Of a stretch of 52,417 nt of DNA, positions 1-52,417 are shown in pieces (position 1 is the first letter of the stretch; each line of letters starts with the position of its first letter). The stretch is from a virus (taxonomy: Duplodnaviria; Caudoviricetes), in the IMG/VR virus record IMGVR_UViG_3300045116_000082, positions 1 to 52,417 of that record. One strand, 5' to 3'. Below the pieces are notes generated by a model. It ran no database searches. It saw nothing but the letters and a program-made list of their open reading frames with translations, and was not told the DNA's origin. The position numbers and the translations under genes were made by a program.

Positions 1-173
1 GACTAGGTAGCCGCCCGGACGCGCTAGGAAGCCGTAGGAACGGTCCGGACAGGCCCGGCTAGGGGTATAGCGCCCCCCCCCGGCCGGACCGCCCTACGGG
101 GCCGCTAGGCCGTCCGCCGGGCCTAGTTTACCCCCGGCCCGCCGGAACCGGAGTTTTAGCCCCGGCCCCCGCC

Positions 174-1139
174 CTACGCCGCCCGGCCCGCCCCGGCCGG
201 ACTCGGCCCGAGGCGGATGCCCCGGCGCCCGGTCACGATCAGCCCGTCGAGGTGCGTGGTCGCCTCGGCCATCGCGGTCCGGAAGGAAGCGCGCAGCGCC
301 TCATCGTCGTTGAGCATCCGGCCGTCCACGCCCGCCGTCAACCGCCGCACCTCGGCCACGGCCGCCGCGAGGTCGGCGTGGTCGGTGACGTTGCGCAGCT
401 GGAACCCGTCGAGGAACTCACGCAGGTTGTCGAGTAGTGCCTGCCCGTGGACCACCTTCACCTTGCCGTCCGCCGTCGGCGCGAGGCGCTTAGCGAACTC
501 ACCGGTGAACCAGCGCAGCTCTTCGCACAGCGCCACCCGCACCTCCGCGTATGCCTCGCTCAACTTCGCATCCCACTTCTGGACGCTCGCCTCGTAGACA
601 GCGCGGTCCGCCGTCTCCAACCGCTCGGGCGCCGCGAACGACACGTACTCCCAGTCGATGCTCCACTCCTGCGCGACCTGATCCGCCGTCAGGTAGCGCC
701 GCCGGTCGAACAGCGCCGGGCCGAGGCGCCACTCCTGCTCGTTCATGAGGCGCCCGTAGTCCGCCGCGACCAGCTGCGCTTCCACGGCCAGTTCTTCGAC
801 GGCCGCCCGCAACATCTGGTCGACGCGCGTGATGTTCTCGACGGGAACCAGGTACGTCCGCTCGCCGAAGACGCGGTGCGCCGAGATGCTCCACCGCCGC
901 AGCTGCGCCTTCGCCGCGCTGATCACGCGGTTCGGCCCGCGCAGCGCCTTCTGGTCCACGAGCTTCACGGCCGCACGCACGGCCGTCGGGTCCAGCGCCG
1001 TCGTCCCGTGCGCCGCTTCCACCACCTTCTCGTTCTTGACCTTGCGGTCGTTCCCGAGCCACGAACACCGGAGCGTCAGGCAGACGCACCGCTGTAGGAT
1101 CGTCGTCGCTTCCGTCGGCCTCGTCATCTCCACGGTCAT
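174..1139 (-). CDS. Hypothetical helical protein, DUF3150-like
   Basis: 321-aa ORF, last gene of the AAA cluster; the family resemblance is from memory only. Confidence 0.55.
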   Translation of the reverse strand: MTVEMTRPTEATTILQRCVCLTLRCSWLGNDRKVKNEKVVEAAHGTTALDPTAVRAAVKLVDQKALRGPNRVISAAKAQLRRWSISAHRVFGERTYLVPVENITRVDQMLRAAVEELAVEAQLVAADYGRLMNEQEWRLGPALFDRRRYLTADQVAQEWSIDWEYVSFAAPERLETADRAVYEASVQKWDAKLSEAYAEVRVALCEELRWFTGEFAKRLAPTADGKVKVVHGQALLDNLREFLDGFQLRNVTDHADLAAAVAEVRRLTAGVDGRMLNDDEALRASFRTAMAEATTHLDGLIVTGRRGIRLGPSPAGAGRAA

Positions 1140-1141
1140 CG

Positions 1142-1420
1142 CTACACCACCTTCCCGGCGCGCAACTGCGCCTCAAGCCATTCGTGTTCCGCCGCCAGCG
1201 CCGCCGCCCGCGTCGCGAACGGCATGCCCGCATCCGTCAGGACCGGCCCGCCGACCGGTCCCATGTCCGCCGTCCATCCACCGCCCGCTGCCGGTTCCAC
1301 GTGGCTAGCGCGCCGTGTCTCAGCGGCTTCGCCGCCGAACAGCTGCGCCAGCCTATCGTCGTAGATGAACTGAACCTGTCCATCCGGACCGATGAACAGG
1401 CTCAGCTCGTCACCTTCCAC
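1142..1420 (-). CDS. Conserved small protein of AAA/DUF1257/DUF2997 clusters
   Basis: Motifs GPDGxVxFIY and RRASHVEP..W.AD..P..GPVL..F..R..AL.AE..WL; GTG start with AGGAGG SD. Confidence 0.65.
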   Translation of the reverse strand: MEGDELSLFIGPDGQVQFIYDDRLAQLFGGEAAETRRASHVEPAAGGGWTADMGPVGGPVLTDAGMPFATRAAALAAEHEWLEAQLRAGKVV

Positions 1421-1658
1421 GTTGCCTCCTTGTCCTTCCGTCGGCGTTCAGCTCGGCCATGCGCGCGGCGACGGCCTCAAGCTGATCTTGAGTCCAGATG
1501 GGCGGCGCGCTGCCGCCCAGCATGAAGACGTATTGCAGATAGTACGTACTCCACACGAGCGTCCCGACCACCGCCCCGGTGACGTGATTCACGGCGCGCA
1601 CGCACGGTTGTCCGTGCGTCGCGAGGCCCGTCTGCTCGAACCGGATCGGCGCGTTCAC
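1410..1658 (-). CDS. Hypothetical protein
   Basis: 82-aa ORF overlapping both neighbours by a few bases (translational coupling). Confidence 0.55.
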   Translation of the reverse strand: MNAPIRFEQTGLATHGQPCVRAVNHVTGAVVGTLVWSTYYLQYVFMLGGSAPPIWTQDQLEAVAARMAELNADGRTRRQRGR

Positions 1659-1855
1659 GGCGCGCCCTTCTTCGCCGCCAGCGCCACGCGCCGCGCCTCA
1701 CGCCACCCGCGCAGCCACGCGGCATGCTTCCGCGCGCTCACGACGCCCTTCCACTGCGGATAGGGCACCGCCGTCGCGGGGCGCCCCTTCCCGTAAGCGG
1801 CAGCCCCTTCCACCTCGCACGTCGCGAGCGGCTTCAACCGCATGAACCCCATCAC
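1655..1855 (-). CDS. Small protein with an RMF-like motif
   Basis: EG..AY..G.....PY........AW..GW.E pattern resembles the ribosome modulation factor-like phage family. Confidence 0.45.
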   Translation of the reverse strand: MMGFMRLKPLATCEVEGAAAYGKGRPATAVPYPQWKGVVSARKHAAWLRGWREARRVALAAKKGAP

Positions 1856-2043
1856 TTCCTCCCCACGGCGCGCGGCACGGCCACCGCCATCCGGTGCTCG
1901 GGCTTGAGCGCCCGCTTCTTCACCTCACCCATCGACGCCTCCAGCGCCTTCGTCAGCTCCGTGCAGGCCGGGCCGACCACGCCGTTGACCTCGAACTCGA
2001 CTGTCTCGCCGTCCGCGCTCACGCGGATGATCACCTCTTCCAC
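1852..2043 (-). CDS. DUF2997-like small protein
   Basis: VIIRVSADG..VEFEV.GVVG.AC.ELTKALE..MG....R.LKPE; GTG start at 2043 after AGGAGGAGG. Confidence 0.7.
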   Translation of the reverse strand: MEEVIIRVSADGETVEFEVNGVVGPACTELTKALEASMGEVKKRALKPEHRMAVAVPRAVGRK

Positions 2044-2044
2044 G

Positions 2045-2323
2045 TTAGACCTCCTCCTGTCCGGGCACCACGGCCGCCCGGACGAACTCTTCCAGCGCCT
2101 CGGGCGGAACGCCGTACTGCGCCGCGAAGTGCCGGACCTGCCCGACGTCACGCAGGTGCTCCAACTCGTGCTGCACCGCCAGCGGCTCGAACGACGCCCG
2201 CTTCACGACGAGCGTCACCACCAGATCGTCGCCTTCCGTCTCCGCATCCACTATGCACCGCACCTTCGGGTGAGCGGAGAGCACGATGCCGACTTCCTCC
2301 AACGACACGAACCCGTCAGCCAC
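2045..2323 (-). CDS. Hypothetical protein
   Basis: 92-aa ORF with GGGAGG SD. Confidence 0.55.
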   Translation of the reverse strand: MADGFVSLEEVGIVLSAHPKVRCIVDAETEGDDLVVTLVVKRASFEPLAVQHELEHLRDVGQVRHFAAQYGVPPEALEEFVRAAVVPGQEEV

Positions 2324-2489
2324 GCCATGCCTCCCGTCCGGCGTTCATCGCGAACGCCATCAGCAGTATCGCCGCGCCGACCGCCGCCGGGCGGCCGACC
2401 CCGTTCACTTCCCACGCGACGCGGAGCAGAGCGACGCCGACGACCAGCGCCGCCGCTCCCGCCGCCGCCATCACGAGCCGGACCGTCAC
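2316..2489 (-). CDS. Small two-TM membrane protein
   Basis: GTG overlaps the upstream TGA; two hydrophobic stretches (LVMAAAGAAALVVGVALL, AAVGAAILLMAFAM). Confidence 0.5.
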   Translation of the reverse strand: MTVRLVMAAAGAAALVVGVALLRVAWEVNGVGRPAAVGAAILLMAFAMNAGREAWRG

Positions 2490-2890
2490 CGCCGCCGCAG
2501 GCGCAATTCGAGGCGGCCGTCCGGCAGCGCCACGCGCCCGGCCGGGACGAAGCCCTCGCGGGCTAGCTGCGCCCGCGCCTTCCGCATCGCGTGCGCCGCC
2601 GCATACTCCTGCCGCAGCTTCCCCATCGCCGGGCCGACGGCCTTGATCAGCCGGTCCTGCCCCCACGTGTCCCAGTGCGCCTCGTACCCGTCGGCGGCCT
2701 TCACCAGCCCGATCTCGTACTCGCCGCGCTTCGGGTTCGGCAGTGCGAGGGCGTGCTCGCACCGGCCGTGGCCGATGTAGTTGCGGAACGTCGTCTGGCC
2801 CTCCTTCAGTTCCAGCCCGCATGCCTCGGCCGCCGCCTTCACGTCGGCCAGTTCCCGCATCTTCAGCTTCACCGTCGTGACGTGACTCAT
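2486..2890 (-). CDS. DUF1257/Ycf35-like protein
   Basis: MSH.TT start, YEIGLV, WDTWG, LRQEYA and terminal DGRLELRL are typical of the family; sits next to an AAA ATPase and DUF2997. Confidence 0.75.
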   Translation of the reverse strand: MSHVTTVKLKMRELADVKAAAEACGLELKEGQTTFRNYIGHGRCEHALALPNPKRGEYEIGLVKAADGYEAHWDTWGQDRLIKAVGPAMGKLRQEYAAAHAMRKARAQLAREGFVPAGRVALPDGRLELRLRRR

Positions 2891-3174
2891 CGCGTCTCCT
2901 TCCATGCTTCATGATGTGTCTCGGCGCGGCCGTCCGCTAGTGCTTCGCGCATCTGGCGCAGTTCAGTCAGCACGCTACGCACGCGCTTCACCCGGTCGCG
3001 GTACTCCGCCAACGCCCGCTCCCACGCTTCGCTCGACTGCACGTAGTCGCGCGGATGCGGCGCCGCTTCCTGCAACGTCGTCAGCGCAATCGTCAGTCCG
3101 TTGACTGCTTGGTCAAGCTGCATCTCCAGCGTGATCCGCGCCGTCCCGCCCATGTGTACCCTCGGAACGATCAT
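2887..3174 (-). CDS. Hypothetical protein
   Basis: 95-aa ORF with AAGGAGG SD; APHPRDY motif. Confidence 0.6.
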   Translation of the reverse strand: MIVPRVHMGGTARITLEMQLDQAVNGLTIALTTLQEAAPHPRDYVQSSEAWERALAEYRDRVKRVRSVLTELRQMREALADGRAETHHEAWKETR

Positions 3175-3186
3175 CCGCCCCTCCTT

Positions 3187-4749
3187 CTATGACTCCGGCA
3201 TGTCTGCGAGGCCGTGGCGCGGATCCTTCGGCATCAGCACCTTCGGCCCCGGCCCGAGCGACACTGCCCGGACGTGCTGCTTCATCGGCGCCGCTTCGTA
3301 GCGGTACGGCCCCGGCACCGAGGCCGACAGGAACCGGCCGTGCGCCGCCGTGCGCATCGCGTCGATCTCCGTCGCGCGGCTCCGCGCGACCGGCATGATG
3401 TACTGCGCCGCCTCCTTCAGCGTCACGCCGCAGTCCCATGCCGACTCGGCGCACTCCTTGATCTCGGCGCCGGTCCATCCGTCATCGTCCGGCCGCTCCT
3501 GCCCCACCAGCCCGTAGCGGTCGAGGTAGAGCCGCCAGATCGCCTCGCGCTCCTCCGACGTCGGCAGGTCGAAGAAGAACACCCCCCGCTTGAACCGGCG
3601 CTGGAACTGCGGCCGGATACCCGCGAGGGAGTTACACGTCAGCAGGAAGAAGGCGTTGCCCCGGCCCACGGCCTTGATGACGCGCATGGCGTGGCGGACG
3701 TTCTGCTGCGAATCGCCCACCCACTTCGACTCCATGCCGCTCAGGTCCATCTGGATCGTCGGCACGCCCGCCTCGTTGCCGAACCCCCGGCACAGCGCGC
3801 TCTTACCGGAACCGGGCACGCCCGTAAAGATCATGCCGCGCCAGTTGTTCAGCTCCATCTCCACGAGCAGCTGGCGCTGCTGGTCTTGCTTCACGCCGTT
3901 ACCGTCCGTCTCGACGGCGGCGAACACGTCCGCGCCCTCGTCGATCCAGACGACGACGCCGATCCGCTGCTGCGCCCGCATGTGCTGCCGCAGACGCCGC
4001 TTCGCGCTCTCCAGTCCGCGCAGATCGTCGAGCGTCTCCGTCCCCCGGTAGACGGACAGCCCCGGCGTCTGCTCGATGGCGAGCCGCTTGCGCTCCCAGA
4101 CCGTGCCGAGGTCGATGCCTCTCTCGCCGAGCGACAACGCCACGACCTGTTCGGCCGCGAACCCCGACAGCCCGCTCACGGCTTCCACGGCCTTCTCGAC
4201 CGTCTCGCTCGACGGCTGCGGCATCTGCTCGCCGCTCTCCAGCTTGCTCCCGGCGCACAGTTCCGTCACCATCGCCCGTAGTTCCTCCGGCCCCGGCAAC
4301 GGATCATCGAACACTACGACGTCATGCTCCAGCTCGGGCGGCAACACGATGTCCGGCGCCCCGAGCACGACCATGCGGAAGTTCCGCTTGTAGTCATCAC
4401 GCAAGCTGCTCACGGCCTGCACCGCGCTCGCCGTAGCGCCGGGGTCCACGCTCGTCAGCTGCCGGTGCGCATTGAACGCGAACAGCACGCACCCCTCCGG
4501 CAGCCGCCCGGCCGCCACCATCGCCTCCGTGAACCGCACCGTGTCCTCGGGCGCGCACGCCGCGCGCCGCGCCGCCGCGACACCGGACGGGTTCGCGCCA
4601 ACCACCCCGCCCACGGCGTCCCACCGCAGCACGGGGTAGTCCGGACTCGCCGACAGGATAGCCGCGAACGACGCCTGCTGGTCGGCCGTGCGCAGCACCG
4701 TGATAGGCACGCCGCACTGCCGCGCCTTCTGGAACTGTTCGAGCATCAT
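3187..4749 (-). CDS. Ycf46-like AAA ATPase with rearranged motif order
   Basis: Walker A GVPGSGKS, SKWVGDS, Walker B VVWIDE, RRF..FFFDLP, WTGAEI; start MMLEQ at 4749 with AAGGAG SD. Confidence 0.85.
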   Translation of the reverse strand: MMLEQFQKARQCGVPITVLRTADQQASFAAILSASPDYPVLRWDAVGGVVGANPSGVAAARRAACAPEDTVRFTEAMVAAGRLPEGCVLFAFNAHRQLTSVDPGATASAVQAVSSLRDDYKRNFRMVVLGAPDIVLPPELEHDVVVFDDPLPGPEELRAMVTELCAGSKLESGEQMPQPSSETVEKAVEAVSGLSGFAAEQVVALSLGERGIDLGTVWERKRLAIEQTPGLSVYRGTETLDDLRGLESAKRRLRQHMRAQQRIGVVVWIDEGADVFAAVETDGNGVKQDQQRQLLVEMELNNWRGMIFTGVPGSGKSALCRGFGNEAGVPTIQMDLSGMESKWVGDSQQNVRHAMRVIKAVGRGNAFFLLTCNSLAGIRPQFQRRFKRGVFFFDLPTSEEREAIWRLYLDRYGLVGQERPDDDGWTGAEIKECAESAWDCGVTLKEAAQYIMPVARSRATEIDAMRTAAHGRFLSASVPGPYRYEAAPMKQHVRAVSLGPGPKVLMPKDPRHGLADMPES

Positions 4750-5069
4750 CGCCCGCTCTCCTTCCCGGCGCGCAACCGCGCCGCCGCTGCCCGCAACGAG
4801 TCGGCCTGCGCGAACAGCTTCTCCGCCGCGCGCGCATGCTCCCGGTTCTCGAACACGCGCCGCCCGCACGACGCGCAGCCCGACGAGTGTAGATCCAGCT
4901 GCGTCAGCGCCCGGTCGATCAGCGACGCCGCGCACTCCAACAGCGCGTCCGGCGGAAGCCCGCCCGCCAACTCACGCCCGTCATCCGGCTGCTTGAGTAG
5001 CGCCTCGGCGCGACGCGCCAGCTCCTCAGCAGCACTCACGAGTCCGATCCGATCCTTGCCCCGGTTCAT
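4746..5069 (-). CDS. Hypothetical protein with CxxC
   Basis: Coupled ORF containing CASCG. Confidence 0.55.
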   Translation of the reverse strand: MNRGKDRIGLVSAAEELARRAEALLKQPDDGRELAGGLPPDALLECAASLIDRALTQLDLHSSGCASCGRRVFENREHARAAEKLFAQADSLRAAAARLRAGKESGR

Positions 5070-5293
5070 CACGCCTCCCCGCCGCTCTGTGCGGCATACT
5101 GTCGCAGGTACGTCTGGCGCACGGACGCCAGCGATACCGTCCGGGCGCGCAGCCGATCCACGCTCACGCCCGGCGGCCCGTCCTCCCGTAGCACGGCCCG
5201 GCCGTTGACGACGGCCTTGACCGTCCACGGGGCGCCCGCAATCTCGATGCTGACGCCCACGTGTTCCTCTACCCACTGCTCTAGTGCAGTCAC
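5069..5293 (-). CDS. Hypothetical protein
   Basis: 74-aa ORF, GGGAGG SD before GTG. Confidence 0.55.
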   Translation of the reverse strand: MTALEQWVEEHVGVSIEIAGAPWTVKAVVNGRAVLREDGPPGVSVDRLRARTVSLASVRQTYLRQYAAQSGGEA

Positions 5294-5307
5294 GTCGCCT
5301 CCCTTCG

Positions 5308-5751
5308 CTACAACCCGAGGTAGCCGAACGCCTGCGCCAGCATCGCCCGGCGCAGCGGTGTCGGTGCCTTTCGTATCGCCGTCCTCAGCTCGAACAGCGT
5401 CAGGCTCCCGAGGTCGCTGTTCTCCTTCCGCGCCTTCGCTTCGCGGTACAGCGCGTCATAGGCGGTCCGGGCTGCTCCGTCTTCCAGCCGCCATCCGGCC
5501 GCCTGTTCCGCGCCAACCGAACCGATGTAGGCGGCCGAGCCGAACGACGCCGACACGCGCCCCTCGTCCGTCCGCTCCGCCTTGATGCGGTAGCGCCCGC
5601 CGACGACGGACGCGCCGCGACGTCCCCTCTTCGCCGCGAACATCAGCTCGCGGCCCTCCGCATCGAGGAACGTCTCCGCCAGCGCGTCGCCGTTCAGCCG
5701 CACACCGATGTACGTCCAGATCTCCTCGCCGGGCTTCACTTCGCCAGTCAT
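5308..5751 (-). CDS. Hypothetical protein
   Basis: Start MTGEV at 5751 after AAGGAGG, coupled to the SNF2 stop. Confidence 0.6.
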   Translation of the reverse strand: MTGEVKPGEEIWTYIGVRLNGDALAETFLDAEGRELMFAAKRGRRGASVVGGRYRIKAERTDEGRVSASFGSAAYIGSVGAEQAAGWRLEDGAARTAYDALYREAKARKENSDLGSLTLFELRTAIRKAPTPLRRAMLAQAFGYLGL

Positions 5752-7781
5752 CACACTACCTCCTTCGTTGCGGCGGCCACCGCCGCGAGATCCGCCGCCA
5801 GCGTCTCGCCGAGCTGGCGCCGGTACTTCCGCGCGATCAGCAGGCCGAGTGCCGCCTGCTTCACCGTGAGCGACGGCCACGCCGCCAGCTCCTTCCCCAC
5901 GCGCGTGTCCAGCTTGTTGAACCCGCATCCGTCCAGCACTCGCGCGCCGTCGCACATCCCGGCGATCACGCGCAGCGCCGTGTGCACCGTCGCCCGGTGC
6001 GCGTCCGTCAGCGCCGCCGCCATCTTCGCCACCCGGCTACGCGGCGCAGCTTCGGTAGCTGCCGCCTCGGGCAACACCGGTAGCGGGTCCGGCTCGCGGT
6101 CCAACGCCCGGTCCAACACGTCCTGCTTCTCGACCAGCACGTGCGCCATCCGCGCGTCGAGTGACCCGTCCAACACCACGTGCTGAACGAGGACGGCTTC
6201 GCGCTGCCCGATGCGGTGCGTCCGGTCCTCTGCCTGCGTGACGTTGCCCGGCACCCAGTCAAGTTCCGCGAACACCACGTGGCTGCTCGCCGTCAGCGTC
6301 AGCCCGACTCCGGCCGCCGTGATCGATCCGATGAACACCCGGCACGCCGGGTCTGTCTGGAACCGGTCGACGATGCCCTGCCGATCCCGCATCGCCGTCT
6401 CGCCGGTCAGCTCGACCGGCTGCGCATCCGCGAGGCCGTCACGGATAGCCGCGATGACGTCGTGGTGGTGCGCGAACACGACCACCTTCTGCCCGGCATC
6501 GAGCAACGTCTGCACGTGCTCGATGACATACGGCACCTTCGCCAGCGCCGTCTCGTGCCGTAGCCGCGACATCTCCGTGAACGCCGCCCGCGTTGCTTCC
6601 GTCAGCCGCTGCACGGCGGCCTCATACGCCTCGTCGTCGTCCCATGCCTTCGCCAGCTCGACCTGCGCCCGCAGTTCCTCTAGCTCCGCCTCGCGCGCAT
6701 GCCACGCTCGCGCCTCAGCGTCGACGACGCGCTGCGCCCCGTTCGCCGGGATCACCAGCACCTGCCGCCGCTTGGCCGGGAGTTCCGTTAGCACGTCCTC
6801 CTTCAACCGGCGGATCATGACCGTACTCCGCAGCTTCTCCTGCAACTCATCGAGGTGCGTCGCGCCGCTCACGTCCCACCCGTAGCGGTTCTGATGCGCG
6901 CCGCAGTAGCGCATCGCATACGGCCAGAACCTCGGCCACGCTACCGGGTCCAGCCAGTGCAACACCGGCCACGCTTCGGCCGGGCGGTTCACGATGGGCG
7001 TGCCGGTCAACGCCAGCTTGCGGCGCGCCCGGATCCCCTCATCGCCGTCCTGCTTCCCACGGCGTTCCTCGCGCCCGACGACGGCCGCCGTCCGCTGCGC
7101 CTTCGGGTTCTTGCAGTAGTGGGCCTCGTCGATGACGACGAGATCCCACGTCTCCGCCCGGAGCCGGTCGCGTAGCTTCTCGGCGATGTCGTAGTTCACG
7201 ATAACGATGTCCGTCTCCGGCCACGCCGCTGTCGACACGAGGCCGATGGTCAGCGGGTCCGTCGACGTCTCACGCGGTGACTTCGGCGCGAGGTGCCCGA
7301 GACGCGCGGCCGGGACCACTAACCACTTCCGCAGTTCACACGCCCAGTTCGCCCGGAGCGTCGCCGGGCAAATCACGAGGACGCGGAAGATGGACGGATC
7401 GGCGTTAATAACGCCTACCGCCTGAATCGTCTTACCCAAGCCCGGCGCATCGCCGTTCAATGCGGCCGGGCGCCCGGCCATGTACGCGATGCCCGCCAGC
7501 TGGAACGGCATGTACGTCTCGCCGTCCGGCTTCGGCACGTCGACCGCCGCCGCCGTTGCCCGGCTCGCCGCGATGACGTCGGCCCGCGCCTGCGCCGCCG
7601 CCTCCAGCACGGGCCGGAGGTCTGCATCCGCGTACTGCGCCAGCTTCCCGGCCACGGCCGGGTCGCTCGTCCACCAGCGGCGCAGTTCCCGGTCCCACCG
7701 GAACCCGGCCGCCTTCGGCAGTTCCCGCTCGTCGTACGTCGACACCGCGACGTACCGTGTCCCGTCTCTCATCACGCGCAT
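5751..7781 (-). CDS. SNF2-family (SMARCAL1/HARP-like) helicase
   Basis: GDAPGLGKT, DEAH, LTGTP, RRLK, GVGLTL, QAEDRTHRIGQ motifs; likely start 7781 after GGGAGG. Confidence 0.93.
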   Translation of the reverse strand: MRVMRDGTRYVAVSTYDERELPKAAGFRWDRELRRWWTSDPAVAGKLAQYADADLRPVLEAAAQARADVIAASRATAAAVDVPKPDGETYMPFQLAGIAYMAGRPAALNGDAPGLGKTIQAVGVINADPSIFRVLVICPATLRANWACELRKWLVVPAARLGHLAPKSPRETSTDPLTIGLVSTAAWPETDIVIVNYDIAEKLRDRLRAETWDLVVIDEAHYCKNPKAQRTAAVVGREERRGKQDGDEGIRARRKLALTGTPIVNRPAEAWPVLHWLDPVAWPRFWPYAMRYCGAHQNRYGWDVSGATHLDELQEKLRSTVMIRRLKEDVLTELPAKRRQVLVIPANGAQRVVDAEARAWHAREAELEELRAQVELAKAWDDDEAYEAAVQRLTEATRAAFTEMSRLRHETALAKVPYVIEHVQTLLDAGQKVVVFAHHHDVIAAIRDGLADAQPVELTGETAMRDRQGIVDRFQTDPACRVFIGSITAAGVGLTLTASSHVVFAELDWVPGNVTQAEDRTHRIGQREAVLVQHVVLDGSLDARMAHVLVEKQDVLDRALDREPDPLPVLPEAAATEAAPRSRVAKMAAALTDAHRATVHTALRVIAGMCDGARVLDGCGFNKLDTRVGKELAAWPSLTVKQAALGLLIARKYRRQLGETLAADLAAVAAATKEVV

Positions 7782-7852
7782 CGTCGTCCTCCCTGCGGGC
7801 GCTACTGCCCGCGTTGCATTCCCCCCGTTAAACGCCTCCCGGCCGAGGCGCT

Positions 7853-8051
7853 CGACGCGGGGAGCGGAGAAGAATGAGGCCGCTCGGTTTCGTGTGCCAG
7901 CCTGTTTGTTATCCGAGCCGTTACCGCTGGTTGGCCTCACCTTGCCCCGCTCACCTTGGTTGCTATCGCACGCGACCGTCAGCGACGGTCAGAATCGCAC
8001 CGCGCCCTCCAATCTTGCGTTTGCTGAGATGCCGTTACATCCCGCGCGTCG
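7853..8051 (-). ncRNA. Candidate structured RNA in the SNF2 leader
   Basis: Nested complementary pairs CGACGCG/CGCGTCG, GAGCGGGG/CTCCGCTC, TGAGGCC/GGCCTCA, GCTCGG/CCGAGC plus local hairpins. Confidence 0.45.
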
Positions 8052-8079
8052 CTAGGTCATGACAGTTACCTCCTCCCGC

Positions 8080-9516
8080 CTACTTCCGCGCCGCCGCCGA
8101 CAGCCACACGGCGAGACGCGCTCCCACCGTGCACAACGCGCGGTGGTAGGCGTCCGACAGATGGTCGCTGGCGTAGTAGTGGCCGAACTCGTGGATGAGC
8201 AGTTCCAGCCACCGCGTCGTGCCCTGCGGGTCGAACCACTGCTCGCCGAGACGCGCCACGTTCACCGTCAGCTCGCCGCTCCCGAAGCACGCCGTGAACG
8301 GCCACCCCCGGTCCTGCGCGAACCGCACGTACAGTTCCGCGCCGGGCCTCTGGATGGCGGCGCCGTAGGCGTCTGCTGCGAACGCCGCCCATGACTGCAT
8401 CTCCGGCGTCAGCTCGGTCCGCAGCTTCAGCGGCGTGCCGTCCTTGCTGAAGGGCTTCGGCGACGGCGTCACCTGCCCGGCCGGGCGGATGGCCGAGGCC
8501 GCCCGCACGTTGTCCCATTCAGCCCGCGTCAGCGCGCCGCCGGTCACGACCGTATACCCGGCGACGACGGCCAGCTTGTTCGCTTCCGGGTCCGACGGAT
8601 CGAACGCCACGCGCTTCTCACCGAACCGCAAGCCCATCACCGTCGTGACGGCCTCCGGCTTCACGTCCGGCGACGCCAGTGCGTCACGTACCCACGCCTC
8701 CGTCGCCGCCTGCTTCGGCAAGCGGTCATGCATCAGGTTGAGCACCGCCGTCCGCAGCGCGCGCCGGTACGACGGCGGCACGTTGTCCCGCTCGATGTTG
8801 AGCGGCACCTTCTGCTGGACGTCGTAGTGCCACTCGTCGCCCATCGGCACGACCGGCACGCCCAGCTCGTAGAGCCAGCCGCCGTCTGCCGCGTGGAGCC
8901 GCACCGCGACCGTCCGCGTCACCCGGCGGAGCACGCCCGTCTCGTCGGCTACCTCCGTCGGCAACGCCACCTGCAGCGTCGCTATCGGCACCTTCGCCGG
9001 GAGCACGTCCCCGTTCAGCGTGACCTCAACGCCGGGCGGCAGCAACATCCGCCGAACCGTTCCGAGCGCTTCCTCGGCCTCGGCCTTCGTCAAGGTCAGT
9101 TCCGCCTCGACGATGGTGCCGCGCTCCGTGTGCTTCCCGGTCCGGCGCCGCCCGCCGTCATCGAACACCACCGAGCCGGTCGTCGACGTGATGCGCGCCG
9201 AACGCGCTGCCGCCAGCACGAACTTCTCGCCTGCGTTGAACCGCCCGGCCTTCGACGGGTCCGCCACCTTGTAGCTCGGCGCGAACAGCCGGTATGCGTG
9301 CGACAGGTCGGCGAAGCCGCCCGGCGCATCGTCCGTCACGCTCAGGCGCCAGCTCCGCCCCCCGACCGGCTCCAGCCGCGCGTCGACCCGCGTCACGCCC
9401 GTCTCATCGAGCGCGTTGCGGATCAGTTCCGTCAGCAGGTAGCCGTTGCCCCGGCGGGCGAGCGTCTTCGCCAGCCCGTCGAGGTCCGTCTCGATCCACT
9501 CGTTCCGTCGGCTCAT
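8080..9516 (-). CDS. GHKL (HATPase_c) ATPase with C-terminal HExxH motif
   Basis: ELIRNALD, VTDDAPGG, GRFNAGEK and GT boxes; LLIHEFGH near the C-terminus; AGGAGG SD. Confidence 0.8.
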   Translation of the reverse strand: MSRRNEWIETDLDGLAKTLARRGNGYLLTELIRNALDETGVTRVDARLEPVGGRSWRLSVTDDAPGGFADLSHAYRLFAPSYKVADPSKAGRFNAGEKFVLAAARSARITSTTGSVVFDDGGRRRTGKHTERGTIVEAELTLTKAEAEEALGTVRRMLLPPGVEVTLNGDVLPAKVPIATLQVALPTEVADETGVLRRVTRTVAVRLHAADGGWLYELGVPVVPMGDEWHYDVQQKVPLNIERDNVPPSYRRALRTAVLNLMHDRLPKQAATEAWVRDALASPDVKPEAVTTVMGLRFGEKRVAFDPSDPEANKLAVVAGYTVVTGGALTRAEWDNVRAASAIRPAGQVTPSPKPFSKDGTPLKLRTELTPEMQSWAAFAADAYGAAIQRPGAELYVRFAQDRGWPFTACFGSGELTVNVARLGEQWFDPQGTTRWLELLIHEFGHYYASDHLSDAYHRALCTVGARLAVWLSAAARK

Positions 9517-9530
9517 TGCCGACCTCCTTC

Positions 9531-9797
9531 CTAGAGAGTTGACAGCAACTCCTTCACCGCCCGCTTGGAGCACTCCGGGCACGTCCGCATCAGGGCGCTG
9601 AACGGCCCCTTGTCCGTCCCGCAGCAGGCGCAACGCGGCGGCGCCCACGTGACCTTCTTCCCCATGCGGCGCATCGCCGCATCGAAGTCCAGCTTGGTCT
9701 TCGCCCACTCCTCATCCGTCGTCCCCGGCCGCCGCAACAGCGGCATCGAGCGTGGCCCGTACTGCTCCAGCTTGCCGACCTTCGCTTGCTTCTTCAT
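9531..9797 (-). CDS. Small Zn-finger-like protein
   Basis: CACC...CPEC; AAGGAGG SD before the ATG at 9797. Confidence 0.55.
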   Translation of the reverse strand: MKKQAKVGKLEQYGPRSMPLLRRPGTTDEEWAKTKLDFDAAMRRMGKKVTWAPPRCACCGTDKGPFSALMRTCPECSKRAVKELLSTL

Positions 9798-10054
9798 GAC
9801 GTAGCCTCCTTCGCCGCCCGACGGCGGCAACGCGGACACTCATACGCAACGCCTTGCCCTTCCCGCCAGTACCGGGCATAGAAGTCGGCGGCGTATGCCC
9901 CGACCGGACGCCCAGTCATCTTGTCCTTCAAGGCCTCCGTGCGCTCGTAGCCGCACGGCCAGCGGTACGTAACCTTGGGACCGTCGTGCCGGAGCACGTA
10001 GGCGCGGGGCCGAATCCCGCACAGCGTGAGTAGCTTCTTCATCACCGCCATCAC
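9794..10054 (-). CDS. Hypothetical protein with CxxC
   Basis: 86-aa ORF containing WPCG and CPRC; GGAGG SD. Confidence 0.55.
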   Translation of the reverse strand: MMAVMKKLLTLCGIRPRAYVLRHDGPKVTYRWPCGYERTEALKDKMTGRPVGAYAADFYARYWREGQGVAYECPRCRRRAAKEATS

Positions 10055-10061
10055 GCCCTCC

Positions 10062-10799
10062 TCAGTCGCAGTCCAGCGACATCACGAAGATGTTCGGCAC
10101 GCTGAAGAACGCCGCGAGCGCTGCCGACCCCGGCTGCGCCCAGTTGTTAAGCCGTGACCGCTTGGCGCTGATCTGGTAGCCGACCCCGAACCCGGCCGGA
10201 GTGAACGAGTGCGTGCCGCCGCCCTGCAGCGTCGCGCTGATCTCCGCCCGCTGCTCCGGCGTCACCAGCCACCGGCCGGTCGGCAGCCCCGGCACCTCCA
10301 CGCTCGTCGCGTGACGGGTGCGGACCTCCGCGACCTTCTCCACCTGCTTCGCCAGCTCATACTCGACGGCGAGGTGCGTATCCTCCGGCTCGATATAGAA
10401 GCTGTCGCTGACGCCCCGCGCGTCGAACGAGAAGCGGCCCTGCGGCGTCGTGAAGTACGTGTGCCCGGTCGCGGCGAAGTACGTATCATCTTCGCTGCTC
10501 GGCACGACGAGGATCGCGATGTCCCGATCCTTGCTGGCCGCTTCGTAGACCAGCGCGACATCCTCGCCCGTCACGTTGTACCGCTCGTCGGGCGTCGGTG
10601 GCCGCACCGTCCCGGTCAGCCCGGCCGGAGCTACGATGCTCCGCAGCCACGCCTCGACGCCGAGATTGGCCAGCGTGCCCGGCTTCCGCTTCCGGGCGTT
10701 CAGCTCCGCCGCCTTCCGCTTGTCGCGCGTCGCGCACGGCGCGCAGCGCGGCTTCGTGGTGTAACGAACGTGGCACCCCTCGCAAACGTGTCGCTTCAT
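10062..10799 (-). CDS. Hypothetical protein with N-terminal CxxC-CxxC
   Basis: 245-aa ORF with GGGAGG SD, downstream of hammerhead 1. Confidence 0.65.
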   Translation of the reverse strand: MKRHVCEGCHVRYTTKPRCAPCATRDKRKAAELNARKRKPGTLANLGVEAWLRSIVAPAGLTGTVRPPTPDERYNVTGEDVALVYEAASKDRDIAILVVPSSEDDTYFAATGHTYFTTPQGRFSFDARGVSDSFYIEPEDTHLAVEYELAKQVEKVAEVRTRHATSVEVPGLPTGRWLVTPEQRAEISATLQGGGTHSFTPAGFGVGYQISAKRSRLNNWAQPGSAALAAFFSVPNIFVMSLDCD

Positions 10800-10829
10800 C
10801 GGTCCCTCCCTTCGCCGCCCTATTGCGGC

Positions 10830-10900
10830 TGACCTGCCTCATCAGGCCGTGGGCGGTCATCCCACGACTACCGGCGGCGCGCTGGCCGCCGGTTATCGGC
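10830..10900 (-). ncRNA. Type II hammerhead ribozyme, GAUAA core variant (copy 1)
   Basis: GCC-GATAA-CCGGCGGC/GCCGCCGG-TA-GTCGTGGG/CCCACGGC-CTGATGA-GGC; loop I TGACC can pair with the 3' tail GGTCA; predicted cleavage after GUA (10869/10868). Confidence 0.75.
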
Positions 10901-10904
10901 TCGT

Positions 10905-11117
10905 TCATGCCGCGCGCCCGACGCCCCACTCGGCCCGCAGCAACTCGTGGACCCGGCTCACCGTCGCCGGTCCTGCGCCCTCGGCTCGCGCCCAAAGCTG
11001 CTCCTGCCGCCCGTGGAACTCATCGCGCCCGATCTCGCCGCGCTCCAGTCGCGTCACGTTGTCCTTTAACGCGACGTAGACGTTCAGCGCGACGGCCTTG
11101 CTCACCGCCGCTCGCAT
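10905..11117 (-). CDS. Hypothetical protein
   Basis: Start MRAAV at 11117 preceded by a GCCGCC/GGCGGC hairpin and AGGAGG. Confidence 0.55.
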   Translation of the reverse strand: MRAAVSKAVALNVYVALKDNVTRLERGEIGRDEFHGRQEQLWARAEGAGPATVSRVHELLRAEWGVGRAA

Positions 11118-11158
11118 CGTCACCTCCTGCCGCCCTACGGCGGCCCGGTAGCGCACCC

Positions 11159-11902
11159 CTACTGCGCCAGCACCGCCAGCGCGTCCGTCGTCTCATCAGC
11201 TGCCGCCTTCGGCGCGCGCTCGCGGGCCACACGCGCCTCATCCTTGTCGCCCCAGTACAGGCCAACCGGATTACGGAACGTCGCCTCAGCCTCAGCTACC
11301 AGTTCCACCATCTCGCGGTAGAGCGCGATGGCCGCCGTCGCCTCCGCTACGGTGCGCGACGTCGAGGACCAGCTCACGTCGCCGCACATCGCGTACTTCT
11401 CGACCCTATCTGACGGGTCATCCGGGTTCACGATGACGTCGACGCGCTCAAACTTCAGCGTCGCCGAGCAACCGACGGCCCACGCCCGCTCGACCGTCAG
11501 GTGCAACGACGAACCGCAGTAGTTGCTGATACGGAGGCCGCGCAGCTTGTATTCCTTCAGCCACGCCATGATCTCCGTGCTGCGCTCCCTCATCGACGCC
11601 CACGCCTTCGCCTGCCGGAAGTGGTCGCGCTTGTGGTTGAGCGCCTTCTGCGCGGCGTAGTAGCGCGAGCACTCCGCATCGACGCGCTCGGTGAGGCGCT
11701 TCTCGAACGCCTCGCGGTAGATCGCCGTCAGCTCCGGGTCCGGCTCGCCGAGCTGCGTCTGCGCGTCCCAAACAACCGCCGCCTCCGAGATGAACCGACG
11801 CCGCTCGTCGTAGTTCTTCTCACCAACCCCGCCCGGCAACGTCACGCCGTTTGCCGCCACCGCCGCCACCTCCCGCACCGCCTTCTTCGTCAGCTTCGCC
11901 AT
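11159..11902 (-). CDS. Hypothetical protein
   Basis: Start MAKLT at 11902 after AAGGAGG, downstream of hammerhead 2. Confidence 0.65.
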   Translation of the reverse strand: MAKLTKKAVREVAAVAANGVTLPGGVGEKNYDERRRFISEAAVVWDAQTQLGEPDPELTAIYREAFEKRLTERVDAECSRYYAAQKALNHKRDHFRQAKAWASMRERSTEIMAWLKEYKLRGLRISNYCGSSLHLTVERAWAVGCSATLKFERVDVIVNPDDPSDRVEKYAMCGDVSWSSTSRTVAEATAAIALYREMVELVAEAEATFRNPVGLYWGDKDEARVARERAPKAAADETTDALAVLAQ

Positions 11903-11939
11903 CACACACCTCCTTGCTACCTGCCGCCCCATGCGGCAT

Positions 11940-12009
11940 CGGGCTGCCTCGTCAGGTCGTGGGCGCCCATCCCGCGACTACCGGCGGCCGTCCGCCGCCG
12001 GTTATCGGC
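11940..12009 (-). ncRNA. Type II hammerhead ribozyme, GAUAA core variant (copy 2)
   Basis: GCC-GATAA-CCGGCGGC/GCCGCCGG-TA-GTCGCGGG/CCCACGAC-CTGACGA-GGC; loop I TGGGC pairs with tail GCCCG (covaries with copy 1); predicted cleavage 11979/11978. Confidence 0.75.
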
Positions 12010-12015
12010 TCATGC

Positions 12016-12498
12016 CTAGCTGCGCTCGTCGAAGAACGCCCCGCATTCTTCCCACGCGCCGTCTTCGTTGAAGATCATCTCCGCGCCGCCGTACGCCGGG
12101 GTCGCGTAGATGTCGCCGCCCTCCCAGAACGGGTGAGGCATACCGCCGTCGTTGTACGTCGCGTCCATCTCGCGGATCAGCACCGTCGCCTCATCCAGCG
12201 TCATCCACGGCGTCTCCGAATCCAGCGGCAGTCTCGCCCCGTCGCCGCTCGCTACGACGTCGATGCGGTAGACGTCGTCATCGAACCGCGCCAGCTTCAC
12301 CTCGTGGCCGATCAGTTCGACCAGCGAACCGTCGAAGCGCACGGCGTAGAACACCGCGTACCCCGGCTCGTCGCCCCACTGCTCCACTTCCATCTTCCTG
12401 ACCAGCACCAGCTCGCCCTCCATCTCGCGAGTCGGGTGATGGTCGCGCCCGCAGTACCCGTCCATGTCCACCTTCGCAATACGCAGCACCATCGCCAT
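12016..12498 (-). CDS. Hypothetical acidic protein
   Basis: 160-aa ORF with GGAGG SD. Confidence 0.65.
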   Translation of the reverse strand: MAMVLRIAKVDMDGYCGRDHHPTREMEGELVLVRKMEVEQWGDEPGYAVFYAVRFDGSLVELIGHEVKLARFDDDVYRIDVVASGDGARLPLDSETPWMTLDEATVLIREMDATYNDGGMPHPFWEGGDIYATPAYGGAEMIFNEDGAWEECGAFFDERS

Positions 12499-12509
12499 CG
12501 TTACCTCCC

Positions 12510-12745
12510 TCCGCCGCCCTATTGCGGCTCGTCCCTTCCGCGCAAACCGGGACAGGCTCTCAGCATCTCGCCGGTGGTTCGTCCGGAAGCTCCGCGTGAC
12601 GTTACGTGTACCAGCTAACGTCGCCGCTCCCCGGTCCCTGCGCTACGTGTCGCCGTAGCGTTCATGCCAGCCTGCGCTGCCTGTCTATCTGGGGTTGCGA
12701 TACTCCCCCTGCCCGGCCTGCGCGCAAGGGACGAACCCCTGCGCC
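12510..12745 (-). ncRNA. Candidate structured intergenic RNA
   Basis: GACAGGC/GCCTGTC enclosing CGCTACG/CGTAGCG and GACGTTA/TAACGTC stems; followed by the same GCCGC-AATAGG-GCGGC pre-SD hairpin as hammerhead 1. Confidence 0.45.
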
Positions 12746-12749
12746 GACG

Positions 12750-12986
12750 TTAACCGGTTATCCCGTCGAGGCGATCTGCGTAGCGCATCGCCTCCCGTGC
12801 CGTCTTGAAACCAACCGAGTCCGCATGACGTCCGGTCGGCGTATACCGCGACGCCGGGGCGCCGGGCTTCGGGCGGGGGCCGTAGAGCCACCACCACTTC
12901 CCTGCAGACATCGGCGCATTACGAACGTGCCAGCGGCTATCGCTAGAATGCCAATCGCCCGTGTTCGCCTTCGCCCAGCGTGTCAT
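12750..12986 (-). CDS. Hypothetical Trp-rich protein
   Basis: 78-aa ORF with GGAGGTGA SD. Confidence 0.55.
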   Translation of the reverse strand: MTRWAKANTGDWHSSDSRWHVRNAPMSAGKWWWLYGPRPKPGAPASRYTPTGRHADSVGFKTAREAMRYADRLDGITG

Positions 12987-12989
12987 CGC

Positions 12990-13457
12990 TCACCTCCCGC
13001 CGTTCCGCTCGTAGTCGGCGCGCTCGACCTCGCCGACCACCTCCCACGTCCGCCCGCCCTCGACCTGCTGCGTGTGCAGGTACGCCGTCGCGTCCTGTCC
13101 GTCGCGCCGACCCGCGACGCGCACGAGCCGCTCGCCGCGCCCGTCGATGGTCGAGCTGATGCCGCCGACCACGTCGGCCTCCGTCCAGCCGATCATCATC
13201 ACGTAGGCCAGCGCCGCCGCCGCCGGGTTGAACGCCAGGCCGCTGTCCGGCACCACCGTCAGGCGCATCCGCCGCGCCCACGCCTTCGCCGACCGCGTGC
13301 TCCACGTCTCCTTGTAGACCTCGCCGGTCTTCGCATCGATGACGTCGACGCACGGCCGGTCCCCGGTCGGCCCGGCGTAGACGCCGAACGCGAAGAACAC
13401 CCGCTCCGCTCCGCGCTGCTGCAACTTCCGCTCCGAGTAGTTGATCGGCCTCCGCAT
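12990..13457 (-). CDS. Hypothetical protein
   Basis: Start MRRPIN at 13457 after GGGAGG and tRNA-like element 1. Confidence 0.6.
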   Translation of the reverse strand: MRRPINYSERKLQQRGAERVFFAFGVYAGPTGDRPCVDVIDAKTGEVYKETWSTRSAKAWARRMRLTVVPDSGLAFNPAAAALAYVMMIGWTEADVVGGISSTIDGRGERLVRVAGRRDGQDATAYLHTQQVEGGRTWEVVGEVERADYERNGGR

Positions 13458-13476
13458 TGTCCGTCCCTCCCTGAAT

Positions 13477-13557
13477 GACCACCATCGGTCTGGGGCCAAC
13501 GCCGGACTCGAACCGGACGCCGTATTACTACGGCGGGCGCCCCGCGCGCCGCTGGCC
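13477..13557 (-). ncRNA. tRNA-like element 1 + GACC hairpin
   Basis: GGCCAGC/GTTGGCC acceptor, GCGC mini D-arm, CGCCGTA-GTAA-TACGGCG hairpin, CCGG-TTCGAGT-CCGG T-arm, then CCA-GACC. Confidence 0.7.
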
Positions 13558-13564
13558 TGTCATG

Positions 13565-14161
13565 CTACCACCCGCGCACCGACTCCAGCAGCAGCGCCTG
13601 CGCCGCCGCCTCTGCCTGCGCCGTGAGGTTCGAGAGCGGCGACGTGCTGCGCTTCGGCCACCGCGCCGCCTGCCACACCGCGCGCTCCAGCTGATTCACG
13701 ACCGCGTCGAGCGTCGCGTTGTCCTTCGTCAGCCACGCCCGCACGTCCTTCACGACCTTCACCTGCGCCGCCGCCGCGACCGCGTCGTCGCCCCACTCGA
13801 AGGCGTAGTGCAGCCCGTTCTGCTCGGCCTTCTCCTGCCACTCGCGCAGCACGTACCCGCTGCTCTGTTCCATGTAGTCGAGCTGCCGGGCGAACGCGGC
13901 GTTCCTCTCGGCCGTCTTGACCTCCGGCAACTGCCGGTGCGCCTGCGCCCACGTCGCCAGCGCCGCGCTCTCGAACGCGTCACAGTAGTCGTCGACCGGC
14001 TTGATCTTCCGCGCCGCCTGCCACTCCATCGCCGCCAGCCGCAGCGCCGCCTTCACCGCCTGCCTCTCCAGCCGGACGTTGTCGCCCGTCGCGGTGAAAC
14101 GCTCACCGTGTTCCTTCCCGTCCTTCTGCCCTTCGACCGTCGCCGCATTCTGCTTCGCCAT
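13565..14161 (-). CDS. Hypothetical helical protein
   Basis: 198 aa, GGGAGGTGA SD. Confidence 0.65.
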   Translation of the reverse strand: MAKQNAATVEGQKDGKEHGERFTATGDNVRLERQAVKAALRLAAMEWQAARKIKPVDDYCDAFESAALATWAQAHRQLPEVKTAERNAAFARQLDYMEQSSGYVLREWQEKAEQNGLHYAFEWGDDAVAAAAQVKVVKDVRAWLTKDNATLDAVVNQLERAVWQAARWPKRSTSPLSNLTAQAEAAAQALLLESVRGW

Positions 14162-14176
14162 CACTCACCTCCCGTT

Positions 14177-14246
14177 GACCGTGATTGGTCTGGGGCGCAC
14201 GCTGGACTCGAACCAGCCGAGCGGCCCCGCGAGGCCGTCGTGCGTC
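14177..14246 (-). ncRNA. tRNA-like element 2 + GACC hairpin
   Basis: GACGCAC/GTGCGCC acceptor, CGGCC/GGCCG arm, GCTGG-TTCGAGT-CCAGC T-arm; 51 nt identical to element 7. Confidence 0.7.
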
Positions 14247-14260
14247 ACCTACGCCCGCCG

Positions 14261-14398
14261 CTAGAACCCGCCGCTGAACGTGAACGTGAACACGTCCTCG
14301 TTGCTGCTGTTCGTCGCCTCGAAGCAGACGCCCTGCCGCACCAGCTCCGCCGCGAACTTCGCCGCTTCGACTACGCCGTAGACCTTGACCACGTACAT
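14261..14398 (-). CDS. 45-aa small protein (MYVVKVYG...TFSGGF), absent from the ORF track
   Basis: Fills the gap between elements 3 and 2 exactly; GGGAGGTGA SD, ATG start, TAG stop. Confidence 0.65.
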   Translation of the reverse strand: MYVVKVYGVVEAAKFAAELVRQGVCFEATNSSNEDVFTFTFSGGF

Positions 14399-14413
14399 CA
14401 CTCACCTCCCGTT

Positions 14414-14494
14414 GACCGTCATTGGTCTGAGACGTCGTGCCGGAATCGGACCGGCCGGGGCGGGCACCGTCGCCCGCCCCTACCCACTCGCGTC
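14414..14494 (-). ncRNA. tRNA-like element 3 (divergent) + GACC hairpin
   Basis: GACG/CGTC outer stem, GGGGCGGGC/GCCCGCCCC hairpin, GCCGG-TCCGATT-CCGGC T-arm. Confidence 0.55.
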
Positions 14495-14518
14495 GCTACT
14501 TCACTCCACTCCGCTCCG

Positions 14519-14806
14519 CTAAAGCCTGCGCCCTCGGCACCAGCGCCGATAGACCTCCAACTCTTCCGGGTCCAGCTCCGCGAGAACCCGCCGCGCCATC
14601 GCGCGGTACCACTGAGCCTGTTCTCGCAGGTAGTCCTGATCGAACGGGGGAAGCTCCCCGAACCGCTCGCGGCACCATCCACGAAGCTCGCCGCGTCCCA
14701 CCCGATCCTCCGGACGGCCGTCAAGCGCACCCTTCGCTGGAGTGCGTTCGCGGAACCGGCGTTCGATCTCTGCGCGCAACGCGGCCTCGTAGTCCTTCGT
14801 CCACAT
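14519..14806 (-). CDS. Hypothetical protein
   Basis: 95-aa ORF closely following 14812..15033. Confidence 0.55.
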   Translation of the reverse strand: MWTKDYEAALRAEIERRFRERTPAKGALDGRPEDRVGRGELRGWCRERFGELPPFDQDYLREQAQWYRAMARRVLAELDPEELEVYRRWCRGRRL

Positions 14807-14811
14807 CGCCG

Positions 14812-15033
14812 CTACTCCGTCGGGCGCACGGCCGTCTGCCGCACGCCGAAGTCCACCACCGCCGGGTTCAGCATCAGGCTCCGCGCCAGCAGGTCAGCGT
14901 CCGGCTTCGCTGACTCCCGCTTCGGCGGCAACGGGTAGCCGCCGAGGACGAACACGGACTTGCGCGCCATGATCGCGCGCGGGTTGGGATCGCGCATCAG
15001 GTTCCACTGCGTCGCTGACAGGATGCTCGCCAT
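14812..15033 (-). CDS. Hypothetical protein
   Basis: 73 aa, AAGGAGG SD after element 4. Confidence 0.6.
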   Translation of the reverse strand: MASILSATQWNLMRDPNPRAIMARKSVFVLGGYPLPPKRESAKPDADLLARSLMLNPAVVDFGVRQTAVRPTE

Positions 15034-15049
15034 CTCACGCCTCCTTCGT

Positions 15050-15116
15050 GACCGTCATTGGTCTTGGACCTACGCCGGACTCGAACCGGCTTACCGCGCC
15101 CCGCGCGCCGTAGGTC
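15050..15116 (-). ncRNA. tRNA-like element 4 + GACC hairpin
   Basis: Perfect GACCTAC/GTAGGTC acceptor, GCGC-GCGGG-GCGC D-arm, GCCGG-TTCGAGT-CCGGC T-arm. Confidence 0.75.
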
Positions 15117-15126
15117 GCCACGCCCG

Positions 15127-15615
15127 CTACGCCGCTGCCTTCCGCCGCGCGACCGCGCGCCGCAGCGTCTCCAGCACGCGCCCGGCGTCGATCCAGTCCG
15201 CCGTCCCGCACGGCCGGTCGATCATCAGCTCCGTCCGCTCGCAGGTCAGCGGGTTGACCTCCAGCTCGTCGAACAACCGGATCAGCTCCAGCCGCTGCTT
15301 CTTCGGCAGCAGTACCTTGCGCGAGTTCCACCGGAAGTGCTGCCCGATGATCCGCCGCGCCGCCGCCGCGACCGTCGAGAGGGTCGCGCCCGCGCCCGGC
15401 GCTACCCACATCGTCGACATCGCGCCGCCCGTCGCCTGCTCGACGCACGGCAGCGGGAAGCTGTACCGCGCGAACGTCCCGGCGACGTCGAGCACCGCCG
15501 TCGCGTAGCCGCGATCCTCGTCCGGCTGCCAGATGCCGTCGACGCGACCGTAGATGCCGAACGCCTCCACCACTACCAGATCCCCGACCGCGATGCTGAG
15601 CTTCGTCCAGTCCAT
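15127..15615 (-). CDS. Hypothetical protein
   Basis: Start MDWTK at 15615 after AAGGAGG. Confidence 0.6.
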   Translation of the reverse strand: MDWTKLSIAVGDLVVVEAFGIYGRVDGIWQPDEDRGYATAVLDVAGTFARYSFPLPCVEQATGGAMSTMWVAPGAGATLSTVAAAARRIIGQHFRWNSRKVLLPKKQRLELIRLFDELEVNPLTCERTELMIDRPCGTADWIDAGRVLETLRRAVARRKAAA

Positions 15616-15633
15616 CGTCGTGCCTCCTTGCGT

Positions 15634-15699
15634 GACCGTGATTGGTCTGGGACGCCGCCCGGTCTGGCTCCGGGAGTGGGCCTTGAACCCATCAGCGTC
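15634..15699 (-). ncRNA. tRNA-like element 5 (atypical T-loop) + GACC hairpin
   Basis: GACGCTG/CGGCGTC acceptor, TGGG/CCCA arm, CCCGG-AGCCAGA-CCGGG arm (5 bp + 7 nt), then CCA-GACC. Confidence 0.6.
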
Positions 15700-15710
15700 A
15701 ACCCGCGCCC

Positions 15711-16187
15711 TCAGTGCTCGTAGTGCATCGCCGCCGCCCGGCCGCGCAACCGCTTCACGCGGTAGCGCCCGGCGGCGTTCTTCTCCGTCTTGTAGCAGGC
15801 CAGCCCGCCGTCGCGTCCGATGAACACGTGGCGCCGCTCGCGGCAGAGCAGCTGCGCCATCGTCCCTTCGTCCCCCACCATCCCGATGACGACGAAGAGG
15901 GAAACGTTGCCGTACTCCGTCACCGTCAGCTCGTGCTTCTTGACCTCGTACCTCGTGGGGTCGCCATGCAGGCTGAGCCAGCACGCGACGAGCTGCGCCG
16001 CCTTCGCCCGCTGCTTGGCGGTGAACCCGTCAGCGTCAACCGCCGCCCGGCGCGTCGCCGCCGCCTTCTTCGCGCCCGCCAGCTTCGCCGCCGTCGTGTG
16101 CGCACCGCAGATGACGCAGTGCTGCTTCGATCCGTCCTCGCAACCATAGTCGTCCACCCAGTCGTGGTTGCACCGGAACCTCGCCAT
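15711..16187 (-). CDS. Hypothetical protein with N-terminal CxH..CxxC
   Basis: Start MARFRCNH at 16187 after AAGGAGG. Confidence 0.6.
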   Translation of the reverse strand: MARFRCNHDWVDDYGCEDGSKQHCVICGAHTTAAKLAGAKKAAATRRAAVDADGFTAKQRAKAAQLVACWLSLHGDPTRYEVKKHELTVTEYGNVSLFVVIGMVGDEGTMAQLLCRERRHVFIGRDGGLACYKTEKNAAGRYRVKRLRGRAAAMHYEH

Positions 16188-16205
16188 CGTCGTACCTCCT
16201 TGCGT

Positions 16206-16274
16206 GACCCCCATCGGTCTGACACGCGCGCCGGGACTCGAACCCGGCCGCAGCGCCCGTCCGCGCCGCGCGTG
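16206..16274 (-). ncRNA. tRNA-like element 6 + GACC hairpin
   Basis: CACGCGC/GCGCGTG acceptor, GCGC/GCGC D-arm, GCCGGG-TTCGAGT-CCCGGC T-arm. Confidence 0.7.
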
Positions 16275-16326
16275 ACCTTACTACTACTCGACGCCCCCCT
16301 GCGCCCGATGACTCACGCTGGTCGTT

Positions 16327-16599
16327 CTACGATCCGAGCGGGCAGTAGGCGCCCAGCTTCTTCAACAACACGATCAGCGTGTCCCACTGCGGCCCCGTCA
16401 GTTCACGGTCGGCCTTCGGGTAGTTCGCGAACCCCATCCGCACGATGGCAAACGTCGTAAACGTGACGTCGCCGTCGCGCGTGCCGTCATAGATAAACGC
16501 GCCGTCGTTGCACTTCGTAATGCGTGCGGTCCAGTGATACTGTCCGAACCACGTCACCTTCACCGATGCTCGGCGTCGCCCGTACCGTCGTGGTCTCAT
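16327..16599 (-). CDS. Hypothetical protein
   Basis: 90 aa, AAGGAGG SD after element 7. Confidence 0.55.
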   Translation of the reverse strand: MRPRRYGRRRASVKVTWFGQYHWTARITKCNDGAFIYDGTRDGDVTFTTFAIVRMGFANYPKADRELTGPQWDTLIVLLKKLGAYCPLGS

Positions 16600-16618
16600 T
16601 GTCGTCTACCTCCTTGTT

Positions 16619-16688
16619 AACCCCCATCGGTCTGAGACGCACGCTGGACTCGAACCAGCCGAGCGGCCCCGCGAGGCCGTCGTGCGTC
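16619..16688 (-). ncRNA. tRNA-like element 7 + GACC hairpin
   Basis: Perfect GACGCAC/GTGCGTC acceptor, GCTGG-TTCGAGT-CCAGC T-arm. Confidence 0.75.
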
Positions 16689-16696
16689 GCTCTGTT

Positions 16697-17050
16697 CTAC
16701 GCCCGGTAGCCGAACGTTTCCTCCGTCAGCTTCTCGATGGTCGCCTTCGACACCCGGTTGCGCGGGTTGTCCATCCAGCGGCGGAGGTCCGCCGCCGTGT
16801 ACCCGCCCTCACGAACCCGGCGCCGGTCGTCAGCGGCGTCGCGCGCCCAGCGCGTCCACTTCGAGACCATCACGGCCTGCGCCTGCAGCGGCGACAGCCC
16901 CCGGCGCAGCAGCATCGCCGCCACCGCCGTCCAGCTCGCGTAGCGCGGCGCGCTGACGGCGTCGAACGTCAGCACCGCCACGGCCTTCGCCTGCTCCGCC
17001 ACCGTGACCTTCAGCTCCGTCAGTCCGTACTTGCCCGTGACCTTCTTCAT
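16697..17050 (-). CDS. Hypothetical protein
   Basis: 117 aa with SKWTRWA motif; GGGAGGTGA SD. Confidence 0.65.
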   Translation of the reverse strand: MKKVTGKYGLTELKVTVAEQAKAVAVLTFDAVSAPRYASWTAVAAMLLRRGLSPLQAQAVMVSKWTRWARDAADDRRRVREGGYTAADLRRWMDNPRNRVSKATIEKLTEETFGYRA

Positions 17051-17065
17051 CGCTCACCTCCCGTT

Positions 17066-17144
17066 GACCGTGATTGGTCTGGGACGTGCGGCCGGAGTCG
17101 AACCGGCCGCGCCGTATTACTACGGCGCCGCAACCCGCCACGTC
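17066..17144 (-). ncRNA. tRNA-like element 8 + GACC hairpin
   Basis: GACGTG/CACGTC acceptor, GCGCCGTA-GTAA-TACGGCGC hairpin, GCCGG-TTCGACT-CCGGC T-arm. Confidence 0.7.
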
Positions 17145-17152
17145 AGCGAAGC

Positions 17153-17758
17153 CTAGCTGATCCCGAGGTAGTAGATCGCCTTCCCGGAGATGCGCGATGC
17201 GAGCACGTCGACGTAAGCCGCGCCGCCCTTCGCATTGAACGCCGCCTCCGCCTTCTCGCAGTCTGCGATGCGCGCCTCGTCGCACGCCGGGCCGCTCCAC
17301 TCGCCGCCGTCGAACGCCGCGTCCCGGTCCGCCGCCTCTGCCCAACCTTGGTTAGACGAGAAGATCGCGCTCGCCGTCCGGCTCAGCTGGTCGTCGCCGT
17401 GCTTGAAGTTGCTCGCGAACCGCCCGAGCGCCGACACCGCGCAGTTCAGGTTCACCCGGCGCCGCAGCGCCTCCCGCCGCAACGCGCGCAGCCGCTCCAC
17501 CCGCTCCGCCTCCGCCGCGAAGACCGCCTGTTCCACCAGCCAGTCCGCCACGAACGCCCGGCTGAACCCGCGCCGCGTCCGCCCGGAGATCGCCGTCGCC
17601 TTCCACCACTGCGTCACGCGGTAGCCGACCGCGTAGTTCAGTCCGTAGTCGTTCGCCATCACCGGCGTCCGCTCCTCGACGCGCGCTACCGTCCCGATCA
17701 CCGCGCCGTCCGCGACCACCGCGTAGCCGTTCGCCTGCTTCTGGAACTTGACCGTCAT
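17153..17758 (-). CDS. Hypothetical protein
   Basis: 201 aa, AAGGAGG SD. Confidence 0.65.
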   Translation of the reverse strand: MTVKFQKQANGYAVVADGAVIGTVARVEERTPVMANDYGLNYAVGYRVTQWWKATAISGRTRRGFSRAFVADWLVEQAVFAAEAERVERLRALRREALRRRVNLNCAVSALGRFASNFKHGDDQLSRTASAIFSSNQGWAEAADRDAAFDGGEWSGPACDEARIADCEKAEAAFNAKGGAAYVDVLASRISGKAIYYLGIS

Positions 17759-17775
17759 CGCCGACCTCCTTGGTT

Positions 17776-17842
17776 GACCGTCATTGGTCTAGCACGCACG
17801 CCGGACTCGAACCGGCTCACCGCGCCCCTCGCGCCGTGCGTG
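17776..17842 (-). ncRNA. tRNA-like element 9 + GACC hairpin
   Basis: Perfect CACGCAC/GTGCGTG acceptor, GCGC-GAGGG-GCGC D-arm, GCCGG-TTCGAGT-CCGGC T-arm. Confidence 0.75.
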
Positions 17843-17859
17843 ACCGCGTTACTATCGCG

Positions 17860-18195
17860 CTACGCCCGCTGCGACAACGCCGCGTCTGACTCCGCCTCGG
17901 TCGGGAACAACGACCGCCACGCCGCGAACCCGGCATCCGTCATCGTGATGAACGAGTCATCACCGTGGACGCCGCTGCCGCCCACCGTTACCAGCTTCAT
18001 CTCAGCGAGCCGCGCTACGACGCCGCCCATGCTGCGCGCCGACCGGCCCTGCGCCTTCCACGTGTCCGCCACGCTGAACGTCCACGCCGAGGCGACGTCG
18101 TTGACGTCCGTCGGGTAGCCGCCGTTGGCGGGCATGTAGAGGTCACGCGCCAGAACGTTGAGGAACGCCGCGCCGAGCTTCGTCACGAGTGCCAT
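17860..18195 (-). CDS. Hypothetical protein, possibly winged-helix-like
   Basis: 111 aa; GGVVARLAEMKLV...ITMTDAG resembles a wHTH recognition helix and wing. Confidence 0.55.
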   Translation of the reverse strand: MALVTKLGAAFLNVLARDLYMPANGGYPTDVNDVASAWTFSVADTWKAQGRSARSMGGVVARLAEMKLVTVGGSGVHGDDSFITMTDAGFAAWRSLFPTEAESDAALSQRA

Positions 18196-18212
18196 CGTCT
18201 CATCTCCTTGTT

Positions 18213-18279
18213 GACCCCCATCGGTCTGGGACGCGCGCCGGAATCGAACCGGCTCACCGCACCCGCCGTGCCGCGCGTC
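18213..18279 (-). ncRNA. tRNA-like element 10 + GACC hairpin
   Basis: Perfect GACGCGC/GCGCGTC acceptor, GCAC-GGCGG-GTGC D-arm, GCCGG-TTCGATT-CCGGC T-arm, CCA. Confidence 0.75.
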
Positions 18280-18289
18280 GCTGCCGCAC

Positions 18290-18583
18290 CTACTCGAACA
18301 CCAGCTCGAACGCCTCCCAGCGGAACCCCGTCGCGTCCGCCCGCTCCAGGAACCACCGCATCTCGCCGTTCACCGCCATGCCGTCCTTCCGGAACGCCAC
18401 GAACTCGGCGCGCAGCACGAACAACGCACCGTAGTTGCCCGTGGTGTCCGCGATCACCCGCGACACCTCGACGTCTTCGATCTGGTTGGCGTTCGCGATG
18501 ACCGCCAGCTTCGTCTCGCGGATCATCTGGACCATGTCCACCGCGACCGCGCCGACCCCGCTCGCCCACTCGATGCTCTTCAT
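18290..18583 (-). CDS. Hypothetical protein (first gene of the early operon)
   Basis: 97 aa, AAGGAGG SD after element 11. Confidence 0.6.
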   Translation of the reverse strand: MKSIEWASGVGAVAVDMVQMIRETKLAVIANANQIEDVEVSRVIADTTGNYGALFVLRAEFVAFRKDGMAVNGEMRWFLERADATGFRWEAFELVFE

Positions 18584-18599
18584 CGCCGTCCTCCTTCGT

Positions 18600-18683
18600 G
18601 ACCGTCATTGGTCTGGGGTAGAGCGCCGGACTCGAACCGGGGCGCCGTATTACTACGGCGTCGCACCCATCGTGCCGCCTACC
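18600..18683 (-). ncRNA. tRNA-like element 11 + GACC hairpin
   Basis: GGTAG-GC/GC-T-CTACC acceptor, GCAC-GATGG-GTGC D-arm, GTAA-capped hairpin, CCGG-TTCGAGT-CCGG T-arm. Confidence 0.7.
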
Positions 18684-18686
18684 GTG

Positions 18687-19254
18687 TCCCCGGAGCAGCT
18701 CGCGCCACTCCGGGGTTTCGACTCTCTCTCACTTGCTCCCCCATCAGCCCTCGTCGGTCGTTGCACGCTCACGCGTGATGCCCTGTCTTCGCCGCGCCCG
18801 TCTGTGGTGCTGGGGCGTTTGGTGTTAGCTGGCTCTGGGCTTCCGACTACAGCTCTGGGATCCGGTTTGCTTCGAGTAACCGTGACGACTTATCGGGTGC
18901 CCCTGTAGAAGTGCTTGGGTGCTTGTTCCGGCTGTCCCTCTCGTCAGCTACCTCGCGTCCGCCGCGCCGGGCTGGACCGCCGAGCTACTGCTCGGACCGC
19001 TCCGCCTCCGCCGCGTGGTCGGTTGCTTCTGCCGTTGGTGGGATGCCGTACTTACCGTGCGGGCGCCGTAGAGCCGGGAGGCTCTAATGGGTGGCGCCGT
19101 TACTCTCTGCGGGCCTGGACGCTATCGCGTCCTCGCCTCGATTCTGTTGTCAACCGGTTGGTGGCCCCCGCTTATCCCTCGTGACCCCCCGCCGGGTCGG
19201 TCGGTCTACCGGGTGTTCCGTCCGGCCGTAGCCGGGGGGAACCAACCGTTTCGC
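18687..19254 (-). ncRNA. Long non-coding leader / candidate large structured RNA
   Basis: No convincing ORF; several perfect hairpins (CCGGC/GCCGG, GGACGC/GCGTCC, TAGAGCC/GGCTCTA, CCGAGC/GCTCGG, CCCCGGAG/CTCCGGGG). Confidence 0.4.
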
Positions 19255-19306
19255 TTGTAAAGAACGTGCTCACTGGTCAATCTACGCCAAAACAGAGGTT
19301 TGTCCA
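19255..19306 (-). promoter_or_regulatory. Putative sigma70-type promoter and boxA-like antitermination site
   Basis: TGGACA-N16-TAGATT (19306-19279) followed by CGTTCTTTACAA (19266-19255) in an AT-richer island. Confidence 0.55.
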
Positions 19307-19663
19307 GCATTTTCCGTAGGCTCCTTGCACTTTCCCGTAGCCGTCAGGCCAGCGCTAGACCCGTCCGGAGGTAAAGCGCGGTATATAGACGTCGGCCTAA
19401 ACTACGACTTGTCCCACGTAAGTCTAAGCGTATAAACGGGTTGAAGTTTATTTTCGGCCAGAACAAGCGTGAAAGGCGTCCGCGTACCGTATCGCCGGGA
19501 GCGCATCCTATTAACGGAGGCCGTAGGCGACCCCCTACGGCGCCCGGCCGCCCGGCCGGGCTACCTCCCGGCTCCGGACGGCCCCGGCCGCCCTACGGCC
19601 GCCTAGACCGTCCGGCGGGCTACCTAGCCGGAAGCCGAACCGGGGAGGTCCGGCCTTCCGGTC

Positions 19664-19921
19664 CTACGCCTTGCGCCAGCTACCGTCGGGCTGCTGCACG
19701 TAGCCGTGCAACGCCATCCACGCTTCGCCCGTCGCTACGACGTCCAGCGACCCGTCGCGCAGCCGCGTCGCGAAGTCCTCGAACGTCGCATCCGGGTGCG
19801 CCTCGCTCCACGCGGCGTAGAGCGTACGCACGGCGGCGATGCCTGCGGCTGCCGCGACGTTCGTCTTGGCGAGCACGGCCGCCACGAGGTCGATCACCTT
19901 CATCACGTCCGCACCGGTCAT
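19664..19921 (-). CDS. Hypothetical protein (lysis cassette)
   Basis: Start MTGAD overlaps the upstream stop (ATGA); GGAGG SD. Confidence 0.55.
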   Translation of the reverse strand: MTGADVMKVIDLVAAVLAKTNVAAAAGIAAVRTLYAAWSEAHPDATFEDFATRLRDGSLDVVATGEAWMALHGYVQQPDGSWRKA

Positions 19922-20409
19922 GCGACACCTCCCGCCGGGAGCAACATGCGCACCGTCCATGCCGCCTTGATGATCTCCGTCACCACGTCGACGAACTGCG
20001 CCTTAGCGCCGCTCCCGTCGAGTGGCTTTAGCAGCACCTTCAGTTCACGGTCAATCGTGTCGAGTGCCTCCAGCGCATCGGCTAGCGCCAGCTTCCGCGA
20101 GGCGAGATCCACGGCTGCGTTGTAGAGCGTCAGCGCAGACGCCAGCTGCGTTCCCGCGCGCCCGATCTTGATCGAGACGGCCATCACGTCGGCCGCCTGC
20201 GCTTCCGTGACGACGCGCCCGGCTTCGAGTGCCGCCGTCACACGCTGCACTTCGCGAACGCCCGCCATGACGTCTCCGGCGTACTTCGCCATCTTCATCT
20301 GCGGCGTCGCATTCGGCGGTAGCGTCTTCGGGCACGCCGCCGATACCAGCACGAACACGCCGAGGAGCGCCCATCGCACCTCGCGCACCGTCAACAGCCG
20401 TCGCCTCAC
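19918..20409 (-). CDS. Putative lipoprotein (possible lysis accessory or spanin-like)
   Basis: Basic N-terminus, hydrophobic WALLGVFVLV and lipobox-like SAAC, then a helical body. Confidence 0.55.
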   Translation of the reverse strand: MRRRLLTVREVRWALLGVFVLVSAACPKTLPPNATPQMKMAKYAGDVMAGVREVQRVTAALEAGRVVTEAQAADVMAVSIKIGRAGTQLASALTLYNAAVDLASRKLALADALEALDTIDRELKVLLKPLDGSGAKAQFVDVVTEIIKAAWTVRMLLPAGGVA

Positions 20410-20636
20410 TTCCCGCCTCCGTTCTTCATGTTGCGGCTCAGGTCCGTCGGCGACATGCCGAACTTGCCCCCGAGCGCGGTGATGACTGCCGCCACGAGCT
20501 TGAACCAGCGCCACGCGACGACGCTGATGCCGTAGTCGGCCGGGTTCTCGATCAGCCCGGAGACGACGACGACCACCATGCCCGCGTAGAACAGGATGCG
20601 CCAGAGCCACGAGTCCCGTGCGAAGATCGGATGCAT
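20406..20636 (-). CDS. Putative holin
   Basis: 76 aa with two hydrophobic segments and a charged C-terminus, within the lysis region. Confidence 0.55.
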   Translation of the reverse strand: MHPIFARDSWLWRILFYAGMVVVVVSGLIENPADYGISVVAWRWFKLVAAVITALGGKFGMSPTDLSRNMKNGGGK

Positions 20637-20646
20637 CGGTCCCTCC

Positions 20647-22251
20647 TTACGAATAGACCCCTGTCAGGATAACGGCGCGGCCGTGGTCGCGCGTGCGAAG
20701 CCCGAGCGCCCCGGTCTGCCCCGACGAGATAGGCGTGCCGTCCGCGCGGAACAGCGCCCAGTCGCGTGCGCGCTGCGTGGTAAGCGTGAAGTCTCCCATC
20801 AGCCCGATGGGGACCGCAAGGTAGCGGCCGTCGTGCCAGCACGCATACGCGCGCACGCACCCGCGCCGCAGGCCAAGTGACGGATCGCCCACCTCCGGCT
20901 CGAACGTGAACGGATGCTCGGGCTTCCCGTGCCGACACCGCGCCCAGTTGGCGAGGTCATCGGGTAGCAGCGCGCCCGCACCGCGCAGGATGGCGAGCGC
21001 CTCGGCGAGCGCCGGTTGCTCCCAGAGGTTCGCCGGGCGGAAGCCCGCCGTTGGATGGATCGTCTCGACGCCGAAGATCCCGGCGCCGCAGTGCATGACG
21101 TGGAACGTCCCGCCGCACAGCCACGTGTGGGTGGCCGCCATCGCCACGCGTAGCGGGTCCGTGTCTGACACGACGCTCGCGCCCGGCCCGCCGGGTTCGA
21201 GCGTGCCGAACGGCCCCGTCAGCCCGCCCTCGCCTACCCACGCGCCCCACGGCTGGCGCACCCACCGCCAGCCCTCGTCGCCGTAGGTGCGCTCGAAGTG
21301 GACGTTGGTCCAGTTCGCGGCGCTGCCGGGGTAGACGTGCTCGTTGTGCACGAAGCTCGTGAGCGTAACGGGGAACCCGTGCGCCGCCAGCATCGCGGCG
21401 AAGCCGCGCATCCGGCGCGGCCCGTCGTGGTCGTGGAAGCCGTTGTTCTCGTTGCTGACCTCGACGCCCTCGAAGACCTCGGGCGCTTCGTTCCCAACCG
21501 CGATCACCTCGCCGACGACGCGCTCCTGCTCAGCGGGCGTGAGCCGGTTCCCGCCGAACAGCGTGAGGTAGAGCCGGATGCCGCAGGCTTTGGCGAGGTC
21601 GCGCGTCTCGCGCAGCGCCGCCGCCCACCGTGGATGACTTGGGTGGGTGGTGCGGTCGCGGGTCACGCCATCGGCGCAACGGATGGCGGTCCAGTCCGAC
21701 GTCTCCGCGAACACCCGCGCGAAGTGCGCGCCCTGCTCACGGACCCACGCGAAGTGCCGCCGCACGCGCTCCGTCTCGCCATCCAGCAACCCACGCACGG
21801 CCCAGAACACCGGCAGGCCCAGTGACCGGTAGGAGCCGTCGTCGTCACGGGCCACGCGCCCATCGATCCGCACGCGCCCGTTGCGCCCCACAGGTTCCGG
21901 CTGCGGTTCTGCCGTGTTCGTCGCCCACAGGGGCACACCATCAGGGGCGTACAGCACGAGGTTGCCATCGCTCTGCAGCGACAGACTAGCCCCGCTCGCG
22001 CCCCACGACGTGTTGGTTGCCCAGATCGGATTCCACGCCCGGTCGTAGATGACGGCGTTGCCGTCGCCTTGCATGGCGAGCATCGCGCCGCCGACCGAGT
22101 GCGCCGCCCAGAGCGGCGCGCCGCCCTGACGGTAGAGCACGAGGTTGCCGTCACTGGCTTGGAGGATGAGGTCATACCGACCGTTCGGCGACACGAGGCG
22201 GTCACCGATGCCGAGGTGCTCGTTAGGGGCGAGCCGGTTCTTGCCGCTCAT
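20647..22251 (-). CDS. Bulb-type (B-)lectin domain fused to a glycoside-hydrolase-like barrel
   Basis: Three QxDGNxVxY repeats at the N-terminus; EVSNE resembles the clan GH-A acid/base N-E motif. Confidence 0.75.
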   Translation of the reverse strand: MSGKNRLAPNEHLGIGDRLVSPNGRYDLILQASDGNLVLYRQGGAPLWAAHSVGGAMLAMQGDGNAVIYDRAWNPIWATNTSWGASGASLSLQSDGNLVLYAPDGVPLWATNTAEPQPEPVGRNGRVRIDGRVARDDDGSYRSLGLPVFWAVRGLLDGETERVRRHFAWVREQGAHFARVFAETSDWTAIRCADGVTRDRTTHPSHPRWAAALRETRDLAKACGIRLYLTLFGGNRLTPAEQERVVGEVIAVGNEAPEVFEGVEVSNENNGFHDHDGPRRMRGFAAMLAAHGFPVTLTSFVHNEHVYPGSAANWTNVHFERTYGDEGWRWVRQPWGAWVGEGGLTGPFGTLEPGGPGASVVSDTDPLRVAMAATHTWLCGGTFHVMHCGAGIFGVETIHPTAGFRPANLWEQPALAEALAILRGAGALLPDDLANWARCRHGKPEHPFTFEPEVGDPSLGLRRGCVRAYACWHDGRYLAVPIGLMGDFTLTTQRARDWALFRADGTPISSGQTGALGLRTRDHGRAVILTGVYS

Positions 22252-22736
22252 GCGATGGTCTCCCACTTCACCTTGGCCGCGTCCGCGTAACGCGACCAGT
22301 TATCGACGTGGATGTAATACATCGACGGCCGGAACTCCACGTACCGGATTGGCGACCCCTCGCGCGCCGTCGCCCGGCGCACGGCCGTCTCGAACTCACC
22401 CATGCCCAGCTCGCGCGGACAGGCGATGTCGATGGCCCGGCCTTCGCAGTGCTGGCTGTGCTTCGCCGCCTTCAGTCGCGGGATCGTCCGTAGATAGGCT
22501 TGATACTGCGGCGAGCGATAGCCGCTGGCGATGGTCAGGCACACGCCACGCAACGGCGCGCTCCCGTGTAGCTCGACGCACAGGATGGTGCACTCGGCCC
22601 GGACGTCCTCAAACATCCGCCCTACGGCCAGCCCCCGGTCGGGCACGTCCCGCCAGTCGAGCGGGTACACGCTGCCGTCCGCGCAGGACAGTTCCGTCCA
22701 GTACAGGTGGTCCGAACACCGTTGCAGCGTGGTCAT
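22248..22736 (-). CDS. Endolysin, peptidase M15A family
   Basis: SGYRS, SQHCEGRAIDI and YIHVD zinc-peptidase motifs. Confidence 0.85.
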   Translation of the reverse strand: MTTLQRCSDHLYWTELSCADGSVYPLDWRDVPDRGLAVGRMFEDVRAECTILCVELHGSAPLRGVCLTIASGYRSPQYQAYLRTIPRLKAAKHSQHCEGRAIDIACPRELGMGEFETAVRRATAREGSPIRYVEFRPSMYYIHVDNWSRYADAAKVKWETIA

Positions 22737-23194
22737 CAGCGGACCTCGAACGGTTCTGACTGCCGCGAGTATGGAATCTCGCGCCACGGCAGCGGCTGGT
22801 AGATTACGTCCACCTGAAGCCGGTAGCGCCCCGGCGCGACGTGCGGCGACAGGTAGAGCGCCACGTACCGATGCGGGTCGCATCCGGCTGGAAGTGCGGC
22901 CTTCGGCCCGTCCAGCCCCACCGTGACATCGTTCACGAGATGCCACCGGATTTCACGCGGCACCCACCAGTCAGAGGTCTTGCAGTAGTCGAGGAACACG
23001 CCGAGTTCGTCGCCTACCGCCGCCCCGGTTGGCACGCTGATCTTGAAATGTGTCAGCGGCTGATAGGGCCACGCCGTCGCCGCGATCCCTGCCAGCGTCA
23101 CGACCATGACCAGCGTCGACGCCAGCGACCCGAGCCAGACGAACACCTGCTCGCCGACCGTGCGATGCGGAGCGCGTCCCCACTGGGCCGTCAT
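22736..23194 (-). CDS. Membrane-anchored protein (antiholin-like position)
   Basis: N-terminal TM, then a beta-rich domain with two Cys (YCK, GC). Confidence 0.55.
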   Translation of the reverse strand: MTAQWGRAPHRTVGEQVFVWLGSLASTLVMVVTLAGIAATAWPYQPLTHFKISVPTGAAVGDELGVFLDYCKTSDWWVPREIRWHLVNDVTVGLDGPKAALPAGCDPHRYVALYLSPHVAPGRYRLQVDVIYQPLPWREIPYSRQSEPFEVR

Positions 23195-23481
23195 CGCGTC
23201 AGCCCTCCCTTCGTGATCCACGTCACCACCACGCCGACGAAGCCGAGGATGAACGCCATCAACACCGTGTAGACTTGCCCGCGCAATGCGGTGAAGTCCC
23301 TATGTAGCGCATCGTGTTTCGTGCAGAGCGTCCCGAGCTTGAGGTTGGCATCATTGTACTGGTCGACGAGCTTCTGCACTCGCGCCACGACCTCAACCAG
23401 CGTGGCGTCGTTGTGTCGGACAGCTTCGCGCAGAAGCGCCAGCCCCGTATCCTGCGCGTTGCAGCGGTCATCATGCTCCAT
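23191..23481 (-). CDS. Coiled-coil protein with C-terminal TM (holin/XhlA-like)
   Basis: Heptad-like region followed by VLMAFILGFVGVVVTWI. Confidence 0.55.
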   Translation of the reverse strand: MEHDDRCNAQDTGLALLREAVRHNDATLVEVVARVQKLVDQYNDANLKLGTLCTKHDALHRDFTALRGQVYTVLMAFILGFVGVVVTWITKGGLTR

Positions 23482-23523
23482 GATCAGCCGTCCTTCCGAG
23501 CGGGCCGCGCCCGCATATCCTAA

Positions 23524-24402
23524 TCACGATCCTTCCGCGTGTAGCGCGTCCACGGCGGCCCGCGTCTCCGGCAGCTCGTCCATGCACGCGACCGACGCGG
23601 CGCTCCGGTGCGCGAACGCGGCCAGCGCGACGATCTGCGGGTGCCGTTCGGCGAGGTCGAGCCACCAGTGCAACTGCGCGGCAGTCGGCACCGTCGCCCA
23701 CAGCCCGTTCGGGTCGCGGTCGCGGAACGCCTGCGCGACGAGCATCACCGGCCTGCCGTAGTGGAGCACACCCTTCCACGCGCCCACGCCCTCGACGACC
23801 CATGCAACCTCGCGCTTGAACTTTTCGCACATCTCCGGCCCGTCGCTGTCCGTCAGCGGCGGCGTGCCGACCAGGGGCCATCCCCGCGCCCACAGGTACG
23901 GGTCCGCGCCGAGCACGTCCGCCCCGTAGTCGGGATACCAGAGCCCGGAGCCGAAGGTCGCGTCGTCGTTCCACTTCGTCTCGACGGCGACCGTGAGCAG
24001 GCCCCGCGCCTTCGTGCGCCGGTAGAGTTCCGCGAGGCGCGGGCGCAACCACTCCTTCCGCTGCCACTCCGTCATGCCCGCGAACACGGGCCAGCCCGCC
24101 ACATCAGCCGGGTTGTTGCAGCGGTCCCACCATTCCTCCTCGATCATCCACGCAACGGGCGTAATGCCCTGAGCAGCGCAGCGAAGATGCAGGGCATTGA
24201 GGTAGCGGTCCCAATGATCCGGGTTCGTCAGATAGTCCTCGTTGCAGCCAGTCTGAATGACAGCCCGGAGGTCACGGGCGGCCAGCATCGCGCCGGTCAC
24301 GCGGTCGAGGAACTGCTCGTTGTCGGGCAGCACCACCAGCGATCCCGGCCAGCACTCGGCCAGCGTCGGACTCGGGCGGTAGGTGAGCCAGTAGGGGATC
24401 AT
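23524..24402 (-). CDS. Hypothetical protein, possible glycoside-hydrolase-like barrel
   Basis: Start MIPYW; DVLGADPY and PVMLVAQAF motifs. Confidence 0.55.
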   Translation of the reverse strand: MIPYWLTYRPSPTLAECWPGSLVVLPDNEQFLDRVTGAMLAARDLRAVIQTGCNEDYLTNPDHWDRYLNALHLRCAAQGITPVAWMIEEEWWDRCNNPADVAGWPVFAGMTEWQRKEWLRPRLAELYRRTKARGLLTVAVETKWNDDATFGSGLWYPDYGADVLGADPYLWARGWPLVGTPPLTDSDGPEMCEKFKREVAWVVEGVGAWKGVLHYGRPVMLVAQAFRDRDPNGLWATVPTAAQLHWWLDLAERHPQIVALAAFAHRSAASVACMDELPETRAAVDALHAEGS

Positions 24403-24404
24403 CG

Positions 24405-25199
24405 CTACGGCGCTCCGATCTTCCACGCCCGACACGCCTGCGGCTTGAGGTACGTCGAGGCGTGCGCGTTCGCCATCGTCACGCTGACCTTTACGATGAT
24501 GTCCGCCGTGAACGTCGGCGTCCACGTCATAACGAACGTGCCTGCGGCCCATCCCCCCCAACTCCCGTCGGCGAAGTCGCCATCCAGTACTTCCTGCACA
24601 ACCGCCGTCCCTGACATGTTCTTCCGCATCCAGACCGCTGAACCGACACGCTGGAAGCGCATGCCGAACGGCACCGTTTGTTCGACAGCGAGATCGGGAA
24701 AGGCCCACGTCGCGTTCGGCGGGGACACCGACACGCCCCCGACGTAGATTTTCTGATTGAACGCCGTCGTGCCGCCACGGTTGTTCTTGTGCAGAAACCA
24801 TCCTTCCAGCACGACTATGTCACCATCGGCCCACTTGTTCGCGGGGACAGTGAACGTGATCACGTCCGTCTCCGCGACAGTATTGACGGCATCGGCCTTC
24901 GTGACCGCGTAGCCCGCAAACGGAGCCATGCCCGTGAGCGCCGCCCCGTTCACGGCAGGCAACGTCGTCGCGAGCGACGGCACCTTCGAGCCGTCCGTCA
25001 CGAACACGGCGTTCGCCACGCCCGCGATCCGGGCGATCTGCGACGCGGACGTGGCGTACCCGATGATGTCGTACTGCGCCTGCCCGGTCAGCGCGACCGC
25101 CCCGGTGTTCAGGGACGTGATCATGTCCCGCCACTCGGCGTTGCCCTGCGCGGCGGTCACGAGTTCGCCGCTGACCCACGTGCGTGGTGAGAGCGCCAT
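24405..25199 (-). CDS. Minor tail/fibre protein
   Basis: PRTWVSGELVTAA N-terminus typical of tail-distal proteins; beta-rich C-terminus. Confidence 0.6.
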   Translation of the reverse strand: MALSPRTWVSGELVTAAQGNAEWRDMITSLNTGAVALTGQAQYDIIGYATSASQIARIAGVANAVFVTDGSKVPSLATTLPAVNGAALTGMAPFAGYAVTKADAVNTVAETDVITFTVPANKWADGDIVVLEGWFLHKNNRGGTTAFNQKIYVGGVSVSPPNATWAFPDLAVEQTVPFGMRFQRVGSAVWMRKNMSGTAVVQEVLDGDFADGSWGGWAAGTFVMTWTPTFTADIIVKVSVTMANAHASTYLKPQACRAWKIGAP

Positions 25200-25201
25200 C
25201 G

Positions 25202-25774
25202 TCAGCCCTCCCTCTCGTCCAGCCCGAGTTCGCGGTCGGGCGCAACCTCATCCGGCTTCACGTCATCGGGCGGAATCGGCCGCGAGGCGTGCGGCGACAA
25301 CACCACGGCCGCAACCTCGGGCGGCAGGCCGCGCACGACCGGCCCCTCCGGGTCAGCCCATCGGCCGCGCCGCAGTTGCTTGTCATAGACCCCTAGCTGG
25401 ACGCTCTCCTGCACGAGATCCGCGATGCTCTCGTGCGGCTCCCATGAGCGCGTGCGTCTGTCGGGACGGTCCATCAAGACCTCTGCCACGACGGCGCGGA
25501 GCGATCCGGGCGTCGCCTCCCACGCAATCGGGTGCATCGTGCAACAGTCGAAACAGATCGCCGTGGGCCACGTATGGTCAACCGCCACGCCCGCCCCGCA
25601 CTGGCAGTCGGCAATCCATCGGCCCATGTTGACGCGCGGCTCCAGCGGCAGCACCGAGCGCGTGACTCGCTGCCGCGTCCGGTGCGCGTTCTGCACGAGC
25701 TTGCTGTGCGCCTCTGCGTAGTCGCGGAACGGCAGCGTCGTGCGCGCGTAGGTCAGATCCGTCGTCATCGCCAT
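25202..25774 (-). CDS. Hypothetical tail-region protein with CxC..CxxC
   Basis: VN.GRWIADC.CG...C..C...R...RSW motif. Confidence 0.55.
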   Translation of the reverse strand: MAMTTDLTYARTTLPFRDYAEAHSKLVQNAHRTRQRVTRSVLPLEPRVNMGRWIADCQCGAGVAVDHTWPTAICFDCCTMHPIAWEATPGSLRAVVAEVLMDRPDRRTRSWEPHESIADLVQESVQLGVYDKQLRRGRWADPEGPVVRGLPPEVAAVVLSPHASRPIPPDDVKPDEVAPDRELGLDEREG

Positions 25775-27363
25775 CACGCAAACCCCAGTCGGGTCGTGAG
25801 CCCGAGTTCCGATGCATTCGCCGTCCCGAGCAGCCAGTAGCTCGTCATGTCAGCCGGAGCCAGCCCCCACTCGACGCGCAGATAGCCGCCCTGGTCTCTC
25901 AGCGACACCCGCTGGATGAACGCGTCTGTATCCACGCCGGTCTGCGTCTCCCGCAGGGTGAACCGGGTCCCAATGTCCCACGCGAGCGCGAGGTTGAGCA
26001 GCGTCGCATCGGAACACGTGAACGACACCGACGTCGGCCGCGCCGTGGGCGTCTTGTAGAGGTTGAGCAGGAACGCCGCGAACCCCGCGCCGATGGCCGG
26101 GTCGTCTTGATACGGCATATCGACTTGCACGAGCCGCTCGCCGTAGGCGGCGATGCTGGCCGCGTCTTCGGCCGTCGAGACCACGGGTGTGGTGTCGTAG
26201 ATGCCTTTGCCCCGGATCTGGAGCTTCGTGATGTAGCCGACGACGGCCGCATTGTTCGTCACCGACCACGACACGCCGTTCGCCCCGATGCCGGTCGTGA
26301 CCACGCCAGACGGCGTGACCGAGAACGACGCCGTGAGATCCGTGCCCAGGCCATCAGCCTGCGAGTTCATGGTGTAGTCGGTCGTGGCGACCGGCGTCAC
26401 CATGTCCGTCCCGCCGCAGCGATCGTTATTGTTGAGCGGATCGCCGTAGGGCCCCATGAACGTCACCGTCTCGCCGGGCTGCACGGCCGAGGACACGTTC
26501 TCCACGTTCAGGGACCAGAGGACCGTCGTCGCCGCCGCATCGATTCGGCGCGGATGCGTCGTGACTTGCACTTTGTTGTAGAGCACCCCGCGTGAGTACT
26601 CGACACTCAGGCCGTGCATGTCGTCGTCGAGCGTGAACTGGGATTCGGCCGCAGCGCGCCCGAGCCGCGCCTCCACCACGAGCGCCCCGGACCCGCGCAC
26701 GTACCCGAAGCCGCCCTCCGAGTGCATCAGGCTCGCCAGCGCGGCCAGCACGCGCGTCTTTTCATCGCGCACGTTGTCGAGCGCATAGGCGAACGTCGAG
26801 TTGCACGTGGCGAAGACCGTGGACTCCGGCTGCTCCGCCATGCCGTCGAGGATGGCCTGTGCAATCTGATCCGTGCGCTTCGAGAGTTGCAGCGCCACGT
26901 TCGTGGTCAGGCTCGCGGCCGTGTCGATCCAGTCCACGACGCGCACGGCCGTGTGCCGGTCACGATAGCTGCCCGGCGACGGCTCGATGCTGTCGATCTT
27001 CCCGATAAAGAACGTGCGCGCGCTCGTCCCCACGGCGAACGCGGTCGGCTCGAAACCCGAGGATGAGAACCCTCCATCATCGGTCTCTGGCACGCGCCAG
27101 CGGAGCTTGATGCCCGCGTCGAATCCGGCGCGGCAGTTCGCGTGCCCTGGCGAGTAGTAGCCCGCCAGCCCCGCACTGTTCCGCGCCGAATTGTTCAACG
27201 TGACCGTGCCCTGCCCCGTGCCCGCCGTGCGGTCGTTCGGCCCGCTGCCGTCAATGCCGTAGCCCGCCCCGAGGTCGCCGAGCACGTCGGCCGACACGTC
27301 CGTCCAGCCCCCGCCGGGGCCGTCCAACTCCATCTCGACGACGGACGTGAAGTCAAGCGCCAT
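25774..27363 (-). CDS. Minor tail (hub/baseplate) protein
   Basis: WTDVS..V, TVTLNN, D..SIA.YG and DIG motifs; located downstream of the tape measure. Confidence 0.7.
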   Translation of the reverse strand: MALDFTSVVEMELDGPGGGWTDVSADVLGDLGAGYGIDGSGPNDRTAGTGQGTVTLNNSARNSAGLAGYYSPGHANCRAGFDAGIKLRWRVPETDDGGFSSSGFEPTAFAVGTSARTFFIGKIDSIEPSPGSYRDRHTAVRVVDWIDTAASLTTNVALQLSKRTDQIAQAILDGMAEQPESTVFATCNSTFAYALDNVRDEKTRVLAALASLMHSEGGFGYVRGSGALVVEARLGRAAAESQFTLDDDMHGLSVEYSRGVLYNKVQVTTHPRRIDAAATTVLWSLNVENVSSAVQPGETVTFMGPYGDPLNNNDRCGGTDMVTPVATTDYTMNSQADGLGTDLTASFSVTPSGVVTTGIGANGVSWSVTNNAAVVGYITKLQIRGKGIYDTTPVVSTAEDAASIAAYGERLVQVDMPYQDDPAIGAGFAAFLLNLYKTPTARPTSVSFTCSDATLLNLALAWDIGTRFTLRETQTGVDTDAFIQRVSLRDQGGYLRVEWGLAPADMTSYWLLGTANASELGLTTRLGFA

Positions 27364-27403
27364 CGGCTAGACCTCTTTCAGCGCGTCCCGCAACAAGAGC
27401 GGG

Positions 27404-28666
27404 TCATTCGTACGCCTCGCCTGTGTCGCGGTCAACATGGCGGCAGCGCACCGCCGTGTCACACCACAGCCTGAATCCGGCTTCCCGCGCCTGCTGGCTG
27501 AAGAACGAGTCTTGCGTCAGCTGCACGCCCGTCACGAACCACGGATAGGGGATGCGCCGGAACACTTCGATGCGAAACAGGGTGAAGCCCGTGGGGATGG
27601 TGTAGACCTCGCGCAGCGTCCCGTCCGGGTCATCGAGCGTCGCCCGTTCTCCATCCGGCGTCAGCACAATCGGCGTGCCTTTGCGCGGCCCCGGCTTGCG
27701 CCACGGATACCACCCGCCCACGATGTCAAGGCCATGCTTGAGCAGTCGCTCCACGCCATCGGGCGGCGGGAACGTGTCGTCCTCGATGATGAGCAGATGC
27801 GTGGTCCCGACCTTCATCGCGTGATCGAGCGCCGTCAGCACGGCCTGATTGAGCGCCTGATCAACGGGCATTCCGTAGATACAGTGATAGTGACGCTCGG
27901 CTTCACCGGGCCAGCCTTCGACCGTCGCTTGCTGTACGGGCAGCAGCGCGTCCGACTCGGGCTTCTTCTCGGTCGGCGTCACTACAAGCACCTTGGGATG
28001 TCCCACCCCGAGGAACCGCTGCTCGACTTGCGCGACCGTCTCTCCGAGCGACGCTGCAACAGGCGGCTCGTATGACGGGAGGACGGGCGGCAGCGGCACG
28101 CCCGCGAGTCGCAGCGCCATCACGTTGCCGGGAGAGATGCCCGTCTGCCGCGAGATCATGTCGGCCTCGGCCTGCACCAGCAGACGGCGACGGAACAATT
28201 CCTCTTGCGAGGCGTCGAGTTCTTGCCGCGTGAACGTGCGACCGAACCGCTGGTAGATGGCGAGCAAAGAATGGATCTCACGAATCGCCCCGAGCAGCGC
28301 CCGGTTTGTCTTCACGACGCCATACCGCTTCTGCATCGCCCGCAGCGCGTCGATAGCGTCGCCCGTGCCTTCGAGCGTCCGCGCCTCCTCGATGAGCACG
28401 CGCCGCTCGATCAGCCCGTCCACTACGGCGTCGTACTTCAACTGCAATTCCAGCACGCACTGTGCCCATCGCTGTTCTTCGGTGTCGTGCGCGCCGACGA
28501 CATGCCGCTCCAATACGTAGGACGGGCGGGGACATTGAATCTCCAGAAACTGCGTCCCGAGATCGGCCAGCGCATCGAGCGCCCCGACCGTCGCAGCCGA
28601 GAGCGCGGCATCATCTTGCGCGAAGCCGCGCAACGCGCCGGGGTCCACACCTTCGTTAGATCGCAT
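27404..28666 (-). CDS. Helical domain fused to a GT-A (GT2-like) glycosyltransferase
   Basis: LLIIEDD, VGGWY, TGFTLF..EVF...PYPWF, QD.FF...A..AG..LW.D....C.H. Confidence 0.7.
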   Translation of the reverse strand: MRSNEGVDPGALRGFAQDDAALSAATVGALDALADLGTQFLEIQCPRPSYVLERHVVGAHDTEEQRWAQCVLELQLKYDAVVDGLIERRVLIEEARTLEGTGDAIDALRAMQKRYGVVKTNRALLGAIREIHSLLAIYQRFGRTFTRQELDASQEELFRRRLLVQAEADMISRQTGISPGNVMALRLAGVPLPPVLPSYEPPVAASLGETVAQVEQRFLGVGHPKVLVVTPTEKKPESDALLPVQQATVEGWPGEAERHYHCIYGMPVDQALNQAVLTALDHAMKVGTTHLLIIEDDTFPPPDGVERLLKHGLDIVGGWYPWRKPGPRKGTPIVLTPDGERATLDDPDGTLREVYTIPTGFTLFRIEVFRRIPYPWFVTGVQLTQDSFFSQQAREAGFRLWCDTAVRCRHVDRDTGEAYE

Positions 28667-30242
28667 AGTCGTTGATCCCTCCCGTGAGTCCCCGATAGGC
28701 AGCAAAGTCGGAGGCCGTGTTCGCAGCGACCGCGCCCGTCGAGAACGTCAGCCGGTCAGCAGTGGTCAGCCACCCCGCCGTGCCTGCGCCGCCGCAGCCG
28801 TAGGCGTACACCTGCCCGTCGCTCACGCTCGACAGCGCATACCGAGCGACCGACAAGTTCGACGCGGTATTCGCCGCCATTACTCCCGTCGAGAACGTCA
28901 TCTTGTGTCCGGTCGTAACGTGCGCGCCGGAATGACCCCCGCACACGAACCCATACGTCGGGTCCGACGCGCAGAAGTTTCCAGACACGGCCGCGACCGA
29001 TAGCGCCGCTGCGGTGTTTGCCGCCGTCGTCGCCGTGGCGAACGTCATCCGATAGCCCGTCGTCCCGTACGTCGGGTAGCCGTAGATGAGGCCGTCCGAG
29101 ATGTGCGCGAAGGCTGCGCCCGACGCGCACTTTGCCGTCGTCTTTGACGCCCACACGCACGTCGCGTAGGTCAGTTGGTACGCGCTCGACCCATCGAGCC
29201 AGTACCCGTACGCCTGTCCGTCGTTCAAGTGCGACGAGTTATTGATGTTCGCGCCGCCCTGACTGCCGCCTGCCACGGGATAACCTGCGGCCGTGTTCGA
29301 CGCCATCGCACCTGTCGCCAGCGTCAGTCGCCATGCGTACTGATTCGCGCTTCCACCGTCCCAGCCCCCGGCCATGTGGCCGTAGTATTCGAGGTCGGAC
29401 AGACCGCCGTACTGGCCGTACACCGCGTTGGCGAGGTTGCCTGCGGTCCACGCGGCCCATGCGCCCGTCGAGAACGTCATCCGGTGACACGCCGTTGAGA
29501 CAGCCCCCGTGTACCCGCCTGCGGCGTAGCCATAGATCGCTTTTCGCCGCAACGCCAATTGCGGCGACCATCCGCGCAACGAGAACCCCGTGGTCGAGTA
29601 CGCCACGCCAAGCGGCAGCGGCGTCCGGTTCCATCCGGCGCTCGGTTCCGTTGCCGTCATCGCGCCCGGAGACGTTGGGGATATCCAGTACATCGTGTTG
29701 GCGGTGAGACCCGACAGTCCCGCCACGGTCCCCGGCGAGGCAAAGGTCACGGTGTCGCCAGCGTTGCCGGTCGAGAGCGCGATGAACGGCCCGCCCATCG
29801 TACGAATGCGCGACAGCCACGGATACGCCGTGGTTTTGTACATGCGCCCTGCGGTGCCGAAGCCCGTTACGACGCAATAGCACACGTCCCCGACCGCCAG
29901 CGTCTCGCCCGCGACGCCAGAAAACTGATTGGCGACGACATTCGCTTGCCAGCTTGGATCGGCTCCCGCCCCGTTGCTCGTCCAGACGGTGCCGCTCGCA
30001 CCCGCCGCGCCCGAGTACTTCGGCTTCGCGGCGACTCCGTCCGACACGACCATCTGGCCTTTCGCCACGCTCGCCAGATAGCTCGCGCCGTCGGTCGCGC
30101 CCGTGTCGCGCAGCGGGATGTCACCGTGCGTGCCGCCGCTCATCGCATGGCCGTCGTTCCAGTCGGAGGGCTGCACAAGCGTGGTGTCCGCCGTGTCGGA
30201 CTTCGCGCTGACCTTCGCGTGAGTGATGCTAACGTCGGCCAT
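28656..30242 (-). CDS. Tail fibre / receptor-binding protein with repeats
   Basis: ITHAKVS..D..LVQPSDWN.GH N-terminus; ~45-aa repeats YGY.GG...RMTFST...A.NT.A.L suggest a kelch-like propeller. Confidence 0.65.
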   Translation of the reverse strand: MADVSITHAKVSAKSDTADTTLVQPSDWNDGHAMSGGTHGDIPLRDTGATDGASYLASVAKGQMVVSDGVAAKPKYSGAAGASGTVWTSNGAGADPSWQANVVANQFSGVAGETLAVGDVCYCVVTGFGTAGRMYKTTAYPWLSRIRTMGGPFIALSTGNAGDTVTFASPGTVAGLSGLTANTMYWISPTSPGAMTATEPSAGWNRTPLPLGVAYSTTGFSLRGWSPQLALRRKAIYGYAAGGYTGAVSTACHRMTFSTGAWAAWTAGNLANAVYGQYGGLSDLEYYGHMAGGWDGGSANQYAWRLTLATGAMASNTAAGYPVAGGSQGGANINNSSHLNDGQAYGYWLDGSSAYQLTYATCVWASKTTAKCASGAAFAHISDGLIYGYPTYGTTGYRMTFATATTAANTAAALSVAAVSGNFCASDPTYGFVCGGHSGAHVTTGHKMTFSTGVMAANTASNLSVARYALSSVSDGQVYAYGCGGAGTAGWLTTADRLTFSTGAVAANTASDFAAYRGLTGGINDYAI

Positions 30243-30244
30243 GA

Positions 30245-33200
30245 CTAGACTCCTGCGAGCAGGATGTTGTCCCGCACCGAGCGGCCCACGGCCCGCGCAA
30301 TCGCCGCCGGAAGCGCATCGAGCTTGCGCTCGATCGCGCCAAACCCGCTGTCGCCCAGCGGCACCACCGCCTCAGGCCCACGTTCGCCCACGAGCGCCAG
30401 CGTTGGCCCCATCACGACCCCGCCCGTCCCCATGCGCGGCGTGTAACCCGCTCGCACCGCCGCTTGCTGCAACGCCTGCAGGAACGCTTGAATCTCCGGC
30501 TTGGCGAACTGCGACTCCCCGAGGTAGCCGAACCGCCCCGCGATGGCATTGAACGCCGCCTGATCCGGGACCGCCTGCCCGAACTGCTTGAACACGGACC
30601 CGAGCTGGCTGACGGCCTCATCGCGGCTCATCCACTCGACGTCTTTACCCCACGCCCCACGCGGCCGAGACCACTGCATCGACGAGAGGACCCCGGCGAG
30701 GTTGGGAAGTGATGGCGTCGGGAGCGTCGGCGGCTCGACCGGGAGCGTCGACCACTCCCGCTTGAGCTCGATGATTTTGCGGATCGCGTTGTCGATCGGC
30801 TCGACCGGCAGGCCGTCGAGTTCCGTCCCGAGCTTCGACACGGCGAGCGCCGCCATGTCGGTGTAGCTCTTGAACGTGCCGAGCGACCCGGCCATGTCCA
30901 CGCCAGCCGTTTCCGCGGTCGCCATCGCGATCTGCAACTGCGTACTGATCTCGCGGATGCCGCCCGGCGAGTGTCCCCACGCCGCGCTCTCGGCGGCATC
31001 TTCGATGGCTTCAAGGGCCTCCACGCCGCGGTCGCGGAATGTTTCCCAGTCCACGTCTTCAAGGCTCTTGTTGAGCGCCCGCGCGGCATTCATGCCGCCG
31101 GTTTCTATCTTGGACTTGATGGCGGCGGCGGTATCGGTGGCCTGCTGCCGTGTGGCAGCGAACGCATCCGTGATCGCACGAACAAAGTCTTCGCGGAAGA
31201 ATCGGGTGAGGTCGCCGAGCGTGTCCTTGATGGTCTCCAACGCCTCGACCTGCTTGCGCGCCGGGTCCTTGGCGGCTTCACCCACGACTCCGTGCGCCTC
31301 CGCAAACTCCAGTAGCTTGCGCGTGTCCTCGTCCACGACGTAGCCGGTGTCTTTCCAGATTTGCCAGAGCGTCTGGAGCGTCGGCTGCATGGCCCGCAGC
31401 CCCTGCTCGCCGCCGCGCCCACTCAGCTCCATCCGGCGGAAGATGTCGTAGGCTGTTGCTCCGAGGTCGCGGAACATCCCCGCGTTCAGCATGCCGGAGT
31501 TCCAGAGGCCCGTCATCATCTGGTTCAGCGACCCGAGCGCCTGTACCGTCTGCGGGTTGTCCTTGGCAAACTGCCGCCAGCCCAACAGCGTCTGGAGCGT
31601 CCCGTCAGCCTTAAACCCGAACTGGTCCGTCAGCGCCGCCAGCTGGTCCAGCCCCGGCCCGATCTGGCCCAAGGCGCCGAGGAAGTCGCCGGACTGCGCG
31701 ACGGCCGACGCAAATGCCGCCGTGACGATCCGCCCGTACCGGTTAAACTCCTCCTGCCCCTTCGCCGCGAACTCCGCCATGGCCGCCGCGTTCGCCCCAT
31801 GCTCCGCAACGACTTCACCAAGCTGCGTCCGCAGCTTCGCCAGTTCCTCGTTCCACTTCTCGTAGTTCCGCCGCTGCTGCTCTGTCGCCGGGCCGCCCTT
31901 CTTGTCCATGTCCACGATCTTAGCCGTCAGGTCGGCGATGCGCGAGCCGAGGTCGTCCGTCGTCTCGGCGAACTTCCCGGCATCCTCGATCATCGTGAGC
32001 CACGGCGCAGCAAACGCATCGACCAGGCCCAGCGCCCCTTCCATGATGTTCGAGAACTGCGCGTCCATGAAGGCCGCATAGCCTTCCAGCGCGGCCCCGG
32101 CCTCCTGTAGCGCGAACACCTGCTCACGCTCAGCCTGCGTCAACAGCCCCATCGTGGCCGTGACCTCTCCGAGCCGCGTGTTCACGGCGCCGAGCCGGGC
32201 CTCCATCTCGCTGATGTCGGCCATGTCCATCCCGAGGATGGCTGCGATGTTCTCCACGCCCTCAATGCTACCGAACCGGTCGATCATCTCCTTGAGGGCG
32301 TCCATCTTCTCCTTCGCGGCGTCAAGGTCGTCGAGCGCGGCGAGGTTGACGCCGACCTTCGCCGCCATCGACTGCGCCGCCGCTACGGAGCCGAAGTCCT
32401 TGACGAGTCCGTTGAGGAACTCGAACTTGTCCTTGAACTTCCCTAGCTCAGCATTGAACTCGGCCAGCCCGCCCTTCCCCTGCGATCCCCATAGCCCGGC
32501 AAGGTTCGAGCCGAGGACAGCGCTCATCTCCTTGATCTGCTCCAACGACCCGTACTGGCTGACCAGCGCCGCCTTCATCTTCTCGACTTCGGCCGTCGCC
32601 TTGGCGTTCTCCTCGCGCAGCTTCTTCGCGTGCCCGATGAGGCCGCCGAAGATTCCCGCGATGCCGCCGATGGCCGCCCCGATTGCCGCGCCCGGTGCGT
32701 GGCCAAACATGAAGCCGATGCCTGCGCCCGCCGCCGCGCCGCCCAGCCCGGTCGTCACGGCAGCGCCTGCCTTGGTCGACGTGTCCATCACCTGCGCCGC
32801 GATCCCGGCCGCCGCCGACAGCGCCGCCGTCAGCTTCGCCCCCATCGACACGCCTGCCGTCGTAATCGTATCCAGCGCCCGCGTCGCCAGCGAGGCGACG
32901 TTCCCAAACGTCCCGCCGATGTTGTCGAAGATCCCGGCCACCGTGCTGGCCAGATCGTGCAGCCGGTCTTTCCACGTCTCCTTCGTATCGTCAGCGGCCT
33001 TCTTCGCAACGGAACGGATCGCGCGGAAGAAGTCCCCGATTGGCCCCGGCAACATCGACATCATCTGCGACACGCGGACAAACGCCTCCTCAAAGTTCTC
33101 CTCGAAGTACGTTGTAAACGACCCGGTGTTCCGCTTCCCGCTCTCCATCACCTGACTGATGACGGCGCCTAGCTCCGCGATCCGCTTCTTCGAGTTGGCG

Positions 33201-35386
33201 ACGGCTCCCTCCATCGCATCCCGGTACGTGTTGAACGTCTCGACGGGGAGCTTGATCTGTGGGAACTTCAGGATGGTTGCCGCCGCTTCGCTACCACGTA
33301 TGGCCGGGGTGCCGCCTTCCTCGCGCATCAGGAACAGCCGGGCCTCCGCCGCCTTCTTCATCTGCGCCGCGAGGTCGGCATACTTGCTACCGTGCGCCGC
33401 GAGTATCGGTAGCGCCTCGCGCATCTTCTTGTAGAGGTCTTCTTGCGTCTCGATGGACAGGCTCGTCGCCTTCGGCAACATCCCGAGCACGTTCACGAGG
33501 TCGCGCATCGCGTCAGCCGCCGCCTTCCCTGACAGCTCTACCAGCAGTTCCTTCTCCGCATCCGTCAGCTCGCGCGTTTTCTTTGCCTGCACCTCTACCT
33601 TCTTCGAGAGGTCGACGGCCAGCTCGCCCTTCTTAGCAAACGCATTGGCGACTTCCAGCGTGATCTTCCCCATGTCCTTCTGGGCGAGCTTCGTGACGTC
33701 GATCTTGACCTTGAGCGAGTCCAGCTGGACTTCCGTGCCGCCGAGCGCCCGGTCCACCTTCGCCTGATTCGCGACGAACTCGTTGACGGCCCGCGCCTGC
33801 TCCCGCTTCTGCGGATCAATGAACGACGCCGCAGCTAGCTCGCGGCGGCCTTCGGGCGTCTCCTGCTTCCGCATCCGGTCGATCTGCTCTTGTAGCCGGT
33901 CTAGCGCCTCCTTCACGAGCTTCGCCTGTAGGACGAACAGCGCGCCGATAGCAACGCCTGCCGCTGCCGCCCCTACGAGGCCCACGGCCACCGCCAGCCC
34001 GCGCGTCGCAATCGCCGCCCCCTTAGCGGACGCCTCCATCAGCCAGATCCGCGCCGTCAGCACCGGGACGGAGTTCCCAAGGGTAAACATGGCCGTCGAC
34101 GTCGCCGTGAGGATGCTCCCGAGGCCGCTGACCGCCACCCCGGTCGTCTTGATGAGGATCCCCAGCGCAATGAGCGCCGGAGCCGCGACGGTTCCGATCC
34201 CGACGACGGCATAGGTCGCCCGCTTGGCCGGTTCGGGCCACGTCTCGAATGCCTTGGCCGCATCCAGCAGCGACGACTTGATCGGGCCGATAATGTGCGC
34301 CAGCTCCATGAACGCTGGCTTCAGGGCGTCGCCAACGGCGATGGCGAGGGACTCCGCCTTAGCCTTCATCGTCTCGAACGTGAACGCCGTCTCGTGGCTC
34401 ACCACCTTCATGCCGCTATCTACGGCGCCGACGGTATCCTGCACGTCACGCAGGATCTGCTCGAAGTCCTTACCCTGCGACCCGGCCGTGGCGAGCAGGC
34501 CGGTCAGGGCGCGGACGTTGTTGACGAAGTCGGCCAGTGCTTCGTCGTTCCCCTTGAACGCCTCGATGATCTTGAGCAGCGTGGGGACCAGTCCCTTGTC
34601 ACGGACTTCCTGCCGGAGTCCGGCCGCTGACATGCCGACGCTCGCCAGCGCCTCGGCTCCGGCCTTGCTCGTGTTTAGCAGTTCACCGAGGATGCCGCGC
34701 AACGACGTCGTGGCCTGCGCTGCGTCGCCGCCGACCCGCGTATACGCCGCAATGAAGGCGCCCACCTGATCGAAGCTCACGCCGAGGGATGCCGCGAGCG
34801 GGATGACCTTGCCGATGGACCCCTGTAGCTCCGTCGTCGTCATGTTGCCGACGCGCACCGTGCCGATCAAGAGTTCCGTTGCGCGCTCGGCCGACATGAC
34901 GGAGGGGCCGTAGGCGAGCATCAACTGCGTCACGGCTCGCGCAATCTCCGCCGTGTCGCCGAGGCCGATGGCCGTGGCCTTGGCCGCGTACTCCAGCGCC
35001 TCCATTGCTTCCGTCCCGCGTAGGCCGCCGGACGTCACCGCGAACATGGCGCGCGCGAGCTGGTCGGCCCCTACGCCGACCTTCGGCGCGAGGTCCAGCA
35101 TCGCATCGCGCCACTCCTCGACCTGATCCGTGTTGATGCCGACGAGGTTGATGATCTTCCCGAGGTCTTGCTCGAACCGGGCCGACATGTGGAGGCCCGC
35201 CGTCGCCGTCGCCGTGATCGCCGCAGAAGCGAGTATGGCCTGATGCCCCCACTCCTTCATCTGGTCGCCGACGTGCTTGACCTTCCCGCCGAAGCTGTCG
35301 ATGTTCTTGGCCGCGACCGCGAGCTGGGCCGACATCTTGTCCTGGAGTTCCAGGTACGCCACGATGTTCCCGACGCTCACGGCCAC
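30245..35386 (-). CDS. Tail tape measure protein
   Basis: 1713 aa, Ala-rich and helical, TP901-type N-terminal core, C-terminal GG.V..PT.ALVGE.GPEAVVPL. Confidence 0.92.
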   Translation of the reverse strand: MAVSVGNIVAYLELQDKMSAQLAVAAKNIDSFGGKVKHVGDQMKEWGHQAILASAAITATATAGLHMSARFEQDLGKIINLVGINTDQVEEWRDAMLDLAPKVGVGADQLARAMFAVTSGGLRGTEAMEALEYAAKATAIGLGDTAEIARAVTQLMLAYGPSVMSAERATELLIGTVRVGNMTTTELQGSIGKVIPLAASLGVSFDQVGAFIAAYTRVGGDAAQATTSLRGILGELLNTSKAGAEALASVGMSAAGLRQEVRDKGLVPTLLKIIEAFKGNDEALADFVNNVRALTGLLATAGSQGKDFEQILRDVQDTVGAVDSGMKVVSHETAFTFETMKAKAESLAIAVGDALKPAFMELAHIIGPIKSSLLDAAKAFETWPEPAKRATYAVVGIGTVAAPALIALGILIKTTGVAVSGLGSILTATSTAMFTLGNSVPVLTARIWLMEASAKGAAIATRGLAVAVGLVGAAAAGVAIGALFVLQAKLVKEALDRLQEQIDRMRKQETPEGRRELAAASFIDPQKREQARAVNEFVANQAKVDRALGGTEVQLDSLKVKIDVTKLAQKDMGKITLEVANAFAKKGELAVDLSKKVEVQAKKTRELTDAEKELLVELSGKAAADAMRDLVNVLGMLPKATSLSIETQEDLYKKMREALPILAAHGSKYADLAAQMKKAAEARLFLMREEGGTPAIRGSEAAATILKFPQIKLPVETFNTYRDAMEGAVANSKKRIAELGAVISQVMESGKRNTGSFTTYFEENFEEAFVRVSQMMSMLPGPIGDFFRAIRSVAKKAADDTKETWKDRLHDLASTVAGIFDNIGGTFGNVASLATRALDTITTAGVSMGAKLTAALSAAAGIAAQVMDTSTKAGAAVTTGLGGAAAGAGIGFMFGHAPGAAIGAAIGGIAGIFGGLIGHAKKLREENAKATAEVEKMKAALVSQYGSLEQIKEMSAVLGSNLAGLWGSQGKGGLAEFNAELGKFKDKFEFLNGLVKDFGSVAAAQSMAAKVGVNLAALDDLDAAKEKMDALKEMIDRFGSIEGVENIAAILGMDMADISEMEARLGAVNTRLGEVTATMGLLTQAEREQVFALQEAGAALEGYAAFMDAQFSNIMEGALGLVDAFAAPWLTMIEDAGKFAETTDDLGSRIADLTAKIVDMDKKGGPATEQQRRNYEKWNEELAKLRTQLGEVVAEHGANAAAMAEFAAKGQEEFNRYGRIVTAAFASAVAQSGDFLGALGQIGPGLDQLAALTDQFGFKADGTLQTLLGWRQFAKDNPQTVQALGSLNQMMTGLWNSGMLNAGMFRDLGATAYDIFRRMELSGRGGEQGLRAMQPTLQTLWQIWKDTGYVVDEDTRKLLEFAEAHGVVGEAAKDPARKQVEALETIKDTLGDLTRFFREDFVRAITDAFAATRQQATDTAAAIKSKIETGGMNAARALNKSLEDVDWETFRDRGVEALEAIEDAAESAAWGHSPGGIREISTQLQIAMATAETAGVDMAGSLGTFKSYTDMAALAVSKLGTELDGLPVEPIDNAIRKIIELKREWSTLPVEPPTLPTPSLPNLAGVLSSMQWSRPRGAWGKDVEWMSRDEAVSQLGSVFKQFGQAVPDQAAFNAIAGRFGYLGESQFAKPEIQAFLQALQQAAVRAGYTPRMGTGGVVMGPTLALVGERGPEAVVPLGDSGFGAIERKLDALPAAIARAVGRSVRDNILLAGV

Positions 35387-35419
35387 GGCATCCTCCGGTG
35401 GTCCGGCCGCCGCCCCTGC

Positions 35420-35581
35420 CTAGAACATCCCGCGCGGGCGCGGCGGCATCTGCTTGATCTGCTCGGCGACGATCTCCACGTAGTCCTGCGGCAGCGCGCA
35501 GTACTCCGGCCAGCTCCATCCCGTCAGCAGCATTAGGCTGGCGTCGGCTCGGGCTTGCTGGAGCCAGCCTGCTGCTTTTTT
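35420..35581 (-). CDS. -1 frameshift extension of the tail chaperone (gpGT-like)
   Basis: In-frame A AAA AAG at 35581-35575, hairpin AGGCTGGC/GCCAGCCT, -1 frame open to 35420 (..GWSWPEYCALP..). Confidence 0.75.
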   Translation of the reverse strand, partial: KKAAGWLQQARADASLMLLTGWSWPEYCALPQDYVEIVAEQIKQMPPRPRGMF

Positions 35582-35970
35582 GCCTCTTCCATCGCCTTCT
35601 GGTGCTCGTCGAGCGCGTTGTCGATCAGCTCGAACAGCTCCGGCTGAAGCGCCTCGAACGAGCGCCGTCCGACCGGTAGCCTGAACGACGGCTCCGGGTC
35701 GTGCGCCAGCGACCAGTCCGTGATGTATGCGCCCATGCGCGCAAACGAATACTCCGTCCACTCGATCCGCGCCGTCGGCTCGGGGTTGTCCCCGCGCGTC
35801 TTCGGCATCGCCTGTGACACGGACGACACGCTGCGCATCATGGCGCGCGTCTCGCCGACCGTCAACCGCTGCTTCACCGACACCCACAGCGGCCGGTCCG
35901 TCCCTCCGTCGTGCCACACCAGCTCGATCTTGGTCGTCTCCGGCTCCACGATCCACGGGTTCCGTCCCAC
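35533..35970 (-). CDS. Tail assembly chaperone (gpG-like)
   Basis: Directly upstream of the tape measure; ITDWSL motif; slippery site near its end. Confidence 0.75.
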   Translation of the reverse strand: MGRNPWIVEPETTKIELVWHDGGTDRPLWVSVKQRLTVGETRAMMRSVSSVSQAMPKTRGDNPEPTARIEWTEYSFARMGAYITDWSLAHDPEPSFRLPVGRRSFEALQPELFELIDNALDEHQKAMEEAKKQQAGSSKPEPTPA

Positions 35971-36090
35971 GGGCCACCTGCCTCCTTCCGCCCGGCCGGT
36001 TTACCGCCTCGTAGGAGCGCCGCCGGGCATCCGGCTACCCCTACCCCTACCCTGCGCCCCCGCGCCGCTCTACGGGGCGCCTAGCGCGTC

Positions 36091-36378
36091 CTACGGCCCC
36101 CCTAGCGGCACGTCCCGGACCTCGTCCGGCCGCCGGTCCAGCCCCAGTACCAGGTCGCTCCCGTCCCACGCCAACGCCACGCCGCCCCAGACCCATTCGA
36201 CCGGTCCGAGCCGCAACGCCACGTCAAGCGGCGCCTGCGCCAGCCACGCCTCGTTCCGTTCGCGGACGCTCGCCCGGAGGCTGAACGCCCGGCCTTGCGG
36301 CTCGATGACCCACGGCCCCAGCACGGCGGCCTCATGGTAGCCCCACCGCACGGCGCCGCTCACTCCGCTTGCACGCAT
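36091..36378 (-). CDS. Hypothetical protein
   Basis: 95-aa ORF in the tail operon. Confidence 0.5.
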   Translation of the reverse strand: MRASGVSGAVRWGYHEAAVLGPWVIEPQGRAFSLRASVRERNEAWLAQAPLDVALRLGPVEWVWGGVALAWDGSDLVLGLDRRPDEVRDVPLGGP

Positions 36379-37121
36379 GTCCCCGCTCCAAACGCTCGGC
36401 GGTACTGTCCGCCTTCATGGACGGCCGCGAATCCCCCGGTGAGCACGTCCGCCGCCCAGAGGGTCATGATCGGGCTGGTCGCCTCACGGACCATCACGCG
36501 CCGCGTCGCCCCATCGCATGCGCACGTATCGCGCTCAGCGCAGAGGCACGTCCAACCGCGCGGCAACATCCGCGACTGCTCCTCCGCATCCTCAGCGCAC
36601 CGTGCTACGAGTGGCCCGATCTGCGCTGTTAGGTTGATGGACGTCACCGGTACGGCGATGCGCGCTAGCGCGGCCGTCGCTCCGGCGAACAGCAGCGCGC
36701 GGCGGCGCACGTCCTGATCGTCGACCGACAGGCTCGGCGTCGCAACGCGAGTCGTGACGTGTAGGAACTGGAGGTCGTAGCCGAGCAACGCGAGGTCGCG
36801 CGCCTGCCGTCCGAACGGGCGGACCGGGCTACACTCCACAAGCACCCACGGCGGCCCGGCCGCCCGGATGAATGCTTCCGCCTCAGCCCACGCTGCGGCG
36901 AGATCATCGGGCGCCCCCGGCAGGTCCACGTAGCAGACGTCGTGCGCCGTCCCTGCGGGAAGCATCGCGATCCGGTCTACGATGGCGGCTCCGGCGAACC
37001 GCGCCGCAAGCACGGCCCGCCGGAATGGATCCGCCTCAGCCCGCGCGACGATCTCATGCCCTGCCAGCAGCCAACCGAGGTCGGCGCCGCCGATGCCGCT
37101 GCACAGCGACGCGATCCGCAT
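36360..37121 (-). CDS. Degenerate C5 cytosine methyltransferase-like protein
   Basis: Motif I SLCSGIGG.DLG and motif II E retained; catalytic PC and ENV are absent. Confidence 0.6.
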   Translation of the reverse strand: MRIASLCSGIGGADLGWLLAGHEIVARAEADPFRRAVLAARFAGAAIVDRIAMLPAGTAHDVCYVDLPGAPDDLAAAWAEAEAFIRAAGPPWVLVECSPVRPFGRQARDLALLGYDLQFLHVTTRVATPSLSVDDQDVRRRALLFAGATAALARIAVPVTSINLTAQIGPLVARCAEDAEEQSRMLPRGWTCLCAERDTCACDGATRRVMVREATSPIMTLWAADVLTGGFAAVHEGGQYRRAFGAGTCVQAE

Positions 37122-37128
37122 GGCCGCC

Positions 37129-37542
37129 CTACGTCGCCGACGTGTTGCGCGCCAGGTCGCCCGCCGACTGGATCGTGGTCGGTGCGTCGAGCAGCGTCCC
37201 GACCGCCCCGCCCACGGGGTTGTACTTCTCGACGACGCCGATGCCCGACCAGATCGGGTTCACGGCCGTCGAGCAGATGTTCTGCGGGCGCAGCTCCACG
37301 CACACCGTCGTCCCGACCAGCGGCCACAGTATCGCATCCCATTTGCCGGAGGCGAAGTCCTGATGCGGCGTGATGTCGATGCTCCACGCCTTCAGCCCGC
37401 CCTTGCGGATGCGCGTCGAATCGCCCATCGCCGTCTCGTCCAGCATCTCGCTGGCGTAGTTCAGCGTCACGCTCGACACGTGGTCGCTCAGGTCCGAGCC
37501 GTTGATCTCAACCTTGGCATTCCGAAAGTGCAACGTCGACAT
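37129..37542 (-). CDS. Tail tube (major tail) protein
   Basis: INGSDLS.HV.SVTL....E..D.TAMGD......GLK, NP.W.G and G.VG motifs. Confidence 0.75.
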   Translation of the reverse strand: MSTLHFRNAKVEINGSDLSDHVSSVTLNYASEMLDETAMGDSTRIRKGGLKAWSIDITPHQDFASGKWDAILWPLVGTTVCVELRPQNICSTAVNPIWSGIGVVEKYNPVGGAVGTLLDAPTTIQSAGDLARNTSAT

Positions 37543-37566
37543 GGTGTCTCTCCCTCCGTCGCTCCG

Positions 37567-37947
37567 TCATCGCTGGATGCCGATCACGGGCAGGAACTTG
37601 TAGGACTCTCCGCTGGTGGTCATCTCCCAGATCGTCCGCCAGAACCGCCGCTCCGTCGTCGTGATGGTACCGGTCGTCAGTGGCGTCGCCCACTCCGCCG
37701 TTCGCTGCGCCGTGCACGTGAACGCGAACGTCACCGTGCCGGGGTTGCCGCCCGAGTAGCCGGACGAGCTGTTGCTCAAGATGCGGACCTTCAGGCCGCC
37801 CGTCGAGCTGCTCAGCACGTGGAGCGCGGCGTATGCCTTGTAGCCGCTCCCCTGCGGCACTCCGCCTACGTCATACACGGTCCCCTGACCGCAGCTCGAC
37901 ACGGCTGTCACCGTCGCGTCCTTCAGTGGTACTGCTCTGAGGATCAT
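37567..37947 (-). CDS. Virion structural beta-sandwich protein
   Basis: YAALHV and RRFWR motifs; S/T-rich. Confidence 0.55.
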   Translation of the reverse strand: MILRAVPLKDATVTAVSSCGQGTVYDVGGVPQGSGYKAYAALHVLSSSTGGLKVRILSNSSSGYSGGNPGTVTFAFTCTAQRTAEWATPLTTGTITTTERRFWRTIWEMTTSGESYKFLPVIGIQR

Positions 37948-38240
37948 GATGCCGCCTCCGTCTCCGCAATGGCCACCGTGCCATGCATGCGCCGGAACAC
38001 CTCACCGTCCGCCCACGGCCAGATGCGCCCGGTTACCGTCATCCGCATCAGCTCTGCCCACCCCTCACCGTCGTGGGCCGCCCGGCAGCGGCGCGTAACG
38101 TCGAGGCCGTCCAGCAGCACGACCAGTTCACGCCCCGTCGCGTGGCGGTGCGCCGTCCACCCGTCGCACGTCACCAGCCCCCACGTCGCTGCCGGGGGCA
38201 TGCTTACCGGCACCGGCCCGCTGACCCTCACGGCCCGCAT
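37944..38240 (-). CDS. Hypothetical protein
   Basis: 98 aa, V.LDG.DVT.RC..A...EGW motif; coupled to both neighbours. Confidence 0.55.
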   Translation of the reverse strand: MRAVRVSGPVPVSMPPAATWGLVTCDGWTAHRHATGRELVVLLDGLDVTRRCRAAHDGEGWAELMRMTVTGRIWPWADGEVFRRMHGTVAIAETEAAS

Positions 38241-38242
38241 CG

Positions 38243-38641
38243 CTACGCCTCGATCCCTCGGCCCATGATCGACAGGTCGAACCCGAGCAGCGACCCGACA
38301 TCGCCCTTGACGTTGTACTTATCGACCACGCCCTTGGTCGAGAAGCCCATGTCGGTGGCGACGCCCTCGGTCAGCCCGTTCGCGAAGACGGTCACGATCT
38401 GGTCGTCGACGCCCACGAGGTCGAACAGGATGGCGTCGACGTGCCCGGCCGAGCCGTCCCAGTGCCCGGCGCCCGTCACGTCAACCACCTTGAGTCCGCC
38501 CTTGCGGATGCGCGTCGAGTCGCCAAAGGCCGTCTCATCCAGCATCTCCGCCGACACCGAGAGGCCGACGTTGTTGTGGTCGCCTGAGAGGTCGTAGCCT
38601 CCGACGTAGATGCGCGCGTCTCGGAAGTGAAGTGTCCCCAC
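38243..38641 (-). CDS. Tail-tube paralog
   Basis: Shares TLHFR.A and EMLDETA.GDSTRIRKGGLK with 37129..37542. Confidence 0.7.
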   Translation of the reverse strand: MGTLHFRDARIYVGGYDLSGDHNNVGLSVSAEMLDETAFGDSTRIRKGGLKVVDVTGAGHWDGSAGHVDAILFDLVGVDDQIVTVFANGLTEGVATDMGFSTKGVVDKYNVKGDVGSLLGFDLSIMGRGIEA

Positions 38642-38653
38642 GGCGTCCCCCTT

Positions 38654-39067
38654 CTATGTCGACGTGCTCGTGCTCAGTGCCTTACAGACGTTGAAGTTAC
38701 ACGCCACCAGCGTCCGCCCCGTCTCGTCTTGCCCCAAGGCGAACGGCGACTGGATCGCCTCGATCCACAGATACCGCGTCCCGTTCACCGTCCGGTCCCC
38801 GGCGCCATCCAAGAGCCGGAAGATCACGTTCATCGACGCCCGCGCCCGCTGATACGTCGCCGACCGCCGCACGATCTGGACGCTGGCCCGCTCTTCGACG
38901 GCCAACCCCGGCGCCGACGCCATCGCATGCACCGGCCCGATCCCGCCCGTCTCGACCAACTGCACGGCCTCGTCCGGCTTCTCCGGCATGAACCCGCGAT
39001 ATATCTGCGTAGTGACGCCGCCCGTCGAAAGCAGGTCTGCGAGGTCGTCCAACAGGAACGTGCCCAT
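38654..39067 (-). CDS. Tail terminator / 'minor capsid' family protein
   Basis: MPEKPD, VQI..R, I.A.QSP..LG.DE.GR....NF motifs. Confidence 0.7.
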   Translation of the reverse strand: MGTFLLDDLADLLSTGGVTTQIYRGFMPEKPDEAVQLVETGGIGPVHAMASAPGLAVEERASVQIVRRSATYQRARASMNVIFRLLDGAGDRTVNGTRYLWIEAIQSPFALGQDETGRTLVACNFNVCKALSTSTST

Positions 39068-39068
39068 C

Positions 39069-39383
39069 TCAGAACCCCGCCATCAGCAGCACGCTCCGGA
39101 TCCGCGCCGTTCGGTCGGCGACAGACCCGGCGCTGCGCGCGATGCGCTCGACCTCTAGCAACGCCAGTTCCGCATACGGCGCCAGCCGCACTTCCACGGT
39201 CGCTGCCGCGCGTCCGCCTTCCACACCCGCCACCTCCACTAGCCCCGTCGAACACGTCAGCCGGTCAGCGACTTCAGCTGCCGCGCCGTCCAGCCCGGCC
39301 ACGCCCAGCGCGGTGGCCGTCTGGTGAAGCACCCGGCGGATATTCGCGTCGAGGCGCACGTCGATGACGCTCGTCAGCTTCAT
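39069..39383 (-). CDS. Hypothetical protein
   Basis: 104-aa coupled ORF. Confidence 0.5.
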   Translation of the reverse strand: MKLTSVIDVRLDANIRRVLHQTATALGVAGLDGAAAEVADRLTCSTGLVEVAGVEGGRAAATVEVRLAPYAELALLEVERIARSAGSVADRTARIRSVLLMAGF

Positions 39384-39790
39384 CGCCTTCCCAGCGTCAT
39401 GCGCAGCAGCTCCGCCATCCGCTGCGCCAGTGTCCGCGCCGTCGCGTTAACGGCCGTCTCTAGGAACTTCCACTGCCCCACGCCATGACGCGCGCTCCGG
39501 CCTTTGGGCGACTTCGCCGGAGGCGGCGGGATCTCGTGGACATAGACGGCATACTCGGTCCCGTAGGTCAACTCGGCCCGCAGGCTCCTCGGCTTCGCAT
39601 GCACAGACACCTTGCCGCTCCGCTTCAGCACCCCCGTGTCCACCGGCGTCAGCTCCTTCGACCGCGTCATCGTCTCTTCGGCGATCAGGTTCAGCGCCAG
39701 CGCCGCGTCACGCTCGATGCCGTTGACGCTCGCCAGCATCCGGAGCCGGTCCGCCACGGGCTGCGTGATGACGTGGAAGGCGCCAGCCAT
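39380..39790 (-). CDS. HK97 gp10-like neck protein
   Basis: PVDTG.L.RS, Y.T.YA.YVHE and KFLE motifs. Confidence 0.8.
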   Translation of the reverse strand: MAGAFHVITQPVADRLRMLASVNGIERDAALALNLIAEETMTRSKELTPVDTGVLKRSGKVSVHAKPRSLRAELTYGTEYAVYVHEIPPPPAKSPKGRSARHGVGQWKFLETAVNATARTLAQRMAELLRMTLGRR

Positions 39791-39792
39791 CG

Positions 39793-40158
39793 CTATGCCC
39801 TCGTGTCCCCGAGCCGCACGACCGTCACGAACTGCCCGGCCGTGAACGGATACCGCTCGATGGCGACGATGGCCGGATTGATCGCATAGCTCTCGGTCGA
39901 TCCGACGTCACCCGTGCTCAGCGTGATCCGGTCTTCCGGACGGACCGCCGCATTGCTCATCAAGTAGACGGCCTGCTTGCTCGGCACCTCCTGCCCGTCC
40001 GCCTTCATGATCATCTTCATCTCGCCGACGACGGCGCACTGGTAGACGACGGCCGTGCCGTACGACGGCGCCCCATACGAGTCATACGTCGAGCACGGCT
40101 CGATGCTGACCCGCTGCCGCATCAGCGGCGCGAACGCGCGGACCGTCGGCACGCCCAT
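39793..40158 (-). CDS. Head closure (stopper) protein
   Basis: D.YG.P.Y, G.EV.S...VY and DRITL motifs; position after the connector. Confidence 0.65.
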   Translation of the reverse strand: MGVPTVRAFAPLMRQRVSIEPCSTYDSYGAPSYGTAVVYQCAVVGEMKMIMKADGQEVPSKQAVYLMSNAAVRPEDRITLSTGDVGSTESYAINPAIVAIERYPFTAGQFVTVVRLGDTRA

Positions 40159-40160
40159 CG

Positions 40161-40841
40161 CTACAGCCTCCGCCACGGCGCCAGCAGTTCCACGACCGGA
40201 TCCACGGCGTCATCGGCGCTCCGGTAGTTCAGCTCCAGCGGCCCCACCTTGATCCGGCTCGCGCCGGAGATGGACCCCTGATACAAGTCCGCCGCCTTCA
40301 GTAACACGGCCCGCTCGACGTCCTCGGGCAGCGTCCGCCCCGTCGTCGTCGTCGCCCAGTCGGTCCCGGTCGATGACGTGCAGGCCAGCTGCCACCCGGC
40401 CTCGTAGACCACGAACCACGGCCGCGACACGTCGGCCGGGCGCGGGTAGTCGCCCATGTAGTTCGACCACCCCATCGTCGGCGCGAAGGTGGCGTTGCTG
40501 CGCATCTCGACGAACCCGGCGTCCGGATTCTCAATGCGGTGGTCCGTCGAGCAGTACTCCGTCGCGTTGCCCGTGTCCGTCGAATCGAACATCCGCTGGA
40601 TCGCCCAGACCGGGAACCGCCCGAGGCGGAGGCGCTGCGTCCCGTAGGCGGCCACCGTCTCCGCGTAGACCTGCCGCCGCATCACGCCCGGCCCGTTCAG
40701 GATATGCCGCTCGGCCCACGCCGTCGCATCGGCCAGTGCCTTGTCCATCCCGCACGACGACGCCGTAGCGCCGAGCACGGTGAGCAGGTCGCTCATCGTG
40801 GCTAGCGCCGATTCCGTCGACGTCGTGCAGGTCCAGATCAT
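40161..40841 (-). CDS. Head-tail connector (gp6-like adaptor)
   Basis: A....E.....RQ.Y.E, V.Y.AG....P.DV..A and LL.PWR motifs. Confidence 0.7.
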   Translation of the reverse strand: MIWTCTTSTESALATMSDLLTVLGATASSCGMDKALADATAWAERHILNGPGVMRRQVYAETVAAYGTQRLRLGRFPVWAIQRMFDSTDTGNATEYCSTDHRIENPDAGFVEMRSNATFAPTMGWSNYMGDYPRPADVSRPWFVVYEAGWQLACTSSTGTDWATTTTGRTLPEDVERAVLLKAADLYQGSISGASRIKVGPLELNYRSADDAVDPVVELLAPWRRL

Positions 40842-40844
40842 TGG

Positions 40845-41642
40845 TTAGGCTCCGACCCGCGACACGACCAAGTGCAGGAACGCCACGTCAATCTCTGCGT
40901 CATCCGTCGCGTTCATGCCGCGCACGGTAAAGGTATCGTTAGCAACGGCCGCGACGATGCACGCGATAGACGCTGACCCGGTGGCCGTCGCCGCCGCATC
41001 GCGCGCAGTCTTGCAGTTGTTGACCACGGTGCCTTCCTTGAAGACGGCCCACCGGATATCTTTGGTAGCGACCTGTGGGTTGAACGAGATCTGGACGTTG
41101 ACCAGATACGTCCCGGCCACCGACACGCTGCACCCGTCATCGGTGTCCTCGCAGTCCACGTCACCGGCCTCCGCGCCCTCCGTCAGCGCCGTGAACTGCA
41201 CATACGTATCAGCAGTCGCAATCGTCAGCGTCGAGACGACGAGCGTGCCGTCGTTGTCACTGTCGCCGTCGTAGTAGAGGTTGCCATACGACTGATAGAT
41301 CAGCGTCCCGCTCGTCGTCGGCGCCACCAGCGTTGGCGTGCCCGCAGCCGCTGCCGAGGTGAACGTCACCGTCCCGCTCGTCACGCCGTTGATCTTGAAC
41401 GTGCCGGTCCCCGTCCCGGTCTGCCCTACAATGACGCTCCCGACAACGCCGAGCGTGTCAGAGGCCGCGTTATAGGACAGCCCTGCTTCTCCGGCAAACG
41501 CACCGCCGTTGTTATACTGCATATGCCCGGATGAACCGCCGGGCACGGCCGTGTTCCCCGGTACGATCTGGGTCTGGCCGGTCAACGCGATGGTCGCCGC
41601 CGCAATGCCGAACCACGCCGCCGCCCACGTCCACCGTCGCAT
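40845..41642 (-). CDS. Protein with N-terminal signal-like segment and C1q-like C-terminal domain
   Basis: PGGS..HMQYNNGGAFAG fibre-like motif; AGTYLVNVQISF jelly-roll-like strands. Confidence 0.55.
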   Translation of the reverse strand: MRRWTWAAAWFGIAAATIALTGQTQIVPGNTAVPGGSSGHMQYNNGGAFAGEAGLSYNAASDTLGVVGSVIVGQTGTGTGTFKINGVTSGTVTFTSAAAAGTPTLVAPTTSGTLIYQSYGNLYYDGDSDNDGTLVVSTLTIATADTYVQFTALTEGAEAGDVDCEDTDDGCSVSVAGTYLVNVQISFNPQVATKDIRWAVFKEGTVVNNCKTARDAAATATGSASIACIVAAVANDTFTVRGMNATDDAEIDVAFLHLVVSRVGA

Positions 41643-41644
41643 GG

Positions 41645-41953
41645 TTACTCTCCCAGCGCGAGCACGCGCACCGTCGTCCCCGTTGAAGTGGTCGTACTAG
41701 CGAGCGAGAACCCGCCCGTGCGGACCGACACGGCCAGCACGCCGCCCGCCGCAAGCCGGAAGCCACCCGTGCTCCCAACCGTACTGCCGAAGTGCGCATA
41801 GACCACATCGGCCTTGTCGTTATAGAGGATGACGGCCGTGGCGAGGAAGCCGGGATCGAATCCGATCTTGCCGATAGTCCCGGCCGCATCCGTCGTCGAC
41901 ACGACTTCCTCCGCGTAGAACTGATGCGGTCGCTGAACGTATGCCGTCGCCAT
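41645..41953 (-). CDS. Small structural (decoration-like) protein
   Basis: 102 aa, beta-rich and S/T-rich. Confidence 0.55.
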   Translation of the reverse strand: MATAYVQRPHQFYAEEVVSTTDAAGTIGKIGFDPGFLATAVILYNDKADVVYAHFGSTVGSTGGFRLAAGGVLAVSVRTGGFSLASTTTSTGTTVRVLALGE

Positions 41954-41955
41954 GG

Positions 41956-42921
41956 CTAGGCTCCCGTAATCGGATGGAAGACGCCGCGCAGCCGCAGCCG
42001 CATCAGCTCCGCCAGATACAGCTCCTCCTGCACGGCCCCGTCGATGGTCGCTAGCTCGAACACGGCCTCGTGTCGCATCTCGCCGAGCGCCTTCACGCGC
42101 CCGTCGAGCGCCGCGTGAACGGCATCGACCGTCGTCACCGGCCCGGTCGCCAGCTCATCGCGCACGCGCGTCGCCTCACCGATGGCGCCGTCCAACGCCC
42201 GGAGCCGCGTCAACATCGCGTCGCGCTTCTCCGTCAGCGACTTGTGGCGCGCGTCCAGCTCGCTCGGCTTGAAGATGCCCGTGTCCGGCTCCTTCTCGTA
42301 TCCGTACCGGTGCGTATGCTTGAGCAGCGCGCTCTGCGGCGGGATCCGCACCGTGATGCCCCGGCCGTGCGCGACGCCCAGCCAGAACTCCGCGCACGCC
42401 TTCTGGTGCGCGTACTCGGTCCCCACCACGAGGTCGATGCCGTATAGCCCGATCTCCTTGTAACCCTGATGGATGCTCCACGCGATGAGCAACGCAATCG
42501 TGCTGGTCAGGTAGTCCGTCCCGGCGCCGATGATCTCGTCGATGGGGAACCGCACTGAGGTCGGAATGGCCGCTACCCGCTGCGTCATCAGCACCGGGAT
42601 GCCGCAACCACGGAGCCACCCCTCGTGGTCCGTGCCTTCGACGTTCTCCTCGTACCAGTTCACGTGGAGGTCAGCCCAGAAGTCCGCGCGTGGGATGAAC
42701 CGGTAGAGCTGGTTCAACCCGATGATCTCCCACTCCGGGTCATCGAACGGCGCCAAGTCCCGGCTGGACGTCGCGTAACCGACGATGGCGATCTTGTCCC
42801 GCCGCCGCTCGACGAGTCCGGCCTCGGCCTCCAACACCTGCGCGCCGGACTTGCACGGATGCTGCAGGTCGATGCCCGCCACGCCCTCCGGCACCACGGC
42901 GAAGTCACGATGCGAACTCAT
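41956..42921 (-). CDS. Putative glycosyltransferase-like protein (GT29/MptE-like fold) with coiled-coil tail
   Basis: KIAIVG, APFDDP.WEI.GLN, TSTIA..IA.SI..G.KEIGLYGID, EFWLG.A.GRGI. Confidence 0.55.
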   Translation of the reverse strand: MSSHRDFAVVPEGVAGIDLQHPCKSGAQVLEAEAGLVERRRDKIAIVGYATSSRDLAPFDDPEWEIIGLNQLYRFIPRADFWADLHVNWYEENVEGTDHEGWLRGCGIPVLMTQRVAAIPTSVRFPIDEIIGAGTDYLTSTIALLIAWSIHQGYKEIGLYGIDLVVGTEYAHQKACAEFWLGVAHGRGITVRIPPQSALLKHTHRYGYEKEPDTGIFKPSELDARHKSLTEKRDAMLTRLRALDGAIGEATRVRDELATGPVTTVDAVHAALDGRVKALGEMRHEAVFELATIDGAVQEELYLAELMRLRLRGVFHPITGA

Positions 42922-43202
42922 GCCTGTCGTCCCTTCCGTTGAGGTTTCCGCGCCCCTGAAAGGACCGGGCTGGGCGCCGCTTTCGCTACGTCCGGCCCGG
43001 CCATCATCCGGTCCACGGGCGGCGCATCCAACGCCGTCCCGTGAACCGTCCCCTCTGACGGCGTCACGCGCCGTACCCACCCGGCCGCCAGCACCTCCGC
43101 GTGGCACGGGTTCTCCGTGTCGAGCAGACACCGCTCGCCGACATGGATCACCGGCCCGCGCAAGCTCAGCGACCGGCCGACCACCTCGACCAGAACGCGC
43201 AT
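42918..43202 (-). CDS. Small head-associated hypothetical protein
   Basis: 94 aa ending ..PPVDRMM..K-rich, typical of small genes following a capsid gene. Confidence 0.55.
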   Translation of the reverse strand: MRVLVEVVGRSLSLRGPVIHVGERCLLDTENPCHAEVLAAGWVRRVTPSEGTVHGTALDAPPVDRMMAGPDVAKAAPSPVLSGARKPQRKGRQA

Positions 43203-43210
43203 CGCCCGGC

Positions 43211-43906
43211 CTACGACGTGATCAGTCGCCCGGTCGACGTCGTGGTGCGCGGCGCCTCATCCGGCTGCCCGAACACCAGGCTGACCGCCACGCCCGTGGC
43301 CTGCGACCCGCCCGAGCTGGAGGCGTACATCTCCAGCAGCACGTACGGCCGCAGGTAACGGCCCGCGCCCGTCAGGTCGTAGTGCGCGTTGTAGTCGGCG
43401 TGCGCCCGGCCCGTCGCCGTGGCACTGAACGTGCCGAACGTCCCCACCGCCGTCGTCGTCGCCATGAACCCGCTGGCCAGCGTCGACGTGGTGTTCGGCC
43501 CGTAGTAGACGAACGCCTTGCCGCGCGCCTTCTCCTGCTCCGTCGAGAAGCGGTCGAAGTCGTCGGCGCAGGTCGTCGAGCTGTGGTAGAGCCACGCGCT
43601 CACGGCCGCGAACTTCGCGTCCACGGTCGACGTGCCGATCTCGATGTTCGCCACCGCCGACACGTTCACGGCGTTGTAGCCGCGTCCCAAGCCCAGCCGG
43701 TCGATGATGCGCCCGGCGATGAGGTTGGCCGTGCTGTCGCCGTTCAGCGTGCCGCAGCTGGCCGCGAAGATCGAGAAGCACTTCGTGATGGTCTTGCCCG
43801 ACATGGTCCCCGGTCCCTCGGCGCCGTCGGCCGTGGCCGTGGCCGTGGAGGGCTGCTGGCTGAAGCCAAGCACCGTCCGGAGCTGTGCAACGTCTCGTGT
43901 GATCAT
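43211..43906 (-). CDS. Capsid decoration/cement-like protein
   Basis: Follows the capsid gene; G.IIDR.G, RYLR and VFG motifs; very S/T-rich. Confidence 0.6.
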   Translation of the reverse strand: MITRDVAQLRTVLGFSQQPSTATATADGAEGPGTMSGKTITKCFSIFAASCGTLNGDSTANLIAGRIIDRLGLGRGYNAVNVSAVANIEIGTSTVDAKFAAVSAWLYHSSTTCADDFDRFSTEQEKARGKAFVYYGPNTTSTLASGFMATTTAVGTFGTFSATATGRAHADYNAHYDLTGAGRYLRPYVLLEMYASSSGGSQATGVAVSLVFGQPDEAPRTTTSTGRLITS

Positions 43907-43993
43907 GGTCCGTCTCTCCTGTGTCTGAACCCTTGGTGTCCGCAGGCGGCTCCGGATCGCCGGAACCGCCCGCTGCCATCACCTCACGCGCGC

Positions 43994-45274
43994 CTACACG
44001 CTGCCCGGCGCCCAATCCACGCCCGTCAGCACAGCCACGGCGCCCTCGTAGCGCATCGCGAAGTCGTGTTCCGCAATCGCCCGCACCACGGTCTGGTCCA
44101 GCGAGAAGGCCGCCTGAATCGCTGACCCGTCGTTGTAGGCCGCTTCCTGCGAGGCGTCGACCATGATGTTCTGAGCCTCGCCGATGATGGCCTGCGCCGC
44201 GTCGAAGAAGTAGACCTCCGACTCGTCGTTGGTCGCGGCCCCGGTCGCGTCCAAGTTCGTCGGCACGCCCGTCGTGATCTCATACGGGTAGCCCCAGAGC
44301 GTCCCCCCGGCCATCTCGTCCTTGAAGACGAAGGCACCGGTGGAGGTCTGGAGCGTGACGAGGAAGTTCTTGATCCTCGGCGCGAAGATCCAGCACGGCT
44401 TCAGCATCGGGATATCGGCGCCCATCAGCTGCTGCATCAGCTTGCCGAGGTCCGCCGCCGTAGCCTGCAGGCTGACCGTGGCGTTGGCCAGGATCTTGTT
44501 CGCACCCGGCGCCCAGTAGTACAGCCCCCTCGGGCTGCCGTCCACGCCGTTGCCCCGGATGAAGGCCGAGTCCTCCTTGACGCTCATCGCCGTCACGAGG
44601 TCGTTCCGCACGATGGTGTCGGCGCCCGGCGACGCGTACCGCAGCAGGTCGTTGCTGACCGGCGTGAGGCACGCCAGCTTCTTGAACGTCAGCGCCAGTC
44701 GCCCGGTCGACAGCTGCGACTTCGGCGCGTTCACGTTCTCGCCGATGTAGTTCGCCGTCGCTCCGGCCGTCCCCTTGCCGAGATTGACGGTGCCGGTCGG
44801 CATCGGGATCGTCGGCACGCCCAGCTTCCGCATCACGGCCGCTGCGCGCAGGAACTGAATGAAGTCCGTCGAGAACTGCTCCGGCACCAGGAACCCGCCC
44901 GCCGTGGCGTCTCCGGCGGCCAGCGCCTTCTGGCGCGCGTCGGCCCACTGGTCGGCGAGGTCGTGGTCGCCCCACGCCCGCAGGATCGCCACGGCGCCGT
45001 CCGGCCCGCTGCCCTGGAACTTGGCCGCCGCCGTCGCGCGCACGCACCGCGCCAGCGCGATGCCCTGCTCACGCTTGACCGGCTCGGGCGGCGTGCGCCC
45101 GGCCCCGGCCAGCTTCTCGCCCCAGGACGTGACGCGCTCGCGCAGCGGCGCCACGGCCTCCTCGATGTTCTGGCGCACGATGGTCGCCAGCTCCGTGCCG
45201 ATGAAGCCCTTGATCTGTCCGGACACGAACTCGGCCAGTTCGGCCCGCGTCATGCCCTTGCCCTGTGTGTCCAT
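43994..45274 (-). CDS. Major capsid protein, HK97 fold
   Basis: GGFLVPE, A.YIGE, KKLA....VSNDLL, ED.AF..G.G, GTL.GYP, F..DQT..R...HD motifs. Confidence 0.93.
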   Translation of the reverse strand: MDTQGKGMTRAELAEFVSGQIKGFIGTELATIVRQNIEEAVAPLRERVTSWGEKLAGAGRTPPEPVKREQGIALARCVRATAAAKFQGSGPDGAVAILRAWGDHDLADQWADARQKALAAGDATAGGFLVPEQFSTDFIQFLRAAAVMRKLGVPTIPMPTGTVNLGKGTAGATANYIGENVNAPKSQLSTGRLALTFKKLACLTPVSNDLLRYASPGADTIVRNDLVTAMSVKEDSAFIRGNGVDGSPRGLYYWAPGANKILANATVSLQATAADLGKLMQQLMGADIPMLKPCWIFAPRIKNFLVTLQTSTGAFVFKDEMAGGTLWGYPYEITTGVPTNLDATGAATNDESEVYFFDAAQAIIGEAQNIMVDASQEAAYNDGSAIQAAFSLDQTVVRAIAEHDFAMRYEGAVAVLTGVDWAPGSV

Positions 45275-45290
45275 CGTCTCTACTCCTTCG

Positions 45291-46778
45291 TCAGTCGATC
45301 CGCCCACGCAGGGCGTTGATCGCGGCCTGCGTCTGTGCGCGTACCAGATCGGTCAAGGCTTCCTTCACGGCCGCCACGACCAGCTCGGCGTCCACCGGGC
45401 ACCGGTCCGCATCCTTCGCCACGTCACCGTCCTCGCCGTCCTCCGCCAGCAACACCGCCAGCGTGTCGTCGTCGCCGTCCAGCCACAGCACCGTCTCGTC
45501 GGCTACCGGGCCGTCCGCCGTCGCCGTCGTCTCTGCCCGAGATCCGGACTCGGGCGCGGGCTGCGGCTCCGGCGAAGGCGCGGCCTTCTGCAACCCCGCC
45601 AGCGTCGCCGCCGCCTCACGCAATGCCGCGATAGCTTCCCGGAGCAGCGCCGCATCGTCCGGCGGTTCGTCCGGCTCCGGTTCGGGGTCCGGCTCGGGCG
45701 CGGGCTGCTCGCGCAGTACGGCGGCCTCCGCCTCCAGCCCGTAGTCCTCCAGCAGTCCGGCTAGCTCGCCGTCCGTCAGCTCACGCTGGAGACGCCGCTC
45801 TAGTCGGTCGCCCGCCTTCACGTAGGCGGCCCACCCCACGGTGTCGCGGTCCCACGGCGCCGCCTTCAACGAGTCGGGCATGTCTTCAGCGTCGCGGAAC
45901 TTCTGGTAGTGCCGCGCCAGATGCGCCTTGACTGCGTCGCGGTCCTCGTCCGGAATCTGCGTGCGGCCGAGGCGCGCCGCCGCCGACACCAGCCCACGCC
46001 AGATCACCTTGCCGGACGCCGGGCTGTGGTGTGGCAACTTCAACGACCCGAAGGCCGCTGGCGGCATCTCGGCGCTCCACCCGTAGTGCCCGGCGATGCG
46101 CCGCCGCTCGCCCTTCGAGCACTCCTCCCACGACGCTTCGGTGAAGTCCTTAAGCACGGGCGCGGCCCACGGCACTTCCTCGTCGTCGTCGATACTGCGC
46201 GAGACGTCCTTGGGCGACACGCCCTTGGCGACGGCTTCCTCGTCGGCTTCGATGGCGTCCAGCGCCCGCTGCGCCCACGCCTTCAGCAGCGCGCGGTCCT
46301 CGTCGAAGGAAGCCGCCATGAGCGCCTCGGCGTTGGCCGGGACCGGGACCACGCTCACCTCCAGCAGCTCGCACCGGATGTAGTCGTAGCCCTTGCGGTC
46401 TTCGTTGAACGTCCACTCCAGCGGGCGGAACCCGACCGACGCGCCGCGCAGGAACCCGGCCTTGACCATGCGGTACACGTACTCCGCCATCGGGTTTAGG
46501 TCGGCCGTCGCGAACTCGATCACCATCTCGATGCCGTGCTCGCTGCGCGCAACCTCGACGGCCCGGCCTACGGGCAGGCTCCGGTAGTCGTGGGCGAACG
46601 GGATGACGGGGTTGCGGAGGAAGTTGGTGAGGTCGATGCCTGCGGGAACAATCACGTCACGCTCGCGGTCCGGCGTGTCGGTCGTCACCACGAACCGCAC
46701 CCGGCGCTCCGCGAGCACGGCCACGTCCACAAGCAGCTGCTTCCGGACCGGCTCGGCTACGGTGTCGTTGGTCGCCAT
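45291..46778 (-). CDS. HK97-family prohead protease with extra C-terminal domains
   Basis: DR..DVI...G, NPV..FAH, PVG, G.L...SVGF, ELLEVSVVPVPAN..AL. Confidence 0.9.
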   Translation of the reverse strand: MATNDTVAEPVRKQLLVDVAVLAERRVRFVVTTDTPDRERDVIVPAGIDLTNFLRNPVIPFAHDYRSLPVGRAVEVARSEHGIEMVIEFATADLNPMAEYVYRMVKAGFLRGASVGFRPLEWTFNEDRKGYDYIRCELLEVSVVPVPANAEALMAASFDEDRALLKAWAQRALDAIEADEEAVAKGVSPKDVSRSIDDDEEVPWAAPVLKDFTEASWEECSKGERRRIAGHYGWSAEMPPAAFGSLKLPHHSPASGKVIWRGLVSAAARLGRTQIPDEDRDAVKAHLARHYQKFRDAEDMPDSLKAAPWDRDTVGWAAYVKAGDRLERRLQRELTDGELAGLLEDYGLEAEAAVLREQPAPEPDPEPEPDEPPDDAALLREAIAALREAAATLAGLQKAAPSPEPQPAPESGSRAETTATADGPVADETVLWLDGDDDTLAVLLAEDGEDGDVAKDADRCPVDAELVVAAVKEALTDLVRAQTQAAINALRGRID

Positions 46779-46792
46779 AGGCTATCCCCCTA

Positions 46793-46854
46793 CAAAGCAA
46801 AAGCGCCGCAGCGACCAGAAGCTCCCGAGAGCCTCCGATGATCGCTGCGGCGCT
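46793..46854 (-). terminator. Intrinsic terminator-like hairpin upstream of the head genes
   Basis: AGCGCCGCAGCGA/TCGCTGCGGCGCT stem followed by TTTTGCTTTG. Confidence 0.6.
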
Positions 46855-46892
46855 AGTGGCCCGGCCGCAAGGCCATGAACTCGACGGAGCCT

Positions 46893-46921
46893 AGTATAGC
46901 TACACTCGGTCCACCCGTAAA
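46893..46921 (-). promoter_or_regulatory. Putative sigma70-type promoter
   Basis: TTTACG-N17-TATACT. Confidence 0.6.
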
Positions 46922-46932
46922 GCCTTAACCGG

Positions 46933-47139
46933 TTAGTGCCCCGTCAGACCGCGCCGACCGACGATGCGCTGGTCGGCATACTCAACTGCTCGCACCTGCA
47001 CGGCGCCGTCCTGGAGCCGCACCGTGATCGACACGCTGGCCAAGTCTTCGGCGCGGTCGAGATACTCGCGCCGGGCGCGCAGCTCCGTCAGCATCGCATG
47101 CGCAATCACTTCCGTGCGGCGCGCCGTCGGCTCACCCAC
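46933..47139 (-). CDS. Small hypothetical protein
   Basis: 68 aa, GGGAGG SD before GTG. Confidence 0.55.
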   Translation of the reverse strand: MGEPTARRTEVIAHAMLTELRARREYLDRAEDLASVSITVRLQDGAVQVRAVEYADQRIVGRRGLTGH

Positions 47140-47199
47140 GGAATCCTCCCGCCATGATGCCCCGGCGCCCGGTTCCCGCGCGGCGCGGCGCAGCGCACG

Positions 47200-47442
47200 T
47201 CATGGCCGGACTCCTTCACTGCCGTCCTCGGCCGTGTACCGCCCCGGCTGTAGCACGGCGGCGCGGGCCATGTCTTCGGCGGCGCGCACGACCATCGGAC
47301 ACGGGCGGCAGAGGAAGCAGCAGCAGCCCGGAGGCGCCGTACTCGGCAGCGGCGTTACCCAGATCCCGTCATCCTGGTACGTGGCCCCGCACCTGCATCG
47401 CCAGGCGCCGCCCGCTCTCACGAACACGTGCGATACCTCCAT
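47200..47442 (-). CDS. Small Cys-rich hypothetical protein
   Basis: CRC and CCCFLC; GGAGG SD. Confidence 0.45.
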   Translation of the reverse strand: MEVSHVFVRAGGAWRCRCGATYQDDGIWVTPLPSTAPPGCCCFLCRPCPMVVRAAEDMARAAVLQPGRYTAEDGSEGVRP

Positions 47443-47452
47443 CGACGCCTCC

Positions 47453-47749
47453 TCAGTTCGGCATGGCCGCGCCGCGCACTTCCAACGCAGCCTCCGCGCT
47501 CGTCAGCGTGGCCATCTCCTGCACCAACAGCGCCAACGCCCCGGTCCCACGCAAGAGGAACCACTCCAGCTTCTCCGGCGTAATCCGGGCACACGCCTCA
47601 GACTCCTGCTCGGTGGCCAGCCAGACGAGCAACGCCGCCGCTGCTACCACGCCGCACTGCTCGCCTCGCGCGGCGTCCCAGAGTATGCGCATCACGCGGT
47701 GGACGTCATCGCGGTCGACTGAACTCGGTCGCCCTAGTTGGGCTGGCAT
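47453..47749 (-). CDS. Hypothetical protein
   Basis: 98 aa with SD. Confidence 0.5.
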   Translation of the reverse strand: MPAQLGRPSSVDRDDVHRVMRILWDAARGEQCGVVAAAALLVWLATEQESEACARITPEKLEWFLLRGTGALALLVQEMATLTSAEAALEVRGAAMPN

Positions 47750-48042
47750 GTCCGCGTCCCTCCGCCGTAGGCGCGCCGCACGTCGTCATCCGACATGTCG
47801 CCAACGGCCTTCACCTGCTCCGCTGCCGCCGTCATCAGGCGGCGCAGCAGCACACAGGCCCGCTCGTCGCGCGTCGCCTCCGGATAGCCCTGGAACCCCG
47901 GCGACACGTCAACGTAGGCCATCATCAGTGCCGCTTCCGCATCGGCGTGTCGCATACCTTCGAGCCTCCCCAACAGCTCCTCGGCCTTCGCCGCCGCCAC
48001 CAGTCGCTCGACGCGCACCTGCGTTACCCGGACCTGTCCCAT
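47734..48042 (-). CDS. Hypothetical protein
   Basis: 102 aa, GAGGAGG SD. Confidence 0.5.
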   Translation of the reverse strand: MGQVRVTQVRVERLVAAAKAEELLGRLEGMRHADAEAALMMAYVDVSPGFQGYPEATRDERACVLLRRLMTAAAEQVKAVGDMSDDDVRRAYGGGTRTCQPN

Positions 48043-48150
48043 GCGCCCCTCCTCTCAAACAGACTCAGCAGCCGCACCCGGTGGTTCGTGCTCCGGACGA
48101 CGGCCGCCATCCCCCCAACACTTCCAAGGCAACCACCCGCTCAGCGACGC

Positions 48151-48873
48151 TCAGATGGCGACGGGCCGCTGCGTCCATGTCTCCAGATACCGCTCCACGA
48201 ACGTCCGCTCGTGCCAGTACTCGTGGCCGTACCGGAACGGGTGCCGCAGCAGGAACGGCTCATAGCACGGGTCCACGACCACGCGCATCCCGCGCCCCTC
48301 GGCTAGCCCCAGCCACCAGTTCAGGCAGCTACTCTCGACGGTCGCCTCGCGCTGCGTCCCCAGCAGCAGCGAGAGGCCGAACAGGTATAGCTCCTCGAAG
48401 TCCTCGTCGATGGCCTGACACACCTGCATCGCGAACGTGCACGTGAAGTAGTCGCGAAACCGCCGCGCCATCACCCGAATCGGCCACGTGACAGCGCGCG
48501 GGTTCTCCGGCACCGGCTCCGTCGTGTAGAGCGGCACCGGGCACTGCACGATCCACGCGAGGTCGTTGGCGTCCTGAATCGGCCGCCCGGCATACGTCCC
48601 TTCCGCGTCCGGCACGATCTGGTGCTGCTCCCACCACCGGCTCGCCGCGATGCGTCCGGCCGGATCGCGCGCCACGTTCCAGAAGTTGTTCAGCGCCCAG
48701 CACTCGAACGTCTCATCCGTCCACGGCATGCGCCCGACGCCATGCGAACCGCAGATGGCCACCTTCCGTCGCCGCGTCGCCCCGGCCCGATACTGCACCC
48801 GGCCGTCGACGACTTCCAGCGGCGCGACGTGCGGCGAGATGCCGCTGTACGGGCGGATGTCCGGGCTACCCAC
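48151..48873 (-). CDS. Paralog of the 41956..42921 glycosyltransferase-like protein
   Basis: KVAICG, PW.D..FECWALN, YFTCTFA...AI...FEELYLFG, WWLG.A.GRG. Confidence 0.6.
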   Translation of the reverse strand: MGSPDIRPYSGISPHVAPLEVVDGRVQYRAGATRRRKVAICGSHGVGRMPWTDETFECWALNNFWNVARDPAGRIAASRWWEQHQIVPDAEGTYAGRPIQDANDLAWIVQCPVPLYTTEPVPENPRAVTWPIRVMARRFRDYFTCTFAMQVCQAIDEDFEELYLFGLSLLLGTQREATVESSCLNWWLGLAEGRGMRVVVDPCYEPFLLRHPFRYGHEYWHERTFVERYLETWTQRPVAI

Positions 48874-49183
48874 GCTCGCCTCCCACCTGCAGCGTCCCGC
48901 TCGCCCACGTCTCGGTCGTCCCGGTGCTGTAGGTCCAGTTGCGCAACCGGGTCGGCGCCCACGTCCCGGTATTCTCCGTCACCAGCCACGGCGTCACCGG
49001 TAACACCTGCCGCTCGGGAATCGGCGGCAGCATCGGCGCCATCGGCATCGGGATTGTTACCGGCTGCGGCGGTCGCGCCTCAACCGGGCGCGCCTGCTTC
49101 GGCGCCTCGGGTGGCGGCAGCTTCGGCAGTCCGCCAATCGACACGCCGCGCGCCATGCAGACGATCTCGTGTGGGTTCATCAT
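48866..49183 (-). CDS. Pro-rich hypothetical protein
   Basis: GAGGAG SD before MMNPH. Confidence 0.45.
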   Translation of the reverse strand: MMNPHEIVCMARGVSIGGLPKLPPPEAPKQARPVEARPPQPVTIPMPMAPMLPPIPERQVLPVTPWLVTENTGTWAPTRLRNWTYSTGTTETWASGTLQVGGERG

Positions 49184-49193
49184 CGCTCGCTCC

Positions 49194-49457
49194 TCAGTAC
49201 GTATCCTCGGCATCGAGGCCGTCCATCCACTCACCGATCAGCCCGGTCGTCATCGCCTGCACACCAAGGTCGCGCCGCCGTTGACGCCACAGCCGCGCCC
49301 GCTGTCGCATCGCCTCTACCGGCACCCGTACCGGATGGACCTGCACGGTGACGCGGTTCACGAGATCGTCGACCAGCACCGGTTCCGGTTCGCGCTCCGG
49401 CTCCGGCGCGGCGATGGCTGGGAGGCCACCGAGTGAGATGCTGCGGACAATGGCCAT
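49194..49457 (-). CDS. Hypothetical protein
   Basis: Start MAIVRS; N-terminus resembles the adjacent ORF. Confidence 0.4.
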   Translation of the reverse strand: MAIVRSISLGGLPAIAAPEPEREPEPVLVDDLVNRVTVQVHPVRVPVEAMRQRARLWRQRRRDLGVQAMTTGLIGEWMDGLDAEDTY

Positions 49458-49490
49458 GTGCGCCCCAAGGTCGCGCCCCGTCGAACGTGG

Positions 49491-49562
49491 TGGTGGAGGG
49501 CGTCCGACTCGAACGGACTGTAGCACCGGGCCGGGGCGCGGATGGCCCGAGCTAGACCCCCC
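49491..49562 (-). ncRNA. tRNA-like RNA with alanine identity elements
   Basis: GGGGGGT/GCCCTCC acceptor with G3:U70, perfect GTCCG-TTCGAGT-CGGAC T-arm, 3' ACCA; no canonical D or anticodon arm. Confidence 0.65.
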
Positions 49563-49569
49563 GTCAACG

Positions 49570-49821
49570 CTACCGCACGCGCCGTCCGATCTCGCGCGCG
49601 GCGTCCCGACGCACGGCCCGGCGCACGGGCGCCTCGCGAACCGCCGTGGCCGTCATCTGCCGCGCCTCGTTGCGCCGCCGCTGCCGCGACGTCAACCGCT
49701 CTTCCAGATACGCGCGGCGCTGCGCGACCCGGCGCCGCCACCAGCGCACGGCCCAGTACCCGGCCGGGCCGCCGACGACCGCCCCCGCCACCACCGCCGC
49801 CGCGAACTCAGCGCCCGTCAT
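49570..49821 (-). CDS. Small single-TM basic protein
   Basis: Hydrophobic N-terminus followed by an Arg-rich tail. Confidence 0.45.
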   Translation of the reverse strand: MTGAEFAAAVVAGAVVGGPAGYWAVRWWRRRVAQRRAYLEERLTSRQRRRNEARQMTATAVREAPVRRAVRRDAAREIGRRVR

Positions 49822-50068
49822 GGCGCCCCGCAAGCGCGGCTGCTACTTGCCGCCGCCGACGTCGCTGGCGGTAGGCTCTGGCGTGCGCCCGCCCAACCTC
49901 GCCGTGCTGACCCTCGACGGGAAACGTCCCGGTGATGCCGCGCGCGCCGAGGTCGGCCCCGTGCGCGATCAGGTCACGGAGCGCCTCATACGTCGGTCGG
50001 CTGAACATCTCATAGCGCGTGCGGACGGTCGCTGGCAACGCCCCGGTCCCGCTGAGGAGCTTCCTCAC
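49808..50068 (-). CDS. Hypothetical protein
   Basis: 86-aa coupled ORF. Confidence 0.4.
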   Translation of the reverse strand: MRKLLSGTGALPATVRTRYEMFSRPTYEALRDLIAHGADLGARGITGTFPVEGQHGEVGRAHARAYRQRRRRRQVAAALAGRHDGR

Positions 50069-50397
50069 GTGTGCTTCCGGAGGCGGATCGCCCGGCGCGG
50101 GCGCGCAGGATCAAGCGCAGGCCCGGCGTCCGTCTCGGCGCGCAGGCGCTCTAGGTTCTCGCCGACGGCCAGCAATGCATCAGCGACGGCTTGCCCGGAT
50201 AGTGCCATGCGGACGAGCACCGCCCCGGCTGCCTCGGCCTCTTCATTCCTCACGGTGCCCGTGATCAGCTCGCCCTGCACCCACGTTCGCGGCACGCTAC
50301 TCGACATCGCGCCCTCGCACGAGGATCCGTTCCTCGACCGCTGCCAAGTCACGCGCCAGCGCGGCAAGACCTTCACGCGCTGCCACGGCCAGCGCAT
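50065..50397 (-). CDS. Hypothetical protein
   Basis: ORF overlapping the portal 3' end; start uncertain (50397 or 50307). Confidence 0.4.
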   Translation of the reverse strand: MRWPWQRVKVLPRWRVTWQRSRNGSSCEGAMSSSVPRTWVQGELITGTVRNEEAEAAGAVLVRMALSGQAVADALLAVGENLERLRAETDAGPALDPARPRRAIRLRKHT

Positions 50398-52417
50398 CGT
50401 TCGGGACGGCTCCGTTCACGTACACCGTCGCCGTCTCCGGCCCGGCCGCCGCCCGAGGCCGGGCGGCCTTCACGCGCAGGCCGACGGCGCATCGGCAGGC
50501 CGGGTGACGCGGCGGATTCGTCGTGCCGTCCTTGAACGCCCCGAACAGCGGCGCCGTCGTGTGGTCCAGCGCCTCACACTTCTCGCACAGGCGGCCGTCA
50601 GGCGCCACGATCCAGATACGCTCGACGGCGTTCGCCGACATCTGGCCCCGCTGGACGGCAATCTGCCAGAGTCGCTGCTGGCCCTGCGACGAGCTGAAGG
50701 CCAGCTCCGTCCGCGCGATGAGCAAGGCGCGCTGGCGCCGCAGCGCCTCCGTGTAGCGCCCCACGCGCGCGAAGAACGCCTCGTCACTCAGCCGCTCCCC
50801 CGCCGCCGAGTGCGCCAGCCGCATGGCGTAGTTCGCCACGGCCTCGGCTGCCTTGGCCGTCAGCCCGATGGTCTGCCGCAGCACCCGGCCCGTCTTGTAG
50901 GCGGACCAGCCCTCACGCAACGCCTCGACGATGACCCGGCGCACGACGCGCAGCACACCCTCCCGCGTCGACGCCGTCAGGTTCGTGATCAGCGTGCCCG
51001 CGTACTCCCGCGCCCACAGCACGGCCTGCGGGTTCACCACGTTCCATGGCACCTGCCCGGCCTCGCGCACGAGCCGCACCCCGGCATCCTCGGCGCCCTG
51101 TCGCACGCCGATGATGAACGCCTCGTGGAGATACCCGAATAGCGGCGGCCGGAGGCCCGTGGCCCACGCCTCCCACGGCACGGCCGCCAGCGCCGCCTCC
51201 TCGTCGCCCTGCTCTAGCGCCCGCACGAAGGCGTCCAGCGGCGTATCCTCACTCAGCGCCGCCAGCTGCGCCGTCAGCCACCGCCGCAACGCCGTCTCGC
51301 GCTTCGCGACGCGCCGCGACAGCTCCGGCAGATCATCCGGGTTGTCGTCCAGCTCCCGCTGCACGATGGCGAGGCCGTCAGCGTCCTTCGCCTCCGTCAT
51401 CGCGTCGAGGTCCGTGAGCAACTCGGCTTCAACCGTCGCGGCCCGCGTCACGGTCGGGTGCCCGGTCGCGAGGACCGGCGGCGCGGCCATCAGCGACGGC
51501 GACGTAACGAGGTTGGCGGGCATCACGAACACGGCCCCCGCGCCGTCCGGCAGCGGCTCCAGTCCCTGTAGCCTGCGCCACTCGTCCACGGTCATCGTGT
51601 AGGGCGCGGCCTTCGCCGAGTCGAGCTGGAACTGCCGGTCGGCCTGCACCGGTGACTGGTATCCAACCACCAGCCGCTCGTCGTATTCCGGCACGACGCG
51701 CTCCTGCAAGTAGGCGCAGAGGAAGTCGATGCGCGGCACGATGAGGTTGGTCTTGTAGAGGAAGTCCACCGAGTCGAGCGCCGCCCGGTTCAGCGCGCCG
51801 TCCCGCACGATGCCCAGCTCCTCGGGCATGATGCCGAACACCTGCACGATCATGTCGCGCTCGTACTTGCGCAGCTCCGTCAGCTGGAGATCCTGAAAGC
51901 TCTGCGACACCTCGTGGACGCCGATCTTGCGCGTGGCGAAGAACGGCAGCGCCGCCCGCCAGAACCCCTGATGCTCGTTCCGCCACCGCTCGGCCAGCGC
52001 CTGCGCCGCCGGTTCGCTGATCGTCCCGGCGTCGTTCTTCGTCGGCTCCGGCCACACGATCAGGTCCGGCCGCGCCCTGTTCAAGAACGTCATGCGCGTG
52101 TGTCTAGCGGCGTACTCGTCCGTTTCCAGCTCGTCGGTCAGCGTCCGCGCGATGCCGCTCCCTCGGCCGTAGGGGTTCGCCGGGTCCGGGTCGACCAGCC
52201 ACAACATCTCGGAGTCCGGAATCTCACCCTGCCATCCGCTCCACGACACGTGGTAGCTCCGCCGCTTCACGGTCGGCGTGTCCGTAACCCAGTGCGGCGG
52301 CACCGGCCAGAACCCGACGGGCAGCCCCAGCCCGTTCCGCTCCTTGACCCAGAACGCCTCGCCTACCAAGTCGAGGTGGATCTGCGTCGTTCGCACCAGC
52401 GCCGGTCCTACCAAGTA
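50297..52417 (-). CDS. Portal protein fused to a Mu gpF/SPP1 gp7-like head morphogenesis domain (5' truncated)
   Basis: L.GEAFW, P.....G, F.N.A.P, I...FG.P..LG, T.DE.R...GL.P portal motifs; RA.LIARTE, W....D.R.C..C and PP.HP.CRC gpF motifs. Confidence 0.9.
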   Translation of the reverse strand, partial: YLVGPALVRTTQIHLDLVGEAFWVKERNGLGLPVGFWPVPPHWVTDTPTVKRRSYHVSWSGWQGEIPDSEMLWLVDPDPANPYGRGSGIARTLTDELETDEYAARHTRMTFLNRARPDLIVWPEPTKNDAGTISEPAAQALAERWRNEHQGFWRAALPFFATRKIGVHEVSQSFQDLQLTELRKYERDMIVQVFGIMPEELGIVRDGALNRAALDSVDFLYKTNLIVPRIDFLCAYLQERVVPEYDERLVVGYQSPVQADRQFQLDSAKAAPYTMTVDEWRRLQGLEPLPDGAGAVFVMPANLVTSPSLMAAPPVLATGHPTVTRAATVEAELLTDLDAMTEAKDADGLAIVQRELDDNPDDLPELSRRVAKRETALRRWLTAQLAALSEDTPLDAFVRALEQGDEEAALAAVPWEAWATGLRPPLFGYLHEAFIIGVRQGAEDAGVRLVREAGQVPWNVVNPQAVLWAREYAGTLITNLTASTREGVLRVVRRVIVEALREGWSAYKTGRVLRQTIGLTAKAAEAVANYAMRLAHSAAGERLSDEAFFARVGRYTEALRRQRALLIARTELAFSSSQGQQRLWQIAVQRGQMSANAVERIWIVAPDGRLCEKCEALDHTTAPLFGAFKDGTTNPPRHPACRCAVGLRVKAARPRAAAGPETATVYVNGAVPNDALAVAAREGLAALARDLAAVEERILVRGRDVE

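Follow-up and report, generated by a model that had tools for sequence, protein, structure and literature searches.

Within a long minus-strand operon of a lake-water phage, two structured elements occupy gaps between genes, equivalent to gaps further upstream in the operon that hold tRNA-like elements without a D arm, about ten in number, which raises the question of what these two elements are and whether they could divide the transcript in their own way. The window, i.e. the whole 52,417-nucleotide stretch of IMG/VR record IMGVR_UViG_3300045116_000082 that was analysed, belongs to a genome of 68-70% G+C, and both elements lie between minus-strand genes (GC3 0.87-0.91), on the same strand as the coding sequence.

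Both copies have the layout GCC-GAUAA-(9-bp stem III)-UA-(8-bp stem I)-CUGAYGA-GGC-A-(5-nt tail), so that the stem II 3' strand, GAAA strand, stem III, UH, stem I, CUGANGA and stem II 5' strand follow each other in the order of a type II hammerhead (Table 1). The core strand C3 U4 G5 A6 N7 G8 A9 is present in both, N7 being its sole difference between the copies, and G12, A13, A14 and A15.1 are all in order with one U inserted after A13, giving GAUAA, the variant termed U13a. A15.1-U16.1 closes stem III, G10.1-C11.1 closes stem II, H17 is A, and the predicted cleavage sites fall where the hammerhead consensus places them. The extra U does not represent an assembly slip, because contigs from other runs match both copies exactly, with no indel or substitution (copy 1 in X4; copy 2 in X3, X5 and X8). 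The DNA contigs of four runs were identical within both ribozymes, and hence displayed no population-level covariation. A look for RNA runs containing the sequence found none.

Table 1. Positions in the window of the two hammerhead copies, their parts, and the neighbouring hairpins and genes
Feature	Position	Strand	Details
160-aa gene, upstream of copy 2	12016..12498	(-)	no known family; stop TAG 12018-12016, 6 nt ahead of copy 2
Hammerhead copy 2 (type II, U13a)	11940..12009	(-)	sequence, RF02276, descriptor, pair counts
Copy 2, stem II	12009-12007 with 11948-11946		GCC with GGC
Copy 2, GAUAA	12006-12002		inserted U 12004
Copy 2, stem III	12002-11980		9 bp
Copy 2, A17	11979		predicted cleavage 11979/11978
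Copy 2, stem I	11978-11956		7 pairs and one C.A mismatch
Copy 2, CUGACGA	11955-11949		followed by GGC
Copy 2, A and tail	11945 and 11944-11940		tail GCCCG
Copy 2, pseudoknot	11969-11965 with 11944-11940		loop I UGGGC with tail GCCCG
Hairpin 3' of copy 2	11923..11937	(-)	GCCGC-AUGG-GGCGGC
SD after copy 2 hairpin	11915-11909		AAGGAGG
Two-gene cassette between the ribozymes	10905..11902	(-)	
Cassette gene 1	11902-11159		247-aa orphan gene; ATG 11902
Cassette gene 2			small, about 70-83 aa; stop 10907-10905, 4 nt ahead of copy 1
Hammerhead copy 1 (type II, U13a)	10830..10900	(-)	sequence, RF02276, descriptor, pair counts
Copy 1, stem II	10900-10898 with 10838-10836		GCC with GGC
Copy 1, GAUAA	10897-10893		inserted U 10895
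Copy 1, stem III	10893-10870		9 bp, loop CAGCGC
Copy 1, A17	10869		predicted cleavage 10869/10868
Copy 1, stem I	10868-10846		8 bp, loop AUGACCG
Copy 1, CUGAUGA	10845-10839		followed by GGC
Copy 1, A and tail	10835 and 10834-10830		tail GGUCA
Copy 1, pseudoknot	10859-10855 with 10834-10830		loop I UGACC with tail GGUCA
Hairpin directly 3' of copy 1	10814..10829	(-)	GCCGC-AAUAG-GGCGGC
SD after copy 1 hairpin	10810-10804		GGGAGGG
245-aa gene, downstream of copy 1	10062..10799	(-)	no known family; ATG 10799

The original prediction of two type II hammerheads whose GAAA strand has gained a single U was upheld, at these minus-strand positions, by full-length matches to the Rfam model Hammerhead_II (RF02276; model positions 1-66 of 66 for each copy). 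With this model both copies matched end to end but scored 28.6 bits (copy 1) and 29.5 bits (copy 2), under the gathering score of 37 bits, which is a curated cut-off and no biological feature. Every core position was present in the alignments, the inserted U being the sole departure, and much of the score loss in both copies is due to that single nucleotide. The E values were 0.0014 and 0.0025 (search space 1451 b), or 0.052 and 0.089 when the whole window was compared with all 4227 Rfam families, a search that produced only three matches at E<=0.5, two of them the copies themselves. Elsewhere in the window, RF02276 matches at 42574-42643 (16.6 bits, inside a 391-aa ORF) and 21396-21445 (11.8 bits) were taken as chance, and a weak R1 match at 19507-19570 was set aside as having no CUGANGA core.

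Pairing was assessed across the 25 proposed pairs in the two copies, of which 49 of the 50 cells held standard pairs, falling to 22-50% when the 3' partners were slid by one to three columns. The pairing of loop I with the 3' tail, which had been described as covarying, did so: the pseudoknot (UGACC/GGUCA versus UGGGC/GCCCG) has 5 bp in both copies and contains both of the pairs that are altered on both sides. A shuffle control of the pairing was uninformative with two related copies (117 of 500 shuffles reached the observed value), and the placement of all 8 substitutions between the copies outside the 13 core positions of 65 is not significant, with an arithmetic estimate of about 0.15 for its occurring by chance.

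Given a genome this rich in G+C, hairpins are easily found, and the resemblance could in principle be fortuitous, i.e. intergenic hairpins that happen to hold CUGAYGA and GAUAA; of 100 shuffles, 6 held two or more occurrences of CTGAYGAGGC by itself, and sub-threshold RF02276 matches were present in 6 of 14 control genomes. However, a hand-written type II descriptor that specified GA(U)AA, A15.1-U16.1, H17, three stems and CUGANGA, and did not require the pseudoknot, matched twice in the window versus once in total over 300 dinucleotide shuffles. Further, both full-length covariance model matches are intergenic and on the coding strand, the pseudoknot covaries, and a model built from the window's copies recovers hammerheads in unrelated phages, with G+C as low as 46%, all of which make a chance origin extremely improbable. 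With sequence, fold and family resemblance demonstrated in this way, the two elements are probably U13a type II hammerhead ribozymes, each predicted to self-cleave within a polycistronic phage transcript.

To place the variant among other phages, U13a was sought in further collections. A pattern scan matched 19 IMG/VR contigs, six of which (L020, L170, L178, L179, L180 and L184) carry true U13a type II hammerheads, comprising 8 instances unrelated to the window phage. The other contigs were two with standard GAAA hammerheads in which GAUAA falls in loop III (L171 and L175), one dropped because its stems are weak and its stem II has just 1 bp (L167), and ten dropped for having no descriptor match. 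An earlier scan of viral contigs matched 41, of which only L020 held a true U13a hammerhead; in two others (L014 and L017) a CGATAAC lay by chance upstream of a standard hammerhead and the remaining 38 were coding-sequence coincidences, e.g. in an HNH-like gene. Among the matches listed from a metagenome pattern scan, none of 80 loci fitted the hammerhead descriptor, and these are chance matches. Close relatives of the phage or of its elements were not found by exact-pattern scans of viral contigs and genome contigs (no matches) or by blastn against 50,697 phage records; no related loci were recovered with the 257-aa and 245-aa proteins, and a search for homologues of the 257-aa protein recovered the window's own protein alone.

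The model from the window's two copies alone recovered seven of the eight instances at E values of 1.9e-10 to 4.7e-5, missing L020, which scores 34.6 bits with RF02276, again under the gathering score. A loop I/tail pseudoknot of 5-6 bp is present in all ten U13a instances (the window's two and the eight), a feature absent from both the search pattern and the descriptor used to find them, and shuffled tails reached 5 bp in 228 of 2000 trials (11.4%). A control with non-cognate loops and tails failed to discriminate, 32 of 90 pairs reaching 5 bp, because the pseudoknot sequences resemble each other across lineages; MAFFT misaligned L020 with the window copies, and the pseudoknots were compared by script instead. 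Stem II covaries over the instances (GCC/GGC, GC/GC, AUC/GAU, GUC/GAC and GGC/GCC) within a fixed layout of a 2-3 bp stem II, one A and the pseudoknot. The genomic slot is likewise shared: in nine instances an upstream frame ends within 67 nt before the ribozyme (within 7 nt in five) and an SD/start follows within about 30 nt, while for the tenth, one of the L184 copies, the upstream stop is present and the rule applied found no downstream start.

The hammerheads of these contigs thus resemble those of the window in the GAUAA core, short stem II, spacer A, pseudoknot and stop-to-SD/start slot, L180 has the loop I motif GGGAUGACC in common with the window copies, and L180 and L184 likewise hold two copies each, 460-660 nt apart as compared with 1110 nt in the window. 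They differ in that their flanking genes are unrelated, their G+C spans 46-71%, H17 is C in seven of the eight instances as opposed to A in the window, and ARAGORN detected no tRNA-like elements at their loci. The recurrence of the U13a insertion with a fixed architecture in unrelated phages is demonstrated by these instances, and as the Rfam gathering score misses the variant (28.6-34.6 versus 37 bits), routine annotation under-counts the subclass.

The elements could instead be crippled hammerhead derivatives in which the inserted U slows or abolishes cleavage, kept in the gaps as stable structures that might bind a protein or form a protective hairpin. Insertions in the core are often harmful to hammerheads, A6a and saltern 2a/2b having low activity (PMC3088659), the discussion of U13a in the main text of that paper gives no rate for it, and both window copies fall under the Rfam cut-off. 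The nearest-neighbour minimum free energy folds also speak for impairment, favouring alternative pairings, e.g. of GAU with GUC, that lengthen stem III and bury the cleavage site. On the side of activity, the nested hammerhead fold has -36.7 and -36.9 kcal/mol versus -39.4 and -38.6 kcal/mol for the minimum free energy folds, with the 5-bp pseudoknot uncounted. Further, U13a recurs in six unrelated contigs with the other core nucleotides and the pseudoknot kept, unlike decaying relics, L180 holds two U13a copies alongside a GAAA paralogue in the same kind of slot, and the insertion is discussed as easily accommodated (PMC3088659). A crippled state is considered unlikely, and active U13a hammerheads are the preferred reading.

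Each copy is followed by a hairpin, an SD and a start codon, giving the order stop-element-hairpin-SD-start that parallels the slots of the tRNA-like elements, as had been predicted; the starts are those at 10799 and 11902. The latter agrees with the database gene call of 247 aa, whereas an ATG at 11932 was rejected as the start of this gene, sitting as it does in the hairpin loop. As U13a type II hammerheads, in which the U separates A13 from A14 in the GAAA strand, the elements would be transcribed within a long minus-strand polycistronic phage RNA, and each would fold into a three-way junction whose 3-bp stem II is extended coaxially by the 5-bp loop I/tail pseudoknot, keeping stems I and II parallel. 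The RNA would then self-cleave 3' of A17 in each copy. The upstream mRNA would end in stem III, 9 bp long and rich in G+C, and in a 2',3'-cyclic phosphate, and the downstream mRNA would begin at a 5'-OH, followed in turn by the stem I hairpin, the second hairpin and the SD. The 160-aa gene, the cassette of the 247-aa gene and the small gene, and the 245-aa gene onward would each come to lie on a separate mRNA of independent stability, and the 5' UTR of the 245-aa gene would start at 10868. Self-cleavage and its part in separating cistrons are suggested by family membership and the literature, and its rate and its effect on expression are inferred.

Cutting at both sites would free a 1110-nt RNA from 11978 to 10869 with 5'-OH and 2',3'-cyclic phosphate ends, and either an RtcB-type ligase or reversal of the hammerhead reaction could conceivably turn it into a circle or a respliced molecule. 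The copies are identical in stem II, stem III and the cleavage-site sequence, so that end joining would rebuild an intact chimeric hammerhead, and the possibility has been raised for clustered prophage hammerheads (PMC3088659). The identical halves are, however, equally explained by recent duplication, a Pfam scan of 30 window proteins identified no RNA ligase domain, and such products were sought in the published work, which describes finding none (PMC3088659). A circular or respliced product is very unlikely.

What is unusual about the two hammerheads is the presence of neighbouring tRNA-like elements in equivalent slots. Polycistronic transcripts of mitochondria, for example, are punctuated by tRNAs, structured RNAs between cistrons that mark the sites at which precursors are cut. 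The window operon similarly has structured RNAs between cistrons, here about ten tRNA-like elements and two hammerheads, and differs in that the hammerheads would cut themselves, without RNase P or Z. It is tentatively proposed, as a possibility rather than a favoured conclusion, that the operon punctuates its RNA in two mechanistically unrelated ways at intercistronic slots that are interchangeable, through the tRNA-like elements, for which host RNase P and RNase Z are the presumed nucleases, and through the self-cleaving U13a hammerheads, each with its own 5' hairpin and SD, and that U13a is a distinct conserved subclass, possibly rate-tuned, and no sporadic mutation. The original prediction went further in taking the hammerheads as independent support for the tRNA mimics being processing sites, which overreaches, the link being a positional analogy only. 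A search of the literature for a phage operon pairing tRNA-like elements with hammerheads found no such report. If the proposal is true, the operon would be a natural side-by-side case of phage hammerheads doing the job of tRNA punctuation. The matching slots mean that the two devices could be exchanged and compared experimentally.

As ribozymes, the two copies belong to a rare but already described variant and are nothing new in kind. The novelty first attached to them was overstated, as the inserted U had been named U13a by Perreault et al. 2011 (PMC3088659), where it is among the natural core variations tested and is argued to be able to point out of the core, and where the type II pseudoknot is described as required for fast cleavage and several hammerheads are noted to flank genes in prophages. 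Phage PaP3 is named there as the carrier of a core variant; in its sequence, Rfam matched tRNAs alone at E<=0.05, and of the two sites that a regex identified, one, hammerhead-like with GAAA, lies in a gap and the other, with GAUAA, is antisense to a gene. A 2019 review notes that bacterial and phage hammerheads have been suggested to process polycistronic transcripts, with more work said to be needed (PMC6765202). In Desulfovibrio vulgaris, three hammerheads of type II located close to phage-like genes are reported to cleave in vivo by cyPhyRNA-seq, yielding fragments with 2',3'-cyclic phosphate and 5'-OH ends (PMC8782182), and the window copies share their type and phage-like gene neighbourhood, with cleavage in this case predicted.

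The window copies agree with the type II hammerheads of RF02276, as described in PMC3088659, in having stems I and III capped and stem II open, the CUGANGA, A15.1-U16.1 and H17 core, with G12, A13 and A14 in order but split by the extra U, a very short stem II with a loop I pseudoknot of at least 4 bp to the nucleotides right after it, and an intergenic location in phage DNA, often in several copies flanking genes. They depart from that family in the one inserted U and the resulting sub-threshold scores, in having A rather than the consensus C at H17, and in an unusually long and G+C-rich stem III. The insertion itself is the same as the published U13a and in the same place; however, PMC3088659, in its treatment of core variants, presents U13a as a rare single variation, whereas here it is recurrent and has a fixed layout across ten instances.

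Both elements put forward as type II hammerheads (copies 1 and 2) lie on the minus strand within intergenic gaps of 105 and 113 nt respectively, and the string of motifs described in the original prediction is present in each, in the order GCC, GAUAA, a 9-bp stem III, U-A, an 8-bp stem I, CUGAYGA, GGC, a single A and a 5-nt tail able to pair with loop I. The tail is followed in both cases by a GCCGC-N4/5-GGGCGGC hairpin, a Shine-Dalgarno (SD) sequence and an ATG, again as described, and the proposed cleavage sites coincide with the bonds 3' of H17 under standard numbering. For the gene after copy 2, the start was placed at the SD-preceded ATG 11902, in agreement with a 247-aa call in the protein database; ATG 11932 is the first in-frame ATG but falls within the hairpin loop, and was rejected.

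At gathering thresholds there was no Rfam match anywhere in the window. With E-value thresholds, the Hammerhead_II model (RF02276) matched both elements along its full length of 66 positions, with scores of 29.5 and 28.6 bits that fall under its gathering score of 37 bits, and the sole departure in the core was one inserted U after 'CGA', which agrees with the earlier reading of a full junction carrying one extra U (U13a, i.e. a single U after A13 of the GAAA strand). A comparison of the whole window with 4227 Rfam families at E<=0.5 returned three matches only, namely the two hammerheads (E 0.052 and 0.089) and a tRNA-Sec-like match at 18229-18317. Further, a type II descriptor (GA(U)AA, closure by an A-U pair, H17 other than G, stems III and I each 4 bp or longer, CUGANGA, and a stem II no shorter than 2 bp) selected exactly two sites in the window, copies 1 and 2; 300 dinucleotide-preserving shuffles together yielded a single site. 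Membership of both elements in the hammerhead class is well supported, and self-cleaving activity is likely.

Across the 25 pairs proposed in the two-copy alignment, standard pairs occupied 49 of 50 cells, and only 22-50% when the 3' partners were slid by 1-3 columns. A shuffle control on the pair count was not significant (117 of 500 shuffles reached the observed value), and cannot become so since the alignment holds two sequences only. Stems II and III are invariant between the copies, in stem I one U.G pair becomes U-A and one U-A pair is broken to C.A, and the pseudoknot shows one one-sided and two double-sided changes, the latter with pairing kept, bearing out the predicted covariation of loop I and tail. 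Contigs from other sequencing runs spanned copy 1 (X4) and copy 2 (X3, X5 and X8) with no indels or substitutions inside the ribozymes, and the extra U is therefore real rather than an assembly artefact. The nested hammerhead fold lies within 2-3 kcal/mol of the minimum free energy (MFE), the pseudoknot not yet counted. In the MFE folds G12-A13-U13a is paired with G1.1-U1.2-C1.3, which lengthens stem III and buries the predicted cleavage site; this alternative is probably incidental, as the same pairing is impossible in the U13a hammerhead of another IMG/VR contig, L020.

Exact patterns recovered no relatives of this phage's own elements among viral or genome contigs, and metagenome loci from a looser pattern were discarded, 80 of 80 among the matches listed being chance by the type II descriptor. 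Independent U13a hammerheads were found in IMG/VR with patterns derived from the consensus for type II in general: one in L020 (34.6 bits with RF02276, again under the cut-off) and, from a pattern that matched 19 contigs, those in L170, L178, L179, L180 and L184, with two copies each in L180 and L184. From the same set L171 and L175 were dropped as standard GAAA hammerheads whose loop III contains GAUAA by chance, and L167 as too weak. A covariance model based solely on the window's two copies recovered seven of the eight other U13a instances (E 1.9e-10 to 4.7e-5), on contigs of 46-71% G+C. All ten instances share a layout of a 2-3-bp stem II, usually a one-A spacer, and a 5-6-bp pseudoknot. 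Stem II covaries across them (GCC/GGC, GC/GC, AUC/GAU, GUC/GAC, GGC/GCC), and the pseudoknot strands change in step (UGACC/GGUCA, UGGGC/GCCCG, GGUUC/GAACC, GACCCU/AGGGUC, UUGACC/GGUCAA, UGGUC/GACCG, UGGCC/GGCCA, GCCCU/AGGGC); the pseudoknot was a criterion in neither the search patterns nor the descriptor, and 228 of 2000 trials with shuffled tails reached a 5-bp pseudoknot. L180 also carries a third type II hammerhead, in which the GAAA strand lacks the insertion and the core reads UUGAUAA, a type corresponding to the U3/A8 covariation described by Perreault et al. 2011 (PMC3088659), so that U13a and GAAA forms coexist as paralogues. The GAAA version of the pattern, under identical flanking constraints, gave at least 120 matches, with as many as four copies on one contig among the matches listed, and U13a is therefore a small minority of forms.

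The window comprises the entire linear IMG/VR virus record of 52,417 b (CheckV completeness estimate 80%), has a G+C content of 66-71% along its whole length, and holds every ORF with a convincing coding signature (GC3 ~0.8-0.95) on the minus strand. Pfam matches to a portal, prohead protease, HK97-type capsid and tape-measure-like protein (~52.4-30 kb) and to an SNF2 helicase and AAA ATPase (~8-3 kb) identify its source as a tailed phage, whose DNA is present in lake-water metagenomes from several studies. The closest relatives of the helicase among GenBank phages share only ~40% identity, and related-locus and homologous-protein searches found no relatives of the two genes adjoining the hammerheads.

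Stem II begins 4 nt (copy 1) or 6 nt (copy 2) after the upstream stop codon, and an SD and start lie 30-40 nt or less beyond each copy. Elsewhere, the distance from the end of the upstream frame to the ribozyme is 0-7 nt for L020, L178, L180 and one of the L184 copies, 20 nt for the second L184 copy, and 21-67 nt for L170 and L179, with an SD-preceded start ~15-30 nt past the ribozyme except for one L184 copy. At some loci the stop codon overlaps stem II. Upstream in the phage operon, nine minus-strand copies of the T-loop motif GGTTCGAGTCC were counted from 13504 to 18638 with at most one mismatch (chance expectation ~1.4; nine reached in 0 of 100 shuffles), within elements that combine an acceptor-like stem of 7 bp with a single hairpin and a T arm GGUUCGAGUCC, without a D arm. 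Their tRNA likeness is supported by Rfam matches, all sub-threshold, to tRNA-Sec and mascRNA and by one ARAGORN call of 'tRNA-???'. These elements are preceded by a stop codon and followed by an AGACC-N6-GGUCA hairpin, SD and ATG; as both kinds of element sit between a stop and a hairpin, SD and ATG, the statement that hammerheads and tRNA mimics occupy the same punctuation slot is correct as an observation.

Coordinates of features in the window and in other IMG/VR contigs
Feature	Position	Strand
Hammerhead copy 1	10900-10830	minus
Hammerhead copy 2	12009-11940	minus
Gaps holding copies 1 and 2	10904-10800, 12015-11903	minus
Predicted cleavage sites	10869/10868, 11979/11978	minus
MFE folds with alternative pairing	10897-10866, 12006-11976	minus
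Stop codon 0-7 nt from stem II, window	10907-10898, 12018-12007	minus
Stop codon 0-7 nt from stem II, other contigs	L020 235-240; L178, L180, L184 hammerhead 5' ends	
GAAA-strand hammerhead in L180	7209-7274	plus
~Ten tRNA-like elements	13455-18700	minus
T-loop motifs	13504, 14204, 15077, 16234, 16646, 17094, 17803, 18240, 18628	minus
Tenth, more divergent tRNA-like element	near 14450	minus
GCCGC(C)-N4/5-GGGCGGC hairpins	12528-12513, 11937-11923, 11144-11129, 10829-10814, 9828-9813	minus
Structured 254-nt gap	12499-12752	minus
Adjacent G+C-rich hairpins	19507-19570	minus
Promoter-like site	19306-19279	minus

The GCCGC(C)-N4/5-GGGCGGC hairpin, with an SD, precedes five consecutive genes (starts 12498, 11902, ~11117, 10799 and ~9797), only two of which have a hammerhead in front of it, and it is therefore a separate module, perhaps an operator or 5' stabiliser; 14 occurrences of the pattern were counted in the window, where 3.6 were expected. 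Between the tRNA-like and hammerhead blocks, the 254-nt gap before a 160-aa gene is a structured RNA or DNA element (-125 kcal/mol, z -5.13, a stability reached by 0 of 200 shuffles), with no Rfam match at E<=0.5. A consensus scan placed a promoter-like site above the tRNA-like array, sigma-70-like and the only one found between 5 and 21 kb, ~200 nt downstream of two adjacent G+C-rich hairpins that gave a weak match to the window-derived model without a hammerhead core; together these may indicate where the structural genes give way to the punctuated operon. No terminator-like sites were found by consensus scan on the minus strand from 21000 to 5000, and the two scans offer weak evidence for one long transcript.

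Each hammerhead would fold after transcription and cut 3' of A17, leaving an upstream product terminated by the 9-bp G+C stem III and a cyclic phosphate, and a downstream product whose first features, a 5'-OH followed by stem I and the second hairpin, lie just ahead of the SD. Ends structured in this way should slow exonucleases as well as decay that depends on the 5' end. As the ribozyme begins a few nt past the stop codon, its 5' strand would be covered by a ribosome terminating there, and cleavage may, speculatively, be coupled inversely to upstream translation. Cuts at both sites would free the 247-aa gene and a small gene as a 1110-nt RNA, circularisation of which is conceivable but unsupported.

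The first natural type II hammerheads were reported by Perreault et al. 2011 (PMC3088659), where stems II of just one or two pairs occur, mutation proved that the pseudoknot is required for fast cleavage, and U13a is discussed among tolerated changes as a documented natural variant, a figure legend (Figure 5) stating that the coloured core variations had been tested. The same paper describes prophages in which single genes or short gene blocks are flanked by multiple hammerheads, suggested to process long phage transcripts into shorter mRNAs. Beyond it, full-text literature on hammerheads and U13a yielded just an unrelated LINE-1 preprint, and no description was found of phage hammerheads combined with tRNA-like elements in one operon. 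The type II architecture, the pseudoknot, U13a and the presence of several copies between phage genes are thus already published; modestly new are the status of U13a as a recurrent, architecturally uniform subclass missed by the Rfam cut-off, and the presence in this phage of hammerheads in the same operon and the same slot as a long series of tRNA-like elements.
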